The translations under genes and the position numbers were made by a program. A DNA stretch of 64,000 nt from an uncultured Staphylococcaceae bacterium (lineage in GTDB: Bacteria; Bacillota_I; Bacilli_A; RFN20; CAG-826): NCBI GenBank assembly GCA_964504595.1, contig CAZDEE010000001.1, positions 1,200 through 65,199 on the forward strand, written 5' to 3'. The notes under the pieces were generated by a model that saw nothing but the letters and a program-made list of their open reading frames with translations, made no database searches and had not been told where the DNA came from. Numbering within the stretch: the stretch's first letter is position 1; the number at the start of each line of letters is the position of its first letter. Positions 1 to 64,000 of the stretch are shown piece after piece.

Positions 1-266
1 TCGTAAAAGAAGTTCAATTAACACCAGTAATTGGTCAACATGATTTAGAAACTAAAGTACGACACGCAATTAGGTTTTTAAAAGAAGGAAATAAAGTGAA
101 AGTTGTTCTTCGCTTTAGAGGACGTCAATTGACACACGTTGAAGTCGGAGAAGATGTAATGAATCGTTTTATCGCACTTGTAGAAGAATACGCGATCATC
201 GAGAAAAAACCAGTTCTTGATGGAAAATTACTAACAGCAGTTTTAGCATCAAAAGTGAAAAAATAG
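1..266 (+). CDS. infC: translation initiation factor IF-3, C-terminal part (5' end lies outside the window)
   Basis: The frame is open from nt 3 to TAG at 264-266. It reads VKEVQLTPVIGQHDLETKVRHAIRFLKEGNKVKVVLRFRGRQLTHVEVGEDVMNRF..., a typical IF-3 C-domain. It is followed by rpmI-rplT, as in the conserved infC-rpmI-rplT operon. Confidence 0.88.
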   Translation, partial: VKEVQLTPVIGQHDLETKVRHAIRFLKEGNKVKVVLRFRGRQLTHVEVGEDVMNRFIALVEEYAIIEKKPVLDGKLLTAVLASKVKK

Positions 267-278
267 GAGGAACAGAGT

Positions 279-473
279 ATGCCAAAAATGAAAACAAAAC
301 GCGCACTTGCAAAGCGTGTAAAAGTTACCGGTAATGGTAAATTAAAAAGATGGTCAGCTTATACATCCCATCTTTCCCATAACAAATCACATAAACAAAA
401 AAGACATTTAAGAAAGTCCGGTTTAGTCCATGCATCAGATTGCAAGAGGGTTAAATACTTACTTTCTAAATAA
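279..473 (+). CDS. rpmI: 50S ribosomal protein L35
   Basis: 64-aa basic protein [24 protein letters not shown]... An AGGAGG Shine-Dalgarno lies 8 nt upstream. Position after infC fits the operon. Confidence 0.95.
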
Positions 474-486
474 GGAGGATTAGACA

Positions 487-843
487 ATGAGAGTTAAAGG
501 TGGAACAGTTACAAGAGCTAGACGTAAAAAAGTTCTTAAATTAGCAAAAGGTTATTTTGGTAGCAAACATCGTATCTTTAAGACCGCTAAAGAACAAGTT
601 ATGCATTCATTACGTTATGCATATATTGATCGTCGTTTAATTAAACGTGATTTCCGTAAATTATGGATTAAACGTATTAATGCGGCTTGCAGAATGTGTG
701 ATATTAGCTATAGCAAATTTATGCATGGCCTCAAATTAGCAGGAATTGAAATTAACCGTAAAATGTTAAGTGAAATCGCAATTCATGATTTTGCTTCATT
801 TGAAAGTTTAGTTGCAACTGCTAAAAATGCATTGGCAAAGTAA
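487..843 (+). CDS. rplT: 50S ribosomal protein L20
   Basis: [28 protein letters not shown]... is the canonical L20 N-terminus. A GGAGG Shine-Dalgarno is present. Confidence 0.96.
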
Positions 844-856
844 TTAGTCTTTATTA

Positions 857-881
857 AACCAGCAATATGCTGGTTTTTTTA
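857..881 (+). terminator. intrinsic terminator of the infC-rpmI-rplT operon
   Basis: Perfect 8-bp stem AACCAGCA/TGCTGGTT (857-864 / 868-875) with a 3-nt loop, followed by a T-run. Confidence 0.8.
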
Positions 882-887
882 TTTGCA

Positions 888-911
888 TAAAAAAAGTGGC
901 TTATTGCCACT
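888..911 (-). terminator. intrinsic terminator downstream of thrS
   Basis: Stem AGTGGC/GCCACT (895-900 / 906-911) with a 5-nt loop. On the minus strand it is followed by a run of 7 U (plus-strand A-run 889-895). Confidence 0.7.
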
Positions 912-923
912 TTATTAGAAATA

Positions 924-2834
924 CTATTTGCTTAATAACTTCTTATTTTTAATTTCATCGTGAATTAATTCTAAGAATTCATTTAATGAAACAGAATGTT
1001 GGTCTTTCTCTCCATATCTACGATAGGTAACAGTTTTATTTGCAACTTCATTATCACCAATAACAAGTGAATATGGGATCTTTGTAACTTGAGCTTCTCT
1101 TAAACGATATCCGAGTTTTTCTTCGCGATCATCAAGCTTAGTTCTAATTCCTTGATCTTCAAATAACTCCACTAATTCGCGAGTGTATTCAAGGTGATAA
1201 AGATTGTTGACTGGAAGAATATCAACTTGAATTGGAGCAAGCCAAGTTGGGAAGGCGCCAGCAAAGTGCTCGGTAATAATTCCAATAAATCTCTCAATAG
1301 AGCCGAATAATGCACGATGTAGCATAATAGGACGAACTTTTTGATTGTTTTCATCAATATAAGTTAAATCAAATCTTTCTGGTAAATTCATATCTAATTG
1401 GATTGTACCACATTGCCAAATTCTACCAATTGAATCACGTAGTTTAAAGTCCAATTTAGGACCATAGAAAGCTCCATCACCAGGATTGATTTTATATTTT
1501 TTACCATAGGCTTTTAATGCATCTTCTAGGGCTTTTTCAGCTTTGTTCCAAATTTCAATATCGCCAATATATTTATTTTCAGGACGAGTAGATAATTCAA
1601 TATGGAAATCTAATCCAAAGATAGAATATACTTCATCATAGAGTTTTAAAAGACGGCCTATTTCATCGATAATTTGATCTTCTCTTAAGAAAATATGAGC
1701 GTCGTCTTGAGTGAATGTTCTAACTCTAAATAAGCCATTTAAAGCACCGCTAGCTTCATGACGATGGACAAGACCTAATTCACCAATGCGTAGTGGTAAA
1801 TCTTTGTATGAGTGCATAGAATTCTTATAAACAAGCATTCCACCTGGACAATTCATTGGCTTAATTGCGTATTCTTTATCATCGATTTCAGATATATACA
1901 TGTTTTCTTTATAATTATACCAGTGACCAGATACTTCCCATAATTCTTTAGAGAGCATAGTTGGTGTTTTTACGAATACATATCCATTACGGCGATGAAT
2001 ATTGTACCAGAAATCTTCTAATGTATTTCTTAATGTCATACCATTAGGAAGCCAGAATGGAAATCCTGGTCCATAGTCAGACATCATAAATAATCCTAAT
2101 TCTTTTCCAAGACGACGATGGTCTCTTTTCTTTCTTTCTTCAATTAAATTTAGATGATTCTTTAAATCATCATCACTAAAGAAAGCTGTACCATAAATTC
2201 TAACAAGCATTTTATTATTTGAATCACCCCTCCAATAGGCACCAGCAATAGAGGTTAATTTAAAATGCTTTATAAATCCGGTTGAAGGAACGTGAGGGCC
2301 ATGACATAAATCAATAAAATCACCTTGTGAATAAACGCTTATGATATCTTTAATTTCATTTATTAACTCGATTTTATAAGGATTGTCTTTAAAAAGTTCT
2401 AAAGCTTCTTCTTTAGAAACTTCCTTTCTAATAATTCGTTTATTTTCTTTAGATATTTTTTTCATTTCTCCTTCAATTTTAGCTAAATCGCTATCAGATA
2501 TAGGGGAAGAAAAGTCAATATCATAATAAAATCCTTCTTCAATTGTTGGTCCAAAGCCAAATTTAGCATTTGGGTAAAGACGTTTAACAGCTTCGGCGAG
2601 TAAATGAGCAGCGCTATGGCGTAACAGATCTAGAGATTCTGGATCTTCTTCAGTTAGAAATGTTAATTTTCCTTCTTTTTCAATAACGCTTCCTAAGTCA
2701 TAGATTTTATCATCAATTTTATAAGCAATAGCTTTTTTTTCTAAACTCTTAGAAATTTGTTTTGCAACTTCATAACCATGAAGACCTTCTTCAATTTCTA
2801 AAATATTTTCATTTGGTAAAATGAATTTTAACAT
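924..2834 (-). CDS. thrS: threonine--tRNA ligase
   Basis: 636 aa. It has a TGS-like N-terminus, the editing-domain motif HSAAHLL, a class II core (RVRTFTQDDAHIF, GTIQLDMNLPERF) and an anticodon-binding C-terminus. A Thr-specific T-box leader precedes it. Confidence 0.97.
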   Translation of the reverse strand: MLKFILPNENILEIEEGLHGYEVAKQISKSLEKKAIAYKIDDKIYDLGSVIEKEGKLTFLTEEDPESLDLLRHSAAHLLAEAVKRLYPNAKFGFGPTIEEGFYYDIDFSSPISDSDLAKIEGEMKKISKENKRIIRKEVSKEEALELFKDNPYKIELINEIKDIISVYSQGDFIDLCHGPHVPSTGFIKHFKLTSIAGAYWRGDSNNKMLVRIYGTAFFSDDDLKNHLNLIEERKKRDHRRLGKELGLFMMSDYGPGFPFWLPNGMTLRNTLEDFWYNIHRRNGYVFVKTPTMLSKELWEVSGHWYNYKENMYISEIDDKEYAIKPMNCPGGMLVYKNSMHSYKDLPLRIGELGLVHRHEASGALNGLFRVRTFTQDDAHIFLREDQIIDEIGRLLKLYDEVYSIFGLDFHIELSTRPENKYIGDIEIWNKAEKALEDALKAYGKKYKINPGDGAFYGPKLDFKLRDSIGRIWQCGTIQLDMNLPERFDLTYIDENNQKVRPIMLHRALFGSIERFIGIITEHFAGAFPTWLAPIQVDILPVNNLYHLEYTRELVELFEDQGIRTKLDDREEKLGYRLREAQVTKIPYSLVIGDNEVANKTVTYRRYGEKDQHSVSLNEFLELIHDEIKNKKLLSK

Positions 2835-2852
2835 AATTTATCTCTCCTTTTA

Positions 2853-3070
2853 AAAATAAAAAAACGTCCAAATATAAGGACGTTATATTTACGCGGTACC
2901 ACCTTATTTCATGTTAGATAACATGCGCTTAATTAATCGTTAACGCCGAATTACGATCCTATTAAAGATTGCTCAAAAGTGGTATTTATTTAGTTTAAAT
3001 AGAAATCTTTCACCAATTAATTTCCTCTCTATAAATAAAGCATAAATAAACGTGTCTTTATCAACGCAAG
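2853..3070 (-). promoter_or_regulatory. T-box leader (tRNA-Thr sensing) with terminator/antiterminator
   Basis: On the minus strand I read UUGCGUUGAUAAAGAC, an AGAGA box, a GGUGAAAG distal-loop motif, and the specifier context AAAU-ACC-ACUUUUGAG (ACC = plus-strand GGT at 2981-2983). The T-box sequence GGUGGUACCGCG is the plus-strand CGCGGTACCACC at 2892-2903. The terminator stem is AACGUCC/GGACGUU (2863-2869 / 2878-2884) followed by a U-run. Confidence 0.88.
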
Positions 3071-3073
3071 ATT

Positions 3074-3102
3074 ATAATATTACTTTATAGAAAAAAAGTC
3101 AA
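3074..3102 (-). promoter_or_regulatory. sigma-A-type promoter for the thrS leader
   Basis: The minus strand reads TTGACT (3102-3097), a 17-nt spacer, then TATTAT (3079-3074). This sits immediately upstream of the T-box leader. Confidence 0.5.
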
Positions 3103-3127
3103 ATAAAAAAGCGGATTTTAAACCCGC
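3103..3127 (-). terminator. probable terminator of the pfkA-pyk-ROK-degV operon
   Basis: The minus strand reads GCGGGUUUAAAAUCCGC followed by UUUUUU, directly after the degV stop. Confidence 0.55.
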
Positions 3128-3979
3128 TTAATATGGATATTTTGAAGTGCTTATTCCGATTGTTCCTGGACCAGTATGGGCACAGACATTAATTGATATA
3201 GGAGCGTCGACTATTTCAAATTCTGGCAATAATTCATGAACTGTGTTTTTGACAAATGAAATTATATTTTCATCGGTATCAAAAGTTAATAAAACAATAT
3301 GCCAAACATGAGGATCAAGTTTTTTACTAGCAATTTTCTTGATTTCTTCATTAAGTGTTTTTTTAATATTTCTTGTCGTTCCTTCTTTGCCGATTTCTCC
3401 ATCTTTAAATGTTAAAATAGGTTTTAATCCGATCATATTTCCAATGACTGCGAGGGCAGGTGAAATGCGACCTCCATTTTTTAAATAAGTTAAAGTTTCA
3501 GGAATAAATATTGAAAAATCACTATTAATTCTTTCTCTTAAAACAGGAATAATTTCTTCAACTGTTTTATTTTCCTTTACAAGATTCATCGCAGTTAAAA
3601 CATGATCTAACATCATATGGCAAACCGCAGATGAGTCAATAACGGTAACTTTATCTCCGTATTTATCTTTACAGTAATTAGTAAATAAATCAAACATTGA
3701 AGATAATTTACTAGAAATAGTGAAATGAATTATATGTTCATATCCTTTTTCAAATTGAGCATCAAAAAATTGCTCTATTTCATATGGGGTAGGTGTGGAT
3801 GTTTTTATAATTCCACCTTTTCTCATCATTTCACATAATTTATCTTGATTAATATCAATTCCATCATGATATTCGACTCCATCAACAATTACATTTAATG
3901 GTAGAATTGGTAATCCAATTTTTTCCGCTTCGATTCTTGGTAATGAACAAGTTGAGTCGGAAGTAATTAAAATTTTCAT
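3128..3979 (-). CDS. DegV family fatty-acid-binding protein
   Basis: MKILITSDSTCSLP..., GGRISPA and CAHTGPGT are DegV hallmarks. I chose the start at ATG 3979 because it has an AGAGGGA Shine-Dalgarno. The track's upstream extension to 4009 has none. Confidence 0.85.
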   Translation of the reverse strand: MKILITSDSTCSLPRIEAEKIGLPILPLNVIVDGVEYHDGIDINQDKLCEMMRKGGIIKTSTPTPYEIEQFFDAQFEKGYEHIIHFTISSKLSSMFDLFTNYCKDKYGDKVTVIDSSAVCHMMLDHVLTAMNLVKENKTVEEIIPVLRERINSDFSIFIPETLTYLKNGGRISPALAVIGNMIGLKPILTFKDGEIGKEGTTRNIKKTLNEEIKKIASKKLDPHVWHIVLLTFDTDENIISFVKNTVHELLPEFEIVDAPISINVCAHTGPGTIGISTSKYPY

Positions 3980-4039
3980 AGCTAAATCCCTCTTTACTAA
4001 CAAAAACATTATAACTAAATGTCAATATAAGTCAAGTTT

Positions 4040-4876
4040 TTAAACTTTTTGAATACCATAGCAACCCGCGCCGATAAGTCCAGCATCTTGATCATGGTAT
4101 GCTTTAACTAAATTACAATTTGGATTATTTTCTTTTAAATCATCAAGAAATATATGACTAGATTTCATAACTCCTCCAGTTAAAACGATGACATCTGGTG
4201 AAAAAGAATTTTGAATAAAATTAAAGAATTTGTGGAATAAATCTAACCAATCTTTATATAAAGCAGTGAGTTTTTTATCACCATTTTGGTATCCGATGAA
4301 CATATGATAACCTTCTTCTAAATCGATATTGTTTATTTTGGCAAGTGTTTTGATTCCATATCCAGAACAAATGCGTTCAAATTCATAATATTCGCCTTTA
4401 TACTCGATTAAAGTATGTCCAATTTCTACTGATGAAATTGTATATTCACGGTCTATAAAAAAGCTCCCGCCGACACCGCTTGATATTGTAATAAAAAATA
4501 CTGATGAATAATCTTTTCCATTTCCTGATACAGCCTCAGCAAGTCCGGCAGCGGTTGCATCGTTAATGACATAAGTTGGAATATTAAATTCTTTTACTAA
4601 AGGAGTTACTAAATTGATGTCTTTAACATGAATGTTAGGTAACTCATAAATATAACCATCATTTCTAACTCGACCTGGAACGCCTATAGTTATAGAAGAT
4701 ATATTGTAGTTTTCATAGTGAAGTTCATTTATAAGTTTAATAATTTGCTTTATTAAAGCTTCGTTTCCATCATGAGATGTTCTTTCTCTAATAACTTCAA
4801 CAATATTTAAATTTTCATCGATAACACCAACACGAATATTTGTGGCGCCCATATCGATAGCAATAACGTGTTTCAT
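4040..4876 (-). CDS. ROK-family sugar kinase (glucokinase-like)
   Basis: The N-terminal ATPase motif is AIDMGATNIRVGVI. NDATAAGLAEA and VLTGGV fit the ROK/actin-fold. The canonical CxCGxxGC zinc motif is not evident. The position downstream of pyk fits a glycolytic role. Confidence 0.65.
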   Translation of the reverse strand: MKHVIAIDMGATNIRVGVIDENLNIVEVIRERTSHDGNEALIKQIIKLINELHYENYNISSITIGVPGRVRNDGYIYELPNIHVKDINLVTPLVKEFNIPTYVINDATAAGLAEAVSGNGKDYSSVFFITISSGVGGSFFIDREYTISSVEIGHTLIEYKGEYYEFERICSGYGIKTLAKINNIDLEEGYHMFIGYQNGDKKLTALYKDWLDLFHKFFNFIQNSFSPDVIVLTGGVMKSSHIFLDDLKENNPNCNLVKAYHDQDAGLIGAGCYGIQKV

Positions 4877-4878
4877 AA

Positions 4879-6330
4879 TTAAATATCCTTTATTTCATTA
4901 ACGCTGACAATTTTCATAAAATTAGTTTTACCTGCACCTGTAGGAGTACCACCAGTAATAATAATAGGTGAACCGGCAGGAATGCCCAATTCATGAGCTT
5001 TAATTAAAGCAAGAGCTTCCATTTCTTCAATAAATTGAGGGATTGAAGGAATATAGAGAGATTGAACTCCCCAATATAAGCCTGCGCTTAAACAAACATC
5101 TCTTTTGTTTGAAAAAGAGAGAATTGGACAAATAGGTCGTGCTTTAGAAATGCGCTTAAAAGTTGTTCCAGTTTCAGAAAAGCAAATGATTAGTTTAGCT
5201 CCAATCAATAGAGCGGTATTCGCAACTGAATTTGATATCGCATCATTATTATTCTTTTCAGATGTATCGTATGCTTCATGCGCTAATTTTTCATAATCTA
5301 GGTATTTTTCCATTGTTGTTGAAATTTTAGCTTGCATTGATGTCGCTTCAATTGGATAATCTCCAGAAGCGGATTCTGCAGATAACATAACGGCATCTGT
5401 ACCATTAATAACTGCATTTGCAACATCACTTACTTCCGCACGTGTTGGACGTGGATAATGCTTCATTGAATCAAGCATTTGAGTTGCAGTGATTACTGGT
5501 TTACCAGCAATACGACATTTATCGATTATTTGTTGTTGAATTACTGGCACTTCTTCGGCAGGAATTTCAACACCTAAATCACCACGAGCGACCATAATAC
5601 CATCAGATACTTTAATAATTTCATCGATATTATCAACGCCTTCAGGGTTTTCAATTTTAGCGATTATTTGCATGTTTGGACGTCCATGTTCAAGACATAT
5701 TTGACGAACATCTAAAATATCTTGAGCGGTTCTTGTGAATGATGCAGCAATCATATCAAAATCGTTTTCACAACCAAAAATGATGTCACTACGATCACGT
5801 TCAGAGATAAATGGCATTGTGAGCTTGATATAAGGAACATTAACACCACGTCTATTTGCTAAAACATTTGTGTTTAAAGCCCTAGTAACAAGAGTTTTAT
5901 TTTCAATTTTATCAATAATTTCTAAATCTAAATTTCCATCATCTAAACGTAAATAATCACCGATTTTAACATCATCATAAAGTCCTTCATAGGACAATGA
6001 GAAACATTCAGATGTACCAGTTACTTCTTGACCGCAAATAACTTTTACGATTGCTCCTTTAGTTATTTTTGCGCTTCCGCCTTCAAACAAATGGGTTCTA
6101 ATTTCTGGACCTTTTGTATCGAGCATGATAGGTATTAAAATACCTTTTTCTTTTTCGATTTGTCTGGCTAATAATATTTTTTTATAGTGTTCTTCATAGC
6201 TACCATGAGAGAAATTAACTCTCATGACATTCATTCCTGCATCGATAAGTTTAATGAGCATTTCATAATTATCAGTTGCAGGACCGATAGTACAAACAAT
6301 TTTTGTGTTTTTTGAGATATTGAGCATCAT
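4879..6330 (-). CDS. pyk: pyruvate kinase
   Basis: TKIVCTIGPA, MNVMRVNFSHG, MVARGDLGVEIP and a C-terminal regulatory domain are present. I chose the ATG at 6330, 7 nt after an AGGAGA Shine-Dalgarno. There is no extra PEP-utilizer C-terminal domain. Confidence 0.95.
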   Translation of the reverse strand: MMLNISKNTKIVCTIGPATDNYEMLIKLIDAGMNVMRVNFSHGSYEEHYKKILLARQIEKEKGILIPIMLDTKGPEIRTHLFEGGSAKITKGAIVKVICGQEVTGTSECFSLSYEGLYDDVKIGDYLRLDDGNLDLEIIDKIENKTLVTRALNTNVLANRRGVNVPYIKLTMPFISERDRSDIIFGCENDFDMIAASFTRTAQDILDVRQICLEHGRPNMQIIAKIENPEGVDNIDEIIKVSDGIMVARGDLGVEIPAEEVPVIQQQIIDKCRIAGKPVITATQMLDSMKHYPRPTRAEVSDVANAVINGTDAVMLSAESASGDYPIEATSMQAKISTTMEKYLDYEKLAHEAYDTSEKNNNDAISNSVANTALLIGAKLIICFSETGTTFKRISKARPICPILSFSNKRDVCLSAGLYWGVQSLYIPSIPQFIEEMEALALIKAHELGIPAGSPIIITGGTPTGAGKTNFMKIVSVNEIKDI

Positions 6331-6346
6331 ATTCAATTCTCCTAGA

Positions 6347-7309
6347 CTATCTCAATTTTTCAATAACATGAATTAAATCATCATGTTTTGTACGTTTCAT
6401 TGACAAAGCTTCCATTATATCGTAATCGACAATATTGTCGCCTCTAACGCCAACGCAACGGCCGCCTTTTCCCGCAACTAATAATTCAACTGCATATGTG
6501 GCGAGTTGGGCTGCTAAAACACGATCGCGTGCTGATGGAGAACCTCCACGTTGAATTCGACCTAAAACTTCGGATTTTGCTTCGATTCCGGCAATATTCT
6601 CGATTTCTTTTGCAAGTGCATTTACATCAAAAATCTTTTCAGTAACAATAACAATAATGTGGCTACGACCATTTTCATGCATTTTCTTAATTTGATTTGC
6701 TATTTCTTCCGCTGTTAATTTGTAATCGCTTGAAATGATTAAATCGGCACCGCAAGCAATACCAGCATAGATAGCTAAATCGCCACAATATCTTCCCATT
6801 ACTTCAATAACTGAGCAGCGATGATGGGAAAAAGATGTATCTCTTAACTTTGAAACGGCATCACAAATGGTATTTAAACATGTATCAAATCCAATTGTGT
6901 AATCGGTTGATGCGATATCGTTATCAATAGTTCCTGGGATGGCAATACAATTGATTCCCATTGCTGTTAAAGCTTTTGCGCCCATATAGGTGCCATCGCC
7001 TCCAATAACTACTAAAGCATCAATGCCTCTTTTTCTAAGATTATCGACCGCAATTTGTCTTACTTTTTCTTCTTTGAATTCAGGAAGACGAGCTGAGTGA
7101 ATAATTGTTCCTCCTCTTGTAATGATTTCACTTACAAAAGAACGATCAACTTCTTGAATATTGTCATCAATTAGTCCTTTATATCCATCATAAACAACAT
7201 ACATTTCTTTTCCTTCTGAAAGACCTGCACGTATAACCGCACGAACTGCGGCATTCATTCCTGGAGCATCTCCTCCAGATGTTAAAACTCCAATTTTATT
7301 AATAGTCAT
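6347..7309 (-). CDS. pfkA: ATP-dependent 6-phosphofructokinase
   Basis: IGVLTSGGDAPGMNAA, GGDGT, PGTIDND and the MGR motif are present. I chose the ATG at 7309, which is preceded by GGAGG. Confidence 0.96.
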   Translation of the reverse strand: MTINKIGVLTSGGDAPGMNAAVRAVIRAGLSEGKEMYVVYDGYKGLIDDNIQEVDRSFVSEIITRGGTIIHSARLPEFKEEKVRQIAVDNLRKRGIDALVVIGGDGTYMGAKALTAMGINCIAIPGTIDNDIASTDYTIGFDTCLNTICDAVSKLRDTSFSHHRCSVIEVMGRYCGDLAIYAGIACGADLIISSDYKLTAEEIANQIKKMHENGRSHIIVIVTEKIFDVNALAKEIENIAGIEAKSEVLGRIQRGGSPSARDRVLAAQLATYAVELLVAGKGGRCVGVRGDNIVDYDIMEALSMKRTKHDDLIHVIEKLR

Positions 7310-7541
7310 AAATATAACCTCCGCTTTCACATACAGTTCTATTTTACCACTTTAATTAATATAATTAAAGAATATGAAAACAAAAATTAAATATTAAGAA
7401 TAAAGTAGTTTAAAAAGTGGATGTAATATTGAATTTTGCTTCGTTTGATTTATTAAAAATTCATTTATCTTATTAAAAAATGATTATATTTTGGTTTTAA
7501 ATGTTTAAAAATAATTTTTATATTTTGTGTTTAACTATTAT

Positions 7542-7570
7542 TTGACAATGACTATGCTAAGACCTAAACT
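7542..7570 (+). promoter_or_regulatory. sigma-A-type promoter for the ABC transporter operon
   Basis: TTGACA (7542-7547), a 17-nt spacer, then TAAACT (7565-7570). It lies about 28 nt upstream of the start codon, which has an AGGAGGA Shine-Dalgarno. Confidence 0.5.
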
Positions 7571-7597
7571 TAAATTAACAGGAGGATACTTAAAAAT

Positions 7598-8311
7598 ATG
7601 AGCGATATTTTAGTAGAAACGCGTGGACTAACTAAAAAATATAAGGATGTTTTAGCTTTAGATTCAGTTAATCTTATATTGGAAAAAGGAAAAATTTATG
7701 GTTTGTTAGGTCCAAATGGAGCTGGTAAAACTACATTAATAAAAATCATAACAGGATTAATAAGAAATTATGAAGGACAAGTTTTTGTTAATGAGCAACC
7801 TTTAGGAATTGAATCAAAAAAGATAATTTCTTTCTTACCAGATCATGAGTATATTGATGATTCTTGGACAGTTAATTATGCACTAGAGTATTATGGAGAC
7901 TTTTTTGATGATTTTGATAAAGATAAAGCAATTAAATTATTTAAACAATTAGATATTCCTTTTGATAGGCACTTTAAAACATTATCGAAAGGCACAAAAG
8001 AAAAAGTTCAATTGATATTGTGTCTATCAAGAAAAGCGGAAATATATATATTTGATGAACCAATTGCGGGCGTAGATCCTGCTGCTAGAGACTTAATATT
8101 TAAGCTCATTATGGAAAACTATAATAATAAAGCTAGTATTTTAATATCTACCCATTTAATTGCAGATGCTGAAGGGATTCTTGATAATTTTATATTTATT
8201 AAAAAAGGTCGAATTGTTAAATTTGGTGATGTAAAGAAAGTGAAAGAAGAAACTGGTAAGACACTTGATGAAATATTTAGGGAGGATTTTAAATGTTTAA
8301 GCGACTTTTAA
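7598..8311 (+). CDS. ABC transporter ATP-binding protein (ABC-2/export type)
   Basis: Walker A is GPNGAGKTT and Walker B is IYIFDEP. A switch His lies in STHL. The signature motif is degenerate: LSKGTKEKV. Confidence 0.85.
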   Translation: MSDILVETRGLTKKYKDVLALDSVNLILEKGKIYGLLGPNGAGKTTLIKIITGLIRNYEGQVFVNEQPLGIESKKIISFLPDHEYIDDSWTVNYALEYYGDFFDDFDKDKAIKLFKQLDIPFDRHFKTLSKGTKEKVQLILCLSRKAEIYIFDEPIAGVDPAARDLIFKLIMENYNNKASILISTHLIADAEGILDNFIFIKKGRIVKFGDVKKVKEETGKTLDEIFREDFKCLSDF

Positions 8312-9090
8312 AGCATCAACTAAAAACAACATGGAAAGAGTTTAATATTGCTTATGCATTAGTAATTCTAGTAAGTGTGTTTTTAGGGATCTCAATCGTT
8401 AGTAAAAGCGATACTTTGATGGTCATTTCAATGATTTTATATGCTTTTTCTATTATTGGAGTTTTAGGATTAGCTATTAAGTTCTTCATAAAACTATTTT
8501 ATAGTTCAACTTATGGAAAACGAGCATTTTTAACTTTTACCTTACCAATTTCTACTCATTCACTCATTCTTTCAAAAATAGTTTCATCATTACTTTATTT
8601 ATTCGGATTCTTTTTATCCGGAACTATCTCAGTTTTAGTTTTATTATTAATTGTTGATGCAAGCAGCTTAAATGCAATATTCCCAGTTATTGGCGAGTTG
8701 TTATCTTTGATAAGTATCAATCCATTTATTTCGTTCTTATATATATTTGAAAGTGCAGTTTCTTTAGTTGCAGAACTTATATTAATTCAATTTGTGTGTG
8801 CTTATGCACAAACACTTACAAGTTCAAAAAAGAAAGAAAATATGGTATTTGTTATTTACATAGTTGCAAGCATGTTATTCGCAATTGTTATGGCAATGGA
8901 TCCTATTTCAATGCATGTAGCTTTGAATAATACAACCGGTAAGATAAGCTTTATTGTGTTAAATGAGACAAATTCTATGGATTATACTAGCGTGTTCTCT
9001 ATTTGGTCACTTCTTGTAGAAATTGGCAAAATGGTTGGAATGTATTTCTGGACAGTTCATATAATTGATAAAAAAATTGAAATCCAATAA
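8293..9090 (+). CDS. polytopic membrane protein, presumed ABC-2 permease partner
   Basis: 265 aa with about 6 hydrophobic segments. It overlaps the ATPase gene by 19 nt. I recognise no conserved motif. Confidence 0.5.
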   Translation: MFKRLLKHQLKTTWKEFNIAYALVILVSVFLGISIVSKSDTLMVISMILYAFSIIGVLGLAIKFFIKLFYSSTYGKRAFLTFTLPISTHSLILSKIVSSLLYLFGFFLSGTISVLVLLLIVDASSLNAIFPVIGELLSLISINPFISFLYIFESAVSLVAELILIQFVCAYAQTLTSSKKKENMVFVIYIVASMLFAIVMAMDPISMHVALNNTTGKISFIVLNETNSMDYTSVFSIWSLLVEIGKMVGMYFWTVHIIDKKIEIQ

Positions 9091-9093
9091 ATT

Positions 9094-9119
9094 GATGGAG
9101 TTTATCTCCATCTTTTTTT
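9094..9119 (+). terminator. intrinsic terminator after the ABC operon
   Basis: Stem GATGGAG/CTCCATC (9094-9100 / 9106-9112), a 5-nt loop and a run of 7 T. Confidence 0.8.
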
Positions 9120-9144
9120 CCACATTTTTAACGAATTATCCACA
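9116..9144 (+). promoter_or_regulatory. two direct DnaA-box-like 9-mers upstream of dnaB-dnaI
   Basis: TTTTCCACA at 9116-9124 has one mismatch to the consensus. TTATCCACA at 9136-9144 is a perfect match. Both have the same orientation and start 20 bp apart. Confidence 0.45.
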
Positions 9145-9161
9145 ACTTTTTTGCTGTTGTC

Positions 9162-9190
9162 TTTAAAAGATAAGTAAAAGAATATATAAT
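9162..9190 (+). promoter_or_regulatory. possible sigma-A promoter of dnaB-dnaI
   Basis: TTTAAA (9162-9167), a 17-nt spacer, then TATAAT (9185-9190). The -35 element is weak. Confidence 0.35.
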
Positions 9191-9212
9191 GTTAAGAAAT
9201 GGGGTGAGCGAT

Positions 9213-10475
9213 ATGAAATATGCAAAACAAGATGATTGGCTAGAAATAAGATTGGGAAGTATTATTAGTGATTATGATCGTCGATTACTTACAATTTTAT
9301 ATCAACCTCTTATTGGCTATACCTCTTTAGCCCTTTATTTTACTCTTTGGGCAGAACATGACCGTAAGGCATATCAAGAAATTTGCACTCATGAAAACTT
9401 ATTCACTTTTATGCAAATTTCCGCAAGTGAATTTCAAAAAGCAAAAGAAAAATTAGAAGCGGTGGGCTTATTAAGAACATATTATCGTGAAGATAAAGGA
9501 ATTTCTTATTTTGTTTATACATTGTATGCGCCAAAACAACCGGGTGATTTTTTTGAAGATCCATTATTTTCTGGATTATTTGAAAAGTATTTAGGTCATA
9601 TAGAAGCAACAAAGATTGCAAGAACTTTTACAACAAATCATGATTATAGTAATTTAAAAGAAATATCAGCATCGTTTAGTAGTGTTTTTCTACCTGACTT
9701 AGACGATCCTTGTTATAGTAAAGCTTCGACATTAGCTAAGGGAAGCAAAAGAAAAAAAGTTTATGGTGATGTCAAGTGTGAATTTGATTTTGGTACATTT
9801 TTTGATGTATTGAAAAATAAATATGGATTTGCTAGTGAAAAAATCTTTACTGCAAAAGAAAGAAAAGAAATTGAACGTGTCGCTACACTTTTTGGTTTAG
9901 ATGGCTCTTCTATGGCAGATGTTGTTAATCGTACCTATTATCGAAATGAGGATGGAAAGGCAATATTCCGTTTGGATTTATTAAAAAAATATTGTCAAGA
10001 TGAACTTTATTTTCCAAGTATGGGAAAAGTTAAAGGTACAAAAAGTCAAATTACTTCAACTTCTAGAATTGCAAAGAAAATTGAGCTTCTTGAAACGATG
10101 TCTTGTTATGAATATTTAAAAATAAAGCAAAACATGACAGAACCAGTCTCAAGTGACATAGCCTTAATTGATAGATTGTCTTCAAAATTAAAACTACCTC
10201 CAAGTGTTATTAATACCCTTGTGGATTATGTTTTAGATGTCAAAGATAATACGCTTCCGGCTTCTTTTACTGAAAAAATTGGCGCAAGTTTAGCTAGAGC
10301 AAATATCACAAACGCCCTTGATGCGATGAACTTCTTAAATAAAAAGCGATATAAGAAGAATGAACCAACTGAAGTAGTAAGTGGTGAAGTTCAACAAGAA
10401 GTTATTGAAAATGATAATCAAAATGATGAAGATGTTGATTTAGATACATTGATTAGAGAACTACAAGGAGAATAA
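9213..10475 (+). CDS. dnaB: replication initiation and membrane attachment protein (B. subtilis DnaB type, DnaD-like domains)
   Basis: The N-terminus reads ...DRRLLTILYQPLIGYTSLALYFTLW... and the C-terminal half is DnaD-like. dnaI lies immediately downstream, as in the Bacillus dnaB-dnaI operon. I chose the ATG at 9213 because it has a GGGGTGAG Shine-Dalgarno. Confidence 0.75.
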   Translation: MKYAKQDDWLEIRLGSIISDYDRRLLTILYQPLIGYTSLALYFTLWAEHDRKAYQEICTHENLFTFMQISASEFQKAKEKLEAVGLLRTYYREDKGISYFVYTLYAPKQPGDFFEDPLFSGLFEKYLGHIEATKIARTFTTNHDYSNLKEISASFSSVFLPDLDDPCYSKASTLAKGSKRKKVYGDVKCEFDFGTFFDVLKNKYGFASEKIFTAKERKEIERVATLFGLDGSSMADVVNRTYYRNEDGKAIFRLDLLKKYCQDELYFPSMGKVKGTKSQITSTSRIAKKIELLETMSCYEYLKIKQNMTEPVSSDIALIDRLSSKLKLPPSVINTLVDYVLDVKDNTLPASFTEKIGASLARANITNALDAMNFLNKKRYKKNEPTEVVSGEVQQEVIENDNQNDEDVDLDTLIRELQGE

Positions 10476-10477
10476 AA

Positions 10478-11386
10478 ATGAAAAAAGGAACAATAAAAAA
10501 AATATTAATAAGCAATGATTTAGATCGATTTAAAGAAGAAGAATTAAATGCTTTATATAATGATTCATTAATGCAAAAGTACTTAAGTGAATTGAATATA
10601 AATGTAGAACTTGTTAATGAATATTTAGATATTTTTCTTGATATAAATGATGATTTACATTATTGCGCTTCTTGTCCGGGTCTAGAAAAATGCAAAAAAA
10701 AGAATCCTTGTTTATTAATAAAGCCAGAAATTGATGGAGACTATATTGAAAGAAAAATGGTATTCTGTCCAAAAATGATTCAAAAAAGAGAATTAGAAAA
10801 TAAGTTTATTACCCGTGATTTCAATTATGAATGGGTTGGAAAATCAATGTACAATAAAGTGGATTTTGATATTTCGGAGATAAGAAAACCTTTGATTATT
10901 AAATGCCGAGATTTATTAAAAAGTGACTCGAAAGATTGGTTATATCTATATGGGCCAAGTAGATTAGGAAAATCATATATTGTTGCGATACTAATTCAAG
11001 ATTTGTTGAAAAAGAATGAAGGGGAAAAATGTGCATTTCTTGATTCACCAACTCGAATTAAAGAGCTAAATGATTTATCATTCACAAATAAAGAAGAGTT
11101 TAATGAGCTTTTAAAAAAATATATGAATGTCGATTATTTAGTATTAGATGATTTTGGTAATGAGTATAAAAATGAATATATAAGAGATACAATTATCTAT
11201 CCTTTATTAAGTTATCGCGCAAAAGAAAATAAGCCAGTTTATTTTACTTCTCATTACAGTATAAAAGATTTAGTTTCATTATATGGAATTAATTCTTTAG
11301 GAAAAATCAAATCTCAATCATTAGGTGATTTGATTAAGATAATGTCGAAAAAAGAGATTCATTTAGAAGGAGTTAAAATCTATTAA
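10478..11386 (+). CDS. dnaI: primosomal helicase loader DnaI
   Basis: The N-terminal Cys cluster is CASCPGLEKC...C. The AAA+ Walker A is GPSRLGKSY and Walker B is LVLDDFG. Confidence 0.85.
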   Translation: MKKGTIKKILISNDLDRFKEEELNALYNDSLMQKYLSELNINVELVNEYLDIFLDINDDLHYCASCPGLEKCKKKNPCLLIKPEIDGDYIERKMVFCPKMIQKRELENKFITRDFNYEWVGKSMYNKVDFDISEIRKPLIIKCRDLLKSDSKDWLYLYGPSRLGKSYIVAILIQDLLKKNEGEKCAFLDSPTRIKELNDLSFTNKEEFNELLKKYMNVDYLVLDDFGNEYKNEYIRDTIIYPLLSYRAKENKPVYFTSHYSIKDLVSLYGINSLGKIKSQSLGDLIKIMSKKEIHLEGVKIY

Positions 11387-11467
11387 CTTTTGTGTAAAAA
11401 AAAGATAAAAAGAAACTATATTTAACTTATTAAACATAATTAACTTTTTATCAAAAAATATAAACCA

Positions 11468-12871
11468 CTAATTGTGTGATAAATTACTTATTATTTCATA
11501 TAGCATTGAACGTAGTGTTTCAATGCTATTTTTTGTATCTAAATAATAGGTAACAGCATCAGAATAAGGGTATTCTTCGCCAAGATAGTTCATTTTAATC
11601 ATTTTATCGATTTGAGCTTGATTTCTTTTTGAAAGGTTTCTGTATTGGTTTTTGTTATTAATCTTAATTGCAATAGTTATAGTGCATAAATCATCAAAGT
11701 TAGATTCAAATAGAAGAGGAATTTCTAAAGTAATAATATTTTTTTTAGATTTATTAATAAAATTAATAAGCTTTTCTCTAACTAAAGGATGGATAAATTT
11801 ATCTAGCGTTTTAAGTTTACTATTATCGTTTGCAATAGCATTTCTAAGTAATTCTTTATTAAAATCTCCATTTTCTGTAATAAGATTGATTTTAAGTAAC
11901 TTCTCAATTTCTTTAATAATATGAATATCTTTATATAAAGAAGATACAACATCATCACATGAAATGGTATCAGTTCCTAATTCTTTTAATATTTTAAGTG
12001 CGGTTGATTTACCTGATCCAATCGCACCTGTTAATCCGATAATAGTTTTATTAGTTAGTTTTTGACATCTTGGACAATAAGTTGTGCCTCTTCCTCCAAC
12101 AGTAGTTTTTAATAATTTACTGCCGCAAATAGGACATGATTGTCCTTTTTTTCCATAGACTAAGAGTTCCTCTTGGAATAGACCATTTACTTCTCTAGAA
12201 GCATGATATGATTTAATTGTTGAGCCTCCTAATTCAATTGCTTTTAATAAAGTTCTTTTTGAGGCTTCTAAAATGTTTTTCCAATCATCTTCTAAGAGTG
12301 TTTTTGCAATTCTTTGCGGATGTATTTTAGCTAGAAATAAGGTTTCATCGACATAAATATTTCCTAATCCAGAGACAAAAGTTTGATCTAAAAGAAGTGA
12401 TTTGATAGGCTTTGTAGATTTTTTCCCCTTTTCATATAAAACTTTATAATCATCAATTTCTAAAGGTTCTTGCCCTAAAGAACTTAACCAACAATCAGAG
12501 ATTAATTCATTTTGATGTACAATCTTCATGACTCCAAATTTACGTGAATCATCGTAGCAGACTTTTTGATTGCTATCTAAATAAAAGATAACTCGAGCAA
12601 AACGGCTATTATCTTCATTTAAATCATAAAAATAATATTTGCCTTCCATTCTTAAATGAGATATCAAAGCGTAATTATTTTCAAATTTAAATATTAGATA
12701 CTTTCCTTTTCTATCAATATCTGTAATTTTTGTATTTTTTATTAAATTTAAACTCTCTAATGAAGAATGAATCATTCTTCCGTATAGGACTTCAATCTCA
12801 ATAAATGCATGGCCTACTAATCGAGGTGATAATATTCTTCTTATAGTTTCTACTTCAGGTAATTCAGGCAT
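11468..12871 (-). CDS. in-frame fusion of formamidopyrimidine-DNA glycosylase (Fpg/MutM) and dephospho-CoA kinase (CoaE)
   Basis: The N-terminus MPELPEVETIRR carries the catalytic Pro2. The zinc finger CPICG...CPRCQK ends the Fpg part. After a linker of about 5 aa comes the CoaE P-loop IIGLTGAIGSGKST and a complete CoaE-like body. There is no stop between the two halves. The start at 12871 has a GAGGTGAG Shine-Dalgarno. Confidence 0.85.
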   Translation of the reverse strand: MPELPEVETIRRILSPRLVGHAFIEIEVLYGRMIHSSLESLNLIKNTKITDIDRKGKYLIFKFENNYALISHLRMEGKYYFYDLNEDNSRFARVIFYLDSNQKVCYDDSRKFGVMKIVHQNELISDCWLSSLGQEPLEIDDYKVLYEKGKKSTKPIKSLLLDQTFVSGLGNIYVDETLFLAKIHPQRIAKTLLEDDWKNILEASKRTLLKAIELGGSTIKSYHASREVNGLFQEELLVYGKKGQSCPICGSKLLKTTVGGRGTTYCPRCQKLTNKTIIGLTGAIGSGKSTALKILKELGTDTISCDDVVSSLYKDIHIIKEIEKLLKINLITENGDFNKELLRNAIANDNSKLKTLDKFIHPLVREKLINFINKSKKNIITLEIPLLFESNFDDLCTITIAIKINNKNQYRNLSKRNQAQIDKMIKMNYLGEEYPYSDAVTYYLDTKNSIETLRSMLYEIISNLSHN

Positions 12872-12882
12872 ATGTCTCACCT

Positions 12883-15483
12883 CTATTTTGCATCGTACCA
12901 TGTTTTTGCGTAGCTTCCATCAACTTTTAATGGAGTCGCAAAAGACATTGAGTTTTCCATTGTTTCAACGACGAGATTTGTAACTTCTTCAATATCATCT
13001 TTATGAACTTTAAAGATTAATTCATCATGTATTTGAAGAACCATTTTAGCTCGAAGATTAGAAGAAGATAGCTTTTCATCGATTTTAATCATCGCTATTT
13101 TAATTAAATCGGCAGCAGTACCTTGTATTGGAGCGTTCATTGCGGCACGCTTAGCAAATTCACGTACTTGATATGATGAATCATGAATTTCTCGAAGATA
13201 TCTTCTTCTTCCTAAAACAGTGGTTACATAGCCATTTTGTTCAGCGTTAGAGACTATATCTCTTAAATAAATGCCAATTTCTGGATAAGCGCTATAGAAT
13301 GAATTAATGATATTCTTAGCTTCTTTAGGGGTCACATTTATTTGTTCGCTTAGTCCCCAGTCGGATATACCATAAACAATACCAAAATTAACCGCTTTTG
13401 CTTTTCTTCTTAATGAAGATGGAACTTCACCTTCGATGTTAAAAATGTGTCTAGCGGTTACTTCGTGAATATCTTCGCCGTTTTTAAATGCTTCAATTAA
13501 TTTCGTACAATTAGAAAGACTTGCTAATATTCTAAGTTCGATTTGAGAATAGTCCATTGATAATATATATGTGTTTTCATCATCATAATAAAAGGCTTTA
13601 CGAATTGATTTTCCTTCTTCATCGCGAACAGAAATATTTTGGAGATTAGGTTCGCTACTAGAAAGTCTTCCTGTAGTAGTTAAAGCTTGATTAAATATAG
13701 CGTGTAATTTACTGTCTTCAAATAAGTAGTTTTCTAAGCCGTCAATATATGTTGATACAAGTTTAGCGTATTTGCGATGTTCTAGAATAAGATTTACAAT
13801 TGGATGATATTGAACAAGTGTTTTTAAAACATCCATTGATGTTGACCCTTTTCTTTGATTTGGAAGTCCTATTTTATCATATAGAATTGATGCAACTTGC
13901 TTTGGTGAAGATATATTAAATTCTTCGCCTGCTTCAAGATATATTTTTTGGGTTATATCATTTAGCTTTTCTTTAAATTGTTGTCCAATTTCGCGAAGAG
14001 TATTGATATTTAAAGGAAATCCTTCAATTTCCATTTTTGCTAAAACATTGCATAATGGGCATTCAACATTTAAAAATAAATCTAAAGCATTATTTTCTTT
14101 TAAATCTTTAAGTACTTCTGAAGAAATTTCTTTTGAATAATAAGCAATTTCACCCGTTCTTTTTATATTAGAAGTGTTAAAAAGGCTAATTTCTTCATTA
14201 TGAGAAATTGAAATATTGAAATAGGAAAATATAGCATCTTCTTCATTAATTAAAGAAGAATCTAATAGATATGATGCAAGTAAAAGATCAAATTTTAATC
14301 CTTCTAATCCGATATCATAACGATTTAAAAGAACTTTAATTGCTTTATAATCGAAACAATATTTTTCTATTTCTTTATCTTTTAACCAATCTTTAAGGGA
14401 AGAATCGTTAATTAAATTATCTTTTGAAATATAATATGTTTTTCCATCAAATGAGATACCTAAACCAAATAATTCCGCCTTATGATATGAAGTGTTTTCT
14501 TTATCAATTGCGATTCCGATGGCCTTTGGTTTAATAAAACCTGAAAAAGAGGAAATTTCAATAACATCAACAGAGTGGACAATTTCTTTTGTAATTTTTG
14601 ATTTTCCTTGGACACTAATTTTAGAAAGTAGTTGCTTTAGCTCATAACGAGAGCAGAAAGAACTTATTTCTTTAAAATCATATCCTAAATATTCTGTTGA
14701 TTCTAGGGTAAAGTTTAAAGGTACATCGATAATAATTTTAGCTAAATGTTTACACATTTTACCTAATTCAGCATTAGCAACAATTTTTTCGCCCAATTTT
14801 GAATTCATATTTGGAGCGGCTTCTATTATCGACTCCAAAGTTCCGTATTCTTGAATTAACTTGATTGCGGTTTTATCACCGACGCCAGGAATTCCTGGAA
14901 GATTATCACTGGAATCGCCACGTAATCCTTTATAGTCAAGGATTTGTAGAGGAGTAAATCCGTATTTTTCAACCATGTTTTCATTATTGATTATTTCAAC
15001 TTCAGAAAGTCCTTTTTTAAGAATATGAATTTCAATTTTATCATCGATTAGTTGAAGAAAATCTTTGTCAGATGTATATATTTCGACATCGTATCCTTCT
15101 TTGGCGGCCTTTTTTGCAGCAGTACCCGCAACATCATCGCCTTCATAACCTTCGATTTCGGCGGTAAAGACACCTAAAGCATGTAGAAGTTCTCGCGCCA
15201 AAGGCATTTGAATACTTAGTTCTTCTGGACATGGTTTACGATTTGCTTTATATGTATCTAATTCACTATGTCTAAATGTTTTTTTACCAGTATCAAAGGC
15301 AACGATAATATGTTCATCGCTTTTAAAAGATGAAATAATTTTATTAATCATATTTCCGAAAGCAAATAATGCGTTTGTTGGAACTCCGTCTTTTGTTTTC
15401 ATGATTGTAGCGCCTGGATAACTTGTGGCATAGAACGCTCTAAAAAGCAATGAATTACCATCTATAACTAATAATTTTGGCAT
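12883..15483 (-). CDS. polA: DNA polymerase I
   Basis: The 5'-nuclease domain shows LLVIDGNSLLFRAFYA and GIPGVGDKTA. The polymerase motifs are DYSQIELR, RRKAKAVNFGIVYG and QIHDEL. The start at 15483 follows GGGAGG. Confidence 0.97.
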   Translation of the reverse strand: MPKLLVIDGNSLLFRAFYATSYPGATIMKTKDGVPTNALFAFGNMINKIISSFKSDEHIIVAFDTGKKTFRHSELDTYKANRKPCPEELSIQMPLARELLHALGVFTAEIEGYEGDDVAGTAAKKAAKEGYDVEIYTSDKDFLQLIDDKIEIHILKKGLSEVEIINNENMVEKYGFTPLQILDYKGLRGDSSDNLPGIPGVGDKTAIKLIQEYGTLESIIEAAPNMNSKLGEKIVANAELGKMCKHLAKIIIDVPLNFTLESTEYLGYDFKEISSFCSRYELKQLLSKISVQGKSKITKEIVHSVDVIEISSFSGFIKPKAIGIAIDKENTSYHKAELFGLGISFDGKTYYISKDNLINDSSLKDWLKDKEIEKYCFDYKAIKVLLNRYDIGLEGLKFDLLLASYLLDSSLINEEDAIFSYFNISISHNEEISLFNTSNIKRTGEIAYYSKEISSEVLKDLKENNALDLFLNVECPLCNVLAKMEIEGFPLNINTLREIGQQFKEKLNDITQKIYLEAGEEFNISSPKQVASILYDKIGLPNQRKGSTSMDVLKTLVQYHPIVNLILEHRKYAKLVSTYIDGLENYLFEDSKLHAIFNQALTTTGRLSSSEPNLQNISVRDEEGKSIRKAFYYDDENTYILSMDYSQIELRILASLSNCTKLIEAFKNGEDIHEVTARHIFNIEGEVPSSLRRKAKAVNFGIVYGISDWGLSEQINVTPKEAKNIINSFYSAYPEIGIYLRDIVSNAEQNGYVTTVLGRRRYLREIHDSSYQVREFAKRAAMNAPIQGTAADLIKIAMIKIDEKLSSSNLRAKMVLQIHDELIFKVHKDDIEEVTNLVVETMENSMSFATPLKVDGSYAKTWYDAK

Positions 15484-15485
15484 AT

Positions 15486-18400
15486 TTATTCCTCCCATTT
15501 TTTCATTTCTTCTGCTATGAATGAGTTGTCATTTATTTTTCCCTTAATAATGAAAATTTGATTTTTACTTATACTCATAAATGTAGTTGCGTACAATTTT
15601 GGAAATACGACAACTTCGATTTCTCCATCATCATCAAAAAAAGTAATAAACGCCATAGGCTCACCTTTTTTAGTTTTGATTGTCTTAAATGTTTTAACAA
15701 TACCAGCGAAAGTTATATATGATGTGCTGTTTTTAGCGTCATATATCGATTTGATTTTTCTAGATGCAAGCTTTTCTTTAATGTAGTAAAGAGGTGTTTT
15801 AGATATCATTACCCCAATTGATTCAGCTTCATTTAGTAATTTTTCTAAAGGATCATCTTCGATTTTCTCAATTAAAGGAGGAGGTAAAATAAAATTCAAA
15901 TTGTCTTCTCCAACATTATATGAATTGCCAATCAAAGAAGCATATTCGACTGCCCCTAAAGTAGCTTTTTTCAAAGAAGAACGTGTATATCCAAATTCAT
16001 CTAGAGCTCCGGAATTAATGAGCATTTCAATTTGACTAGAATTAATTCGATATGAAGACATTCTAATAACAAAATCAAAGAAAGAAGTGAATAATCCTTT
16101 TTTTCTTTCGTTAATGATATCATCACAAATAACATTATTTATTCCCTTAATAGATATAAGAGGAAATAATAATGAATTATTTTGAACTAGATATTCTCTA
16201 GTTGATTTGTTAATAGAAGGTAAGAGGATATTAATTCCAAATGATTTAATTTCACTAATATATTCATTAAATTTACTATCACCAGTTGATGATGTTTGTT
16301 CTAATATTGTGGCATAAAATTCGACTGGATATTTTGCTTTTAAATATCCCATTTTACAAGACAACATCGAGTATGCAACAGAATGGGCTTTTTTAAATCC
16401 GTAATTAGCAAATTTTAGGATATGTTCGTATATTGATTTTGCTAGTTCTTCACTATGCCCATTATTAACCGCGCCAATTAAGAACTCTTTTTCCATAATT
16501 TCTAGTTTGCTTGCATCTTTTTTTGAGATAGCGCGCCTAAAAAGATCCGCTTTTGAAAGAGAGAAACCAGCGATTTTTGTAACTACTTGTAAAACTTGTT
16601 CTTGATAGACAATAATTCCATATGTTGAAGACAAAATATCTTCAACTTCATCGCAAAAGTAGGTTGTTTTTTCAAGTCCTTTTTTTCTTGCAGCATAAAG
16701 AGGAATGTTATTTAATGGTCCTGGTCTAAAAAGGGCTAGTAAAGCGATAATATCATCAAAACGATTTGGTTCAAGAAGCTTTATAGCTTTTTTTATGCCA
16801 CTTGATTCTAATTGAAATAGTCCCATGGTTTTAGTTGAAGAAATTAATGAAAAAACAATATCTTCATCAAAAGGTAAAGATTCTAAATCATAATTAGTTT
16901 GGTGATTTACATTTATTTTATTGATACATCTTTCAATAATTGTTAAATTTCGTAAGCCTAATAAATCCATTTTTAAAAATCCTTGATCCGCAAGTGGATT
17001 CATTTCATATTGAGAGATATAGTTGTTTTTATCATCGATGAGAACTGGAATTGAATTTAAAAGATTATCATCATTTAAAATTATACCTGCAGCATGAGTA
17101 GAAGAATGACGAGGTAAACCTTCAATCTTTGATGCCAATCGAATAATATTTAAATAGTATTTATCACTATCGACAAGACTTTTAAATGCAGGGATTTTTT
17201 TATAAGCTTCTCTTAAAGATAATCTATTATCAGGAATTGTTTTTGAAAGTAAATCTATATGATGAGTTGGAATAGCGTAAATCCTTCCAACATCTCTTAT
17301 TGATTGTTTTGCACCTATAGTTTGAAAAGTGATAATATTAGCAACATGATTATGACCATATTTTTCTTTTAAATATTCGACAACTTCATCGCGTCTTATA
17401 TCACCAAAGTCGATATCAATATCAGGCATTGTACTTCGTGCTGGATTTAAAAAGCTTTCAAAAAGAAGTTGATATTTTAAAGGATCAACACTAGTAATTC
17501 TTAATAAATAGGCAACTAAAGATGATGCAGCAGAGCCTCTACCTGGCCCAACAAGTATTTTATGTTCTTTTGCATATTGTACATAATCGGCAACTATTAT
17601 GAAATAATCAGAGTAGCCCATGTTTTTAATAACTTCTAATTCATAATCTAATCTTTTTAAATAATCTTCTTTTCCTAGATTAAACTCTTTTAAGGCCTTT
17701 AAGGTCATTTCTTTTAGTGTTAAATCACTATTTTTTGGTCCTTTATATTTTAATAAGCGACCTCTTTTAGTGAAAAAATCTACATTACACGATTTTGCAA
17801 TAACAGTTGTTAAATTTAATTCCTCTTCATTATAAAGATCTTGAAGTTCTGTTTTTGAATGAAAATAATTAAATCCGACTTCTTCATTTTCAATAATTTT
17901 CTCATCATTTGCGATTGCATTAACAATTTTCAGTGTTATAGCATCATTTTTTTCTTCATAAAGAATTTTTGGAAAGGCAATGACTTGATAGCCATAATTA
18001 GAAGCAAAATCTCTAACAATTGAAGCATATTTTTTATCTTTTTCATTATAGATTTCTAAACCTAAATAGAATGATTTAAATAAAGAAGATATGGAAGATA
18101 AAGTGACTAAATTACTATGTGACTTATTAGTAATTATTTCTTTAATTGATTCTTGAAAGGAAGAAGTAACACAAATAAGTCCATTGCGATGTTCTTTTAA
18201 AAAATCAAAATCTAAATTATCGGTTTTTGAGAGCATTGAGCTAATTTGACATAAATTTAAATATCCATTTTCATCTTTTGCATATAAACAAATAGTATAG
18301 TGGTTTAAGTTAAAAATTAATGTGCATTCTAAACCTATTATAGTATTGATATTATTTTTCTTTCCTTCATAGATAAAAGAAGGAATTCCAAAAAGAACTT

Positions 18401-18524
18401 TATAATCACATAATGCAGCGGAATGATATCCATTTTTATTTAGTGCTTTAAAAATTCTTTCAACAGAAAGACCACTTTTTAAAAAAGAATAACCGCTTCT
18501 AATGTTTAAAGGAGTAAATTCCAT
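15486..18524 (-). CDS. dnaE: DNA polymerase III alpha subunit (DnaE type)
   Basis: 1012 aa. It has an N-terminal PHP domain, GRGSAASSLVAYLLRIT, PDIDIDF and an OB-fold C-terminus. I chose the ATG at 18524, after a GAGGTGA Shine-Dalgarno. Its stop lies 2 nt from the polA start. Confidence 0.95.
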   Translation of the reverse strand: MEFTPLNIRSGYSFLKSGLSVERIFKALNKNGYHSAALCDYKVLFGIPSFIYEGKKNNINTIIGLECTLIFNLNHYTICLYAKDENGYLNLCQISSMLSKTDNLDFDFLKEHRNGLICVTSSFQESIKEIITNKSHSNLVTLSSISSLFKSFYLGLEIYNEKDKKYASIVRDFASNYGYQVIAFPKILYEEKNDAITLKIVNAIANDEKIIENEEVGFNYFHSKTELQDLYNEEELNLTTVIAKSCNVDFFTKRGRLLKYKGPKNSDLTLKEMTLKALKEFNLGKEDYLKRLDYELEVIKNMGYSDYFIIVADYVQYAKEHKILVGPGRGSAASSLVAYLLRITSVDPLKYQLLFESFLNPARSTMPDIDIDFGDIRRDEVVEYLKEKYGHNHVANIITFQTIGAKQSIRDVGRIYAIPTHHIDLLSKTIPDNRLSLREAYKKIPAFKSLVDSDKYYLNIIRLASKIEGLPRHSSTHAAGIILNDDNLLNSIPVLIDDKNNYISQYEMNPLADQGFLKMDLLGLRNLTIIERCINKINVNHQTNYDLESLPFDEDIVFSLISSTKTMGLFQLESSGIKKAIKLLEPNRFDDIIALLALFRPGPLNNIPLYAARKKGLEKTTYFCDEVEDILSSTYGIIVYQEQVLQVVTKIAGFSLSKADLFRRAISKKDASKLEIMEKEFLIGAVNNGHSEELAKSIYEHILKFANYGFKKAHSVAYSMLSCKMGYLKAKYPVEFYATILEQTSSTGDSKFNEYISEIKSFGINILLPSINKSTREYLVQNNSLLFPLISIKGINNVICDDIINERKKGLFTSFFDFVIRMSSYRINSSQIEMLINSGALDEFGYTRSSLKKATLGAVEYASLIGNSYNVGEDNLNFILPPPLIEKIEDDPLEKLLNEAESIGVMISKTPLYYIKEKLASRKIKSIYDAKNSTSYITFAGIVKTFKTIKTKKGEPMAFITFFDDDGEIEVVVFPKLYATTFMSISKNQIFIIKGKINDNSFIAEEMKKWEE

Positions 18525-18589
18525 TTCTTTCACCTCGTTTTATATTTTAGCATTAATGAAAGTTAATAAAAAGAATATTTATTTATAGA

Positions 18590-18633
18590 ATAAATAAAAA
18601 GCCCAATTTTGACTAATTCAAAATAGGACTTTC
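18590..18633 (-). terminator. possible imperfect terminator after nrnA
   Basis: A 13-bp stem with 2 mismatches (plus-strand AAAGCCCAATTTT at 18598-18610 and AAAATAGGACTTT at 18621-18633), followed by a U-rich tract on the minus strand. Confidence 0.35.
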
Positions 18634-18640
18634 GTAGTTA

Positions 18641-19633
18641 TTAAATAATTAATTTATCTAAATCATCAATTAAAGTTGGAAGTTCATCAAGACTATATAT
18701 TTCAGCACCAGATGCTTGATCATGGCCACCACCATGATATTTTTCAGCAACGCCATTAATTTTTATACCTTTGCTTCTAATAGAAACTTTCCAACGATTA
18801 TGTGATTTATCTTCCGTAATGGAACACCATATATGAATATCTTCAATATTTGAAAGTTGACCTAAGTTTTCTTTTCCTCTTTCAAAGGTTATATTTAATT
18901 CATTTTGAATTTTTTCACTAAGAACATAATATGCAACTCCGTGAGGTGAAACTTTAAAGTTATTTAAAACATAAGCGGTAACTTTTAGGTCTTCCATTTG
19001 TTTTTGATACATCTTTTGATAAACATCTTTTGATATATCAAATCCAGTGGAAATTAAGCGCTTCGCAACTTCGAAGGTAGTTACAGAAGTAGAATTAAAT
19101 AAGAATCTACCGGAATCTCCGACTAATCCGCTATACAAGTATTTAGCGCAGTTTTTAGAGATTTTATATTTTTTAGGAAATGAAAAAAGAATTAATGAAA
19201 CTAATTCAGCAGCAGCAGCTAAATCTTCTAAAACAATATTGACATTTCCATACGATTCGCGATTTGGATGATGGTCAATTTTAATAATATAAGAAGCTTG
19301 TTTAAAATGACCATCTGATATTCTTTTTGTATCCGCAGTATCAACCACAATTGCTAAAAAAGGTTCGTTATAATATGCTTCATCTAGTATTTCCATTTCT
19401 TGATAGAGGCGAGGAGTGAAGACTACATGATTTTCTCCAACAATATGCACATCTTTAGAAGGAAAGTTTTCTTTAATGAAATAATATAATCCGATTTGAG
19501 TTCCTAAGGCATCAAAATCAGGAGTTTGATGACGAAATATAACAATTCTGTCATATTCTTTGATTTTTTTTAAAACCAATTTTACTTCTTTTTTATACGA
19601 AGAAAGTACATTTTTAATATTATTTTTAAACAT
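18641..19633 (-). CDS. nrnA: DHH/DHHA1 phosphoesterase (NrnA-like oligoribonuclease / pAp phosphatase)
   Basis: The motifs are HQTPDFDALG, VDTAD, IDHHPN and, in DHHA1, GGGHDQASGA. Confidence 0.8.
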   Translation of the reverse strand: MFKNNIKNVLSSYKKEVKLVLKKIKEYDRIVIFRHQTPDFDALGTQIGLYYFIKENFPSKDVHIVGENHVVFTPRLYQEMEILDEAYYNEPFLAIVVDTADTKRISDGHFKQASYIIKIDHHPNRESYGNVNIVLEDLAAAAELVSLILFSFPKKYKISKNCAKYLYSGLVGDSGRFLFNSTSVTTFEVAKRLISTGFDISKDVYQKMYQKQMEDLKVTAYVLNNFKVSPHGVAYYVLSEKIQNELNITFERGKENLGQLSNIEDIHIWCSITEDKSHNRWKVSIRSKGIKINGVAEKYHGGGHDQASGAEIYSLDELPTLIDDLDKLII

Positions 19634-19646
19634 AATGACACCTTAA

Positions 19647-20843
19647 TTAAAGTTTTAATAACTTAACTGTATCTCTAGCTATCATTACTTCTTCATCAGT
19701 TGGAATAACAACAACTTTAATTTTACTATCAGGTGTTGAAATTAATGCTTCTTTACCTCTTAAAGGCATATTAAGTTCTTTATTGATTTTAACACCTAAT
19801 GGTCCTTCTAATTGATCACAGATTAGTTGACGATAATATCCAACATTTTCACCGATACCCGCTGAGAATACGAGAACATCACAACCGCCTAATCTAACAT
19901 AATATTGACCAATAAAATCAAGAATGCGGCGGACAAATAAATCGTTAGCGAGTTTTGCTCTTTGGTTTCCTTTTTCGATTGCGGCTAGAACATCACGACT
20001 ATCATTAGATACACCAGAAACGCCTAAAAATCCTGATTTTTTATTGAATATTTGATACATTTCTTCAACGCTTTTTCCTGTACATTCGCAAGCATATGCC
20101 ATTACAGAAGCATCGATATCACCGGTTCTTGTTCCCATCATAATTCCACCAAGTGGAGTGAGACCCATAGATGTTGCAACGCATTTTCCATCCAAAATTG
20201 CACACAATGAAGCACCGCTTCCTAAGTGACATGAAATGACACGGTTTCCTTTTTCTTTATCATAGTATTTTTCTGCTTCAAGTGCCAAATAATTATGAGA
20301 TGTTCCATGTGCGCCATAACGACGAATACCATAGTCGGTATAATATTCATATGGAATTGGATAAATATAATCTACAGGTTCCATTGTTTGATGGAATGCG
20401 GTATCAAATACTGCAACATTTCCAACATTTGGGAGAACTTTTTTAAACGCTCTAAAGCCTACTAAGTGTGCTGCGTTATGTAAAGGCGCTAATTTGATAA
20501 GTGATTCAATTTTTTTCTCTGTATCATCATCAAATATAGCAGAACTACTAAAATATGATCCTCCTTGAACGATACGGTGACCGATTCCTCCGATTTCATC
20601 AAGTGATTTGATAATTCCTTCACTGATTAAGTTATCTAATAATAATTGAACAGCAACTGCATGATCTAGGATAGGAAGAATGAGTTCTTTTTTTCCATTA
20701 TTAGATTCGATTTTAAAAATAGCATCTTCATGACCAATACGGTCGGCAATACCTTTACAAATTACTGTTTCGCTAGGCATGTCATATAATTTAAATTTTA
20801 ATGATGAGCTTCCGGCATTAACTGCCATAACTTTTGTTGACAT
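19647..20843 (-). CDS. ackA: acetate kinase
   Basis: VMAVNAGSSSLKFKLY, HRIVQGG, FDTAFHQTMP-like and EEVMIA motifs are present. Confidence 0.97.
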   Translation of the reverse strand: MSTKVMAVNAGSSSLKFKLYDMPSETVICKGIADRIGHEDAIFKIESNNGKKELILPILDHAVAVQLLLDNLISEGIIKSLDEIGGIGHRIVQGGSYFSSSAIFDDDTEKKIESLIKLAPLHNAAHLVGFRAFKKVLPNVGNVAVFDTAFHQTMEPVDYIYPIPYEYYTDYGIRRYGAHGTSHNYLALEAEKYYDKEKGNRVISCHLGSGASLCAILDGKCVATSMGLTPLGGIMMGTRTGDIDASVMAYACECTGKSVEEMYQIFNKKSGFLGVSGVSNDSRDVLAAIEKGNQRAKLANDLFVRRILDFIGQYYVRLGGCDVLVFSAGIGENVGYYRQLICDQLEGPLGVKINKELNMPLRGKEALISTPDSKIKVVVIPTDEEVMIARDTVKLLKL

Positions 20844-21061
20844 ATTTATAAATCCTCCATTTATCGCAAATATTTTACTTTAAATTGCTATAAATGTAAA
20901 GGTTTATACCCCTTTTAAGATACCTAAAAATGCGTTGTTTTAAATGAAAAGAGGATATTTATGAGCTAATTTATCAATGAAAGTAATGGAAATAGTAAAT
21001 TTTCCTTTTTACGATTGAAAATTTAATATATAATATTAAAGGACATACGGAGGTGCCTATT

Positions 21062-22894
21062 ATGGCTTATGGATTACTAAATGATTTCTATTATGGTCAA
21101 ACAATAGATGCATATCGATATTTTGGAGCGCATTTTGTTACGGTAGATGATGTAAAAGGCGTTATGTTTCGTTTGTACGCTCCTCATGCAAGTGATGTTT
21201 CCGTTATTGGTGAATGGAACTCCTGGGATGCAACAGTTCATAAAATGAATAAAATTGATGATGGGGGAGTATTTGAATTATTTATTCCTAATTTAACTAA
21301 TTATCAATCTTATAAATTTCATTTCAAAAATGCTAAAGGCCGATATGTAGATAAAGCTGATCCTTATGCTTTTTATAGTGAATATCGCCCTGGAACATGC
21401 TCGAGATTATTTGATTATGAAAATTTTATTTGGCATGATGAAGATTTTATGAGAAATAGAAATCGTAATTTTGATCAACCGATGAGTATTTATGAAATTC
21501 ATCTTGGTTCCTGGAAAGGACAAGTTGATGGTAGAAATTTATCATATGAGGAAATTGCTGATTACTTAATTCCATATGTAAAGAGTCATGGGTTTACACA
21601 TGTGGAAATAATGCCAATTACTCAATATCCTTTTGATGGTTCGTGGGGATATCAAGCAACTGGTTTTTATTCTGTTGATTCTCGTTATGGTAACCCAATG
21701 CAATTAATGTCGTTTGTCGACCGAATGCATCAAGCGGGAATTGGCGTTATATTAGATTTTGTGTTAGTTCATTTTGCAATTGATAAACATGCATTGATAA
21801 ATTTTGATGGCACAAAAATGTATGAATATGCTTCTCGAGGTAATACTTATTCTCAATGGGGAAGTGCAATGTTTGATTTAGGAAAAGATCCTGTTCGTTC
21901 ATTTTTGATGTCCGCAATTGAATATTTTGTTAGTAATTATCATTTTGATGGTGTTAGATTAGATGCGGTTAGTAATATCATCTATTGGCATGGAGATGTT
22001 TCAAAAGGTGTTAATGATGAAGCAATCGAATTTATCAAAAGATTGAATGGAAAACTACATTATGCACATCCTGATTTAATGATTATTGCTGAAGATTCAT
22101 CTGCGTATCAAGGTGTAACAAAACCTCTAGAATATGGCGGTTTAGGATTCGATTATAAGTGGGATTTAGGTTGGATGAATGATACTTTACGTTATTATGG
22201 ATTAGATCCTATTTATCGTAAATATCATCACAATATGATTAATTTCTCAATGGCGTATTTTTATTCAGAAAACTTTTTACTTCCTCTTTCACATGATGAA
22301 GTGGTTCATGGAAAAGGAACAATTATCAATAAATTATGGGGTGATTATTCTCAAAAATTTATGCAACTTAGAAATTTATATACTTACCAATGGGCACATC
22401 CAGGTAAGAAATTAAATTTTATGGGTAATGAACTTGCGAGTTTTGATGAATGGAATGAAAATAAATCGCTTCCATGGGAATTAAAGAAATTTCCAATTCA
22501 TGATTCAATTTCACGAATGATTCGTGATTTAAACGCTATTTATGCTTATGAAAAAGCAATGCATAGTGAAGAGCATAATGGCGAGCATTTTAAATGGTTA
22601 ATGGTTGATAATTCTGATCAAAGTGTATATGCTTTTCAACGTACATATGATGAGGATGTCCTCGTATTTGTATTTAATATGACACCTAATTACTATGAAT
22701 ATTATGATATCGGTGTTTATGTTGATGGTGAATATGAAGAAATATTCAACTCTGAAAAAGATGTTTATAGTGGCTGTAATCAATATAATGGATTGCCTTT
22801 AATGACTACTCCATTAGGTCCAGAGAATAAGCCACATAAAATCACAATTAAATTAGCAAGCTTTGCGGCAATTATATTTAAGTTAAAAAAATAA
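21062..22894 (+). CDS. glgB: 1,4-alpha-glucan branching enzyme
   Basis: GH13 motifs are present: DFVLVHF, GVRLDAV, AEDSS and SHDEVVHGK. I chose the ATG at 21062, 6 nt after GGAGGTG. Confidence 0.95.
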   Translation: MAYGLLNDFYYGQTIDAYRYFGAHFVTVDDVKGVMFRLYAPHASDVSVIGEWNSWDATVHKMNKIDDGGVFELFIPNLTNYQSYKFHFKNAKGRYVDKADPYAFYSEYRPGTCSRLFDYENFIWHDEDFMRNRNRNFDQPMSIYEIHLGSWKGQVDGRNLSYEEIADYLIPYVKSHGFTHVEIMPITQYPFDGSWGYQATGFYSVDSRYGNPMQLMSFVDRMHQAGIGVILDFVLVHFAIDKHALINFDGTKMYEYASRGNTYSQWGSAMFDLGKDPVRSFLMSAIEYFVSNYHFDGVRLDAVSNIIYWHGDVSKGVNDEAIEFIKRLNGKLHYAHPDLMIIAEDSSAYQGVTKPLEYGGLGFDYKWDLGWMNDTLRYYGLDPIYRKYHHNMINFSMAYFYSENFLLPLSHDEVVHGKGTIINKLWGDYSQKFMQLRNLYTYQWAHPGKKLNFMGNELASFDEWNENKSLPWELKKFPIHDSISRMIRDLNAIYAYEKAMHSEEHNGEHFKWLMVDNSDQSVYAFQRTYDEDVLVFVFNMTPNYYEYYDIGVYVDGEYEEIFNSEKDVYSGCNQYNGLPLMTTPLGPENKPHKITIKLASFAAIIFKLKK

Positions 22895-22910
22895 GAAAGT
22901 AGGTCTATTT

Positions 22911-25331
22911 ATGTATAAAAACATTTTTGAAAACAAAGAATCTTTTGCTCGAGAATTTGAGCGTCGTTTACTCACAAAATATTGTATTAGTATTCAAAAT
23001 TCAGATATTACCGAAAGATACAATATTTTAGGAGAAATGGTTCGTGACTATGCAAGTGCAGACTGGAGAACAACAAGTGATGCAGTGCAAAAAAACGAAC
23101 AACGTCAATTAATTTATTTTTCAATGGAATTCTTAATTGGACGTTTGTTAGTCAATAACATGATGAATTTAGGTATTTATGATGTTGCAAAACAAGGATT
23201 AGCTTCTTTAGGAATTGATATTCATGAACTTGAAGAAACTGAATCTGATGCTGGATTAGGTAATGGTGGTTTAGGACGTCTTGCGGCATGTTTCTTAGAT
23301 TCAATTGCGTCATTAGGATATCCTGGTGATGGTAACTGTATCCGTTATGAATATGGATTTTTTAAACAAAAAATCGCTAATGGAAAGCAAACTGAAGTTC
23401 CTGATCAATGGTTAACAAATGGAAACGTTTGGGAAGTTAGAAAACCAAAACATGCTGTAGAAGTTCAATTCTATGGACGCGCTGAAACATATCAAGATGA
23501 TGATGGTTGCATTCGTTCAAGAACGGTTGATGCAATTTGTGTTAAAGCTGTTCCTTATGATGTTTCCGTTATTGGTTATCACAATGAAGTTGCTAATACT
23601 CTTCGTTTGTGGAGTGCTGAACCAAGTGAAAAGCACTTACCAAAGAATCAAAAGTTCTCAGATTATTTAACGACTTTAAAAGAGTTATGTCATGGACTTT
23701 ATCCAGATGATTCGACAGAACATGGTAAGATATTACGTCTTCGTCAACAATATTTCTTAGTGAGTGCTGGTTTACAAAGTGCGATTAGGGCTCATTTAAG
23801 AAAATATGGAACATTAGATAATTTTTCTGATAAATACGTTTTCCAATTAAATGATACCCATCCAATTTTAGCTATTCCAGAATTAATGAGATTATTAATG
23901 GATGAATATCATTATGGCTGGGATGAAGCTTGGGCTCAAGTTCAAAAATGTATGGCTTATACTAATCATACAATTATGGCTGAAGCTTTGGAAAAATGGC
24001 CTGTTCATTATGTACAACAATTGATTCCTCGTTGTTACATGATTATTGAAGAAATAAATCGCCGATTCCATATATATTTAAATACACGGGGTTTTTCAGA
24101 AGATCGTCGTCGCAATGTTTCCATCATTAAAGATGGTATGATTCATATGACAAATTTAGCTATTTATGCTTGTTTCTCAGTTAATGGCGTCGCGGCTTTA
24201 CATACAAAAATCTTAAAAGAATCAACATTTAAAGATTTCTATGAGTTATTCCCAGAAAAGTTTAATAACAAGACAAATGGTATTACTCATCGTCGTTGGT
24301 TCTTATATTCTAATCCAAAATTAGCTTCCACAATTACTTCATATATCGGTGATGAATGGATTTTAAATCCAAATAAATTTGAAAAGTTAATGGATTATGT
24401 TGACGATACAAAATTACAAAAGCAATTTTTGGATATCAAACAAGAAAATAAGACTCGCTTAGCAAAATATATTAAGGATCATTTTGATATTGAGGTGGAT
24501 ACAAATTCAATTTTTGATGTTCAAATCAAGCGTTTACATGCTTATAAACGCCAATTAATGAACGTTTTCCATATAATGTATTTATATCAACGTATGAAAA
24601 ATGATCCAACCTTTAGAATTAAACCACATACATTTATTTTTGGTGCAAAAGCTGCGCCAAGCTATGCGTACGCTAAAAAAATAATTGAATTAATTTTGGA
24701 TGTTGCAAGAGTCATTAATAATGATCCAGAAATATCTAAGTATATGAAGGTTGTTTTTATGGAAAATTATGGTGTATCACTTGCAGAAATAATTATTCCT
24801 GCTGCGGATATTTCTGAACAAATTTCCACTGCTGGTAAAGAAGCATCAGGAACTTCAAATATGAAGTTTATGATGAATGGGGCAATTACATTAGGCACTT
24901 TAGATGGCGCTAATGTGGAAATTGTTGAACGTGTCGGTGATGAAAATGCTGTTATTTTTGGTTTAAAAGACCATGAAATCGATAAATTAAGATGGACAGG
25001 TGCTTATAATCCATGGGATATTTACAATACTAATCCTCAAATAAAGAATTTGATGGATTCATTACTTACCGGAGAATGGTCACAAGGCGATGGAAATAAG
25101 TATCGTATGATATTTGATGAAGTCATGTATCGCAATGATGAATATTTTATTTTAAAGGATTTTGAATCATATGAAAAAGCCTTTGATAAAATTTGTTCTT
25201 TATATGAAAATAGAGAAAAATGGGCAAGAAGTTGTTTAATAAATATAGCTCAATCTGGATATTTCTCATCCGATAGAACAATTGAACAATATGCATCAGA
25301 AATTTGGAAATTAAAAAAGATTGTAAAATAA
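22911..25331 (+). CDS. glgP: glycogen/maltodextrin phosphorylase
   Basis: 806 aa. GLGNGGLGRLAACFLDS is present. The PLP-lysine region reads ISTAGKEASGTSNMKFMMNG. Confidence 0.96.
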   Translation: MYKNIFENKESFAREFERRLLTKYCISIQNSDITERYNILGEMVRDYASADWRTTSDAVQKNEQRQLIYFSMEFLIGRLLVNNMMNLGIYDVAKQGLASLGIDIHELEETESDAGLGNGGLGRLAACFLDSIASLGYPGDGNCIRYEYGFFKQKIANGKQTEVPDQWLTNGNVWEVRKPKHAVEVQFYGRAETYQDDDGCIRSRTVDAICVKAVPYDVSVIGYHNEVANTLRLWSAEPSEKHLPKNQKFSDYLTTLKELCHGLYPDDSTEHGKILRLRQQYFLVSAGLQSAIRAHLRKYGTLDNFSDKYVFQLNDTHPILAIPELMRLLMDEYHYGWDEAWAQVQKCMAYTNHTIMAEALEKWPVHYVQQLIPRCYMIIEEINRRFHIYLNTRGFSEDRRRNVSIIKDGMIHMTNLAIYACFSVNGVAALHTKILKESTFKDFYELFPEKFNNKTNGITHRRWFLYSNPKLASTITSYIGDEWILNPNKFEKLMDYVDDTKLQKQFLDIKQENKTRLAKYIKDHFDIEVDTNSIFDVQIKRLHAYKRQLMNVFHIMYLYQRMKNDPTFRIKPHTFIFGAKAAPSYAYAKKIIELILDVARVINNDPEISKYMKVVFMENYGVSLAEIIIPAADISEQISTAGKEASGTSNMKFMMNGAITLGTLDGANVEIVERVGDENAVIFGLKDHEIDKLRWTGAYNPWDIYNTNPQIKNLMDSLLTGEWSQGDGNKYRMIFDEVMYRNDEYFILKDFESYEKAFDKICSLYENREKWARSCLINIAQSGYFSSDRTIEQYASEIWKLKKIVK

Positions 25332-25353
25332 TTAAATAAAGGAGGAAAAAACA

Positions 25354-26442
25354 ATGAATGAACAAGAAAGATTAACGTTTTTAAAAGAAGTATCCGAAGT
25401 TAATGGTATTTCTGGAAATGAAGTTGAGGTTTCAAAGCTTTTTGAAAGATATGCCACTCCATATGCTAATAAAATTGAACACGATCAATTAGGTTGTATT
25501 TTTGCTTATCAACATGGAAATGAAGGAGAACCAACCGTAATGATTTGCGGTCATATGGATGAAGTTGGATTCTTAGTTTCCCGTATTGAGGATTCAGGTT
25601 TATTAAGATTACATCCTGTTGGTGGATGGTGGAATCATGTTGTTCTTGCAGAAGTTATGACTGTAAAAACTCGTGATGGAAGAGAGTATAAGGGAGTTAC
25701 TGGTGCTCAACCACCTCATGGCTTACCACCTGAAATGAGAGCGAAGGTTTTAGATACTAAGGATTTATATTTAGATATGGGAGTTACCGATCGTAAGATG
25801 ATTGAAGAATTAGGCATTCGTGTTGGTGATACCGTTACTCCATATACAGAATTTAGAGTTCTTAATGATGGAAAGACCTTATTAGGTAAAGCATGGGATG
25901 ATCGTATTGGTATGGCAATTGCTTTAGAAGTTTTAGAAAATCTTTCTAAAGAAAAACATAAAGCTAACTATGTTGCTGTTGGTACAGTTCAAGAAGAAGT
26001 TGGCTTAAGAGGTGCAAAAACTGCTGCTTACCATGTACATCCAGATATTGCTTTTGCTACTGATGTAACTATGTCATATGACTTACCAGGTTCACCAAAC
26101 AATCCAACAAAATTAGGTTCAGGTGTTGCTTTATCAATTATGGATGGAAGTGTTATTGCTCATCGTGGTTTGTTTGATTTTGTTGAAAAAATTGCGAAAG
26201 AAAAAGGTGTTAAATATACCTATGATATGTTAACTGCCGGTGGCACTGATAGTGGTGAAATTCACAAGCAATTTGATGGAATTATCAATATGACAATTTC
26301 TTTACCATGTCGATACTTCCATAGCCATGTTTCTTTAATTGATATTGAAGATTATAAAGCTGCGGTTGATTTAATGACTGAAGTTGTGAAAGCAATTGAT
26401 AATGGCGCTTTACAAGAATTAAAAGAATCAAAATATAGATAG
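25354..26442 (+). CDS. M42 family glutamyl aminopeptidase
   Basis: GHMDEVGF, AWDDRIG and VQEEVGLRGA are M42 metal-ligand motifs. Confidence 0.85.
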   Translation: MNEQERLTFLKEVSEVNGISGNEVEVSKLFERYATPYANKIEHDQLGCIFAYQHGNEGEPTVMICGHMDEVGFLVSRIEDSGLLRLHPVGGWWNHVVLAEVMTVKTRDGREYKGVTGAQPPHGLPPEMRAKVLDTKDLYLDMGVTDRKMIEELGIRVGDTVTPYTEFRVLNDGKTLLGKAWDDRIGMAIALEVLENLSKEKHKANYVAVGTVQEEVGLRGAKTAAYHVHPDIAFATDVTMSYDLPGSPNNPTKLGSGVALSIMDGSVIAHRGLFDFVEKIAKEKGVKYTYDMLTAGGTDSGEIHKQFDGIINMTISLPCRYFHSHVSLIDIEDYKAAVDLMTEVVKAIDNGALQELKESKYR

Positions 26443-26483
26443 TTTTATTTAAACCATTTTAATTAAAAAACTACTTGTATATT

Positions 26484-26520
26484 AAGCATTGGGACTATTT
26501 GAGAACCAATGCTTTATTTA
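26484..26520 (+). terminator. terminator after the M42 peptidase gene
   Basis: Perfect 9-bp stem AAGCATTGG/CCAATGCTT (26484-26492 / 26506-26514), followed by a T-rich tail. Confidence 0.65.
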
Positions 26521-26552
26521 TTAATAAGAGAGCAGTTAAAAAAATATAAATA

Positions 26553-26593
26553 AAAAGAGTACTTTTTTTGTAAATAGATGAAAGTACTCTTTT
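26553..26593. terminator. long perfect hairpin, bidirectional terminator between convergent units
   Basis: The 13-bp perfect stem AAAAGAGTACTTT/AAAGTACTCTTTT has a 15-nt loop. It is flanked by A-runs and T-runs on both sides. Confidence 0.7.
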
Positions 26594-26631
26594 TATGATT
26601 TTAATTTATATTAAGTTTTTTATTTTTTAAA

Positions 26632-27099
26632 TTATAAATGATAGGCGACGCAATTAAGGCCCCCCATAATTCCTTGCAAAATATTTAAAGGCATATTCAA
26701 AATTGCTACAGAAAAGCCAAAAAATGCAAAATCTGGGATAAAATATATACAACCCATTATAAATCCAGCGATGAATAATGATAGATATTTTAACTTTTCG
26801 CTTTTGATGTTCTTAAAAAAATAACCTGCTAAGAATCCTTCTAATCCTTTTGCGATAATTGTAAAAGGAATATAAGTAGTATAACCAGAAATTAAATCAC
26901 ATATTGCACCGCTACAAATACCAATAATCATTCCACCTACAGGAAAAGTGATGTTCGAACCAATTATAATTAGGGCATCAGATAAGTTAAGATAACCACT
27001 GTTAGAGGAAAGAGGTATGATAATAATCAGCGTTACAACAATAGTTAATGCAGTTAAGGCACTAATTTCGGATATACATTTTACTCTATCATTCATCAT
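26632..27099 (-). CDS. small 5-6-TM membrane protein, resembles an ECF-transporter S (substrate-capture) component
   Basis: 155 aa, Gly-rich and hydrophobic (…GGMIIGICSGAICDLISG…). The size and topology fit S components. The substrate is unknown. It overlaps the upstream DUF523 gene by 11 nt. Confidence 0.4.
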   Translation of the reverse strand: MMNDRVKCISEISALTALTIVVTLIIIIPLSSNSGYLNLSDALIIIGSNITFPVGGMIIGICSGAICDLISGYTTYIPFTIIAKGLEGFLAGYFFKNIKSEKLKYLSLFIAGFIMGCIYFIPDFAFFGFSVAILNMPLNILQGIMGGLNCVAYHL

Positions 27100-27529
27100 C
27101 TATTAGCTCTTTCCATTCCTCTTCTGTATAGACTTTAATTCCATTTTTCATTAACAATTCAGCGGTTATTCCATTTCCATCAATGAGTGTTCCGCTAAAA
27201 GTCCCATCATATATTTTTCCTTTACCACATGATGGACTTTTTGATTTTAAAATTGCTTTTGTTATATTGTTTTTTTTTGCAACTTCAAGCGCATTTATCG
27301 CGCCTTTAAGAAAGAATTCCGTATTATCAACACCATTTTTATTAACAATAATATCATTTTTTCTTTCACTTGGCGCTCTTGGAATAGATAAGCCTCCATC
27401 ACATTCAGGACAAATATAGACGAATTCATACTTATTCTGTAGTGATTTTAATTCTTCTTTATAATTTGTATTTCCATCATAACGACAATATGCTCCCATT
27501 AAACATGCACTCACTAATATTTTTTCCAT
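27089..27529 (-). CDS. DUF523 family protein (TudS-like, putative thiouracil desulfurase fold)
   Basis: MEKILVSACLMGAYCRYDG... and SPSCG carry the conserved Cys pattern of DUF523/YbbK proteins. Confidence 0.75.
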   Translation of the reverse strand: MEKILVSACLMGAYCRYDGNTNYKEELKSLQNKYEFVYICPECDGGLSIPRAPSERKNDIIVNKNGVDNTEFFLKGAINALEVAKKNNITKAILKSKSPSCGKGKIYDGTFSGTLIDGNGITAELLMKNGIKVYTEEEWKELIDDE

Positions 27530-27645
27530 AAGATCACCGGTTTTATTTTAAATATTTAAAATAATATTTTCAATTAGTTTTGAAAAAATGTGCTTATTTT
27601 GCTAAAATAATTAGTAATATCACATTTTGAATTTGAGGGATTTAA

Positions 27646-28287
27646 ATGAAGGAATATATTATTAATACATCGATTGATTATAAAGGTAAAAAAATTCAAA
27701 TTAATATAACTTATAAAAAAGTTAAAAATATCAATTTTCGCATTAGAAATGGTGCCCTTCATGTTTCTGCACCTCGAGTTGTAAGTGTTGCTTATATTAA
27801 GAATGCCTGCCTTCATTTGAATGAAAGGTTATTAAATAAATTAATTTCGGAAGATGATATAGGCGAAGAATATATCTATATACTCGGTGAGAAAAGAAAA
27901 CTAAGATATATTCTCGATGATGATATAGAAAATGCGATTACATATCGAAATCAAAGTGATTTGGAACGTAAAATTAAATCTTTGGCTTTAGATATTATTA
28001 CTGATCGAGTTCGATATTATGAAGATATAATGAATATTAAACCTTCATATAAAGTAACTGTTAAAAAAATGTCAACGAGATATGGATCTAATTCAAGAAG
28101 AACTCATTCATTGTCATTTTCATTGACTTTAATTCACTATCCAATTAGTGTTATAGATGCGGTTGTCGTTCATGAACTAGCTCATTATCGACAATTTAAT
28201 CATTCTAAAGCTTTTTATGATGAAATAAATAGATATTATCCAATGTACAAACAGGAAATAAAAAAATTAAAAGGAGGTCATTGCTAA
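27646..28287 (+). CDS. YgjP-like (DUF45/M48-related) metal-dependent hydrolase
   Basis: A C-terminal HELAHY (HExxH) motif follows RYGSNS. The overall layout matches the YgjP family. Confidence 0.8.
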   Translation: MKEYIINTSIDYKGKKIQINITYKKVKNINFRIRNGALHVSAPRVVSVAYIKNACLHLNERLLNKLISEDDIGEEYIYILGEKRKLRYILDDDIENAITYRNQSDLERKIKSLALDIITDRVRYYEDIMNIKPSYKVTVKKMSTRYGSNSRRTHSLSFSLTLIHYPISVIDAVVVHELAHYRQFNHSKAFYDEINRYYPMYKQEIKKLKGGHC

Positions 28288-29027
28288 TGATTCATTATAT
28301 TACTAGTAGAACAAATACAAGAATAAAAGATTTATTAACATTGAAAGACTCTAAAATAAGAAAAGAAAGAGGATTGTTTCTTGTTGAAGGTTTCCATCTT
28401 TTAGAGATGGCTTTAGAGGCTGATCAAGTAGAATTAATAATTACTGAGAAGATTATTGATAATATTCCTGAACATATTGACCAACTTGTTGTGACTCATG
28501 ATGTTATTAAAAAGTTCTCTAGTCAAGTTACACCTCAAGGCGTTATTGTTGTATGTAAATTAAAAGAAAGACAATTATCTTATGGAAATCGCATTTTATA
28601 TTTAGATGGTATTTCTGATCCAGGGAATTTAGGAACGATATTAAGAACTGCAGTTTCCTTTGGATTTAATGATATAATTTTATCTAAGGGAAGTTGTTCT
28701 CCATATAATGAGAAAGTATTATCATCTTCTCAAGGAGCAATTTTTAATTTACAAATTCAAGAAGGCGAAGCTTCAATTTTAAATTCTTTAAAACAAAAGG
28801 ACTATCAAATTTTAGCTACTTATCTTCATGGAGGAAAGCCGATTGAACAAGTTAGATTAAATAAGAAAGTCGTTTTAGTAATTGGAAATGAAAGTCATGG
28901 AGTTAGTGATGATTCTTTGTCTTTAGCGGATGAAAAAGTTTTCATTCCAATGAAAGTTATGGAATCTTTAAATGTTGGTGTTGCTACTGGAATATTGTGT
29001 TATTACGTTGATAGTACGCTAAAATAA
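28287..29027 (+). CDS. TrmH/SpoU-family RNA 2'-O-methyltransferase (YsgA-like)
   Basis: LVEGFHLL, DGISDPGNLGTILRTA, VIGNESHGVS and SLNVGVATGI are SPOUT motifs. The ATG at 28287 forms a TAATG overlap with the upstream stop and has an AAGGAGG Shine-Dalgarno. Confidence 0.85.
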   Translation: MIHYITSRTNTRIKDLLTLKDSKIRKERGLFLVEGFHLLEMALEADQVELIITEKIIDNIPEHIDQLVVTHDVIKKFSSQVTPQGVIVVCKLKERQLSYGNRILYLDGISDPGNLGTILRTAVSFGFNDIILSKGSCSPYNEKVLSSSQGAIFNLQIQEGEASILNSLKQKDYQILATYLHGGKPIEQVRLNKKVVLVIGNESHGVSDDSLSLADEKVFIPMKVMESLNVGVATGILCYYVDSTLK

Positions 29028-29081
29028 TTTATAAAGAATAGTCAAGTTTTTTAACTTGCTAAAATGGAAGTGGGTGAGGTT

Positions 29082-30404
29082 ATGAAAAAGAAATATCTAG
29101 ATATGAATGTTTATGAAGCTCTTCAAGAGAGATTTAAATTTATCTTTGAAGAATTCGAAAATATATATGTTTCTTTTAGTGGAGGTAAAGATAGTGGCCT
29201 TCTTTTAAACTTACTTATGGACTATATGGAAAAACATAATATTAAAAAGAAAATTGGTGTCTTTCATCAAGATTTTGAGGCCCAGTACACTTTGACTGTT
29301 GAATATGTTAAAAGGACGTTTGATAAATATTTAGATCGTATTGAACCTTTTTGGGTATGCTTACCAATGGCGACTAGAACTGCTTTAAGTAGTTATCAAA
29401 CATTTTGGTATCCATGGGATGATCATAAAGAAGATATTTGGGTAAGACCAATGCCAGATGTTCCTTATTTAATACATTTGGGAAATAATCCTTTTAGTTT
29501 GTATAAATATCGTATGCACCAAGAAGATTTGGCTAAACAATTTGGTAGATGGTATAAAGAAACTCATGGGAAAAAGAAAACAATTTGTCTTTTGGGTATT
29601 AGAGCAATGGAATCCTTGTCCCGTTATAGTGGCTTTGTTAATAAAAGATATGGATATAAAGGACAATGTTATATAACGAAGCAATTTAAAGATGTTTATT
29701 GTGGTTCACCACTATATGATTGGACTGTTAGTGATGTATGGACCGCGAATTATCGATTTGGATATGACTATAATAAGTTATATGATCTTTATTATAAGGC
29801 TGGGTTGAAGCCATCTCAAATGCGGGTAGCATCTCCTTTTAATGATTACGCAAAAGAGAGTTTAAATCTTTACCGCGTTCTTGAACCGGATTTATGGACA
29901 AAATTAGTTGGTCGAGTTCAAGGTGCTAATTTTGGGGCAATATATGGAAGAACTAAAGCGATGGGGTATCGTAATGTCACACTTCCTGAAGGTTATACAT
30001 GGAAAGAGTATACAAAATTTTTATTAGATACCTTGCCTAAGAAATTACGTTCTAGTTATATTAAAAAGTTTAATACATCAATTAAGTTTTGGCATTCTAT
30101 CGGAGGAGGACTTCCAGAAGACGCTATTAAAGAGATAGAAGCCAGAGGTTATCAAATTAGAAGAAATGGAGTTTCTAATTATACAAAAGATAAGAAGACA
30201 AGAATTATATTTATTGGAAGTATTCCAGATCATACCGATGATGTTCATTTAACAAAGGATATTCCATCATGGAAAAGAATGTGCTATTGCATTTTAAAAA
30301 ATGATCATACTTGTCGATTTTTAGGTTTTGGATTAACTAGAGAACAGCAAGTGCGTATCGATGCGTTATCGAAAAAATATAAAGTTGTGGAGGAAATTAT
30401 ATGA
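29082..30404 (+). CDS. PP-loop ATP pyrophosphatase of the PAPS-reductase family with a long C-terminal DUF3440-like extension (IbrA-like)
   Basis: A PP-loop, VSFSGGKDSG, lies near the N-terminus. LGIRAMES is present. The C-terminal region reads ...IPSWKRMCYCILKNDHTCRFLGFGLT. The start is uncertain, either 29064 or 29082. Confidence 0.72.
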   Translation: MKKKYLDMNVYEALQERFKFIFEEFENIYVSFSGGKDSGLLLNLLMDYMEKHNIKKKIGVFHQDFEAQYTLTVEYVKRTFDKYLDRIEPFWVCLPMATRTALSSYQTFWYPWDDHKEDIWVRPMPDVPYLIHLGNNPFSLYKYRMHQEDLAKQFGRWYKETHGKKKTICLLGIRAMESLSRYSGFVNKRYGYKGQCYITKQFKDVYCGSPLYDWTVSDVWTANYRFGYDYNKLYDLYYKAGLKPSQMRVASPFNDYAKESLNLYRVLEPDLWTKLVGRVQGANFGAIYGRTKAMGYRNVTLPEGYTWKEYTKFLLDTLPKKLRSSYIKKFNTSIKFWHSIGGGLPEDAIKEIEARGYQIRRNGVSNYTKDKKTRIIFIGSIPDHTDDVHLTKDIPSWKRMCYCILKNDHTCRFLGFGLTREQQVRIDALSKKYKVVEEII

Positions 30405-30943
30405 GTTCTTATAAAAGTCCAGTCTATAATATCATCGCGGTTCCGATTGAGAAGATTGTACCAAATGTTTATAATCCTAATTCAGTCGCCCCACCAGAAA
30501 TGGCATTATTATATGATTCTATAAAACAAGATGGCTACACAATGCCGATTGTTTGTTATTACGATAAGGAAAATGATCAATATATTATTGTTGATGGATT
30601 CCACCGTTATCGTATTATGCTCGACCATCAAGATATTTATGATAGAGAAAATGGGATGATACCTGTTTCTGTTATTAATAAATCTCTTGATCAAAGAATG
30701 GCATCCACAATTAGGCATAACCGCGCAAGAGGAAGCCATGATGTTGATTTAATGAGTAATATAATTCGTGAATTGCACGAAATAGGCCGCAGTGATGCTT
30801 GGATAAGCAAACACTTAGGTATGGATAAAGATGAAATATTAAGATTAAAACAGATAACAGGATTAACAGAATTATTTAAAGATAGCGAATTTTCGACTTC
30901 ATGGGAACCTGAAGAAGATTCGGTTTTAACAAATGATGATTAA
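30401..30943 (+). CDS. ParB/sulfiredoxin-fold nuclease-like protein (IbrB-like)
   Basis: NPNSV, VDGFHRYRI and RHNRARGSH motifs are present. Its ATG overlaps the stop of the upstream gene (ATGA), which implies translational coupling. Confidence 0.72.
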   Translation: MSSYKSPVYNIIAVPIEKIVPNVYNPNSVAPPEMALLYDSIKQDGYTMPIVCYYDKENDQYIIVDGFHRYRIMLDHQDIYDRENGMIPVSVINKSLDQRMASTIRHNRARGSHDVDLMSNIIRELHEIGRSDAWISKHLGMDKDEILRLKQITGLTELFKDSEFSTSWEPEEDSVLTNDD

Positions 30944-31008
30944 TAATTAAATTTTAAAATTTCTGATGCTATATTAAAAATTTTAAAAGCAAAACTTTTC
31001 TATATATA

Positions 31009-31037
31009 TAGAAAAAAAGATTTTCTTATGTTATACT
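31009..31037 (+). promoter_or_regulatory. possible extended -10 promoter for the pheST leader
   Basis: TGtTATACT lies at 31029-31037. The weak -35 element TAGAAA lies 17 nt upstream. Confidence 0.35.
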
Positions 31038-31040
31038 CTA

Positions 31041-31254
31041 GTCGTGCGTTGAAAAGAAGTAGTAATAAGTCTCTTTCTAGCTAGGGAAAAGCGAAATAGT
31101 GGAACCGCTTTGTAGAAATGCTTATGAATTCACCTTGGAGTACAGGCTTTGCTCGTGACTAGCGTTAATAGTTAAATTAAGTGCGTTTTCTATTTTAGAC
31201 GAAGTAGGATGGTATCGCGGCGAAAGTCGTTCCTTAGTGAAGCGACTTTTTTTA
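31041..31254 (+). promoter_or_regulatory. T-box leader (tRNA-Phe sensing)
   Basis: A GUGCGUUGAAAAGAAG start and an AGUGGAACCGC distal motif are present. The specifier context is GAA-UUC-A (TTC at 31129-31131). The T-box sequence GAUGGUAUCGCG lies at 31208-31219. The terminator stem is AAAGTCG/CGACTTT (31223-31229 / 31243-31249) followed by a T-run. Confidence 0.88.
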
Positions 31255-31273
31255 TTTATAGGAGGAACAAAAA

Positions 31274-32305
31274 ATGGAGCAAACATTAGATAGCTTGTAT
31301 AAAAAAGCCATCGCAGAAATTGATGAATGTTCAGATTTAGAAGGACTAAATAATATTAGAAATACTTATTTATCTAAAAAATCTCAATTGATGCTAATGA
31401 TGGGCCAAATGAAAACCTTAAGTGGTGAAGAAAAAGCCGCATTTGGAAAGAAAATTAATGAAATAAAGAACAGCATTGTAAGTAAAATTGAAGAAAAAAG
31501 AGCAGCTTTAGAAAAAGAAACTTTAAGAATTAAACTAGCAAATGAAGCGCTAGATATTACTTTACCAGGAAGAAACTTTTCTTCTGGCGCAAAAAATCCA
31601 TTTTATATAATTCAAGATGAAATTATTGATATTTTTGCAGCGATGGGTTATGAAATTGTTGAAGGTCCTGAGGTTGAATTAGATCATTATAACTTCGAAT
31701 TAATGAACATTCCTGCTGATCATCCAGCGCGTGATATGCAAGATTCATTTTATATAGATGAAAGAACATTAATGAGAACTCATACTTCACCTGTTCAAGC
31801 TCGTGTTATGGAGAAGAAAGGTGGAAAGCCAATTCGAATTATTTGTCCAGGGAAAACTTATCGTCGTGATGATGATGATGCAACTCACTCTCATCAATTT
31901 GCTCAAATTGAAGGACTAGTTGTTGATAAGGATATTAACTTAGGACATTTAAAAGCAACACTAGAATTATTCTTAAAAAAGATGTATGGAGAAAAGCGTG
32001 AAATAAGATTACGTTCATCATATTTCCCATTTACTGAACCATCTGTGGAAGTTGATATATCCTGTTATGAATGCGGAGGAAAAGGCTGCTCGGTTTGTAA
32101 AGGAACAGGTTGGATTGAAATACTTGGTGGAGGTATGGTTCATCCAAATGTCTTAAGAATGTCAGGATATGATCCAGAAGTATATCAAGGATTTGCTTTT
32201 GGTATTGGTATTGAAAGAGTAGCAATGCTACGTTATGGTATCGATGATATTCGTCGATTCTATCAAAATGATATTAGATTTTTACATCAATTTAGAAAGG
32301 AGTAA
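31274..32305 (+). CDS. pheS: phenylalanine--tRNA ligase alpha subunit
   Basis: [19 protein letters not shown] and FPFTEPS class II motifs are present. Confidence 0.97.
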
Positions 32306-32311
32306 TAAAAA

Positions 32312-34708
32312 ATGAAAGTAAGTGTAAAATGGCTTAAACAATTAGTAGATTTAAATGGTATTACTCCTTCAGAAATAGCGGATAAATTAACTTTTGCGGG
32401 AATTGAAGTAGAAGATATTATTTATCTTGCTTCTGCGAGTGGGTTAGTAATTGGTGAAATTAAAGAATGTCAAGCGCATCCTAACAGCGATCATTTGCAT
32501 ATTTTAAAAGTTGATTTAGGCGAAAAATATGGAATTACGCAAATTGTTTGTGGTGCACCTAATGCAAGAAAAGGATTAAAAGTAATTGTCGCAATGGTTG
32601 GAGCAAAACTTCCTTCTTTAACTATTAATGCAGGAGTTATTAGAGGAGTGGAAAGCAATGGTATGTGCTGTTCATTATCTGAATTAGGAGTCGATAAGAA
32701 ATATTTAACGGAAGCTCAACTTGCGGGAATTGAAGAATTACCTAATGACGCTCCAGTTGGAAATGAAAATGTTTTGGAATACTTAGGATTAGATGATGTA
32801 ATTCTTGATATGAAGCTACTTGCTAATAGATCGGATTGTAATGCAATGATAAGTGTTGCTAAAGAAGTTGCATCTCTTTTTGAAAGAAAGTTAACTTTAC
32901 CAGAAATTACATTTAATCAAGAATTATTACCAACTAATTTTAAAGTTGAATCTGAAACGAATAAATGCCAACAAATTTCAATAAAAATAATTGAAGGAAT
33001 TGAAGTTAAAGAATCTCCTTTATGGTTAAAACAAACATTAATGGCAATGGGAATTCGCTCAATTAATAATATTGTTGATATTGGTAATTATGTGATGTTA
33101 ATGTTTGGTCAACCATTACATATGTATGATTTAGATTTATTACCAAAAGAAGAATTAATAGTCAGAGATGATTTAGAAGGTGATTTTGTTGCCCTTGATG
33201 AAAAGACATATAAATTACAAAAAGGTGATTTAGTTGTTACTTCTGAAAGTACACCTGCTTGTTTAGGTGGGGTTATGGGTTCTTTAAATTGTGCGGTGAC
33301 ATCCAAAACAAAACGCATTGCTATTGAATCTGCTAATTTTGTTGGGGCTCAAGTTAGAAAGACATCAATTAGATTAAATTTAGGAAGTGAATCAAGTGCT
33401 AGATTTATTAAGGGAATTAATCCACATCAATATGAAGATGTTTTAGCTTTTACTGCAAACATGGTAAAAGAATTATGTGGCAGTAGTAAAGAATATCAAA
33501 CAGTCACATACGATAAAATTGATCATGAATTAAGGACAATTATCACTAGTGCTTATCGAATTAATAATCGTTTAGGAACCTCCTTTAGTGAAGAAGAAAT
33601 TATTTCTGTTTTACAAAGAGTGGGTGTGAAAATTGAAAAGCAAGGCGATAAATTAATTGCTATTGTTCCACCTCATCGTATTGATATAACATGTGATGCT
33701 GATTTAAGTGAAGAAGTAATTCGTATTTTAGGATTTGAACATGTCAATAGTGAACTTCCAACCGTAAAAGCGGTTTTAGGTGGTTTAAATGAATTACAAG
33801 TTAAGAAGAGAAATATTCGTTATTTCTTATTAAATAATGGTCTTGATGAAATTTTAACATATACACTTATTTCAAAAGAAGATAATGAAAGGTTTAATTT
33901 TTTCCATCAAGAAGAACCATATAAACTATTACATCCAATGACTGATGAACATGCTGAAGTTCGTAAAAGCTTAATGTCATCAATGTTAAGTACCTTACGA
34001 TATAATGTTGCTAGACAAGCAAAACATCTTTCTATGTTTGAAGTTAGTGAAGTATTTGTTGAAGGATCACAGTCAACTCATTTATGTATTGGATTATATG
34101 GCTATGATGCATATCGACATGAATTAAAGACAATTCCTTATGACTTCTATTCTTTAAAAGGAATTTTTGAGGCTATTATGGAAAAATTAGGTATTGAACC
34201 AACTAGATATCGTCTTGATAAATTGGAAGAAAATGATATTTATCATCCAGGTAGAAGCGCGGGAATTTATTTTGGAAAAGAACTTGTTGGTGTATTAGGA
34301 GAAATTCATCCAACGCTTCGCAAGGAATATGATCTTGATAAAGCTCCATGTTTAGTAATGGAATTGTTATTAAGCAAGATATTGGATGTTAAAACTAGTC
34401 GTAAAAAAATGCAAACTCCTTCAAAATTTCCATTTGTGGAAAGGGATTTAGCTTTAATTGTTAAAGAGAGTACTAAATCATCTGATTTAATTCGTGTAAT
34501 TAAAAAGGCTGGTAAGAGCTTAGTAAAAGATGTTTTAGTATTTGATGTATATAAAGGTGAACATGTTGATAAGGGATATGTGAGTATTGCAATTAAAATC
34601 AAATACCAAAATGATGAAAAAACTCTTCAAGAAAAAGAGATATTAGAAAGTGAAAATGCGATTAAAGAAGCTTTATTTAAAGAATTTTCAATCGTTTTAA
34701 GAGGATAG
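32312..34708 (+). CDS. pheT: phenylalanine--tRNA ligase beta subunit
   Basis: 798 aa. The N-terminal tRNA-binding domain shows MKVSVKWLKQLV... and HPNSDHL, followed by B3/4, B5 and FDX-ACB domains. Confidence 0.97.
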   Translation: MKVSVKWLKQLVDLNGITPSEIADKLTFAGIEVEDIIYLASASGLVIGEIKECQAHPNSDHLHILKVDLGEKYGITQIVCGAPNARKGLKVIVAMVGAKLPSLTINAGVIRGVESNGMCCSLSELGVDKKYLTEAQLAGIEELPNDAPVGNENVLEYLGLDDVILDMKLLANRSDCNAMISVAKEVASLFERKLTLPEITFNQELLPTNFKVESETNKCQQISIKIIEGIEVKESPLWLKQTLMAMGIRSINNIVDIGNYVMLMFGQPLHMYDLDLLPKEELIVRDDLEGDFVALDEKTYKLQKGDLVVTSESTPACLGGVMGSLNCAVTSKTKRIAIESANFVGAQVRKTSIRLNLGSESSARFIKGINPHQYEDVLAFTANMVKELCGSSKEYQTVTYDKIDHELRTIITSAYRINNRLGTSFSEEEIISVLQRVGVKIEKQGDKLIAIVPPHRIDITCDADLSEEVIRILGFEHVNSELPTVKAVLGGLNELQVKKRNIRYFLLNNGLDEILTYTLISKEDNERFNFFHQEEPYKLLHPMTDEHAEVRKSLMSSMLSTLRYNVARQAKHLSMFEVSEVFVEGSQSTHLCIGLYGYDAYRHELKTIPYDFYSLKGIFEAIMEKLGIEPTRYRLDKLEENDIYHPGRSAGIYFGKELVGVLGEIHPTLRKEYDLDKAPCLVMELLLSKILDVKTSRKKMQTPSKFPFVERDLALIVKESTKSSDLIRVIKKAGKSLVKDVLVFDVYKGEHVDKGYVSIAIKIKYQNDEKTLQEKEILESENAIKEALFKEFSIVLRG

Positions 34709-34711
34709 TTT

Positions 34712-35221
34712 ATGAAGGTTAATTATCAAACTCTTGCAAGATTACATCATTTAGTAGAAGAAGAGGATATAACTTATTCCACTGAACAACTGCAAGGAAT
34801 TCATTCGTTAATTAGAATGCCATATGTTCACGGAAAAGTTGAATTGAGTGAAGATGATGGAATAGTTCATGCTTTATTTTCAATTAAGGCAAATTTAGTT
34901 TTAGAATGTGCATATACTTTACAAGAAGTTGACTATAAAGTAGATTTTGATGATGAACTTGACTTTTGCTTTATAAAAGACGAATATCATGAAGAAGATG
35001 AAAACTTAATTTATATTGAAGGAAACACTTTGGATTTAGATATATATATATTAGGATTAATAATTACTGAAATTCCTATGAAAGTGGTAAAAAAAGGAGC
35101 AAAACTTCCTACCAATGGAAAAGATTACGAAGTAATTACTGAAGATGAATATTATAATCGTCATAAAGATAAAGTAGACCCAAGATTATCTGCATTAGAT
35201 GATTTTGAAGTTGATGAATAA
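34712..35221 (+). CDS. DUF177 (YceD-like) protein
   Basis: LVLECAYTLQEVDYKVDFD... and ...LDLDIYILGLIITEIPMKVV resemble the YceD-family core. The tail is acidic. Confidence 0.6.
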   Translation: MKVNYQTLARLHHLVEEEDITYSTEQLQGIHSLIRMPYVHGKVELSEDDGIVHALFSIKANLVLECAYTLQEVDYKVDFDDELDFCFIKDEYHEEDENLIYIEGNTLDLDIYILGLIITEIPMKVVKKGAKLPTNGKDYEVITEDEYYNRHKDKVDPRLSALDDFEVDE

Positions 35222-35237
35222 TTATTAAATTTATGAA

Positions 35238-35265
35238 AATGCGCCATAAATGGTGCATTTTTTAT
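35238..35265 (+). terminator. intrinsic terminator after the pheST-DUF177 unit
   Basis: Stem AATGCGCCA/TGGTGCATT with one G-U pair and a 4-nt loop, followed by a T-run. Confidence 0.8.
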
Positions 35266-35427
35266 ATACAAAATTATATATAACTATTGTTAAATAAATA
35301 AAAAACGTTTGGCTTGTTAAATATTTAAATATATCACCTGAAACAATAAATTGCGGTATTAGATATTAGACAATTTTTTATATATATTTTAATATAGCAT
35401 TAAATAATAGATATAGTAATTTTTATG

Positions 35428-35467
35428 CTCGAATTGGTTTCACAACAATCAATTTCGAGTTTTTTTA
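35428..35467 (+). terminator. orphan terminator-like hairpin with no upstream ORF
   Basis: CTCGAATTG...CAATTTCGAG forms 9 bp with a 1-nt bulge and is followed by 7 T. Confidence 0.5.
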
Positions 35468-35517
35468 TGTTTAAACTTAAAAATGAATTCAATATCAAAA
35501 AAAACATACAATTTTAT

Positions 35518-35546
35518 TTGCAATAGGAGGAATAATGCATTATAAT
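35518..35546 (+). promoter_or_regulatory. near-consensus sigma-A promoter of the dcw cluster (Pmra)
   Basis: TTGCAA (35518-35523), a 17-nt spacer, then TATAAT (35541-35546). Confidence 0.65.
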
Positions 35547-35550
35547 TGCA

Positions 35551-35580
35551 GTGAAGTGGAATAAAGTGGAAGGAAGTGGG
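35551..35580 (+). promoter_or_regulatory. MraZ operator-like triple direct repeat
   Basis: The sequence is gtgaaGTGGAataaaGTGGAaggaaGTGGG. The GTGG[A/G] pentamers end at 35560, 35570 and 35580, an exact 10-bp phasing. They lie between the -10 element and the mraZ ATG. Confidence 0.6.
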
Positions 35581-35583
35581 AGA

Positions 35584-36021
35584 ATGTTCTTTGGAAGCTA
35601 TGAGCATAACTTAGATGCAAAAGGACGTTTATTTATCCCAAGTAAATTCCGTTCTAAAATTGAGGGCAGTGTTTATATCACAAAAGGGTTTGATGGTTGT
35701 TTATCCATTTACACAAAAGAAGATTTTGAACCAAAATTAAAAGAATATATGAGCTATTCATATAACAATAAAGATACTCGCTCTCATTTACGTATTCACT
35801 TTTCCTCATTTGATGAAATTGAAATTGATAAGCAAGGAAGATTGCAAATTCCTTCAAAATTTCTTAAAAAAGAGGGTATTTCACAAGAAGTAATTATAGT
35901 TGGTGTTCTTGATCATTTCGAAATATGGGATCGAAAGAGATGGAATGAATACTATGATGAAAACTATGCTAGAGATGAAGAAATTGCGGAATCTCTTGAA
36001 AGAAAGAGAGTTGAAGATTAA
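35584..36021 (+). CDS. mraZ: transcriptional regulator MraZ
   Basis: MFFGSYEHNLDAKGRLFIPSKFR and a second DxxGR-type repeat, IDKQGRLQIPSKF, are present. I chose the ATG at 35584. The track's upstream extension consists of the operator repeats. Confidence 0.93.
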   Translation: MFFGSYEHNLDAKGRLFIPSKFRSKIEGSVYITKGFDGCLSIYTKEDFEPKLKEYMSYSYNNKDTRSHLRIHFSSFDEIEIDKQGRLQIPSKFLKKEGISQEVIIVGVLDHFEIWDRKRWNEYYDENYARDEEIAESLERKRVED

Positions 36022-36950
36022 TGGAACATATTTCAGTAATGCTTCATGAAACAATTGATTCACTAGAAATTAAAGAAGATGGAATATATGTCGATTTAAC
36101 TTTAGGTCGCGGAGGTCATACCTTAGAAATACTAAAAAAAATCAAATCAGGTCATGTTTATGGATTTGATCAAGATAGAACCGCGATTGATGAAACTAAA
36201 GAAAGATTGAACTCATATAGTGATAAAATCACATATATTCATGCAAATTTTGTTTCATTTGATGAACATCTAGATGCATTAGGGGTAAAAGAAGTAGATG
36301 GAATTTTAATGGATTTAGGGGTTTCATCTCCACAATTTGATGATGGGGAGAGAGGATTCTCATATCGATTTGATGCTCGTCTAGATATGCGAATGAATCA
36401 AGAAAGCTCCTTATCCGCTTATGAGATTGTTAATGATTATAGCTTACAAGAATTAACAACAATATTTAGAGAATATGGCGAAGAAAAATTTGCTTATGAA
36501 ATCGCAAAAAAAATTGTTCATTATAGAGAAACTAAACCTGTTGAAACAACTTTTGAACTAGTTGATATCATCAAAAGCGCTTTGCCAAGTAAAGTATTAA
36601 AGAAAAAAGGACATCCAGCAAAGCAAGTGTTTCAAGCGATTAGAATTGAAGTTAATGATGAGCTAAATGTGCTAAAAATCGCCTTAGAAAAGGCTTTAAA
36701 ACGAATTAAGGTTGGAGGAAGAGTATCGGTTATAACATTTCATTCTTTAGAAGATCGAATTGTTAAACGTATATTTAAAGAAGCTTCAAGTGTTGAATCA
36801 ACACCAAGGAATTTACCTGTATTACCTATCAATCAAGAAGCAAATTACTTTTTAGTTAATAAGCATCCCATTGAAGCAAACGAAGAAGAATTAGAAATTA
36901 ATTCTCGTTCTGCAAGTGCAAAATTAAGGACCATTGAAAGAAGAAAATAA
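36021..36950 (+). CDS. rsmH: 16S rRNA (cytosine1402-N4)-methyltransferase
   Basis: HISVMLHETI, DLTLGRGGH, DLGVSSPQ and SLEDRIVK are present. A TAATG overlap links it to mraZ. Confidence 0.95.
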   Translation: MEHISVMLHETIDSLEIKEDGIYVDLTLGRGGHTLEILKKIKSGHVYGFDQDRTAIDETKERLNSYSDKITYIHANFVSFDEHLDALGVKEVDGILMDLGVSSPQFDDGERGFSYRFDARLDMRMNQESSLSAYEIVNDYSLQELTTIFREYGEEKFAYEIAKKIVHYRETKPVETTFELVDIIKSALPSKVLKKKGHPAKQVFQAIRIEVNDELNVLKIALEKALKRIKVGGRVSVITFHSLEDRIVKRIFKEASSVESTPRNLPVLPINQEANYFLVNKHPIEANEEELEINSRSASAKLRTIERRK

Positions 36951-36967
36951 AGGAAGGAATGATACTA

Positions 36968-37219
36968 ATGAAAAATAAAATGAAAAAAGTACATAAAACA
37001 AAAATGGATTATGTTATGAAAAAACTTGGAGGTATTTCATTTATCTTTACTTTTGTTGCTCTTGCTGTAATTATTCCTTTATCGAATAAATTTGAAAAAG
37101 AAAATATATCAATAAACTATAATATAAACCTTATGGAGCAACAAGAAAGATTTGCAAAACCAATTTCAGAACATAAGGAATTTGCACAAGAAAATTTTGA
37201 TTATAAGCACCTAGCATAA
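36968..37219 (+). CDS. ftsL: small bitopic membrane protein, FtsL by position
   Basis: It has a basic N-terminus and a single transmembrane segment (ISFIFTFVALAVIIPL). It sits between rsmH and the PBP gene. It has little sequence signature of its own. Confidence 0.5.
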   Translation: MKNKMKKVHKTKMDYVMKKLGGISFIFTFVALAVIIPLSNKFEKENISINYNINLMEQQERFAKPISEHKEFAQENFDYKHLA

Positions 37220-37234
37220 TGCTAGGTTTTTTTA
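37209..37234 (+). terminator. intrinsic terminator inside the dcw cluster, after ftsL
   Basis: The perfect 8-bp stem ACCTAGCA/TGCTAGGT has the ftsL TAA stop as its 3-nt loop. A run of 7 T follows. Confidence 0.8.
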
Positions 37235-37364
37235 TTCTTTTTATGAAAATTATGTTTTTAATTGTTTAATTATTTTTTAGAGTTAAAAGTCTATTTTATG
37301 TTGTAGTAAAAAAATTATTTCATCTTTAAATTAATAAAAAAACTTATTATATCGTTAACTTTTT

Positions 37365-37393
37365 TAATATCCTCTTATTCTTTTTCATATTAT
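37365..37393 (+). promoter_or_regulatory. sigma-E-like promoter candidate upstream of the class B PBP
   Basis: tAATATc (37365-37371), a 14-nt spacer, then CATATTAT (37386-37393). I compared this with my recollection of the B. subtilis sigma-E consensus (ATATT-N14-CATACAhT). Confidence 0.3.
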
Positions 37394-37409
37394 AAAAAGA
37401 GGTGAAAAA

Positions 37410-39317
37410 ATGCTCAACGCTCATGCAAGAAAAAGAATCAATATTGTAATTGTATTAAGTATAGTTGCTTTATCTGTAATTGGAGGTAAGTTAACTTATT
37501 TGACTCTAGGAAAATATAATTATTTAAAATCAAAAGCTACAGAATTGTGGGAAAGAAGCTTTCCTCTTGTTGCAGAAAGAGGACTTATTTTAGATTCTAA
37601 TGGTAATAATTTAGCTATTAATCAACCGGTTGTTAGTGTCGCCGCAATACCATATCAAATAAAAGATAAAAGACTTGCTTCATCCTTAATTGCGCCTCTT
37701 TTAGAAATGAATGAAGAAAAATTATACAATACTTTTTCTAAAAGAACTTCAATTGTTCGTCTTCATCCAGAAGGAAAAAGAATAAGTGAAGATGTAGCTC
37801 TACAAATAGATAATTTAGGATTAGAAGGTATTTATTTAATCCAAGATAATAAGCGTTATTATCCATATGAGGAAAATATGGCTTCGATTTTAGGATTTGT
37901 CGGTATAGATAATCAAGGACTTGCTGGGGTCGAAAGTTATTACGATAGTTATTTAAAAGGACAAGATGGTAGCTTGAATTATATGTTAGATGCGAAAGGT
38001 GGATTATTTCCTTCAACATCTTCGCGGGTTTCAGCGCCAAAACAAGGACTTAATTTAAAACTAACTATTTTAATTGAATTGCAGAATTTATTAGAAAGAG
38101 AAATGGAAAATGCTTATTTAAAATATAATCCAAAGGAAATAATTGCATTAATAATGAATCCAAATAATGGTGAAATTTTAGCTTTAGGTAATAGACCAAC
38201 CTATAATAACAATCATTATCAAGACTATGATAATGAAATATATAATCGTAGCTTACCAGTATTTTCAAGCTTTGAGCCAGGATCAACTTTTAAAGCTTTA
38301 ACTTTTGCCGCAGCGGTAAATGAAGGTGTTATTGATATTGATAATGACTATTATTATGATAAAGGATATGAAAATATCGGCGGGGCTACAATTAAATCAT
38401 GGAAGAAAGGTGGGCATGGACTTCAAACATTCTTAGAAGTTTTACAAAACTCTTCAAATCCTGGATTTGTAGAAATCGCTCGAAGATTAGGAAAAGATAA
38501 ACTTTATAAATATATAAAAGATTTTGGAATGGGTGAAAAAACTGGTGTGGATATTGTAGGTGAATCTAAAGGAATTGTTTTCTCGTATGATAATTTTGGA
38601 ATTCTAGAACAGGCAACAAGTGCATTTGGACAAGGAATTTCTACGACTGCAATACAATTATGTACGGCTTTTTCAGCAGTAATTAATGGAGGATATTTAT
38701 ATACACCTCATATTGCAAAATCGCTGATCTATGGTCCTACAAATGAGACAATTTATGAATATCCAATTGCAATAAAAAGGCAAGTTATAAGTTCATCAAC
38801 ATCTTCAATTATGAGAAGGGCATTAGAGTGTGTTGTATCAAAAGGTTCTGGAAGGAAGGCGTATTTAGAAGGATATCGGGTTGGAGGTAAAACTGGAACT
38901 GCTCAAATTGCCGAGAATGGCATTTATCAAGATGGACGTTATGTACTATCTTTTATTGCTGGAGCTCCAATGGATGACCCTCAAGTAGTTGTTTATTTTG
39001 CAATGAGGGAACCAAAAAGTACTATACAATATGGAGGAACAACCATTGGACCAATTATCCGGCGTTTGCTTTCCGAAGCTCTACCGATTTTAAATGTTAA
39101 AAAACGTGATGGTGGAGAAGAAAGAATTTACACATGGATGGATACGAAAACATATGGTGTTGAAAATTATATAGGTCTTCACAAATCAAAGGTGAAATCA
39201 AAATATTTTAAATTTAATTTTATGGGAGAAGGGGAATATGTTATCGATCAGCTTCCAAAAGTGGGTGAAAAAATTGATGAAGGTAGTCGAATAATGATTA
39301 TGCTAGGAGATAAATAA
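37410..39317 (+). CDS. class B penicillin-binding protein with a C-terminal PASTA domain (PBP2B/SpoVD type)
   Basis: It has an N-terminal transmembrane segment and a dimerisation domain. The transpeptidase motifs are STFK, SSN and KTGT. The PASTA-like tail reads VENYIGL...DQLPKVGEKI. Confidence 0.9.
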   Translation: MLNAHARKRINIVIVLSIVALSVIGGKLTYLTLGKYNYLKSKATELWERSFPLVAERGLILDSNGNNLAINQPVVSVAAIPYQIKDKRLASSLIAPLLEMNEEKLYNTFSKRTSIVRLHPEGKRISEDVALQIDNLGLEGIYLIQDNKRYYPYEENMASILGFVGIDNQGLAGVESYYDSYLKGQDGSLNYMLDAKGGLFPSTSSRVSAPKQGLNLKLTILIELQNLLEREMENAYLKYNPKEIIALIMNPNNGEILALGNRPTYNNNHYQDYDNEIYNRSLPVFSSFEPGSTFKALTFAAAVNEGVIDIDNDYYYDKGYENIGGATIKSWKKGGHGLQTFLEVLQNSSNPGFVEIARRLGKDKLYKYIKDFGMGEKTGVDIVGESKGIVFSYDNFGILEQATSAFGQGISTTAIQLCTAFSAVINGGYLYTPHIAKSLIYGPTNETIYEYPIAIKRQVISSSTSSIMRRALECVVSKGSGRKAYLEGYRVGGKTGTAQIAENGIYQDGRYVLSFIAGAPMDDPQVVVYFAMREPKSTIQYGGTTIGPIIRRLLSEALPILNVKKRDGGEERIYTWMDTKTYGVENYIGLHKSKVKSKYFKFNFMGEGEYVIDQLPKVGEKIDEGSRIMIMLGDK

Positions 39318-40585
39318 TGAAAACATATCGCGAGGTTATGAAGTACTTTGGAATGAAAAGCTGTAGTGAAATATTGCTCACAAATATTCAAGATAATTCA
39401 AAGAAAGTAAATAGTAACTCGGTTTTTGTAGCAATCGGGAATGGTAATAATTATATTAATGAGGCCAAAAGTAATGGAGCAAAATTAATATTAAGCGATA
39501 AAGATTACGAATTTCTAAAAGAAAAATTAATGAATTTTTGCTTATGGTTTTATGATGACCCAAGCTTTGATCTCGTTTTAATAGGAATTACTGGCACAAA
39601 TGGAAAGAGTACTACGGCAAATTTTATTGCGCAATTACTGCCAAATTCCTTATTAATTAGCAATATTGAAAAAAGAAAAAATGCTTATTTTGTAACCAAT
39701 ACCACGCCATCATCAATTGAAATTGTACATGCTTTATTAAAGGCAAAAGAAAGAAATTATAAATATGTGATTATGGAAGTATCTAGTATTGGTATTAAAG
39801 AAAAACGTGTAAAAGGACTTCTTTTTGATGTTGTAGGACTAACCAATTTAACATCAGATCATTTAGATTATCATCATAGCGTTGAAGAATATCAAAAAGT
39901 GAAAATTGATTTTATAAATGAACAGTTTTCAAAAATATACATTGGTAATGTTTTAACAGATGTAATAGATAGGATTGAAAGGCCATATATACAAGTTGAT
40001 GAAAAAATCATACAGAAAAAGCTTAATTTATCAAAATTCAACATTGAAAATCTTGCTCTTGCCTATCAAATTGCATTGAATTATGTTAAAAAATCAATTC
40101 TTGATAGAAAAGTAAGAAAAGTAAAACTGCCAAAAGGACGAAGTCAAATTATATCTAAAAAGCCATTGGTAATAGTGGATTATGCACATACAGAAGTTGC
40201 TTTTTTAACAATTTTATTGGAATATAAGAAAAAGACAAAAGGGCGTTTATTAGTGCTTTTTGGCGCTGGAGGAAATCGTGATAAAATTAAAAGAGCTAAA
40301 TATGGTGAATATGTCTATCAATATGCTGATATAGCGATAGTTACAAATGATAATCCTCGTAATGAAAAGCAAGAATATATAGTGGAAGATATTATTAAAA
40401 TTAATCCTTCTTTTTTTCTTGTAGAATATGATCGAAAGCAAGCAATCCATCGAATTTTAAAAATTGCCAAAAAAGATGACACAGTATTGATTTTAGGACG
40501 GGGTCATGAGCAAATTCAACTAATTAAAAATTTAAAAATATATTTAAGTGATGTAGAAGAGGTACGAAAATGGATCAAGAAATAA
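39317..40585 (+). CDS. murE: UDP-MurNAc-L-Ala-D-Glu:meso-DAP ligase
   Basis: GITGTNGKSTT, DHLDYH and a DNPR motif (TNDNPRNE) are present. At 422 aa it is short for MurE. Confidence 0.88.
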   Translation: MKTYREVMKYFGMKSCSEILLTNIQDNSKKVNSNSVFVAIGNGNNYINEAKSNGAKLILSDKDYEFLKEKLMNFCLWFYDDPSFDLVLIGITGTNGKSTTANFIAQLLPNSLLISNIEKRKNAYFVTNTTPSSIEIVHALLKAKERNYKYVIMEVSSIGIKEKRVKGLLFDVVGLTNLTSDHLDYHHSVEEYQKVKIDFINEQFSKIYIGNVLTDVIDRIERPYIQVDEKIIQKKLNLSKFNIENLALAYQIALNYVKKSILDRKVRKVKLPKGRSQIISKKPLVIVDYAHTEVAFLTILLEYKKKTKGRLLVLFGAGGNRDKIKRAKYGEYVYQYADIAIVTNDNPRNEKQEYIVEDIIKINPSFFLVEYDRKQAIHRILKIAKKDDTVLILGRGHEQIQLIKNLKIYLSDVEEVRKWIKK

Positions 40586-41556
40586 TGCGATTAGTTGAGT
40601 TATTATTATCTTTTTTATTATCATTTATTATTTGTTTTTCTATAACCAAGTATCTAATAAATAAAGAAGTTTCTCATAAGATTGGACAAGTTATTAAAGA
40701 TGACATCGTTTCAACTCATCAAAAAAAAGCAAAAACACCAACATTAGGTGGAATTGGAATTTTTATTTCTACTTGGATAAGCGCGTTTATATTTGGTTTT
40801 GAAATGATAAAACATCGCTCTTTTATATCGTTATTTATTGTCTCATCTTCTTTTTTTATAATAGGTCTAATTGATGATTTGTTAAAAATAAAAAGAAATA
40901 ATGGAAAAGGTTTAAATGGTTATATAAGATTATTACTTGAAACTATAACTGTTTTATTAATATTAAGCTATTTAGGTTATGAACAGCACTCATTATGGAA
41001 ATTATCACTATTAAATATTAAGATGCTTCCTTTAGGTTTTTTATTCATTCCTTTTGTTATTTTTGTTATTGTTGGTGGCGCAAATTCGGTTAATATGACC
41101 GATGGTCTAGATGGTTTAGCAAGCGGATTAATGATGATTGGGTTAGCGCCATTTTTAATATTATCTTTAATTGAAAAAGAGTATGAAATTGCATTATTTA
41201 TCATGCCTCTTATTGGTTCATTGTTCGCGTTTCTTTTATTTAATTTTCATCCTGCAAAAATATTTATGGGCGATGTTGGTTCTTTACCATTAGGAGGATG
41301 TATATCTATAGTGAGTTTTTTATTAAATAAAGAAATATTGCTCTTAATAAGTGGTGGTATTTTTGTTTTTGAATCATTATCGGTTATTTTTCAAGTTTTA
41401 TCTTACAAAACTAGAAAGAAGCGTATTTTCCTTATGGCGCCTTTTCACCATCATTTAGAACTTAAAGGTTTGCCAGAGTGGAAAATTGTGATGATACTAT
41501 ATATTTTTGGCTTTATATTATCAATAATTTCAATTGTTATAGGAGTTAATATATGA
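40570..41556 (+). CDS. mraY: phospho-N-acetylmuramoyl-pentapeptide transferase
   Basis: TPTLGGI, NSVNMTDGLDGLA and PFHHHLE motifs are present, with 10 hydrophobic segments. Confidence 0.95.
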   Translation: MDQEIMRLVELLLSFLLSFIICFSITKYLINKEVSHKIGQVIKDDIVSTHQKKAKTPTLGGIGIFISTWISAFIFGFEMIKHRSFISLFIVSSSFFIIGLIDDLLKIKRNNGKGLNGYIRLLLETITVLLILSYLGYEQHSLWKLSLLNIKMLPLGFLFIPFVIFVIVGGANSVNMTDGLDGLASGLMMIGLAPFLILSLIEKEYEIALFIMPLIGSLFAFLLFNFHPAKIFMGDVGSLPLGGCISIVSFLLNKEILLLISGGIFVFESLSVIFQVLSYKTRKKRIFLMAPFHHHLELKGLPEWKIVMILYIFGFILSIISIVIGVNI

Positions 41557-42740
41557 AAAAAGTTCTTTTATTAGGCTATGGAAGTTCCTTAAAAGCGTTA
41601 CATGAATTAATTAAAGATGAGTATGAAGTTTATATTTATGATGATTATATTAAAGATGAAAAGTATTACAACTTAGAAAAAATAAAAAAAACATTACCTT
41701 TATTTGATATTGTCGTTCGTAGTCCAGGAATAAAAAGTATAAATGAAATTTATTCATTAATTCGTCTGTTAACTAAAGAATTGATTAGTGAAATTGAATT
41801 TTGCGTACGCTTGTTAAAAAATAAAAGAATAAAGTATATTTTAGTAACTGGTTCTAATGGCAAAACAACGACTTGTTCAATGATATATGAAATATTATCA
41901 ACCTATTATGATAATGTTTTTCTTGCAGGAAATATTGGAATCCCATTTTCTAGTATTGTTCCTTCTTTAAAGGATGATTCGCTTGTTATTTTGGAGTTGT
42001 CGTCATATCAAATTGAGGATACATATTCTAGTTTTGGAGATTATTTAATAGTTAATAATATCGTACCTAACCATTTAGATGGTGTTAATAATTATAGCTA
42101 TTATGTAGCATCAAAAAAACGTATAAGTTTATTAAAAAAGAGTGATGGGATACTAATTGTTGATAAATCTTTACATGAAGAATTTAAAGATCTTAATCCT
42201 TTAGTGGCCACAAAAATAGAGAAGATTAATTATTATTATCAATTAAATATTCATTTTATTTATTTGATTTCCTATTTATTTAATATTTCTAAAAGCAAAG
42301 TTAACAATGTTATAAAATCAATGAAATTTCCTTCATATCGGAATGAATTAGTTAAAAGTAATTTTCTTGCTACGATAATAAATGATTCTAAATCAACAAG
42401 CGTTAGTGCTTCTAATACATGTCTAATGCTTCATAATGATAAAAAAAGAATAATAATATTAGGTGGAATAGCAAAAAGCGATAGCTTTGCATCTTTAAAT
42501 GTTAATAAGGATGATTTAATTTATATTTATGGAAAAGATCGATTTATAATAAAAAAGCAATTAAATAAAGGAAATTGCTTTTTAACATTAGATGAAATAA
42601 TTGAACAAATATCAGTATATTTAAATGATGATATTTATATTTTATTTACTCCAGGATGTTCATCCCAAGATCAATTTAAAAATTATCTAGCGCGTGGGGA
42701 ATATTTTATAAATCTAATAAGGAGCAAAGAAAATGCGTAA
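41553..42740 (+). CDS. murD: UDP-MurNAc-L-alanine:D-glutamate ligase
   Basis: VTGSNGKTTT and a Mur ligase fold are present. The position after mraY fits. An ATGA overlap links the two genes. Confidence 0.88.
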   Translation: MKKVLLLGYGSSLKALHELIKDEYEVYIYDDYIKDEKYYNLEKIKKTLPLFDIVVRSPGIKSINEIYSLIRLLTKELISEIEFCVRLLKNKRIKYILVTGSNGKTTTCSMIYEILSTYYDNVFLAGNIGIPFSSIVPSLKDDSLVILELSSYQIEDTYSSFGDYLIVNNIVPNHLDGVNNYSYYVASKKRISLLKKSDGILIVDKSLHEEFKDLNPLVATKIEKINYYYQLNIHFIYLISYLFNISKSKVNNVIKSMKFPSYRNELVKSNFLATIINDSKSTSVSASNTCLMLHNDKKRIIILGGIAKSDSFASLNVNKDDLIYIYGKDRFIIKKQLNKGNCFLTLDEIIEQISVYLNDDIYILFTPGCSSQDQFKNYLARGEYFINLIRSKENA

Positions 42741-43827
42741 TGAAAATAAAGAACGTTTATCAATAATAACAACAACAGTAATATTAGTTTTGTTTGGAAT
42801 TTATATGGTTTACAGCGCATCAAATGTTTGGGCTAAAGCGAAGTTTAATGATCGGTTTTATTATTTAAAACGTCAAGTTCTTTTCGCAGGAATTGGGATG
42901 TTGGGCTTTATAATTTCTAGCCAAATAAAAACGGAAATATTAAAAAAATATGCAACACATATTATGCTAATGACATTAATATTGCTCGGATTAGTATTAA
43001 TTCCAGGACTAGGAATAGTGCGCAATGGCTCGAGGTCTTGGTTTGGAATTGGATCATTTGCATTTCAGCCATCCGAGCTTTTTAAAATTTCCTTAGTAAT
43101 ATATGCAAGTAAAATGTTAAGTGAAAAGTATGATCAAACCAAGAAGATAAAAGGTTTTGTTTCAATAATAATTTTTACACTTTTAGGATTTTTATTAATT
43201 ATGTTACAGCCGGATTTTGGGACCGCGATGGTTATGTTAGCGAGCATTGTTTTATTAATGTTCACCTCAAGACTTCCAATTAAATATTATGTACTATTTG
43301 GATGCTTAGGTGTCTCGATGATGGTGGTATTAATTGTAATTGCTCCATATAGATTTGATCGAATTACCTCATTTATCGATCCATGGCACGATCCGTTAGG
43401 AACTGGGTTTCAAATAATTCAAAGCTTGTATGCAATTGGACCAGGGGCATTACTTGGTAATGGATTACTAAATAGCTATCAAAAGCGATTTTATCTTCCT
43501 GAACCACAGACCGATTTCATTTTTGCTATTGTTGTTGAAGAACTTGGCTTGATAGGTGGAATAATTTTGTTGTTTGCATTTGGTTATTTATTTTATAGAG
43601 GTTTTACCTTTGCTAAAACAAGAGAAGACCAATTTTCTTCTTTTTTAATTACAGGGTTATTGGGCCTTATTTTTATTCAAGTAATTATAAATTTAGGTGT
43701 AGTTGTTTCATTACTGCCAGTAACAGGAATCACGCTTCCTTTAATAAGCTATGGCGGTTCATCATTATCTGTGACTTTAATCTCATTAGGATTAATTGTT
43801 GGAAGGACTAATAAGGAGAATATTTGA
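42733..43827 (+). CDS. ftsW: SEDS protein FtsW/SpoVE (peptidoglycan glycosyltransferase)
   Basis: SWFGIGSFAFQPSE, PDFGT and PEPQTDFIFA motifs are present. Confidence 0.9.
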   Translation: MRNENKERLSIITTTVILVLFGIYMVYSASNVWAKAKFNDRFYYLKRQVLFAGIGMLGFIISSQIKTEILKKYATHIMLMTLILLGLVLIPGLGIVRNGSRSWFGIGSFAFQPSELFKISLVIYASKMLSEKYDQTKKIKGFVSIIIFTLLGFLLIMLQPDFGTAMVMLASIVLLMFTSRLPIKYYVLFGCLGVSMMVVLIVIAPYRFDRITSFIDPWHDPLGTGFQIIQSLYAIGPGALLGNGLLNSYQKRFYLPEPQTDFIFAIVVEELGLIGGIILLFAFGYLFYRGFTFAKTREDQFSSFLITGLLGLIFIQVIINLGVVVSLLPVTGITLPLISYGGSSLSVTLISLGLIVGRTNKENI

Positions 43828-43828
43828 A

Positions 43829-44866
43829 ATGAAAATACTTTTTTTTGCTAGTGGTAGTGGAGGACATATTTATCCAGCACTTTCCCTAATTGAAAGATTG
43901 TTACCTAAACACGAAATAGGCTATGTAGTTATAAAAAATTCAATGGAAGAAAGGATGATTATCGATAAAAGAATTCAAAAAATATATTTAAATATTGATT
44001 CAAAGGCTAAATATTACAAACAGAAACCTTATAAGTTACTTAGTTTATTTAAGAATATACTTTATCTTTCAAAAATCATCAAAAAGTATGATTTAGTAAT
44101 ATCGTTTGGGGGTTTTGTCTCATTTGTGGCTTCGTTAGGATGTTTTTTTACTAAAAAGCCTTTATACATTCATGAACAAAACAGAGTTATAGGTGATTCA
44201 AATCGATTCGCACTCCGCTTTTCTAAAAAAGTATTTACTGTATATGAAGATTTAACAATTGATAAAAGATATCAACACCTTATAAAAATTGTCGGCAATC
44301 CACGAGGAGAAATTGCGTATCAATATAGAAAAAATAAAGTCGAAAAAACTCCATTTAAAGTGCTTTTTTTAGCAGGTAGTTTAGGTTCATCTTCTTTACT
44401 AAATAAAATGATAAATGTTATTAATACCTTAAAGAATGAAGATATAGAGTTTACGATTATTACCGGAAAAGAACTATATAGTAAATACAAAAGCGCTTTT
44501 GATTATCAAAATGTTAATGTAATCGATTATGAAGAAAATATTTTGAAATTAATGTCAAATTCCTCACTTGTTATTTTAAGAGGTGGTGCGACATCAATTG
44601 AAGAAGTTATATCGATAAGCGTTCCTTCAATTGTAATTCCTTCTCCTTACGTTAAGCACAATCACCAAGAAAATAATGCTAGTTACTATCATGATAGGAA
44701 TGCTTTGATAATGATTAAAGAAAATGAAATTGAAGATAAACTCGCTAAAAGTATATTAGAAATGAAAAATAACGTGTTTCTGTACTATAAATTAATAGAT
44801 AATATGATTAAATTACGAAAAGTTAATGCAATATCTTTAATGGTGAATGAAATTGAAAACGGATAA
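43829..44866 (+). CDS. murG: UDP-GlcNAc:lipid I GlcNAc transferase
   Basis: MKILFFASGSGGHIYPAL is a G-loop. The C-terminal half has RGGATSIEE. I chose the ATG at 43829, after AAGGAG. Confidence 0.9.
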   Translation: MKILFFASGSGGHIYPALSLIERLLPKHEIGYVVIKNSMEERMIIDKRIQKIYLNIDSKAKYYKQKPYKLLSLFKNILYLSKIIKKYDLVISFGGFVSFVASLGCFFTKKPLYIHEQNRVIGDSNRFALRFSKKVFTVYEDLTIDKRYQHLIKIVGNPRGEIAYQYRKNKVEKTPFKVLFLAGSLGSSSLLNKMINVINTLKNEDIEFTIITGKELYSKYKSAFDYQNVNVIDYEENILKLMSNSSLVILRGGATSIEEVISISVPSIVIPSPYVKHNHQENNASYYHDRNALIMIKENEIEDKLAKSILEMKNNVFLYYKLIDNMIKLRKVNAISLMVNEIENG

Positions 44867-45722
44867 TAGAATTAGAGTGTATAATAATTTTCTTTTAGCG
44901 GATAAATCCCTTATTAAAGTTGGAGGAATAATATCAAAATATTATGAAGTTAAAGATTTAGTATCTTTATCGTATTTATTAAAAAATATTAAAATAGAAT
45001 CTGATAGATTAGTAATTTTTTCTGGGGCTACAAATAAGGTATTTTGTGATTTTTATGATAAAGAAGTGGCGATTAAAGTTACTGGTAATAGAATTGAAAT
45101 AAAAGAAGGTATTTTAACTGTTGAAAGTGGCGTTAAGCTTGCTTATTTAGCTAGATATCTAACAAAAAATGGTTATTGTAATTGGAATAAACTCGCGGAT
45201 ATTCCTGGAGAAATTGGTGGTTCAATTGCTTCAAATGCTGGAGCGAATGGATATACAATAAGCGATGATTTATTAGAAATAACCGGAGTCTCTATTAAAG
45301 GGGAAATTATTAGTTATAAAAGAGAAAATTTAGATTTTACTTATCGTGAATCACCTTTTAAAAAAAACAATGATTTTATCATATTTTCCGCTAAATTTCG
45401 ATTAAAAAAATGTAATAGAGAAGCTTTAGAAAAAGAATTAGATTTTTATCATCATAAGAGAGTTCAAAATCAACCATTAGGCATCATTACTTTGGGTTCT
45501 ACTTTTAAAAATCCACAATTTTTTAATGCCTATGAACTTATAGACGGGTGTGGATTAAGAGGATTTCAATATAACAATATCATAATCAATGAAAAACATT
45601 GTAATTTCCTTGAAATAAGAGGAAAAACAACTCGAAAAGATATTCTATATGTAATTGCCTTTATCAAAGATAAAGTTTATAATAAATACGATATAAAACT
45701 TGAGGAAGAAATTGATATATAA
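44847..45722 (+). CDS. murB: UDP-N-acetylenolpyruvoylglucosamine reductase
   Basis: IKVGGI, GIPGEIGGSIASNAGA and GSTFKNP motifs are present. Confidence 0.85.
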   Translation: MKLKTDNRIRVYNNFLLADKSLIKVGGIISKYYEVKDLVSLSYLLKNIKIESDRLVIFSGATNKVFCDFYDKEVAIKVTGNRIEIKEGILTVESGVKLAYLARYLTKNGYCNWNKLADIPGEIGGSIASNAGANGYTISDDLLEITGVSIKGEIISYKRENLDFTYRESPFKKNNDFIIFSAKFRLKKCNREALEKELDFYHHKRVQNQPLGIITLGSTFKNPQFFNAYELIDGCGLRGFQYNNIIINEKHCNFLEIRGKTTRKDILYVIAFIKDKVYNKYDIKLEEEIDI

Positions 45723-45738
45723 AAAAGGAGGTATGGGC

Positions 45739-46641
45739 ATGGAAAATGATAATAAAACAAGTCTAAGTCCTGAACGTATCTCTTTATTTGAGCAAGAAAT
45801 TACTAAAAAAAAGAAAAATAAAAAATCAAATTTTATTTTTAGAACAGTCTTTTTTTTAGTTGTCTTAATTGCTATTTGTCTTATTCCTTTTTTACCAACT
45901 TTTTCCTGTCGCAATTTATATATCAATGGAAATTTTTTGCTTACTAATAGTGAGATTTTGTCTTTTGCCGGATATAGAGTTGATACCCCATTAATTTTTG
46001 TTGATGAGAAGAAAATTGAAAATTCGTTATCAAGCAAGGAGTATATATTAAAAGCGGAAGTAAACTGGAGCATTATAGGCTTAGAAATTAATATCGATGA
46101 ATTAGCGGTTCTTTTATTAGACTCCAATGAAGATTATATTCTTTCTGATGGTTCTTACTTGAGCGAATTTAAAGTTAAATATCCAGAATCAAAATATGAT
46201 TTTTTTAAAAATCCAAGCAACAAAGTTATAAAGCGGCATATTCCTAGATTACTAAGTGATTTTTCTTTTTCAAATAGCGAGGATAGTGAAGATATAGCAA
46301 AGTCTAAAAGATTAAGAGTTCTTGATAATTTAAAAAAAATAGCTCCTGAAGTTTTAAATGATGTTGACTACTTTGAAGGAGTATATAGTAGCGATAACGT
46401 ATTACTTTTTGCTTTTTATTTTAAGGCTAATCAGGGCGATAGTGTTTCTTATTATCGAATCTTAATGAAAGATGAAACATTTCAATTTTTTTTAGAGGAA
46501 ATAAGAATTCAACAAATTATTTCTCAGATTACAAATTTTAGTGACAAAAAAATATATGAACATGATACAATAAATGAGTTATCGTATTCTAATACGATAT
46601 GCGGATATAATGGTAAACAAAATGTTTGCCGTACTATGTAA
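45739..46641 (+). CDS. divIB: cell division protein DivIB/FtsQ
   Basis: It has a cytoplasmic Lys-rich N-terminus, one transmembrane segment (VFFLVVLIAICLIPFL) and a POTRA-like segment (LYINGNFLLTNSEIL). The position before ftsA fits. The start at 45739 follows AAGGAGG. Confidence 0.7.
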   Translation: MENDNKTSLSPERISLFEQEITKKKKNKKSNFIFRTVFFLVVLIAICLIPFLPTFSCRNLYINGNFLLTNSEILSFAGYRVDTPLIFVDEKKIENSLSSKEYILKAEVNWSIIGLEINIDELAVLLLDSNEDYILSDGSYLSEFKVKYPESKYDFFKNPSNKVIKRHIPRLLSDFSFSNSEDSEDIAKSKRLRVLDNLKKIAPEVLNDVDYFEGVYSSDNVLLFAFYFKANQGDSVSYYRILMKDETFQFFLEEIRIQQIISQITNFSDKKIYEHDTINELSYSNTICGYNGKQNVCRTM

Positions 46642-46657
46642 GTGAGGAGGTTGCCTT

Positions 46658-47902
46658 ATGAAAAGTAAAAATGTCGGAGTTTTTGAAATTACTTCAACTG
46701 CAGTAAAATTCGTTTCAGGATATCTTCTTGACAATGAAGTAATTATTTTAAGTACCGCAAAAGTGGGATTAGATAATGGGGCGATTGTTGATGGAGAAAT
46801 TAGTGACTATATAAGCGTTGGTAACGCAATCTCACAAGCTTTAAAAGAAGGAACTGCAAAGCTTTCGTCTCCAATTGCTGAATATGGTATGATTATTCCT
46901 CCAATCGGCTTTGAGGTTTATGATCATTCACAAGAGACATCAGTTGTTTCAAGCGAGGATACTATTGAAAAGATTGATGTTGATAATGTATTAAATCAAG
47001 TTTCTAAGGCTAAAACAACCGAAGGTTCTAAAATTATTGGCATACTTCCTGAGTTATATGTTCTTGATAAAGGTCAAAGTTTTCCTGAACCACCTTTAGG
47101 ACAACATTCTAATTCATTAATGGTAAGAGCTAAACTTCATGTTTGTCCAACTTATTATGTTTCGTCTTTTAAGAAAGTCTTTAAGAAAGCAAATATTAAT
47201 ATCTCTGATAAAAACATCTATGTGGCACCTCATGCCGCATTAGAAGTTGTTAAAGAGTATCAAAATATTCCTAGCGATTTCTTGTTAATTGATTTAGGTG
47301 CTCGACTTACAAGTGTTTCATTGGTTGGTCAACAAAAATTAATTGCCTCAACATTTGTTTATCATGGTGCCGATCATATTACTGATAAACTTGCATCATA
47401 TTTTGAAATTGATTTTGCTGTTGCACAGCAATTAAAAGAAATATTTGGATTTGATGAACATAATTTAAGCTTTAAAGCGCCGTTATTTTCAGTAACAAGC
47501 CAAGAGAAAAAGAAGCGTTATACCATTGAAGATTTTAAAGAAGCGATTGGTAATAATGTTAATGATTATGTTAAAGAAATTTCTAATACAATTAAGGAAA
47601 TTGCCACAATGTACAATCCAAATATCGTTAATTTACCTATTATTTTAGTAGGTGGAGGAACCAAGTTCTATGGTTTAGCAGAAACCATAAAAGGATATTT
47701 GAATTCAAATGATATTAGAATATACGCTCCTAGATCGATTGGAGCAAGAGATGCTCAATTCACAAATTGCGTTGGTGCTTTAAAATTACTTGGTAGTGCT
47801 TATCCTCTTGAAAATGAGGAGGTTAAAGTTTCACCTGAAGTTGAGCTTACTAAAACAAGAAAGATAAAAATGCGTAAAGACGCTTTTAACGATGAAATAT
47901 AG
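46658..47902 (+). CDS. ftsA: cell division protein FtsA
   Basis: It has an actin-like fold (FEITSTAVKFVSG, IDLGARLTSV, VGGGTKF) and a C-terminal amphipathic tail. Confidence 0.95.
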   Translation: MKSKNVGVFEITSTAVKFVSGYLLDNEVIILSTAKVGLDNGAIVDGEISDYISVGNAISQALKEGTAKLSSPIAEYGMIIPPIGFEVYDHSQETSVVSSEDTIEKIDVDNVLNQVSKAKTTEGSKIIGILPELYVLDKGQSFPEPPLGQHSNSLMVRAKLHVCPTYYVSSFKKVFKKANINISDKNIYVAPHAALEVVKEYQNIPSDFLLIDLGARLTSVSLVGQQKLIASTFVYHGADHITDKLASYFEIDFAVAQQLKEIFGFDEHNLSFKAPLFSVTSQEKKKRYTIEDFKEAIGNNVNDYVKEISNTIKEIATMYNPNIVNLPIILVGGGTKFYGLAETIKGYLNSNDIRIYAPRSIGARDAQFTNCVGALKLLGSAYPLENEEVKVSPEVELTKTRKIKMRKDAFNDEI

Positions 47903-47913
47903 GAGGAATTATT

Positions 47914-49008
47914 ATGTTTGGTAATGAATTAGATAATTTTGAGCCAGTTGCAAGAATTATTGTAATAGGTGTTGGTGGCGCTGGTAATAATGCTGTAAAT
48001 AGAATGATTGATGAAAATATATCTTCGGTTGAATTCTATGTTGCAAATACAGATAAACAAGCTTTAAGTACTTCTAAAGCTCCGAATCGTTTAGTTTTAG
48101 GTAATGATTCATATAAAGGCTTAGGTGCAGGAGGAGATCCAGCGGTTGGTGAGTCAGCTGCATTACAAAGTGAAGAGGAAATACGTAATATTGTTAAAGG
48201 CGCAGATATGGTATTTATTGCAGCCGGAATGGGTGGTGGAACAGGTACAGGAGCCTCACCAGTAGTCGCGCGTATTGCTAAAGAAGAAGGTGCTTTAACT
48301 GTAGCAATTGTTACAAGACCTTTTGGATTTGAAGGTAAAAAGCGCATTTCTCAATCTGTTGAAGGACTTATAAAATTAAAAGAAAACGTCGATGCAATTA
48401 TCGTTGTTTCAAATGATAAATTATTGATGATGAATGGACAAAATCCAATTTCTGAAGCATTTTCAGAATCAGATAAAGTTTTAGCTCAATCGGTAAAAAC
48501 TGTCACTGATTTAATATTGATGCCGGCAGTTATAAATTTAGATTTTGCTGATGTTAGTAATACATTGAAGAATTCAGGAATATCATTGATTGGATTTGGT
48601 ATGGGTAGTGGACCTAACAAGGCCCAAGAAGCTGCGATGGCGGCAATTTCATCACCACTTTTAGAAGTATCTATTCAAGGTGCAAAAAGCGCAATTATAT
48701 CGGTTACATGTGGAATGAATGTTTCATTATATGAAGCTCAAGATTGTGCAAATCAAATTATGGAAGCGGCTGGCGGAAATTTAGATATGAAATTTGGTGT
48801 TTCTATTAATTCAGAACTTGCAGATCAAATCTTAGTTAGTGTTATTGCCACAGATTTCTCTGAAGAATATGATTTTACATCAGTCCCAACATTTAGACCA
48901 ATTCAACCTCGTGTGTATGAAGGAGTTAAAGTTGAAGAAGTTAATGAAAATGAAGAGGAAGATGATGATTCAATTCTTCCAAATTTCTTAAAAGGCAATG
49001 ATTTCTAA
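47914..49008 (+). CDS. ftsZ: cell division GTPase FtsZ
   Basis: IGVGGAGNNAVNRM and GGGTGTGASPV tubulin signatures are present. The conserved C-terminal peptide is DDSILPNFLK. Confidence 0.98.
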   Translation: MFGNELDNFEPVARIIVIGVGGAGNNAVNRMIDENISSVEFYVANTDKQALSTSKAPNRLVLGNDSYKGLGAGGDPAVGESAALQSEEEIRNIVKGADMVFIAAGMGGGTGTGASPVVARIAKEEGALTVAIVTRPFGFEGKKRISQSVEGLIKLKENVDAIIVVSNDKLLMMNGQNPISEAFSESDKVLAQSVKTVTDLILMPAVINLDFADVSNTLKNSGISLIGFGMGSGPNKAQEAAMAAISSPLLEVSIQGAKSAIISVTCGMNVSLYEAQDCANQIMEAAGGNLDMKFGVSINSELADQILVSVIATDFSEEYDFTSVPTFRPIQPRVYEGVKVEEVNENEEEDDDSILPNFLKGNDF

Positions 49009-49039
49009 TTTTTATAATAATGTTTTTATTTTCAATTTG

Positions 49040-49068
49040 AGTCATAACAATTTGTTATGACTTTTTTT
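49040..49068 (+). terminator. intrinsic terminator after ftsZ
   Basis: A 10-bp perfect stem AGTCATAACA/TGTTATGACT with a 3-nt loop and a run of 7 T. Confidence 0.85.
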
Positions 49069-49083
49069 ATGCATATGATTTAT

Positions 49084-49117
49084 TTCGACTTTTTATTTAA
49101 TATCGATACTTTAGAAT
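49084..49117 (+). promoter_or_regulatory. spoIIG-type promoter candidate with a 0A-box-like -35 region
   Basis: TTCGACt (49084-49090) matches the 0A box TTCGACA at 6 of 7 positions. It is followed by TAGAAT at 49112-49117. The spacer between the two hexamers is 22 nt. Confidence 0.4.
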
Positions 49118-49135
49118 TAGTAACGGTGATAAGGA

Positions 49136-49882
49136 ATGAATGTTTATTTTGATTTAATGGTCATATCGCACATTATTTTATCAATGATTAGTGGTTATTT
49201 TTTAAATACTATATCTATTAATCGCTTAAAAGGGAGGGGATTATTTAAACTAACTTTAGCAAATTCAATTATTATTTTATTTGTATATTTAAAATGGTGG
49301 ATATCACTTATAGCTATTATTATTATCCATGCATTAATATTTTATCTTTTTTTTAAAAAGAAATTTTTAGGACCGTTAGTGACGTATTTATCTTGCTATT
49401 ACGCAAATGCATTTTTTATGTCCTTATTTACCTCGTCAGTTAGCGTTGTTAACTTTGTATTTGTTATCCATGAACCTAAAGGCTTATTTATATTAGTATT
49501 AACCCCATTATTTATTTTAATACTATTTTTAGTTAGTCATGGTGTTGATAAAATATATCATCTAGGAAACTATAAAATTGATGTAATATTGTCAGTTAAC
49601 AATAAAAAAGCAAAGTTCCGTAGCTATTTTGATACTGGAAATACATTAAAATACAAAGGTGTACCTGTTATTTTCTGTCTTAAAGATTCATGGCCTTTTG
49701 ATACATTTAATGTTGTAGGAAAAGTATCTTTTAAAACAGTTGATACTGGTACAGAAATGGCGTTAACAGAAGCATTAATTACCTTAAATGAAGATGAAAA
49801 GACACTTGTTTATGTTGCTTTAGTGGAAAATAAGAAAGGTTTTAATGGCTGTGAGTGTCTTTTAAATGCCTACTTATATTAG
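49136..49882 (+). CDS. spoIIGA: sporulation sigma-E processing peptidase SpoIIGA
   Basis: The N-terminal half is polytopic membrane. The C-terminal aspartic-protease-like half has the FDTGN motif (YFDTGNTL). It lies immediately upstream of sigE. Confidence 0.85.
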   Translation: MNVYFDLMVISHIILSMISGYFLNTISINRLKGRGLFKLTLANSIIILFVYLKWWISLIAIIIIHALIFYLFFKKKFLGPLVTYLSCYYANAFFMSLFTSSVSVVNFVFVIHEPKGLFILVLTPLFILILFLVSHGVDKIYHLGNYKIDVILSVNNKKAKFRSYFDTGNTLKYKGVPVIFCLKDSWPFDTFNVVGKVSFKTVDTGTEMALTEALITLNEDEKTLVYVALVENKKGFNGCECLLNAYLY

Positions 49883-49884
49883 AT

Positions 49885-50574
49885 ATGTTTAAACTATTAG
49901 AAAAAATCAAAAAATATTTATTTTCTAAAGGTTCTGTATATTATATTAATGGAAATGAAGTTCTTAAGCCGCCTCTAAGTCGCGAAGAAGAGCAAATTGT
50001 AATTGATGAATATCGAAATGGATCTCTTGATGCTAGGAATCGCCTTATTGAGCATAATCTTAGATTAGTTGTATATGTCGCTAAAAGATATGACAATAAT
50101 TTATTTAATTTAGAAGATTTAATTAGTATTGGAACACTGGGCCTTATAAAGGCGATAAATACTTTTAAATGTGATAAGAACATAAAATTAGCCACGTATG
50201 CTTCTCGATGTATCGAAAATGAAATCCTAATGTATCTAAGAAAAAAAGCCAGGTATAAAAATGAAATCAGCTTAGACGAGCCCCTTAATTTTGATTACGA
50301 TGGAAATGAATTATTACTTGGTGATATTTTAAGTTTAGAACAAGAGGAAGTCATAACAGATATGAATGATACAGATGATAAAGAAGCTCTTTTAGAGGCA
50401 GTTGAAAAACTTAAACCACGAGAACAAGAAATTCTCAATATGAGATTTGGTTTAAATGGACAAGAAGAATTAACCCAGAAAGAAGTTGCGGAACTTTTAG
50501 GAATATCACAATCATATATTTCTCGTTTAGAAAAGAAAATTATAAAAAAATTAAAAGTCGGTTTATTGAAATAA
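49885..50574 (+). CDS. sigE: pro-sigma-E (sporulation mother-cell sigma factor)
   Basis: The pro-sequence MFKLLEKIKKYLF...YYINGNEVLKPPLSREEE is present. Region 2 reads NLRLVVYVAKRY and region 4 reads LGISQSYISRLEKK. The ATG at 49885 lies 2 nt after the spoIIGA stop. Confidence 0.95.
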   Translation: MFKLLEKIKKYLFSKGSVYYINGNEVLKPPLSREEEQIVIDEYRNGSLDARNRLIEHNLRLVVYVAKRYDNNLFNLEDLISIGTLGLIKAINTFKCDKNIKLATYASRCIENEILMYLRKKARYKNEISLDEPLNFDYDGNELLLGDILSLEQEEVITDMNDTDDKEALLEAVEKLKPREQEILNMRFGLNGQEELTQKEVAELLGISQSYISRLEKKIIKKLKVGLLK

Positions 50575-50590
50575 AATTTAGCCAATACTA
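50561..50590 (+). promoter_or_regulatory. forespore (sigma-F/G-type) promoter candidate for sigG
   Basis: GTTTA (50561-50565), a 15-nt spacer, then GCCAATACTA (50581-50590). I compared this with my recollection of the sigma-F consensus GyATA-N15-GGnrAnAnTw. There is one mismatch in each element. Confidence 0.35.
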
Positions 50591-50612
50591 AAAGCAAAAG
50601 GAGATATTTGCT

Positions 50613-51386
50613 TTGGCTAAACATAAAGTTGTTATTACGGGAGTGGACACGGCAAATTTAATTGTATTAAGTTCAAAAGAAACCATAGATTATATTGCAA
50701 AATATAAATCTGGTGACATTGAAGCAAAGAATAAAGCGATATTAGGTAATTTAAAGTTAGTTCTTAGTATCGTTAATCAATTTGCAAAAAGGAGTGATAA
50801 TCTCGATGATTTATTTCAAGTAGGTGTTGTTGGATTAATAAAAGCAATCGATAATTTCTCATTGGAGCATGATGTGAAATTTTCTACTTATGCAGTTCCA
50901 ATGATTCTAGGAGAAATAAAACGTTATTTAAGAGACTCATCTTTCTTACACGTTTCACGACAAATAAAAGACCGCGCATATAAAGCATTAAAAGCTAAAG
51001 AAGAATGGATTGCTACCTATCAAAAAGAACCAACATATGAAGAACTAGCAACTGTTCTTGAAGTAAGTTATTTTGATATTGTTGAGTGTTTTGATGCGCT
51101 TGCGGGTGTTAGCTATTTAAGTGAACCCCTATATAATGATTTTGAAGAATCTGTAGAATTAATTGATGTAATCCCAGAGACTAAGGATAATGTAAAAAAA
51201 TATCTTAATTCATTATCCTTAGAAGAGGGATTTAAGCATTTAGATGAATTAGAAAAATTAATATTAACAAAGCGATATTATGAAGGGCAAACCCAGTTGG
51301 AAATTGCCTCAGAATTTGCAATATCGCAAGCACAAGTTTCTCGATTAGAAAAAAGTGCTTTAAAAAGATTAAAAACATATTTTTAG
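50613..51386 (+). CDS. sigG: sporulation forespore sigma factor sigma-G
   Basis: MAKHKVVITGVDTANLIVL... parallels the SigG N-terminus. NLKLVLSIVNQF and ISQAQVSRLEKSAL are present. It uses a TTG start preceded by AAGGAGA. Confidence 0.93.
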   Translation: MAKHKVVITGVDTANLIVLSSKETIDYIAKYKSGDIEAKNKAILGNLKLVLSIVNQFAKRSDNLDDLFQVGVVGLIKAIDNFSLEHDVKFSTYAVPMILGEIKRYLRDSSFLHVSRQIKDRAYKALKAKEEWIATYQKEPTYEELATVLEVSYFDIVECFDALAGVSYLSEPLYNDFEESVELIDVIPETKDNVKKYLNSLSLEEGFKHLDELEKLILTKRYYEGQTQLEIASEFAISQAQVSRLEKSALKRLKTYF

Positions 51387-51387
51387 T

Positions 51388-51711
51388 ATGAAATCGTTCA
51401 AAGAAAATTTAAAAAATTGGCTTATCCCTACAAGTGGGGATACAAGTAGTGAAAAAAAGACAACTGTTTCGACAAAAGAAAATAAAAAGAAAACCGGTAT
51501 TGCACCTCGTGTTTTTATGGTGATGAACTATAATGAAGCTCAAGAAATCGCAAATAATTTGTTAGCAAGACAAGATATTATTGTTAATGTATCGAATCTA
51601 CTTACTAAAGATAAGTATCGAGTAATCGATTTTTTAAGTGGAGTAGTTTACGCTCATGAAGGAAAAAGATTGAAACTTGAACCAAATATTTATTTATTTT
51701 CGTTAAATTAA
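51388..51711 (+). CDS. sepF: cell division protein SepF (short form)
   Basis: It has an N-terminal amphipathic helix, MKSFKENLKNWL, and a DUF552 core ...MNYNEAQEIANNLLARQDIIVNVSNL...RVIDFLSGVVYAHEG... The start lies 1 nt after the sigG stop. Confidence 0.8.
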   Translation: MKSFKENLKNWLIPTSGDTSSEKKTTVSTKENKKKTGIAPRVFMVMNYNEAQEIANNLLARQDIIVNVSNLLTKDKYRVIDFLSGVVYAHEGKRLKLEPNIYLFSLN

Positions 51712-51732
51712 TTCTTCTTTATATAAAGAAGA

Positions 51733-51760
51733 TTGAATTTTTTTGTATTTCGTGTAATAA
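51733..51760 (+). promoter_or_regulatory. possible sigma-A promoter for the ileS leader
   Basis: TTGAAT (51733-51738), a 16-nt spacer, then TAATAA (51755-51760). Confidence 0.4.
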
Positions 51761-51764
51761 TATT

Positions 51765-51990
51765 TTCGAAAAACGAAGAGAAAGACGCGATGCTATATAA
51801 ACTAGTCTTAGCGAGATGATATTTGGTGCAAGGTCATTGACATAGGATATGGTATTATCACTTTTGAGTTGGTTTAGGGAAATTAGTAACTAAACCCGTT
51901 ATAGTACGTTACACTAAATAGAGGGCTAGAGATATTCTAGAACTAAGGTGGTACCGCGTTAACAGCGTCCTTAGATAGGACGTTTTTTTA
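51765..51990 (+). promoter_or_regulatory. T-box leader (tRNA-Ile sensing)
   Basis: An AGAGAAAG box and a GGUGCAAGG distal motif are present. The specifier context is UAUU-AUC-ACUUUUGAG (ATC at 51857-51859). GGUGGUACCGCG lies at 51947-51958. The terminator is GCGTCC/GGACGT (51965-51970 / 51978-51983) followed by a T-run. Confidence 0.88.
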
Positions 51991-52012
51991 TTTTAAAAAA
52001 GGAGACAAAATT

Positions 52013-54757
52013 ATGGAATTAAAGAAAACTTTAAAAATGCCACGTACTGATTTTGAAATGAGAGGCAATCTTCCTACTAAAGAACCAAAATGGGTTGAAA
52101 AGTGGGAAAAAGATGGCCTTTATTACAAGATGATTGAAAAGAATAAAGGAAATGAAGAATATATGCTTCATGATGGACCTCCATACGCAAACGGAAATAT
52201 GCATTGTGGACATATGCTTAACCACTTATTAAAAGACTTTATTATTCGTTATAAGGCAATGAGTGGCTATTATACACCATTTATTCCTGGTTGGGATACT
52301 CATGGTTTACCAATTGAAAATGTCATCACAAAGAAAGGAATAAACCGTAAGACTACTCCATTAGTCGAGTTTAGAAAACACTGTGAGCAATTTGCGCATC
52401 AACAAGTTCTTTTACAAATGGGACAAGTCAAGAGAATTGGTGTTTTAGGTGATTTTGAAAATCGCTATATGACTTTACAAAAAGAATTTGAAAGTGAGCA
52501 AATTCGCGTCTTTAGTGAGATGGCTCTAAAAGGTTTGATTTTTAAAGGACTTAAGCCTGTTTATTGGTCACCAAGTAGTGAATCTGCACTTGCAGAAGCG
52601 GAAATTGAATATGCTGATGTTAAGTCACATGCGATTTATGTTGCTTTTAAAGTTGTTGATGGTAAAGGAGTATTAGATACTGATACCTCGCTAGTTATTT
52701 GGACAACTACCCCTTGGACAATTCCAGCAAATTTAGCAATTTGTGTAAATCCAGAGTATGAATATGGCGTTTATCAAACCGAAAAAGGAAAATTTGTTTT
52801 ACTTAAAGCATTAAAAGATAACATCGTTAATGAAATCGGATTTGAGCAATGTGATTTATTAAATACAGTTCAAGGACGCGATTTAGAGTATATTTTAACT
52901 AAACATCCTTTATACGATAGAACATCCGTTGTTATTTTAGGAGATCATGTAACTATGGATGCTGGTACCGGATGTGTTCATACCGCACCTGGTCATGGTG
53001 AAGATGACTTTAAAGTTGGTGTTAAATATGGCTTAAAACCACTATGTCCAGTTGATTCAAAAGGATATATGAGTGAAGAAGCTGGAGATGATTTAAAAGG
53101 ACTATTCTATGAAAACGCAAATGCGGTTGTTCTTGATAAATTAACAGCTTGTGGCGCTCTTCTTAAAGCAACACAAATCGTTCACTCGTATCCTCATGAC
53201 TGGAGAACAAATAAACCACTTATCTTTAGAGCTACCCCTCAATGGTTCTGTTCTATCGATCCAATTAGAGAGCAATTGTTAGAGGAAATTGATAAAGTTA
53301 CATGGAAACCAAGCTGGGGCAAACTTAGAATTCATAATATGATTAAAGATCGTGGTGATTGGTGTATATCTCGTCAAAGAGCGTGGGGTGTACCAATTCC
53401 TATTATCTATTGTGAAGATGGAACTCCAATTATTGAACGTGAAGTTTTTGATAATATAATTGAACTTGTTAAAGAGCATGGAAGTAATATTTGGTTTGAG
53501 AAAGAAGCAGCCGATCTTTTACCAAGTGGATATAAAAATGAGCATTCACCAAATGGAATTTTTACTAAAGAAACTGATATTATGGATGTTTGGTTTGATT
53601 CCGGTTCATCTTCAATTGCTGTATGTAAAGCACGCGGATATAAACATCCAGTTGATTTATATTTAGAAGGTAGTGACCAATATCGTGGTTGGTTTAATTC
53701 TAGCTTAATTATTTCTACTGCTGTTGAAGGTCATGCTCCTTATAAAAATGTAGTTAGCCATGGATTTATTCAAGATTCCGCAGGTGAAAAAATGTCAAAA
53801 TCAAAGGGCAATGGTGTTGATCCTATGAAGATGTCACAAGTTTATGGAGCGGATATTTTAAGATTATGGACCGCAAGCGTTGATTATCAAAGTGATGTCA
53901 AATTTGGTGAAGATATGGTTAAGAAAGTTTCTGAATCATATCGTAAAATACGTAATACATTTAAATTTATGTTAGGAAACATTGCTGACTATAAAAAAGA
54001 AGAAGCTCCAACTGAATTTGAATGGGTTGATAAAGCTATTTTAGCTCGACTTGAACAAGTTAAAAATGGTGTAATTAAAGCTATGGATGCATTTGATTTT
54101 GCTAGTGCAACAAGTTTATTAACAACCTTTATGAGCGCTGATTTATCTTCTTTCTACTTAGATTTAAGCAAAGATATTTTATATTGCGATAAAGGTGATT
54201 CATTACGTCGTAAGCAAATTCAAACAGTAATTGATACTTGTTTATATACTTTAATGCTCTTATGGACACCAATTTTATCTTTTACTATGGAAGAAGTTTA
54301 TAGTTTCTATCCTTTCAAAACTGAAGAATATGTTCAACTTGTTTCTTATCCTAAAGTTTCAAATTTATATTCACATGATATATTAGATGAATATCAATTA
54401 TTCTTACTTTTAAGAACAGATGTTTTAAAAGCTCTTGAAACAAGTAGAGCAAGTGGTTTAATTGGCTCAGCTCAAGAAGCACATGTTCTTGTTTCTTTAA
54501 AAGATGAAAAACTTAAATCTTTATTAAATAAAATTTCTAAAGAAGAACTTGCGAGATTATTTGTCGTTAGTGAAATTGGCGTTGTTGAAAGTAATGATGG
54601 AGAAGATTTAGATGTTAGTAATGTTAAGATTATTAAGCATACAGGACATCGTTGTGATCGTTGTTGGAATTATGTTGATGAAATTCATGAACATGGGGAA
54701 CATCATCTTTGTAGTCGCTGTTTAGAAGCTATTGGTGATTATGATGAAGAAAATTAA
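52013..54757 (+). CDS. ileS: isoleucine--tRNA ligase
   Basis: 914 aa. The HIGH-type motif is PYANGNMHCGHMLN and the KMSKS motif is present. A C-terminal zinc cluster reads HRCDRCWNY...CSRC. Confidence 0.97.
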   Translation: MELKKTLKMPRTDFEMRGNLPTKEPKWVEKWEKDGLYYKMIEKNKGNEEYMLHDGPPYANGNMHCGHMLNHLLKDFIIRYKAMSGYYTPFIPGWDTHGLPIENVITKKGINRKTTPLVEFRKHCEQFAHQQVLLQMGQVKRIGVLGDFENRYMTLQKEFESEQIRVFSEMALKGLIFKGLKPVYWSPSSESALAEAEIEYADVKSHAIYVAFKVVDGKGVLDTDTSLVIWTTTPWTIPANLAICVNPEYEYGVYQTEKGKFVLLKALKDNIVNEIGFEQCDLLNTVQGRDLEYILTKHPLYDRTSVVILGDHVTMDAGTGCVHTAPGHGEDDFKVGVKYGLKPLCPVDSKGYMSEEAGDDLKGLFYENANAVVLDKLTACGALLKATQIVHSYPHDWRTNKPLIFRATPQWFCSIDPIREQLLEEIDKVTWKPSWGKLRIHNMIKDRGDWCISRQRAWGVPIPIIYCEDGTPIIEREVFDNIIELVKEHGSNIWFEKEAADLLPSGYKNEHSPNGIFTKETDIMDVWFDSGSSSIAVCKARGYKHPVDLYLEGSDQYRGWFNSSLIISTAVEGHAPYKNVVSHGFIQDSAGEKMSKSKGNGVDPMKMSQVYGADILRLWTASVDYQSDVKFGEDMVKKVSESYRKIRNTFKFMLGNIADYKKEEAPTEFEWVDKAILARLEQVKNGVIKAMDAFDFASATSLLTTFMSADLSSFYLDLSKDILYCDKGDSLRRKQIQTVIDTCLYTLMLLWTPILSFTMEEVYSFYPFKTEEYVQLVSYPKVSNLYSHDILDEYQLFLLLRTDVLKALETSRASGLIGSAQEAHVLVSLKDEKLKSLLNKISKEELARLFVVSEIGVVESNDGEDLDVSNVKIIKHTGHRCDRCWNYVDEIHEHGEHHLCSRCLEAIGDYDEEN

Positions 54758-55496
54758 GGATAATTTAATTCGCTTTTTGAAATCTTTTTTATGGATTATT
54801 CCACTTTTAATATTAATTGATTTTGGTACTAAAATGTTAGCATTTTATGGTTTACAAAATGCTAACAATGAAACGATTGTTATTATCAAAGATTTCTTTT
54901 CCTTTAAGCTTCAATTTAATAAAGGAGCGGCTTGGTCTTGGCTAGAAGGACAAACATATTTTCTCGCGGGAATATCAGTGGGATTTTTGATTGTATTTAG
55001 TATTTATTTTGCAAAGAAATATAAATCCTTAAAACTTATTTATCGAATTATTTATATGCTTATTATATCTGGTTGTGCTGGAAATATGATTGATAGAGTG
55101 TGTCAACATATTCCAGGTACACCTTACTATGATAGAGGCGTCATTGATTTTCTTTCCTTTAAATTAATTGGAAAGAATGGCTATGATTTCCCAGTATTTA
55201 ATTTTGCTGATATGTGTTTAGTCGTTGGTGTATTTATGTTATTAGGAGTGATGTTAATGGAACAACTTGAATTGTATAAAGCGCAAAAAGAAATAACTTC
55301 GATTAAAGAACGTTTATATGAAGAAGTTAATAACCTTGAAAAATCATCTTTCCCGCAAGATGTAATCAAATCCCTAATTACGAAAATTGAAATCATTGAT
55401 ATTAAAGAAAAAGATATTATGTATTTAAGAGAATTAATTAATGAATGCTATGAAAAATGTCCTTTTTTAAAGGAGAAACAAAAAAATGTCTTCTAA
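54741..55496 (+). CDS. lspA: lipoprotein signal peptidase II with a C-terminal extension of about 79 aa
   Basis: The core motifs are NKGAAWSW and FNFADMCLVVG. The core ends near nt 55256. A hydrophilic, Glu/Lys-rich tail runs from 55257 to 55496. The start is ambiguous (54732-54744) and overlaps the ileS 3' end. Confidence 0.85.
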   Translation: MMKKIKDNLIRFLKSFLWIIPLLILIDFGTKMLAFYGLQNANNETIVIIKDFFSFKLQFNKGAAWSWLEGQTYFLAGISVGFLIVFSIYFAKKYKSLKLIYRIIYMLIISGCAGNMIDRVCQHIPGTPYYDRGVIDFLSFKLIGKNGYDFPVFNFADMCLVVGVFMLLGVMLMEQLELYKAQKEITSIKERLYEEVNNLEKSSFPQDVIKSLITKIEIIDIKEKDIMYLRELINECYEKCPFLKEKQKNVF

Positions 55497-56391
55497 GTAT
55501 ATAGTCGATGAACAATATTTAGATTATCGCCTTGATAAACTTTTATCTTTAATAAGTGAATTTTCAAGAACACATATCGAAAATATGATTAAAGAAGAAA
55601 AAGTATTAGTTAACGAAAAAGTAGTTAAAGGTTCGTATAGAGTAAAATTAAATGATGTTATTCTTTATGAAGATGTTAGTGTTGTTGAATCATCAATTGA
55701 AGCGGAAGATATTCCTCTTGATATCGTTTATGAAGATGATGATTTACTTGTCATTAATAAGCCTCGTGGATTAGTAGTTCATCCTGGAAATGGTCATCAT
55801 AATGGAACATTAGTAAACGCTATTCTAGGACACTGCAATGATTTAAGCGGAATAAATGGAGTTGAAAGACCAGGAATTGTCCATCGTATAGATAAAGATA
55901 CTTCAGGTTTAATTGTTGTTTGTAAAAATGATTTTGCGCATGTTGAAATTGCTAAACAACTTGCGTCTCACTCGATGCATCGTGAATATATCGCTCTTGT
56001 AAAGGGTGTAATTAAAGAAGATGATGGAAAGATTATTGCCCCAATTGGACGCGATCGATATGATCGTCTTAAAATGGCGGTAGATACTAAAAATGGTAAA
56101 GATGCGATTACATATTTTCATGTCGAAAGAAGATATAATCAATATACATTAGTAACATGTAGACTTGAAACAGGAAGAACTCATCAAATTAGAGTACATA
56201 TGAATTATATTGGTTATCCTTTAGAAGGAGATCCTTTATATGGAAAGAAAAAAAGCCTTCTTTTTGATAACGGACAATTATTACATGCTTATCAAATCAC
56301 TTTTGTTCATCCTCGTTTGAAAACCGAAATGACATTTAAAGTTGATTTGCCTAATGATTTTAAAAAAGTTTTAGAAAGATTAGAAAAATAG
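55486..56391 (+). CDS. rluD: RluA-family 23S rRNA pseudouridine synthase (RluD/YlyB type)
   Basis: It has an N-terminal S4 domain. The catalytic motif is GIVHRIDKDTSGL. GRTHQIRVH is also present. Confidence 0.9.
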   Translation: MSSKYIVDEQYLDYRLDKLLSLISEFSRTHIENMIKEEKVLVNEKVVKGSYRVKLNDVILYEDVSVVESSIEAEDIPLDIVYEDDDLLVINKPRGLVVHPGNGHHNGTLVNAILGHCNDLSGINGVERPGIVHRIDKDTSGLIVVCKNDFAHVEIAKQLASHSMHREYIALVKGVIKEDDGKIIAPIGRDRYDRLKMAVDTKNGKDAITYFHVERRYNQYTLVTCRLETGRTHQIRVHMNYIGYPLEGDPLYGKKKSLLFDNGQLLHAYQITFVHPRLKTEMTFKVDLPNDFKKVLERLEK

Positions 56392-56426
56392 ACAATATTT
56401 AATGTGTCTATGCTATTTAAATCGAT

Positions 56427-56458
56427 ACACCGAGAGTTATTTTTCGGTGTTTTTATTT
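56427..56458 (+). terminator. intrinsic terminator after rluD
   Basis: Stem ACACCGA/TCGGTGT (56427-56433 / 56444-56450), followed by TTTTATTT. Confidence 0.75.
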
Positions 56459-56904
56459 GAGTGTTTCTTTTATAATTCAATTTTTTCTTATAAAAATAAA
56501 CAAATTAATAAAATAGTCTAGAATTAAAAATAATTATTGATATAAGTTTTTTCTCTATGCTAATTTGAAGTTGCAAAAAATAAATTAAAAATGAGGAGGA
56601 AAAATATGAGTTTCGATGCTGTTTTAAAGCAAGGTCAAATGTATTTAAAAAAAGATATTGGTTGTGCATCATATATGATAAATACATTAACAAGAAAAAA
56701 TATTTTCCTTTTGGATTAAATGTTCTTTTTTTATTCGATGAAGCTGGAAATGGAATATGTGGAGAAGAAACAAAATTAGAAAATAAATTAACGATACTTG
56801 CACAAACAATTCTATTGGAAAAGGCACTTGGTGCAATTCCCACTGTTCCTTCATTTATAGTAATAGTTGTATTAGCGGTCGTTGTTTCTCCTACATATTT
56901 GTAA

Positions 56905-57189
56905 AACACCTTTTCTAGATATAAATGCAAGATATGTGGAAACACTTATTCTCAAAATAATATTTATAGTCCAAAACAATCTAGACTAAGTTATGAAATG
57001 ATTCATCAAATTCTTTTAAAATTACAAAAATACAATGCTACTTTTACATCTGTAGCCAATGAATTAAATACTACTTCCACAACAGTCCAAAACGTTTTTG
57101 ATAACTATGTCAATCCGAAACGAAAAAATTTAACAAGAGTTATTTCTATTGATGAGTTTTATAATAAAAATCAATTCAATAATTTTTAA
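56905..57189 (+). pseudogene. N-terminal fragment of an ISL3-family transposase (zinc ribbon + HTH, truncated)
   Basis: The frame is open from 56905 and reads NTFSRYKCKICGNTY...SYEMIHQILLKLQKYNATFTSVANELNTTSTTVQNVF...LTRVISIDEF, then a stop. This matches the 'RRFxCxxCG ... HTH ... IDEF' layout of ISL3 N-termini. No DDE domain follows. Confidence 0.55.
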
Positions 57190-57212
57190 GAGAAGTAAAT
57201 AAAGTGCATTAA

Positions 57213-57518
57213 TTTGATTTATTATGCGAGGAATTAGGAATCAAACATAAGTTAATCAAACCTAGAACACCAAGTTATAATGAAAAAATAGAACGAAGTC
57301 CTAGAAACGATAATGAAAGATTTTATAAATGTTTGAAATTCTATTCATATGAAGATTTACAAAATCAAATGAAATCATATTTAATTAGATCTAATAATAT
57401 TCCTACTTGTGTTTTAGGTTGGAAAACATCTAGTTGTTTTAAGCATGTCTTTTTAAAAAAAAGTAAATCATTAATGGTTATTTCTTATTTGTTTATTTGT
57501 TTATTATTCAAGCAATAA
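57213..57518 (+). pseudogene. C-terminal remnant of an rve (DDE integrase-core) transposase, IS481/IS3-like
   Basis: ...CEELGIKHKLIKPRTPSYNEKIERSPRNDNERFY...SYEDLQNQMKSYLIRSNNIPTCVLGWKTS parallels the conserved 'GIxHxxxxPxxPQTNGKVERFxRTLxxE...YNxxRPHxALGxxTP' tail. Key residues are degraded (NGK to NEK, ERF to ERS). The catalytic D,D part is absent. Confidence 0.5.
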
Positions 57519-57666
57519 TTAATTTATTAAAGTTATACTTTTTTAAAAGGAGATTGACAATTCTTCAAAGTGTTAGTAATAGCATTATCCTAAGTGCATA
57601 AATTATAAATGAATCATATCAATAATCTTGTTATTAAATTTTTAATAAGTAATTTTTAAAGTGACT

Positions 57667-58596
57667 TTATATATTATTCTTTGAATTTAGATTATCAAGG
57701 ATTTCAAGATAATTTTTGAAGTTCATTTTTATTATTTTATTTAATTCATTTAAATTATATTTCTGTACAAATTCAATTGCCGTATCAGTTACTTTTTTTG
57801 AAGCTCCAAATGGAATTAATATCCCATATTTTTTATTGTATTCTTCATTAATTTTTAAAAATGTATATCGTGCGATACAAGAAGCTAGGGCAACAGAGGG
57901 ATAATAAGATTCAGCTTTTGTAAGAAAAGTGATATTAGTTTCAACATCAGGTGAATCTATCAGATATTTATAATAGTTGTCCACAGAACAAAATTGGTCG
58001 ACGTATATCGGCGCGTTTAATTGATATTTTTTCTTTAAAGTCAATAAAGCATGATTATGAAGCCAGGCTTTAATTTTATTCATATTAAACCCTTTTTTTA
58101 TCATTTCGTTATATTTTTCTGGATAGCAAATTAAAAGGCTATATTTAAAATCATTTAGTAATGAAGGACCTATTTCTAAGATTTTTTTATCGCTTAGTTT
58201 CTTTGAATCATCAATTCCTAATGTGAGAAGTTTTTGATAATAGAATTCATCGACATAAGCGGCGACGACAACAATAGGACCAAAGAAATCACCGACTCCA
58301 ACTTCATCACTTCCAATATGAGAAGAAGAAATCTTAAAACATGTTTTTGTTGCTTCTTTTATTTCTTTTTTTTGTGCGGATTTATCATATTTTAAAGCCG
58401 CTTCAAGTGCGGTGTCTCCTTTAAAAGTAACGGTTATTGTTTCTCTTTTAGAAGTATATGCAGTAATTGATAAACCATCTTTTAGCACAGAAAAAAGAAC
58501 ATATTCGCCATTATTTTTAGTTAAATATGATGAATAGTCATTTTTAATTTGCTCAGATATTTCTTTTGATACTTTAATCGTTACATAGTCATTCAT
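57667..58596 (-). CDS. rnhC: ribonuclease HIII
   Basis: An N-terminal substrate-binding domain is followed by the RNase H type 2 core IGSDEVGVGDFFGPIVV and DDSKKL. I chose the ATG at 58596. Confidence 0.9.
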   Translation of the reverse strand: MNDYVTIKVSKEISEQIKNDYSSYLTKNNGEYVLFSVLKDGLSITAYTSKRETITVTFKGDTALEAALKYDKSAQKKEIKEATKTCFKISSSHIGSDEVGVGDFFGPIVVVAAYVDEFYYQKLLTLGIDDSKKLSDKKILEIGPSLLNDFKYSLLICYPEKYNEMIKKGFNMNKIKAWLHNHALLTLKKKYQLNAPIYVDQFCSVDNYYKYLIDSPDVETNITFLTKAESYYPSVALASCIARYTFLKINEEYNKKYGILIPFGASKKVTDTAIEFVQKYNLNELNKIIKMNFKNYLEILDNLNSKNNI

Positions 58597-58732
58597 TTTA
58601 ATCACCATCACAAATTATACCACATCTTTTTAAATAAAAATTGTTATTTGATGTTGTATATTACAAAAGATACCTATTAACTAACTAATTTATTTAATAT
58701 ATATTTACTTTATTTGTGATAAAATAATTTCG

Positions 58733-61048
58733 GTGATGAAAATGAAATCGATGAAAGAAACAGTATCTTTTGATTTAATTCAAAATAAATTAAAAACCTA
58801 TATTAAAAGTGAATATGCTGAAAGAAGAATTAATGAATTACAACCATTATTTGATTCTTTTTATTTGGATAGAGAATTAAGATTTTTAAAAGAAATGATT
58901 TCTTTTATTGCTTCATATGGTGCATTACCGATCGTCAATTCTATTTTATTAGATAAATATGTAGAATACGCAAATAAAGGTGGTATTTTATCACCTCAAG
59001 AGCTTTCATATATAGTTAATGATATAAATAACATGGAGCAAGTTCTTGATTTTATAAATAAATGTGATGGTGATTATCCATTATTAAAAGAATATATCCG
59101 CGATTTTGCTAGTTTAAAACATTTATTAACATCGATTAATAATGTCGTTTCACCATCTCTTACGATATTTGATAATGCATCACGTGAACTGCAATCAATC
59201 AGATTAAGAATTATACGTACTGAATCATCAATTAAAACTACAATAAATACACTTGCCACAAAATACAAAGATTTATTAACTGAAGGTGGAGTAACATTAA
59301 GAAATGGTCATTATGTACTACCGGTAAAAAATAGTGAAAAAAATAAGATTTTAGGAATTGTTCATGATATTTCAAGCTCAGGGATGACAATTTTTATTGA
59401 ACCATCAACACTTGTAGAATTAAATAATTCACTTTTATTACTTCATCAAGAAGAGGAAGATGAAATAAAACGTATATTACAAAATTTAACTAAATTAGTT
59501 TTGCTTAATCAAAGAGATTTATTAAATAACAATACAATGCTTGGAGAATTAGATTTTGCGGCCGCGAAAGCATCTTATGCTTTAGAAACGAATAGTTATG
59601 TTGCTTCAATTTCTAAAACTTCAATTATTAAATTAAAAGGTGCAAGACATCCACACATCGATCCTAAGAAAGTTGTAAAAAACGATTTTTATTTAGATGA
59701 ATACAACCGTGTTTTGGTTTTAAGTGGACCGAATGCTGGTGGAAAAACAGTCGCGATGAAATGTGTTGGTTTGCTTTCTTATATGCATCAATGCGGATTA
59801 GCTCTCCCAACTGATGAAGAGGGTAGTCTTCCAATTTTTGATAATTTTTTGTGCGATATAGGTGATCAACAATCTTTAAATGATAATTTATCAACTTTCT
59901 CTGGGCACATGGAATCGCTAAAAAATATTTTAGGTACTTTAACTAAGTATTCATTAGTTTTAATAGATGAAATTGGAACTGGAACCGATCCTTTAGAAGG
60001 AGAAGCGCTTGCAGTTTCACTTATAAGAGCTATTAAAGAAAAAGGTGCATTAACAATTATTTCATCCCATTTTAGTGGTGTTAAAGAATATGCATTTAAT
60101 AACGAAGGTATCTTAATTGGATCGATGATTTTTGATGAAGAAAACCTTCTTCCTACTTATCGCTTAAAAGTCGGAATACCAGGAAAATCTTATGCGCTTG
60201 AAGTTGCAAGAAGACATGGATTACCTGATTATATCATTAATTATGCGAATAATTATTTAAAAGATAATCATAATAATGAGCAAGAAGATAAAATTTCATA
60301 TTTAGAAAAAATGATTATTGAATATGAAAAGAAGATTGAAGAAATAAAGCAAAAAGAAATAACAATTAATGAAGCTGAAAAAGAAATGACGGATTTTTAT
60401 GCATCTATGGATGAAGTAAAAAAGAAAATGATTTCTGATTTTGAAAAAGAAAAACATCTTTTATTAGAGGATGTTCATTCTCAAATTGAGGAAATACTTT
60501 TAAAATTGAAAAATGGTACATTAAAGTATCACGAAGCCTTAGAATTAAAAAAGAAAGTCGATTCATTAGAAGAAATCAATGATGATTTTGAAGAAGAAAA
60601 TGATACCTCTATTAACGTTGGAGATTACATTCTAGTTATTGATAATAATCTTCAAGGTCGGGTAACAATTGTTAATAAAAATAATATTACTTTTATTAGT
60701 GAAGAGGGCTTTACATTTAATATTAAGAAAAATAAAGTCAAAAAGATTAAACCACCTAAGAAAAAAATAAAAAAGACAACTGGAGATCCTTTAATAATGA
60801 CTTCACTAAGTAGTGAACATAATGTTATTGGCATGCATGTCGAGGATGCTTTAGAAAGTGTTTCAAAATATTTGGATTCTGCACGCGTAAGACGATTTAA
60901 AACCGTACGCATTATTCATGGAGTAGGAACGGGAGCTTTAAGAAAAGCAATTCATACTTATTTGGATAAACAGTCATTCGTAGACTCATATCGTTTAGGT
61001 AATAGTAATGAAGGTGGATTAGGAGCAACGGTGGTGAATTTAAAATGA
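58733..61048 (+). CDS. mutS2: endonuclease MutS2 (MutS-family ATPase with a C-terminal Smr domain)
   Basis: Walker A is GPNAGGKTV. DEIGTGTDP is present, followed by a coiled-coil region. The Smr domain reads IIHGVGTGALRKAI. The exact start among 58733, 58736, 58742 and 58751 is ambiguous. Confidence 0.94.
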   Translation: MMKMKSMKETVSFDLIQNKLKTYIKSEYAERRINELQPLFDSFYLDRELRFLKEMISFIASYGALPIVNSILLDKYVEYANKGGILSPQELSYIVNDINNMEQVLDFINKCDGDYPLLKEYIRDFASLKHLLTSINNVVSPSLTIFDNASRELQSIRLRIIRTESSIKTTINTLATKYKDLLTEGGVTLRNGHYVLPVKNSEKNKILGIVHDISSSGMTIFIEPSTLVELNNSLLLLHQEEEDEIKRILQNLTKLVLLNQRDLLNNNTMLGELDFAAAKASYALETNSYVASISKTSIIKLKGARHPHIDPKKVVKNDFYLDEYNRVLVLSGPNAGGKTVAMKCVGLLSYMHQCGLALPTDEEGSLPIFDNFLCDIGDQQSLNDNLSTFSGHMESLKNILGTLTKYSLVLIDEIGTGTDPLEGEALAVSLIRAIKEKGALTIISSHFSGVKEYAFNNEGILIGSMIFDEENLLPTYRLKVGIPGKSYALEVARRHGLPDYIINYANNYLKDNHNNEQEDKISYLEKMIIEYEKKIEEIKQKEITINEAEKEMTDFYASMDEVKKKMISDFEKEKHLLLEDVHSQIEEILLKLKNGTLKYHEALELKKKVDSLEEINDDFEEENDTSINVGDYILVIDNNLQGRVTIVNKNNITFISEEGFTFNIKKNKVKKIKPPKKKIKKTTGDPLIMTSLSSEHNVIGMHVEDALESVSKYLDSARVRRFKTVRIIHGVGTGALRKAIHTYLDKQSFVDSYRLGNSNEGGLGATVVNLK

Positions 61049-62805
61049 ACCCACGTTTAAAAGAAGAAATTGATTTATTAACAACTTCACCTGGTGTTTA
61101 TTTAATGTTTAACGTTTTGGACAAGGTGATATATGTTGGGAAAGCCAAAAATTTAAAAAAAAGGGTTTCTCAATATTTTCTTCGACCTCAAGTTGGTAAA
61201 GTTAAAAGAATGGTTTCAGAGGTAGTTCGCTTTGAAACAATTCAAACAGAAACTGAAAAGGAAGCATTACTTTTAGAAATTAATTTAATAAGAGAGCATT
61301 ATCCACCCTTTAATATTTTATTAAAGGATGGTAAAAGTTATCCTTATATAGCTATTTATAAGAAAAATGATCCATATTTAAGAATTATGTATAAAGATAG
61401 AGATCCTTCTTATAAATATTATGGTCCTTATCCTTCATCTTCTGCATGTTATGAAATAATAAATTTATTAAATAAATTATTTCCATTAAGAAAATGTAAA
61501 ACATTACCTCTAGCACCTTGTTTATATTATCATTTAGGGCAATGTTTAGGTCCTTGTATTAATAAAATAAATCAAGATGATTATCGTAATATGATTAATG
61601 ATATTACATTATTTTTAGATGGAAAAGACATCAAAAAACGTAAAGAAATAGAGGAATTAATGTACCAAGAATCAGAAAAGCTTAATTTTGAAAAAGCTGC
61701 AGAATATAAAAAAATATTGGATTCAATTGATCACATTATTTCTCATCAAAATATTGAACAAAAAGATAAAATTGATCGCGATGTATTCGCTCTATCTACT
61801 CGTGATGGATATCTTTCACTTGCAGTCCTTTTATATCGAAAAGGTAAATTACTTGGAAAAGATCTTTTTGTTGTTGAAGAATTCGATGATGTAAAAGAGC
61901 AAGTAACGAACATGATTGGTCAATATTATTTGTCTCATCCTTTGCCAAAAGAAATCATTGTTTCAATTAAAGAAATAGCTGAAATCCTTTCTCTTGCTCT
62001 TTCAACAAAAGTAATTTGCCCGGTTAAAGGTAGCAAACTAGAACTAGTTAATTTAGCGCTTAAAAACGCTAAAACAGGATTGGATGAACACTTTTTAACT
62101 GCTAGATTAGAGGATAATCAAGTATCGTTACTAGAAGATTTAGGAAGATTGTTAAATATTCCAACTCCGTACAGAATTGAATTATTTGATAACTCTCATA
62201 TTCAAGGATCATCACCAGTTGGCGCAATGGTGTGCTTTATTAATGGACAAAAAGCTAAAAAGATGTATCGGAAATATCACATTGAGCATGAAGAAAAACG
62301 TGATGATTTTGCTTCGATGAGAGAAGTTATAAAAAGAAGATATTCGCGCTTAAAAGAAGAAAAAAGTACTTATCCTGATTTAATAATTGTCGATGGTGGG
62401 TTAGGACAAATTCACGCTTGTGAAGAAGCTTTAAATAGTATTGATGTTTCAATTCCTTTCGTTGGTTTATATAAAAACGATAAACATCAAACTGAGGGAT
62501 TAATGTCTAAAGATGGTGAGGTATTTATTATTGAACAAGGTTCTCCATTGTTTTTTATGCTAATGAGAATGCAAGATGAAGTTCACCGTTATGCCATTAC
62601 ATTTCATAAACAAGTCCGTTTTAAAAGTATGTTAGCTTCTATTTTAGATGATATACCAGGATTAGGACAAAAAAGAAAGCAACTTTTATTTGAACGATTT
62701 GAAACAATATCAGCATTAAAGTCAGCATCGATTGAAGAATTATCACAAATTATTCCTCATGATGTTGCAGTTTTACTATATGAAAAAATAAATAAAAAGC
62801 CTTAA
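61045..62805 (+). CDS. uvrC: excinuclease ABC subunit C
   Basis: The GIY-YIG motif is PGVYLMF...VIYVGKAKNL. A UVR domain, an endonuclease V-like domain and a C-terminal (HhH)2 (IPGLGQKRK) follow. An ATGA overlap links it to mutS2. Confidence 0.96.
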   Translation: MNPRLKEEIDLLTTSPGVYLMFNVLDKVIYVGKAKNLKKRVSQYFLRPQVGKVKRMVSEVVRFETIQTETEKEALLLEINLIREHYPPFNILLKDGKSYPYIAIYKKNDPYLRIMYKDRDPSYKYYGPYPSSSACYEIINLLNKLFPLRKCKTLPLAPCLYYHLGQCLGPCINKINQDDYRNMINDITLFLDGKDIKKRKEIEELMYQESEKLNFEKAAEYKKILDSIDHIISHQNIEQKDKIDRDVFALSTRDGYLSLAVLLYRKGKLLGKDLFVVEEFDDVKEQVTNMIGQYYLSHPLPKEIIVSIKEIAEILSLALSTKVICPVKGSKLELVNLALKNAKTGLDEHFLTARLEDNQVSLLEDLGRLLNIPTPYRIELFDNSHIQGSSPVGAMVCFINGQKAKKMYRKYHIEHEEKRDDFASMREVIKRRYSRLKEEKSTYPDLIIVDGGLGQIHACEEALNSIDVSIPFVGLYKNDKHQTEGLMSKDGEVFIIEQGSPLFFMLMRMQDEVHRYAITFHKQVRFKSMLASILDDIPGLGQKRKQLLFERFETISALKSASIEELSQIIPHDVAVLLYEKINKKP

Positions 62806-62817
62806 ATTAATAAGGCT
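62790..62817 (-). terminator. terminator hairpin for gerE, shared with the uvrC 3' end
   Basis: Stem AGCCTTA/TAAGGCT (62798-62804 / 62811-62817). On the minus strand it is followed by UUUUUAUUUAUUUUUU. It covers both convergent stop codons. Confidence 0.55.
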
Positions 62818-63019
62818 AAAGAGAAATTTCATTCATTCGAATTAGTTCGATAACTGCGTGAGCTCGTCCATGCACGCCTAATTTTTGGATTACATTAGAA
62901 ATGTGATTTCTAACAGTTTTTTTCGATATAAAGAGAATATCCGCAATTTCAGAAGTGGATTTGTTTTGCACTAGTAATTCGAAGACTTCACGTTCTCTTT
63001 TTGTTAAGATAGATGGCAT
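62816..63019 (-). CDS. gerE: LuxR-type HTH sporulation regulator GerE
   Basis: 67 aa. LTKREREVFELLVQNKSTSEIADILFISKKTVRNHISNVIQKLGVHGRAHAVIELIRM is nearly colinear with B. subtilis GerE as I recall it. Confidence 0.9.
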   Translation of the reverse strand: MPSILTKREREVFELLVQNKSTSEIADILFISKKTVRNHISNVIQKLGVHGRAHAVIELIRMNEISL

Positions 63020-63091
63020 AAAAATCTCCTATATTTAATTTATTGTATTCATATTTTTGAAAATGTTTCATTAAGTATAGTAGGTGATAAT

Positions 63092-63751
63092 ATGAAAGTT
63101 CTTCTTTTCGATAGCGGGTTTGGTCTAATTCCATCTTTAAAATGGCTATTAGCGGGGCATATAGATAATGATTATCATATTGAAATGGAAGAAAAATTTT
63201 TTCCATTTGGTGATAAAAATGAAACTGATCTAGCTTTATATATAAAAAACAAACTTTTAGCGTGGAATATTCAAAAATATGATCAAATTTATATAGTTTG
63301 TAATACTATAAGCGTTATTATAAAAAAATATAATCTAACGTTGTCTTCAAATATTAAATTGATTATCGATATAAATGAAGCTCTAGTTAAGCAATATAAC
63401 GCTTCGATTTTTGCAACAAAAGTCACATGCTCATATTTTAAAAATAAAGGTGTCGATACCATTGATGGCGGCCATCTAGTAAAAAGTATTGAAGATTGTG
63501 ATATAGAATTATTAATCAAGCAAATAAAACAATTAAAATTTAAAAATGAATATGTTGTCATTGGTTGTACTCATTTTACACATATTTTGTTTTTATTAAG
63601 ACGATATCATCCATATATTAAATTTATAGATGGTTATTCATTACAATTTCATGATTTACAAAGTGGTAATAGTTTATCTATTACGCTTAATGATAAAGCT
63701 CATAAAATTATAAATAATAATCTTTTTAGTCATAACTTATTTACCTTGTAG
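63092..63751 (+). CDS. murI: glutamate racemase-like protein (short, divergent)
   Basis: FDSGFGLIP, FPFGDK, VCNTIS (first catalytic Cys) and IGCTHFTH (second catalytic Cys) are present. It is only 219 aa. The neighbourhood with gerE is as in Bacillus (racE). Confidence 0.65.
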   Translation: MKVLLFDSGFGLIPSLKWLLAGHIDNDYHIEMEEKFFPFGDKNETDLALYIKNKLLAWNIQKYDQIYIVCNTISVIIKKYNLTLSSNIKLIIDINEALVKQYNASIFATKVTCSYFKNKGVDTIDGGHLVKSIEDCDIELLIKQIKQLKFKNEYVVIGCTHFTHILFLLRRYHPYIKFIDGYSLQFHDLQSGNSLSITLNDKAHKIINNNLFSHNLFTL

Positions 63752-63781
63752 ATATATTTTAAATGTGAGGTGAATGTCAAT

Positions 63782-64000
63782 ATGAATAAGATTAGTAAAT
63801 GGCTATGTGAAAAATTCAAAAAAAATAAGAAAAATAGCGATAATGTATCTATTAATGAAATTGTCGATATTGATGTTAGTAAGGTTGAATTTAAAAGAAA
63901 AAAACATTTTTTACCTGCTTTTTTTATTTCAAGCAGTCTAAAAATCAAAACAATTTTAACTTTTATGATTCCGGTTGCGCTTATAAGCACTGGAGTTGCT
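63782..64000 (+). CDS. hypothetical protein, N-terminal part (runs off the window)
   Basis: The ATG at 63782 lies 8 nt after GAGGTGA. The frame stays open to the window end and reads MNKISKWLCEKFKKNKKNSDN...LKIKTILTFMIPVALISTGVA. A basic N-terminus is followed by the start of a transmembrane segment. Confidence 0.4.
   Translation, partial: MNKISKWLCEKFKKNKKNSDNVSINEIVDIDVSKVEFKRKKHFLPAFFISSSLKIKTILTFMIPVALISTGVA

Follow-up and report, generated by a model that had tools for sequence, protein, structure and literature searches.

The activation of prophage eib genes is said to be the only reported phenotype of IbrAB in E. coli. In the literature that we searched, we found no biochemical characterisation of the IbrA/IbrB (YbdN/YbdM, DUF3440) family. 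The E. coli ybdNM genes are under the control of a dedicated LysR repressor and H-NS (PMC9068703), and the lmo1309/1310 pair is core in Listeria (PMC7020466). In Dnd and Dpd systems, the enzymes that modify DNA are partnered by ParB-like ATPases (PMC12839542). The gene pair described here, ORF1 (hereafter referred to as IbrA) and ORF2 (IbrB), had been likened in the original prediction to IbrA/IbrB as well as to DndC/DndB.

The two genes lie on the forward strand of the window (the whole 64,000-nucleotide stretch of DNA that was analysed), at the coordinates predicted for them apart from the start of ORF1 (Table 1). This start had been placed at 29064, an upstream ATG that we keep as the alternative; the real one is most likely the ATG at 29082, which gives a product (MKKKYL...) of 440 aa, the length of the close homologues. 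The predicted ATGA overlap was borne out, with the ORF2 ATG at 30401–30403 and the ORF1 TGA at 30402–30404, and a GGAGGA ribosome-binding site is located 7 nt 5′ of the ORF2 ATG. In relatives, the two genes overlap by 4–11 nt or are separated by a gap of a few nt. The flanking genes are also as described: the trmH-like gene belongs to the SpoU/TrmH family by Pfam, with an RlmB-like NCBIfam match below cutoff, and the pheST leader is a T-box, although its score is 5 bits below the Rfam gathering score. The likely SpoU start (ATG 28287), chosen from the 246 aa length of homologues and from the sequence, would overlap the YgjP stop codon as TAATG. The upstream side of the window carries glgB, glgP, genes for an M42 peptidase and an ECF-S component, a TudS-like gene, YgjP and SpoU, while the downstream side carries pheS (start, 31274), pheT, YceD, MraZ and RsmH. 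As had been predicted, no integrase, restriction, Fe-S or desulfurase partner was found among these flanks, and no ParA gene was found near the pair.

Table 1. Coordinates of the IbrA/IbrB pair, its motifs and its boundaries in the window.
Feature	Coordinates	Strand	Evidence
SpoU/TrmH-family RNA 2′-O-methyltransferase (upstream boundary gene)	28287..29027	+	Pfam SpoU_methylase 2.7e-36, MRM3-like_sub_bind 1.5e-14
Extended -10 promoter-like box TGCTAAAAT just 5′ of ORF1	29057..29065	+	Weak consensus-level call
IbrA/YbdN-type protein (ORF1), 440 aa: PAPS-reductase-like PP-loop domain and DUF3440	29082..30404	+	Pfam, YbdN match
PP-loop ATP-binding motif SGGKDS, aa 33-38	29178..29195	+	Nearly invariant, S38 invariant, in 48 diverse members
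GIRAMES motif, aa 172-178: Arg/Glu/Ser loop of PAPS-reductase-like subfamily	29595..29615	+	G172, R174, E177 nearly invariant; S178 invariant
DUF3440 domain, aa 247-429	29820..30368	+	Pfam 3.7e-84
ATGA overlap of ORF2 start codon and ORF1 stop codon (translational coupling)	30401..30404	+	
IbrB/YbdM-type protein (ORF2), 180 aa: ParB/Srx-fold N-terminal domain, helix-turn-helix, acidic tail	30401..30943	+	Pfam ParB_N, YbdM match
YNPN motif of IbrB, aa 24-27	30470..30481	+	No variation in 115 relatives, phage and E. coli copies among them
DGFHR motif of IbrB, aa 65-69	30593..30607	+	Aligned with ParB GERRxR NTP-binding box
RHNRARG arginine-rich motif of IbrB, aa 105-111	30713..30733	+	At least 98% conserved in 115 relatives
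T-box leader of pheST (downstream boundary)	31040..31237	+	Rfam RF00230, 87.9 bits, E 6.5e-20

Judged from its sequence, the pair is an intact chromosomal member of the two-gene IbrA/IbrB (E. coli YbdN/YbdM) family. IbrA matches YbdN over most of both proteins (31% identity, E 6e-67) and IbrB matches YbdM over most of its length (49% identity, E 2e-55); because of the extent of these matches, together with the Pfam domains described below, we uphold the predicted IbrA/IbrB membership rather than a DndC/DndB one. Homologues carry the names ‘IbrB-like’ and ‘DUF3440’ in UniRef and NCBI. The family is very widespread: very similar proteins form more than 7,900 clusters at 90% identity, thousands of near-identical members occur across gut Firmicutes, ybdNM is present in 5,401 of 5,426 E. 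coli genomes, and 225 phage records, 710 plasmids and an archaeal virus contain members. IbrB of Firmicutes and of a Mycobacterium phage are 60–68% identical. The pair had been put forward as the window's best candidate for uncharacterised biology. This holds for the family, whose chemistry is uncharacterised, but not for the present copy: the number of clusters and the near-universal ybdNM make it an ordinary member of a known unknown rather than special biology of the window.

The order IbrA–IbrB was kept in all of the 80 other genome loci in which the contig allows it to be read. IbrA and IbrB families were common to 78 and 69 of these loci, respectively, and the next family to 11; no third conserved gene was found, in agreement with the prediction of a stand-alone two-gene unit. 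The bacterial neighbours elsewhere are unrelated housekeeping or metabolic genes. The 129 flanking genes from 33 non-redundant bacterial contexts fell into 148 unrelated Pfam families with almost no PADLOC matches, showing no enrichment of defence or mobile-element genes; we therefore reject residence of the bacterial family as a whole in defence islands. Among longer representatives, the apparent fusions to ABC_tran, PGA_cap and PRC look like chimeric or truncated gene calls, and only gp104 of phage Nebkiss, a cupin-IbrB protein, is a clean fusion.

Viral copies have a different neighbourhood. In 24 of the 35 viral loci, including those of the isolated phages CR28 (Lactobacillus) and D4276 (S. 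thermophilus), a gene for an SNF2-related double-stranded DNA translocase (PF00176 and PF00271) directly precedes IbrA; the trio is also carried by S. equinus PY3/PY7 and many IMG/VR contigs. In D4276, it is located two genes after AcrIIA5. The phage helicase has weak matches to DpdE models. The phage link may not carry over to the bacterial copies, since these lack the SNF2 helicase.

The SpoU–pheS junction is variable among the relatives compared, as predicted. Four lineages of the clade, with a SpoU that is only 58–83% identical, have the pair in this slot; in four other lineages the junction holds TIR-Sel1, WYL, FtsK-like or Sel1/rubredoxin/DegV cargo; and in the more distant relative L089, SpoU leads directly into pheS. 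The junction is a slot for other accessory cargo in relatives, and close relatives dispense with the pair. The original prediction had seen in it an insertion into a housekeeping junction. While the variability of the junction agrees with this, a recent or mobile insert does not. Against the 93%-identical relative L001, dS was 0.93 and 1.14 for the pair and 0.57–1.30 for the flanks, and the dN/dS values of the pair (0.049 and 0.044) were on a level with the 0.049 of pheS. GC content and codon usage, for which a contrast with the flanks had been considered, are host-like, GC3 alone being slightly raised. Since dS matches that of the flanks and codon usage is host-like, we reject a recent horizontal insertion. 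The shared slot in four lineages with so divergent a SpoU also speaks against it. Identities to L086 are 85% for IbrA, 87% for IbrB, 78% for pheS and 58% for SpoU. These results show that the pair is under strong purifying selection and has been vertically inherited for a long time in the SpoU–pheS junction of a low-GC Firmicute lineage. In L133 and L086, the SpoU stop codon overlaps or abuts the IbrA start. Elsewhere, a SpoU-family gene lies within 8 kb in 3 of 79 other loci, with 1–2 expected from a rough chance estimate; linkage to SpoU is peculiar to this lineage.

The PP-loop assignment of ORF1 was confirmed by a Pfam profile search, in which the canonical SGGKDS motif falls in an N-terminal PAPS_reduct domain (PF01507; E 6.8e-11, 42.9 bits, cutoff 22.5), followed by DUF3440 (PF11922; E 3.7e-84, 281 bits, cutoff 25, profile positions 1–180 of 182). 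Across 48 diverse members, there is little or no variation in the PP-loop, DxE, RxxES and YDW motifs. The cysteine-containing C-terminal string singled out in the original prediction, PSWKRMCYCILKNDHTCR, is present at aa 395–412 within DUF3440, but its cysteines vary across the family: C401, C403 and C411 change in distant members, and near-invariance is limited to C93, which is Ala in YbdN. No conserved Fe-S cysteine cluster was found in the alignment of the 48 members; as the cysteines in question are not conserved, a DndC-type Fe-S mechanism is unlikely. IbrA has a net charge of +20, to which residues 245–440, a segment slightly wider than DUF3440, contribute +13 (pI 9.6).

The AlphaFold model of IbrA has a pLDDT of 86. 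Its Foldseek matches, confined to the N-terminal domain, were CysH, FMN adenylyltransferase (FMNAT) and CysD, and the best profile matches were FAD synthase (E 1.6e-8), CysD and CysH. Going by the predicted fold and the profiles, IbrA is nearest to the adenylyl-transferring relatives FMNAT and CysD. DUF3440 is predicted to be mostly helical with a small alpha/beta insert. No relative of its fold was found in the PDB by sequence, profile or whole-chain Foldseek search, the last being dominated by matches of the N-terminal domain.

The ParB/sulfiredoxin fold proposed for ORF2 was likewise substantiated. IbrB itself matches ParB_N (PF02195) with E 4.6e-5 and 23.8 bits, slightly below the Pfam cutoff of 26.3, and every IbrB homologue has a precomputed PF02195 match. 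The AlphaFold model (pLDDT 76) matched Noc, KorB and ParB across the N-terminal domain and the helix-turn-helix (7nfu, 8qa9, 7ol9, 7bnr and 6sdk; E 6e-7 to 1e-5, ~148 columns; best E 6e-7, TM ~0.5). The single-domain folds of sulfiredoxin and free serine kinase (SerK) match less well, and SerK is weak in NCBIfam. In 115 relatives, DGFHR and RHNRARG rank with the best-conserved columns. In the alignment to Noc, YNPN falls on the box I region of ParB (NPxQPR). In the sequence alignment, GFHRYR appears to correspond to GERRWR, keeping G66, R69 and R71, and RHNRARG would be the third box. The 180-aa protein ends in a disordered acidic tail, with no C-terminal dimerisation domain. Its net charge is -11 (pI 4.9) and that of the HTH segment is -2; as IbrB is acidic and falls under the Pfam cutoff for ParB_N, DNA binding is not assured.

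Candidate cis sites were sought both upstream of the pair and within it. The promoter-like box TGCTAAAAT was not reported by a strict two-hexamer promoter scan, and TGnTAnAAT-like boxes were seen 5′ of the pair in other loci. A shared upstream operator was rejected: only ordinary promoter-like boxes (TTGACA/TTGAAT, extended -10) were present across loci. For the window's palindrome CAAGTT-N4-AACTTG, only loose counterparts were seen, in two loci. For embedded sites, synonymous variation was analysed in codon alignments of 94 IbrA and 104 IbrB genes. A parS-like site was discarded here as well, the sole outlier (IbrA codons 103–114, z -4.6) being a codon-family effect that arises because two serines always use AGY codons, without any DNA motif. 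Thus, no conserved palindrome or parS-like site was found upstream across loci or within the genes.

With somewhat less than even confidence, we tentatively favour the view that the ParB-like protein and the PP-loop enzyme together form a complex sufficient in itself, whose substrate would be nucleic acid and probably DNA. The translationally coupled products would assemble, IbrB being a cut-down protein of the ParB/KorB/Noc type, with a nucleotide-binding N-terminal domain and an HTH and without the dimerisation domain, that may serve as a nucleotide-gated targeting or regulatory subunit. The SGGKDS PP-loop of IbrA would cleave the alpha–beta phosphate bond of ATP and adenylylate a group on the nucleic acid, most probably DNA, activating that group for substitution or transfer. 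The outcome would be a covalent mark that alters how the DNA is read, as would fit the reported activation of eib.

Several features of the pair and its family touch on the parts of this scheme. A complex is suggested by the complementary charges of IbrA (+20) and IbrB (-11), the ATGA coupling, the constant gene order and the lack of a third gene, and the use of ATP by IbrA by the conservation of PP-loop, DxE, RxxES and YDW, with FMN adenylyltransferase, CysD and CysH as the nearest relatives. The ParB-like model of IbrB with its HTH, the basic DUF3440, the SNF2 neighbour in phages and the ParB-like partners in Dnd and Dpd point towards DNA. On the other side, the solved proteins nearest to the IbrA core use small molecules (FMN, sulfate, PAPS) rather than nucleic acids as substrates, conservation as high as this is unusual for restriction-modification-like or conflict systems, and the 33 bacterial contexts lack defence or mobile-element enrichment; the pair is also packed right behind an RNA methyltransferase gene here, and an RNA target would fit too.

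A more specific version of the complex acting on DNA, which we regard as rather doubtful, is that the IbrA/IbrB family constitutes a self-sufficient nucleic-acid marking system of two proteins with new chemistry. A ParB-like nucleotide-gated loader would bring a non-Fe-S PP-loop adenylating enzyme to DNA, leaving a mark that is neither methylation, phosphorothioation nor 7-deazaguanine. With an added SNF2 translocase, phages might mark their own genomes processively, and chromosomal copies such as the window pair and ybdNM might use the mark for epigenetic control of gene expression.

Among the alternatives, it is possible, though unlikely, that the pair is a transcription regulator or anti-silencing device, with IbrB as a KorB-like, DNA-bound, nucleotide-gated switch and IbrA as an accessory protein or co-activator, its enzymatic fold being put to use in sensing and not in modifying DNA; its targets would be otherwise silent, often horizontally acquired genes. 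KorB, a repressor and clamp, is among the best folds for IbrB, ybdNM is itself under a LysR repressor and H-NS (PMC9068703), and in many genomes a promoter-like box of its own precedes the pair. The invariance of SGGKDS, DxE and RxxES across phyla and phages, however, argues for real turnover by IbrA. No conserved operator-like site was found upstream or within the genes, and co-evolution with lineage-specific targets would be expected of a regulator, whereas the family shows 60–80% identity across phyla.

We consider it quite unlikely that the two proteins form a small-molecule enzyme pair, in which an FMNAT/CysD-like adenylyltransferase (IbrA) and a sulfiredoxin/SerK-like phosphotransferase (IbrB) would synthesise or repair a metabolite or signal in phosphorylated or adenylylated form. 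The top profiles and folds of IbrA (FAD synthase, E 1.6e-8; CysD; CysH) would suit such an enzyme, as would the sulfiredoxin and free serine kinase folds of IbrB, a dN/dS like that of a core enzyme, and bacterial contexts that are housekeeping or metabolic, not defence. ParB, Noc and KorB nevertheless match IbrB over both domains and better than Srx/SerK, no metabolic genes co-occur consistently, phage copies accompany an SNF2 translocase in early or replication regions, and IbrA is highly basic.

There is only a small chance, in our estimation, that the substrate is tRNA or rRNA, with the PP-loop adenylating an RNA base as in TilS, ThiI, TtcA and MnmA and IbrB acting as a specificity or chaperone subunit. 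Most characterised PP-loop enzymes of nucleic acids target tRNA, IbrA has weak partial matches to TtcA and TilS, the pair directly follows a SpoU methyltransferase gene with overlap or abutment in L133 and L086, and its very high conservation would suit a universally conserved RNA substrate. Yet the SpoU linkage belongs to this lineage only (3 of 79 other loci within 8 kb), close relatives dispense with the pair, a double-stranded DNA target is suggested by the ParB/HTH partner and by the SNF2 translocase of phages, and IbrA has no conserved Fe-S cysteines like those of TtcA/TtuA. Finally, a conflict module, serving bacteria as anti-phage defence or toxin-antitoxin and phages and plasmids as counter-defence, is very improbable: despite the TIR-Sel1, WYL and FtsK-like element in the SpoU–pheS slot of relatives, the 225 phage records and 710 plasmids, the proximity of the D4276 trio to AcrIIA5 and the listing of the Listeria pair by guilt by association as a putative toxin-antitoxin in TASmania (PMC7020466), PADLOC gave only partial DndC and BrxP matches, genes of defence or of mobile elements are practically missing from the 129 flanking genes of 33 contexts, ybdNM and lmo1309/1310 belong to the core genes of E. 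coli and Listeria, respectively, and evolution is slow and purifying, not diversifying.

The window copy alone adds little, and the family, already annotated everywhere and among the more striking conserved unknowns, is far more easily studied through lmo1309/1310 of Listeria or ybdNM of E. coli. Its pace of evolution is as slow as that of an aminoacyl-tRNA synthetase gene, although close relatives do without it. Should the new DNA- or RNA-marking chemistry be true, it would matter for bacterial epigenetics, phage–host conflicts and modification signals in metagenomic long reads. The comparative facts that no third gene accompanies the pair in bacteria, that the SNF2 partner occurs only in phages and that an Fe-S cysteine signature is lacking sharpen the experiments.

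Of the named systems, DndC/DndB (also SspD and BrxP) resemble the pair in combining a PP-loop PAPS-reductase-like enzyme with a ParB/Srx-fold protein bearing a DGxHR-type motif. The analogy proposed in the original prediction is a distant one: against the DndC equivalog model TIGR03183, IbrA scored 22.5 bits (cutoff 290.4) with only residues 170–246 aligned, and the cysteines are not conserved. In PADLOC 2.0, neither protein had a full defence-system match, IbrA giving partial DndC (30 bits) and partial BrxP matches and IbrB none. The pair lacks the conserved Cys cluster and has DUF3440 in place of the DndC C-terminal region, and DndA, DndD, DndE and a restriction partner were not seen in the window flanks, the 80 loci or the 129 flanking genes. 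On the model scores, cysteine pattern and missing partners, we reject membership in Dnd, Ssp or BREX type 4; with neither a conserved Fe-S cluster nor a dedicated desulfurase, the chemistry is probably not Dnd-type phosphorothioation.

In 7-deazaguanine DNA modification, DpdB is likewise a ParB-like ATPase serving a DNA-modifying enzyme (PMC12839542). Dpd clusters include an SNF2-type helicase, DpdE, as the phage module does, whereas DpdA is a tRNA-guanine-transglycosylase homologue, not a PP-loop enzyme, with no sequence relation to IbrA. CysH, CysD and eukaryotic FMN adenylyltransferase share the fold of the N-terminal 245 residues of IbrA and the YDW and RxxES motifs, but at only 13–17% identity (14–15% structural identity for CysH), and IbrA adds the 190-residue DUF3440. 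The ECGLH tail with the catalytic cysteine, which forms the C-terminus of CysH, appears to be absent from IbrA, whose C-terminus is DUF3440, and no CysH model was among its NCBIfam matches.

The canonical boxes of ParB are QPR and ENLQR. In their place IbrB has YNPN (box I) and, apparently, RHNRARG (box III), respectively, and the G-x-(H/R)-R-x-R box seems to be kept in part. It shares with the CTP-dependent clamps ParB, Noc and KorB the predicted N-terminal domain and HTH, and differs in being only 180 aa long, without a dimerisation domain or ParA partner. The phage modules add an SNF2-related helicase of ~390–450 aa upstream, absent from the window and from all 89 bacterial loci, and sit in early, replication or lysogeny-replacement regions; their IbrA (42–67% identical), IbrB (60–81%), gene order and coupling are those of the window pair. 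In E. coli, YbdN lacks an alpha/beta insert of ~40 residues (window aa ~350–390) and has Ala for the nearly invariant C93, YbdM has an N-terminal extension, and the genes adjoin their own LysR repressor CitR/YbdO, a regulator without counterpart at the window pair. YbdN/YbdM, likewise of uncharacterised function, nonetheless share with it the PAPS_reduct–DUF3440 architecture, the IbrB-like ParB_N protein, the gene order and the overlap of the two genes.

Comparison with E. coli K-12 proteins relates ORF1 (hereafter IbrA) to YbdN, with 31% identity over most of both proteins (E 6e-67), and ORF2 (hereafter IbrB) to YbdM, with 49% identity (E 2e-55); the RefSeq labels are 'PAPS reductase/DUF3440' and 'IbrB-like domain-containing protein'. 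These matches and names therefore identify the pair as a member of the IbrA/IbrB-YbdN/YbdM family, and the original observation of two overlapping genes with PP-loop and ParB domains is confirmed. In profile searches, IbrA matched PAPS_reduct (E 6.8e-11) and DUF3440 (E 3.7e-84), and IbrB fell slightly short of the Pfam cutoff for ParB_N (23.8 against 26.3 bits), its ParB-type assignment being upheld by fold matching.

The most likely start of IbrA is the ATG at 29082 (MKKKYL...), giving 440 residues; it is favoured because the closest homologues have the same length and the starts are aligned in other loci. The ATG at 29064 is without a ribosome-binding site. For the upstream SpoU gene, the probable start is ATG 28287, which overlaps the stop codon of YgjP by one base (TAATG), rather than TTG 28281 as called by the ORF finder (28281–28289). 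The wider context of the pair is housekeeping, with glgB, glgP, an M42 peptidase, an ECF-S component, a TudS-like desulfidase and YgjP on one side and YceD, MraZ, RsmH, a PBP and a Mur ligase on the other. The TudS-like and ECF-type S-component genes are kept upstream of YgjP-SpoU in most relatives.

Positions of the pair, its neighbours and the T-box leaders in the window
Feature	Position	Strand	Remarks
ORF1 + ORF2	29064–30943	+	two ORFs
PP-loop SGGKDS, ORF1	29178–29195	+	motif
ORF2, 180 aa	30401–30943	+	ATGA overlap with ORF1; GGAGGA ribosome-binding site
SpoU/TrmH-family methyltransferase gene			upstream of pair; family match
T-box leader	31040–31237		downstream of pair, then pheS, pheT; E 6.5e-20
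T-box leader	2873–3073	-	107 bits; above Rfam gathering score
T-box leader	51767–51975	+	105 bits; above Rfam gathering score
TudS-like gene (2-thiouracil-desulfurase family, PF04463)	27089–27529	-	11-nt overlap with ECF-type S-component gene
ECF-type S-component gene	26632–27099	-

We compared the SpoU-pheS junction among relatives using SpoU homologues as anchors. The contents following SpoU differ from locus to locus, and the slot is therefore a site of variable cargo; it appears to serve as a lineage-specific hotspot, occupied by accessory or defence-like genes.

Contents of the SpoU-pheS slot in the window and in comparison loci from relatives
Locus	SpoU identity to the window's	Contents after SpoU
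Window		pair, then pheS
L001	83%	pair, then pheS
L133	64%	pair; contig stops short of the pheS position
L086, L087	58%	pair, three small ORFs, then pheS
L081, L082	71%	Sel1-TIR protein and others (L081, 7764–13345: 1175-aa Sel1+TIR_2 protein, 680-aa protein)
L083	62%	four unknown genes, one with a WYL domain; slot 8046–13628
L084, L085	64%	FtsK/SpoIIIE-like protein and small ORFs (L084, 8211–14672: 1081-aa FtsK/SpoIIIE-like protein, then eight small ORFs)
L088	57%	Sel1-repeat protein, rubredoxin, DegV; slot 7790–10388
L089 (more distant)	50%	pheS directly

The SpoU stop codon and the start of IbrA overlap in L133; in L086, the base that follows the SpoU stop is the first of IbrA. These two loci (L133, 144–3416; L086, 6360–9621) have YgjP, SpoU, IbrA and IbrB in close succession, either overlapping by 4 nt or directly abutting, as if they formed a single four-gene operon, whereas the window has a 54-nt spacer, containing a promoter-like box, ahead of ORF1.

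While the predicted variability of this junction was thus confirmed, a recent insertion of the pair was not. Relative to L001, dS was 0.93 for IbrA and 1.14 for IbrB, within the range of the flanks (0.57–1.30), and dN/dS was 0.049 and 0.044, respectively, equal to that of pheS (0.049). Relative to L086, identity is 85% for IbrA and 87% for IbrB, with pheS at 78%, pheT at 65% and SpoU at 58%. GC content and codon usage are host-like (GC3 of 0.217 for IbrA and 0.244 for IbrB; window mean 0.178, sd 0.029). The analysis shows that the pair is an old resident of the slot with a long vertical history, and that it is an intact, coupled operon under strong purifying selection. An apparent synonymous constraint at IbrA S103-S104 (29388–29393) was rejected as a false signal arising from serines that use AGY codons; nearly all of 94 homologues have AGY at both of these adjacent serines, and a few have another residue at one position.

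The family is widespread. IbrA matches more than 7,900 clusters at 90% identity, most of its best matches (70–76% identical) being from Lachnospiraceae, Oscillospiraceae and Erysipelotrichaceae; IbrB has at least 8,000 relatives at ~80% identity, and the whole family at 50% clustering comprises 366 representatives (E<=1e-30). The ybdNM genes occur in 5,401 of 5,426 complete E. coli genomes, with up to 5 copies per genome and 84 plasmid places, and relatives are found on 710 PLSDB plasmids and in 225 phage records. The order IbrA-IbrB is kept in 80 genome loci, wherever the contig permits. All-against-all clustering of the neighbouring ORFs returned only IbrA (78 loci) and IbrB (69 loci) as families common to the loci, the next family reaching 11; in bacteria, the pair has no conserved third gene and stands alone, as had been proposed. 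The two genes on each side in 33 non-redundant contexts yielded 129 proteins from 148 different Pfam families with no more than 3 members each, and the only PADLOC matches among them were a dGTPase, a GlgB-type model and WYL-domain models. In many Lachnospiraceae samples the pair is stably placed amid ordinary metabolic genes. On Klebsiella and E. coli IncF plasmids (L134, L135), the two-gene module lies near hok, RES-Xre toxin-antitoxin and iro genes and IS elements. An 'Alloprevotella sp.' MAG contig (L011, 63–1887), in a bin assigned to Bacteroidota, carries a pair whose identities to that in the window are 75% and 81%; either the pair left the Firmicutes by horizontal transfer or the contig was mis-binned.

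The predicted AlphaFold model of IbrB (pLDDT 76) matched Noc, KorB and ParB through both its N-terminal domain and its helix-turn-helix (Foldseek E 6e-7 to 1e-5); sulfiredoxin and serine-kinase folds matched the first domain only. Alignment to Noc indicated that G66, R69 and R71 of the ParB GERRxR box are retained. The YNPN, DGFHR and RHNRARG motifs are ~98% conserved in a set of 115 relatives that takes in phage and E. coli copies, and IbrB is 60–68% identical among this Firmicute, Lactobacillus and Streptococcus phages and a Mycobacterium phage. IbrB is acidic (net charge -11, pI 4.9).

Across 48 diverse IbrA sequences, aligned at identities as low as 30%, V10, S38, D64, E66, S178, D213, D218, N231, Y234, R278 and D408 were invariant, and the remaining PP-loop, G172, R174, E177 and C93 nearly so; a 40-sequence alignment concurred. 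The C-terminal cysteines pointed out in the original prediction (C401, C403 and C411) vary among distant members and YbdN has alanine at position 93, so that IbrA has no conserved set of Fe-S cysteines. The first ~245 residues of its predicted model (pLDDT 86) resemble CysH, FMN adenylyltransferase/FAD synthase and CysD, and FAD synthase and CysD ranked first in a PDB profile search; sequence, profile and whole-chain fold searches of the PDB found no solved relative of DUF3440. IbrA is basic (net +20, pI 9.3), residues 245–440, the DUF3440-bearing segment, contributing +13.

The phage copies bear on the nature of the substrate. Immediately before IbrA-IbrB, Lactobacillus phage CR28 and S. thermophilus phage D4276 have a gene of ~390–410 aa; its product carries SNF2-rel_dom and Helicase_C and bears a weak resemblance to ZorD, DrmD and DpdE, which are defence helicases. 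Of 35 viral loci, 24 have a homologue of this SNF2 protein directly ahead of IbrA; none of 89 bacterial loci does, nor does the window. SNF2 enzymes translocate on double-stranded DNA, and the phage partner is the strongest, if indirect, pointer to DNA as the substrate. The D4276 trio (L123, 3978–7759) sits between lysis genes and cro-like genes, two genes downstream of the anti-CRISPR gene AcrIIA5. Mycobacterium phage Nebkiss has a PD-(D/E)XK-like gene, not SNF2, upstream of IbrA, and its gp104 (L124, 5308–6207) fuses an N-terminal ectoine-synthase-like cupin (PF06339, E 1.3e-32) to the IbrB domain.

We tentatively favour a reading in which IbrA and IbrB would form a complex, with IbrB as a ParB/KorB-like, nucleotide-gated targeting or regulatory subunit; the PP-loop of IbrA would use ATP to adenylylate a nucleic-acid target, probably DNA, and the outcome would affect gene expression or the recognition of DNA. 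Against it stand four rivals of decreasing probability: a pure transcription or anti-silencing role, which is unlikely; adenylyl transfer to a small molecule and modification of RNA, each less likely still; and a conflict or toxin-antitoxin module, which is highly improbable.

The DndC equivalog model scored 22.5 bits against a cutoff of 290, PADLOC matched ORF1 to DndC and BrxP only in part and ORF2 to nothing, and the pair was ruled out as a Dnd, Ssp or BREX component. The pair bears no Dnd-type signature. The original prediction is thus upheld in part: it was right on the family, on a pair that stands alone and on a junction of variable content, but a recent insertion and a Dnd-like Cys/Fe-S mechanism are not supported. 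We found no biochemical characterisation of the family in the literature searched. The pair is listed among Listeria core genes as a toxin-antitoxin candidate by guilt by association (PMC7020466). In E. coli it is listed as a CitR/YbdO-repressed operon (PMC9068703). The finding thus adds one member to a family that is already known and uncharacterised, and this copy is the less compelling because E. coli and Listeria offer members that are far easier to work with.
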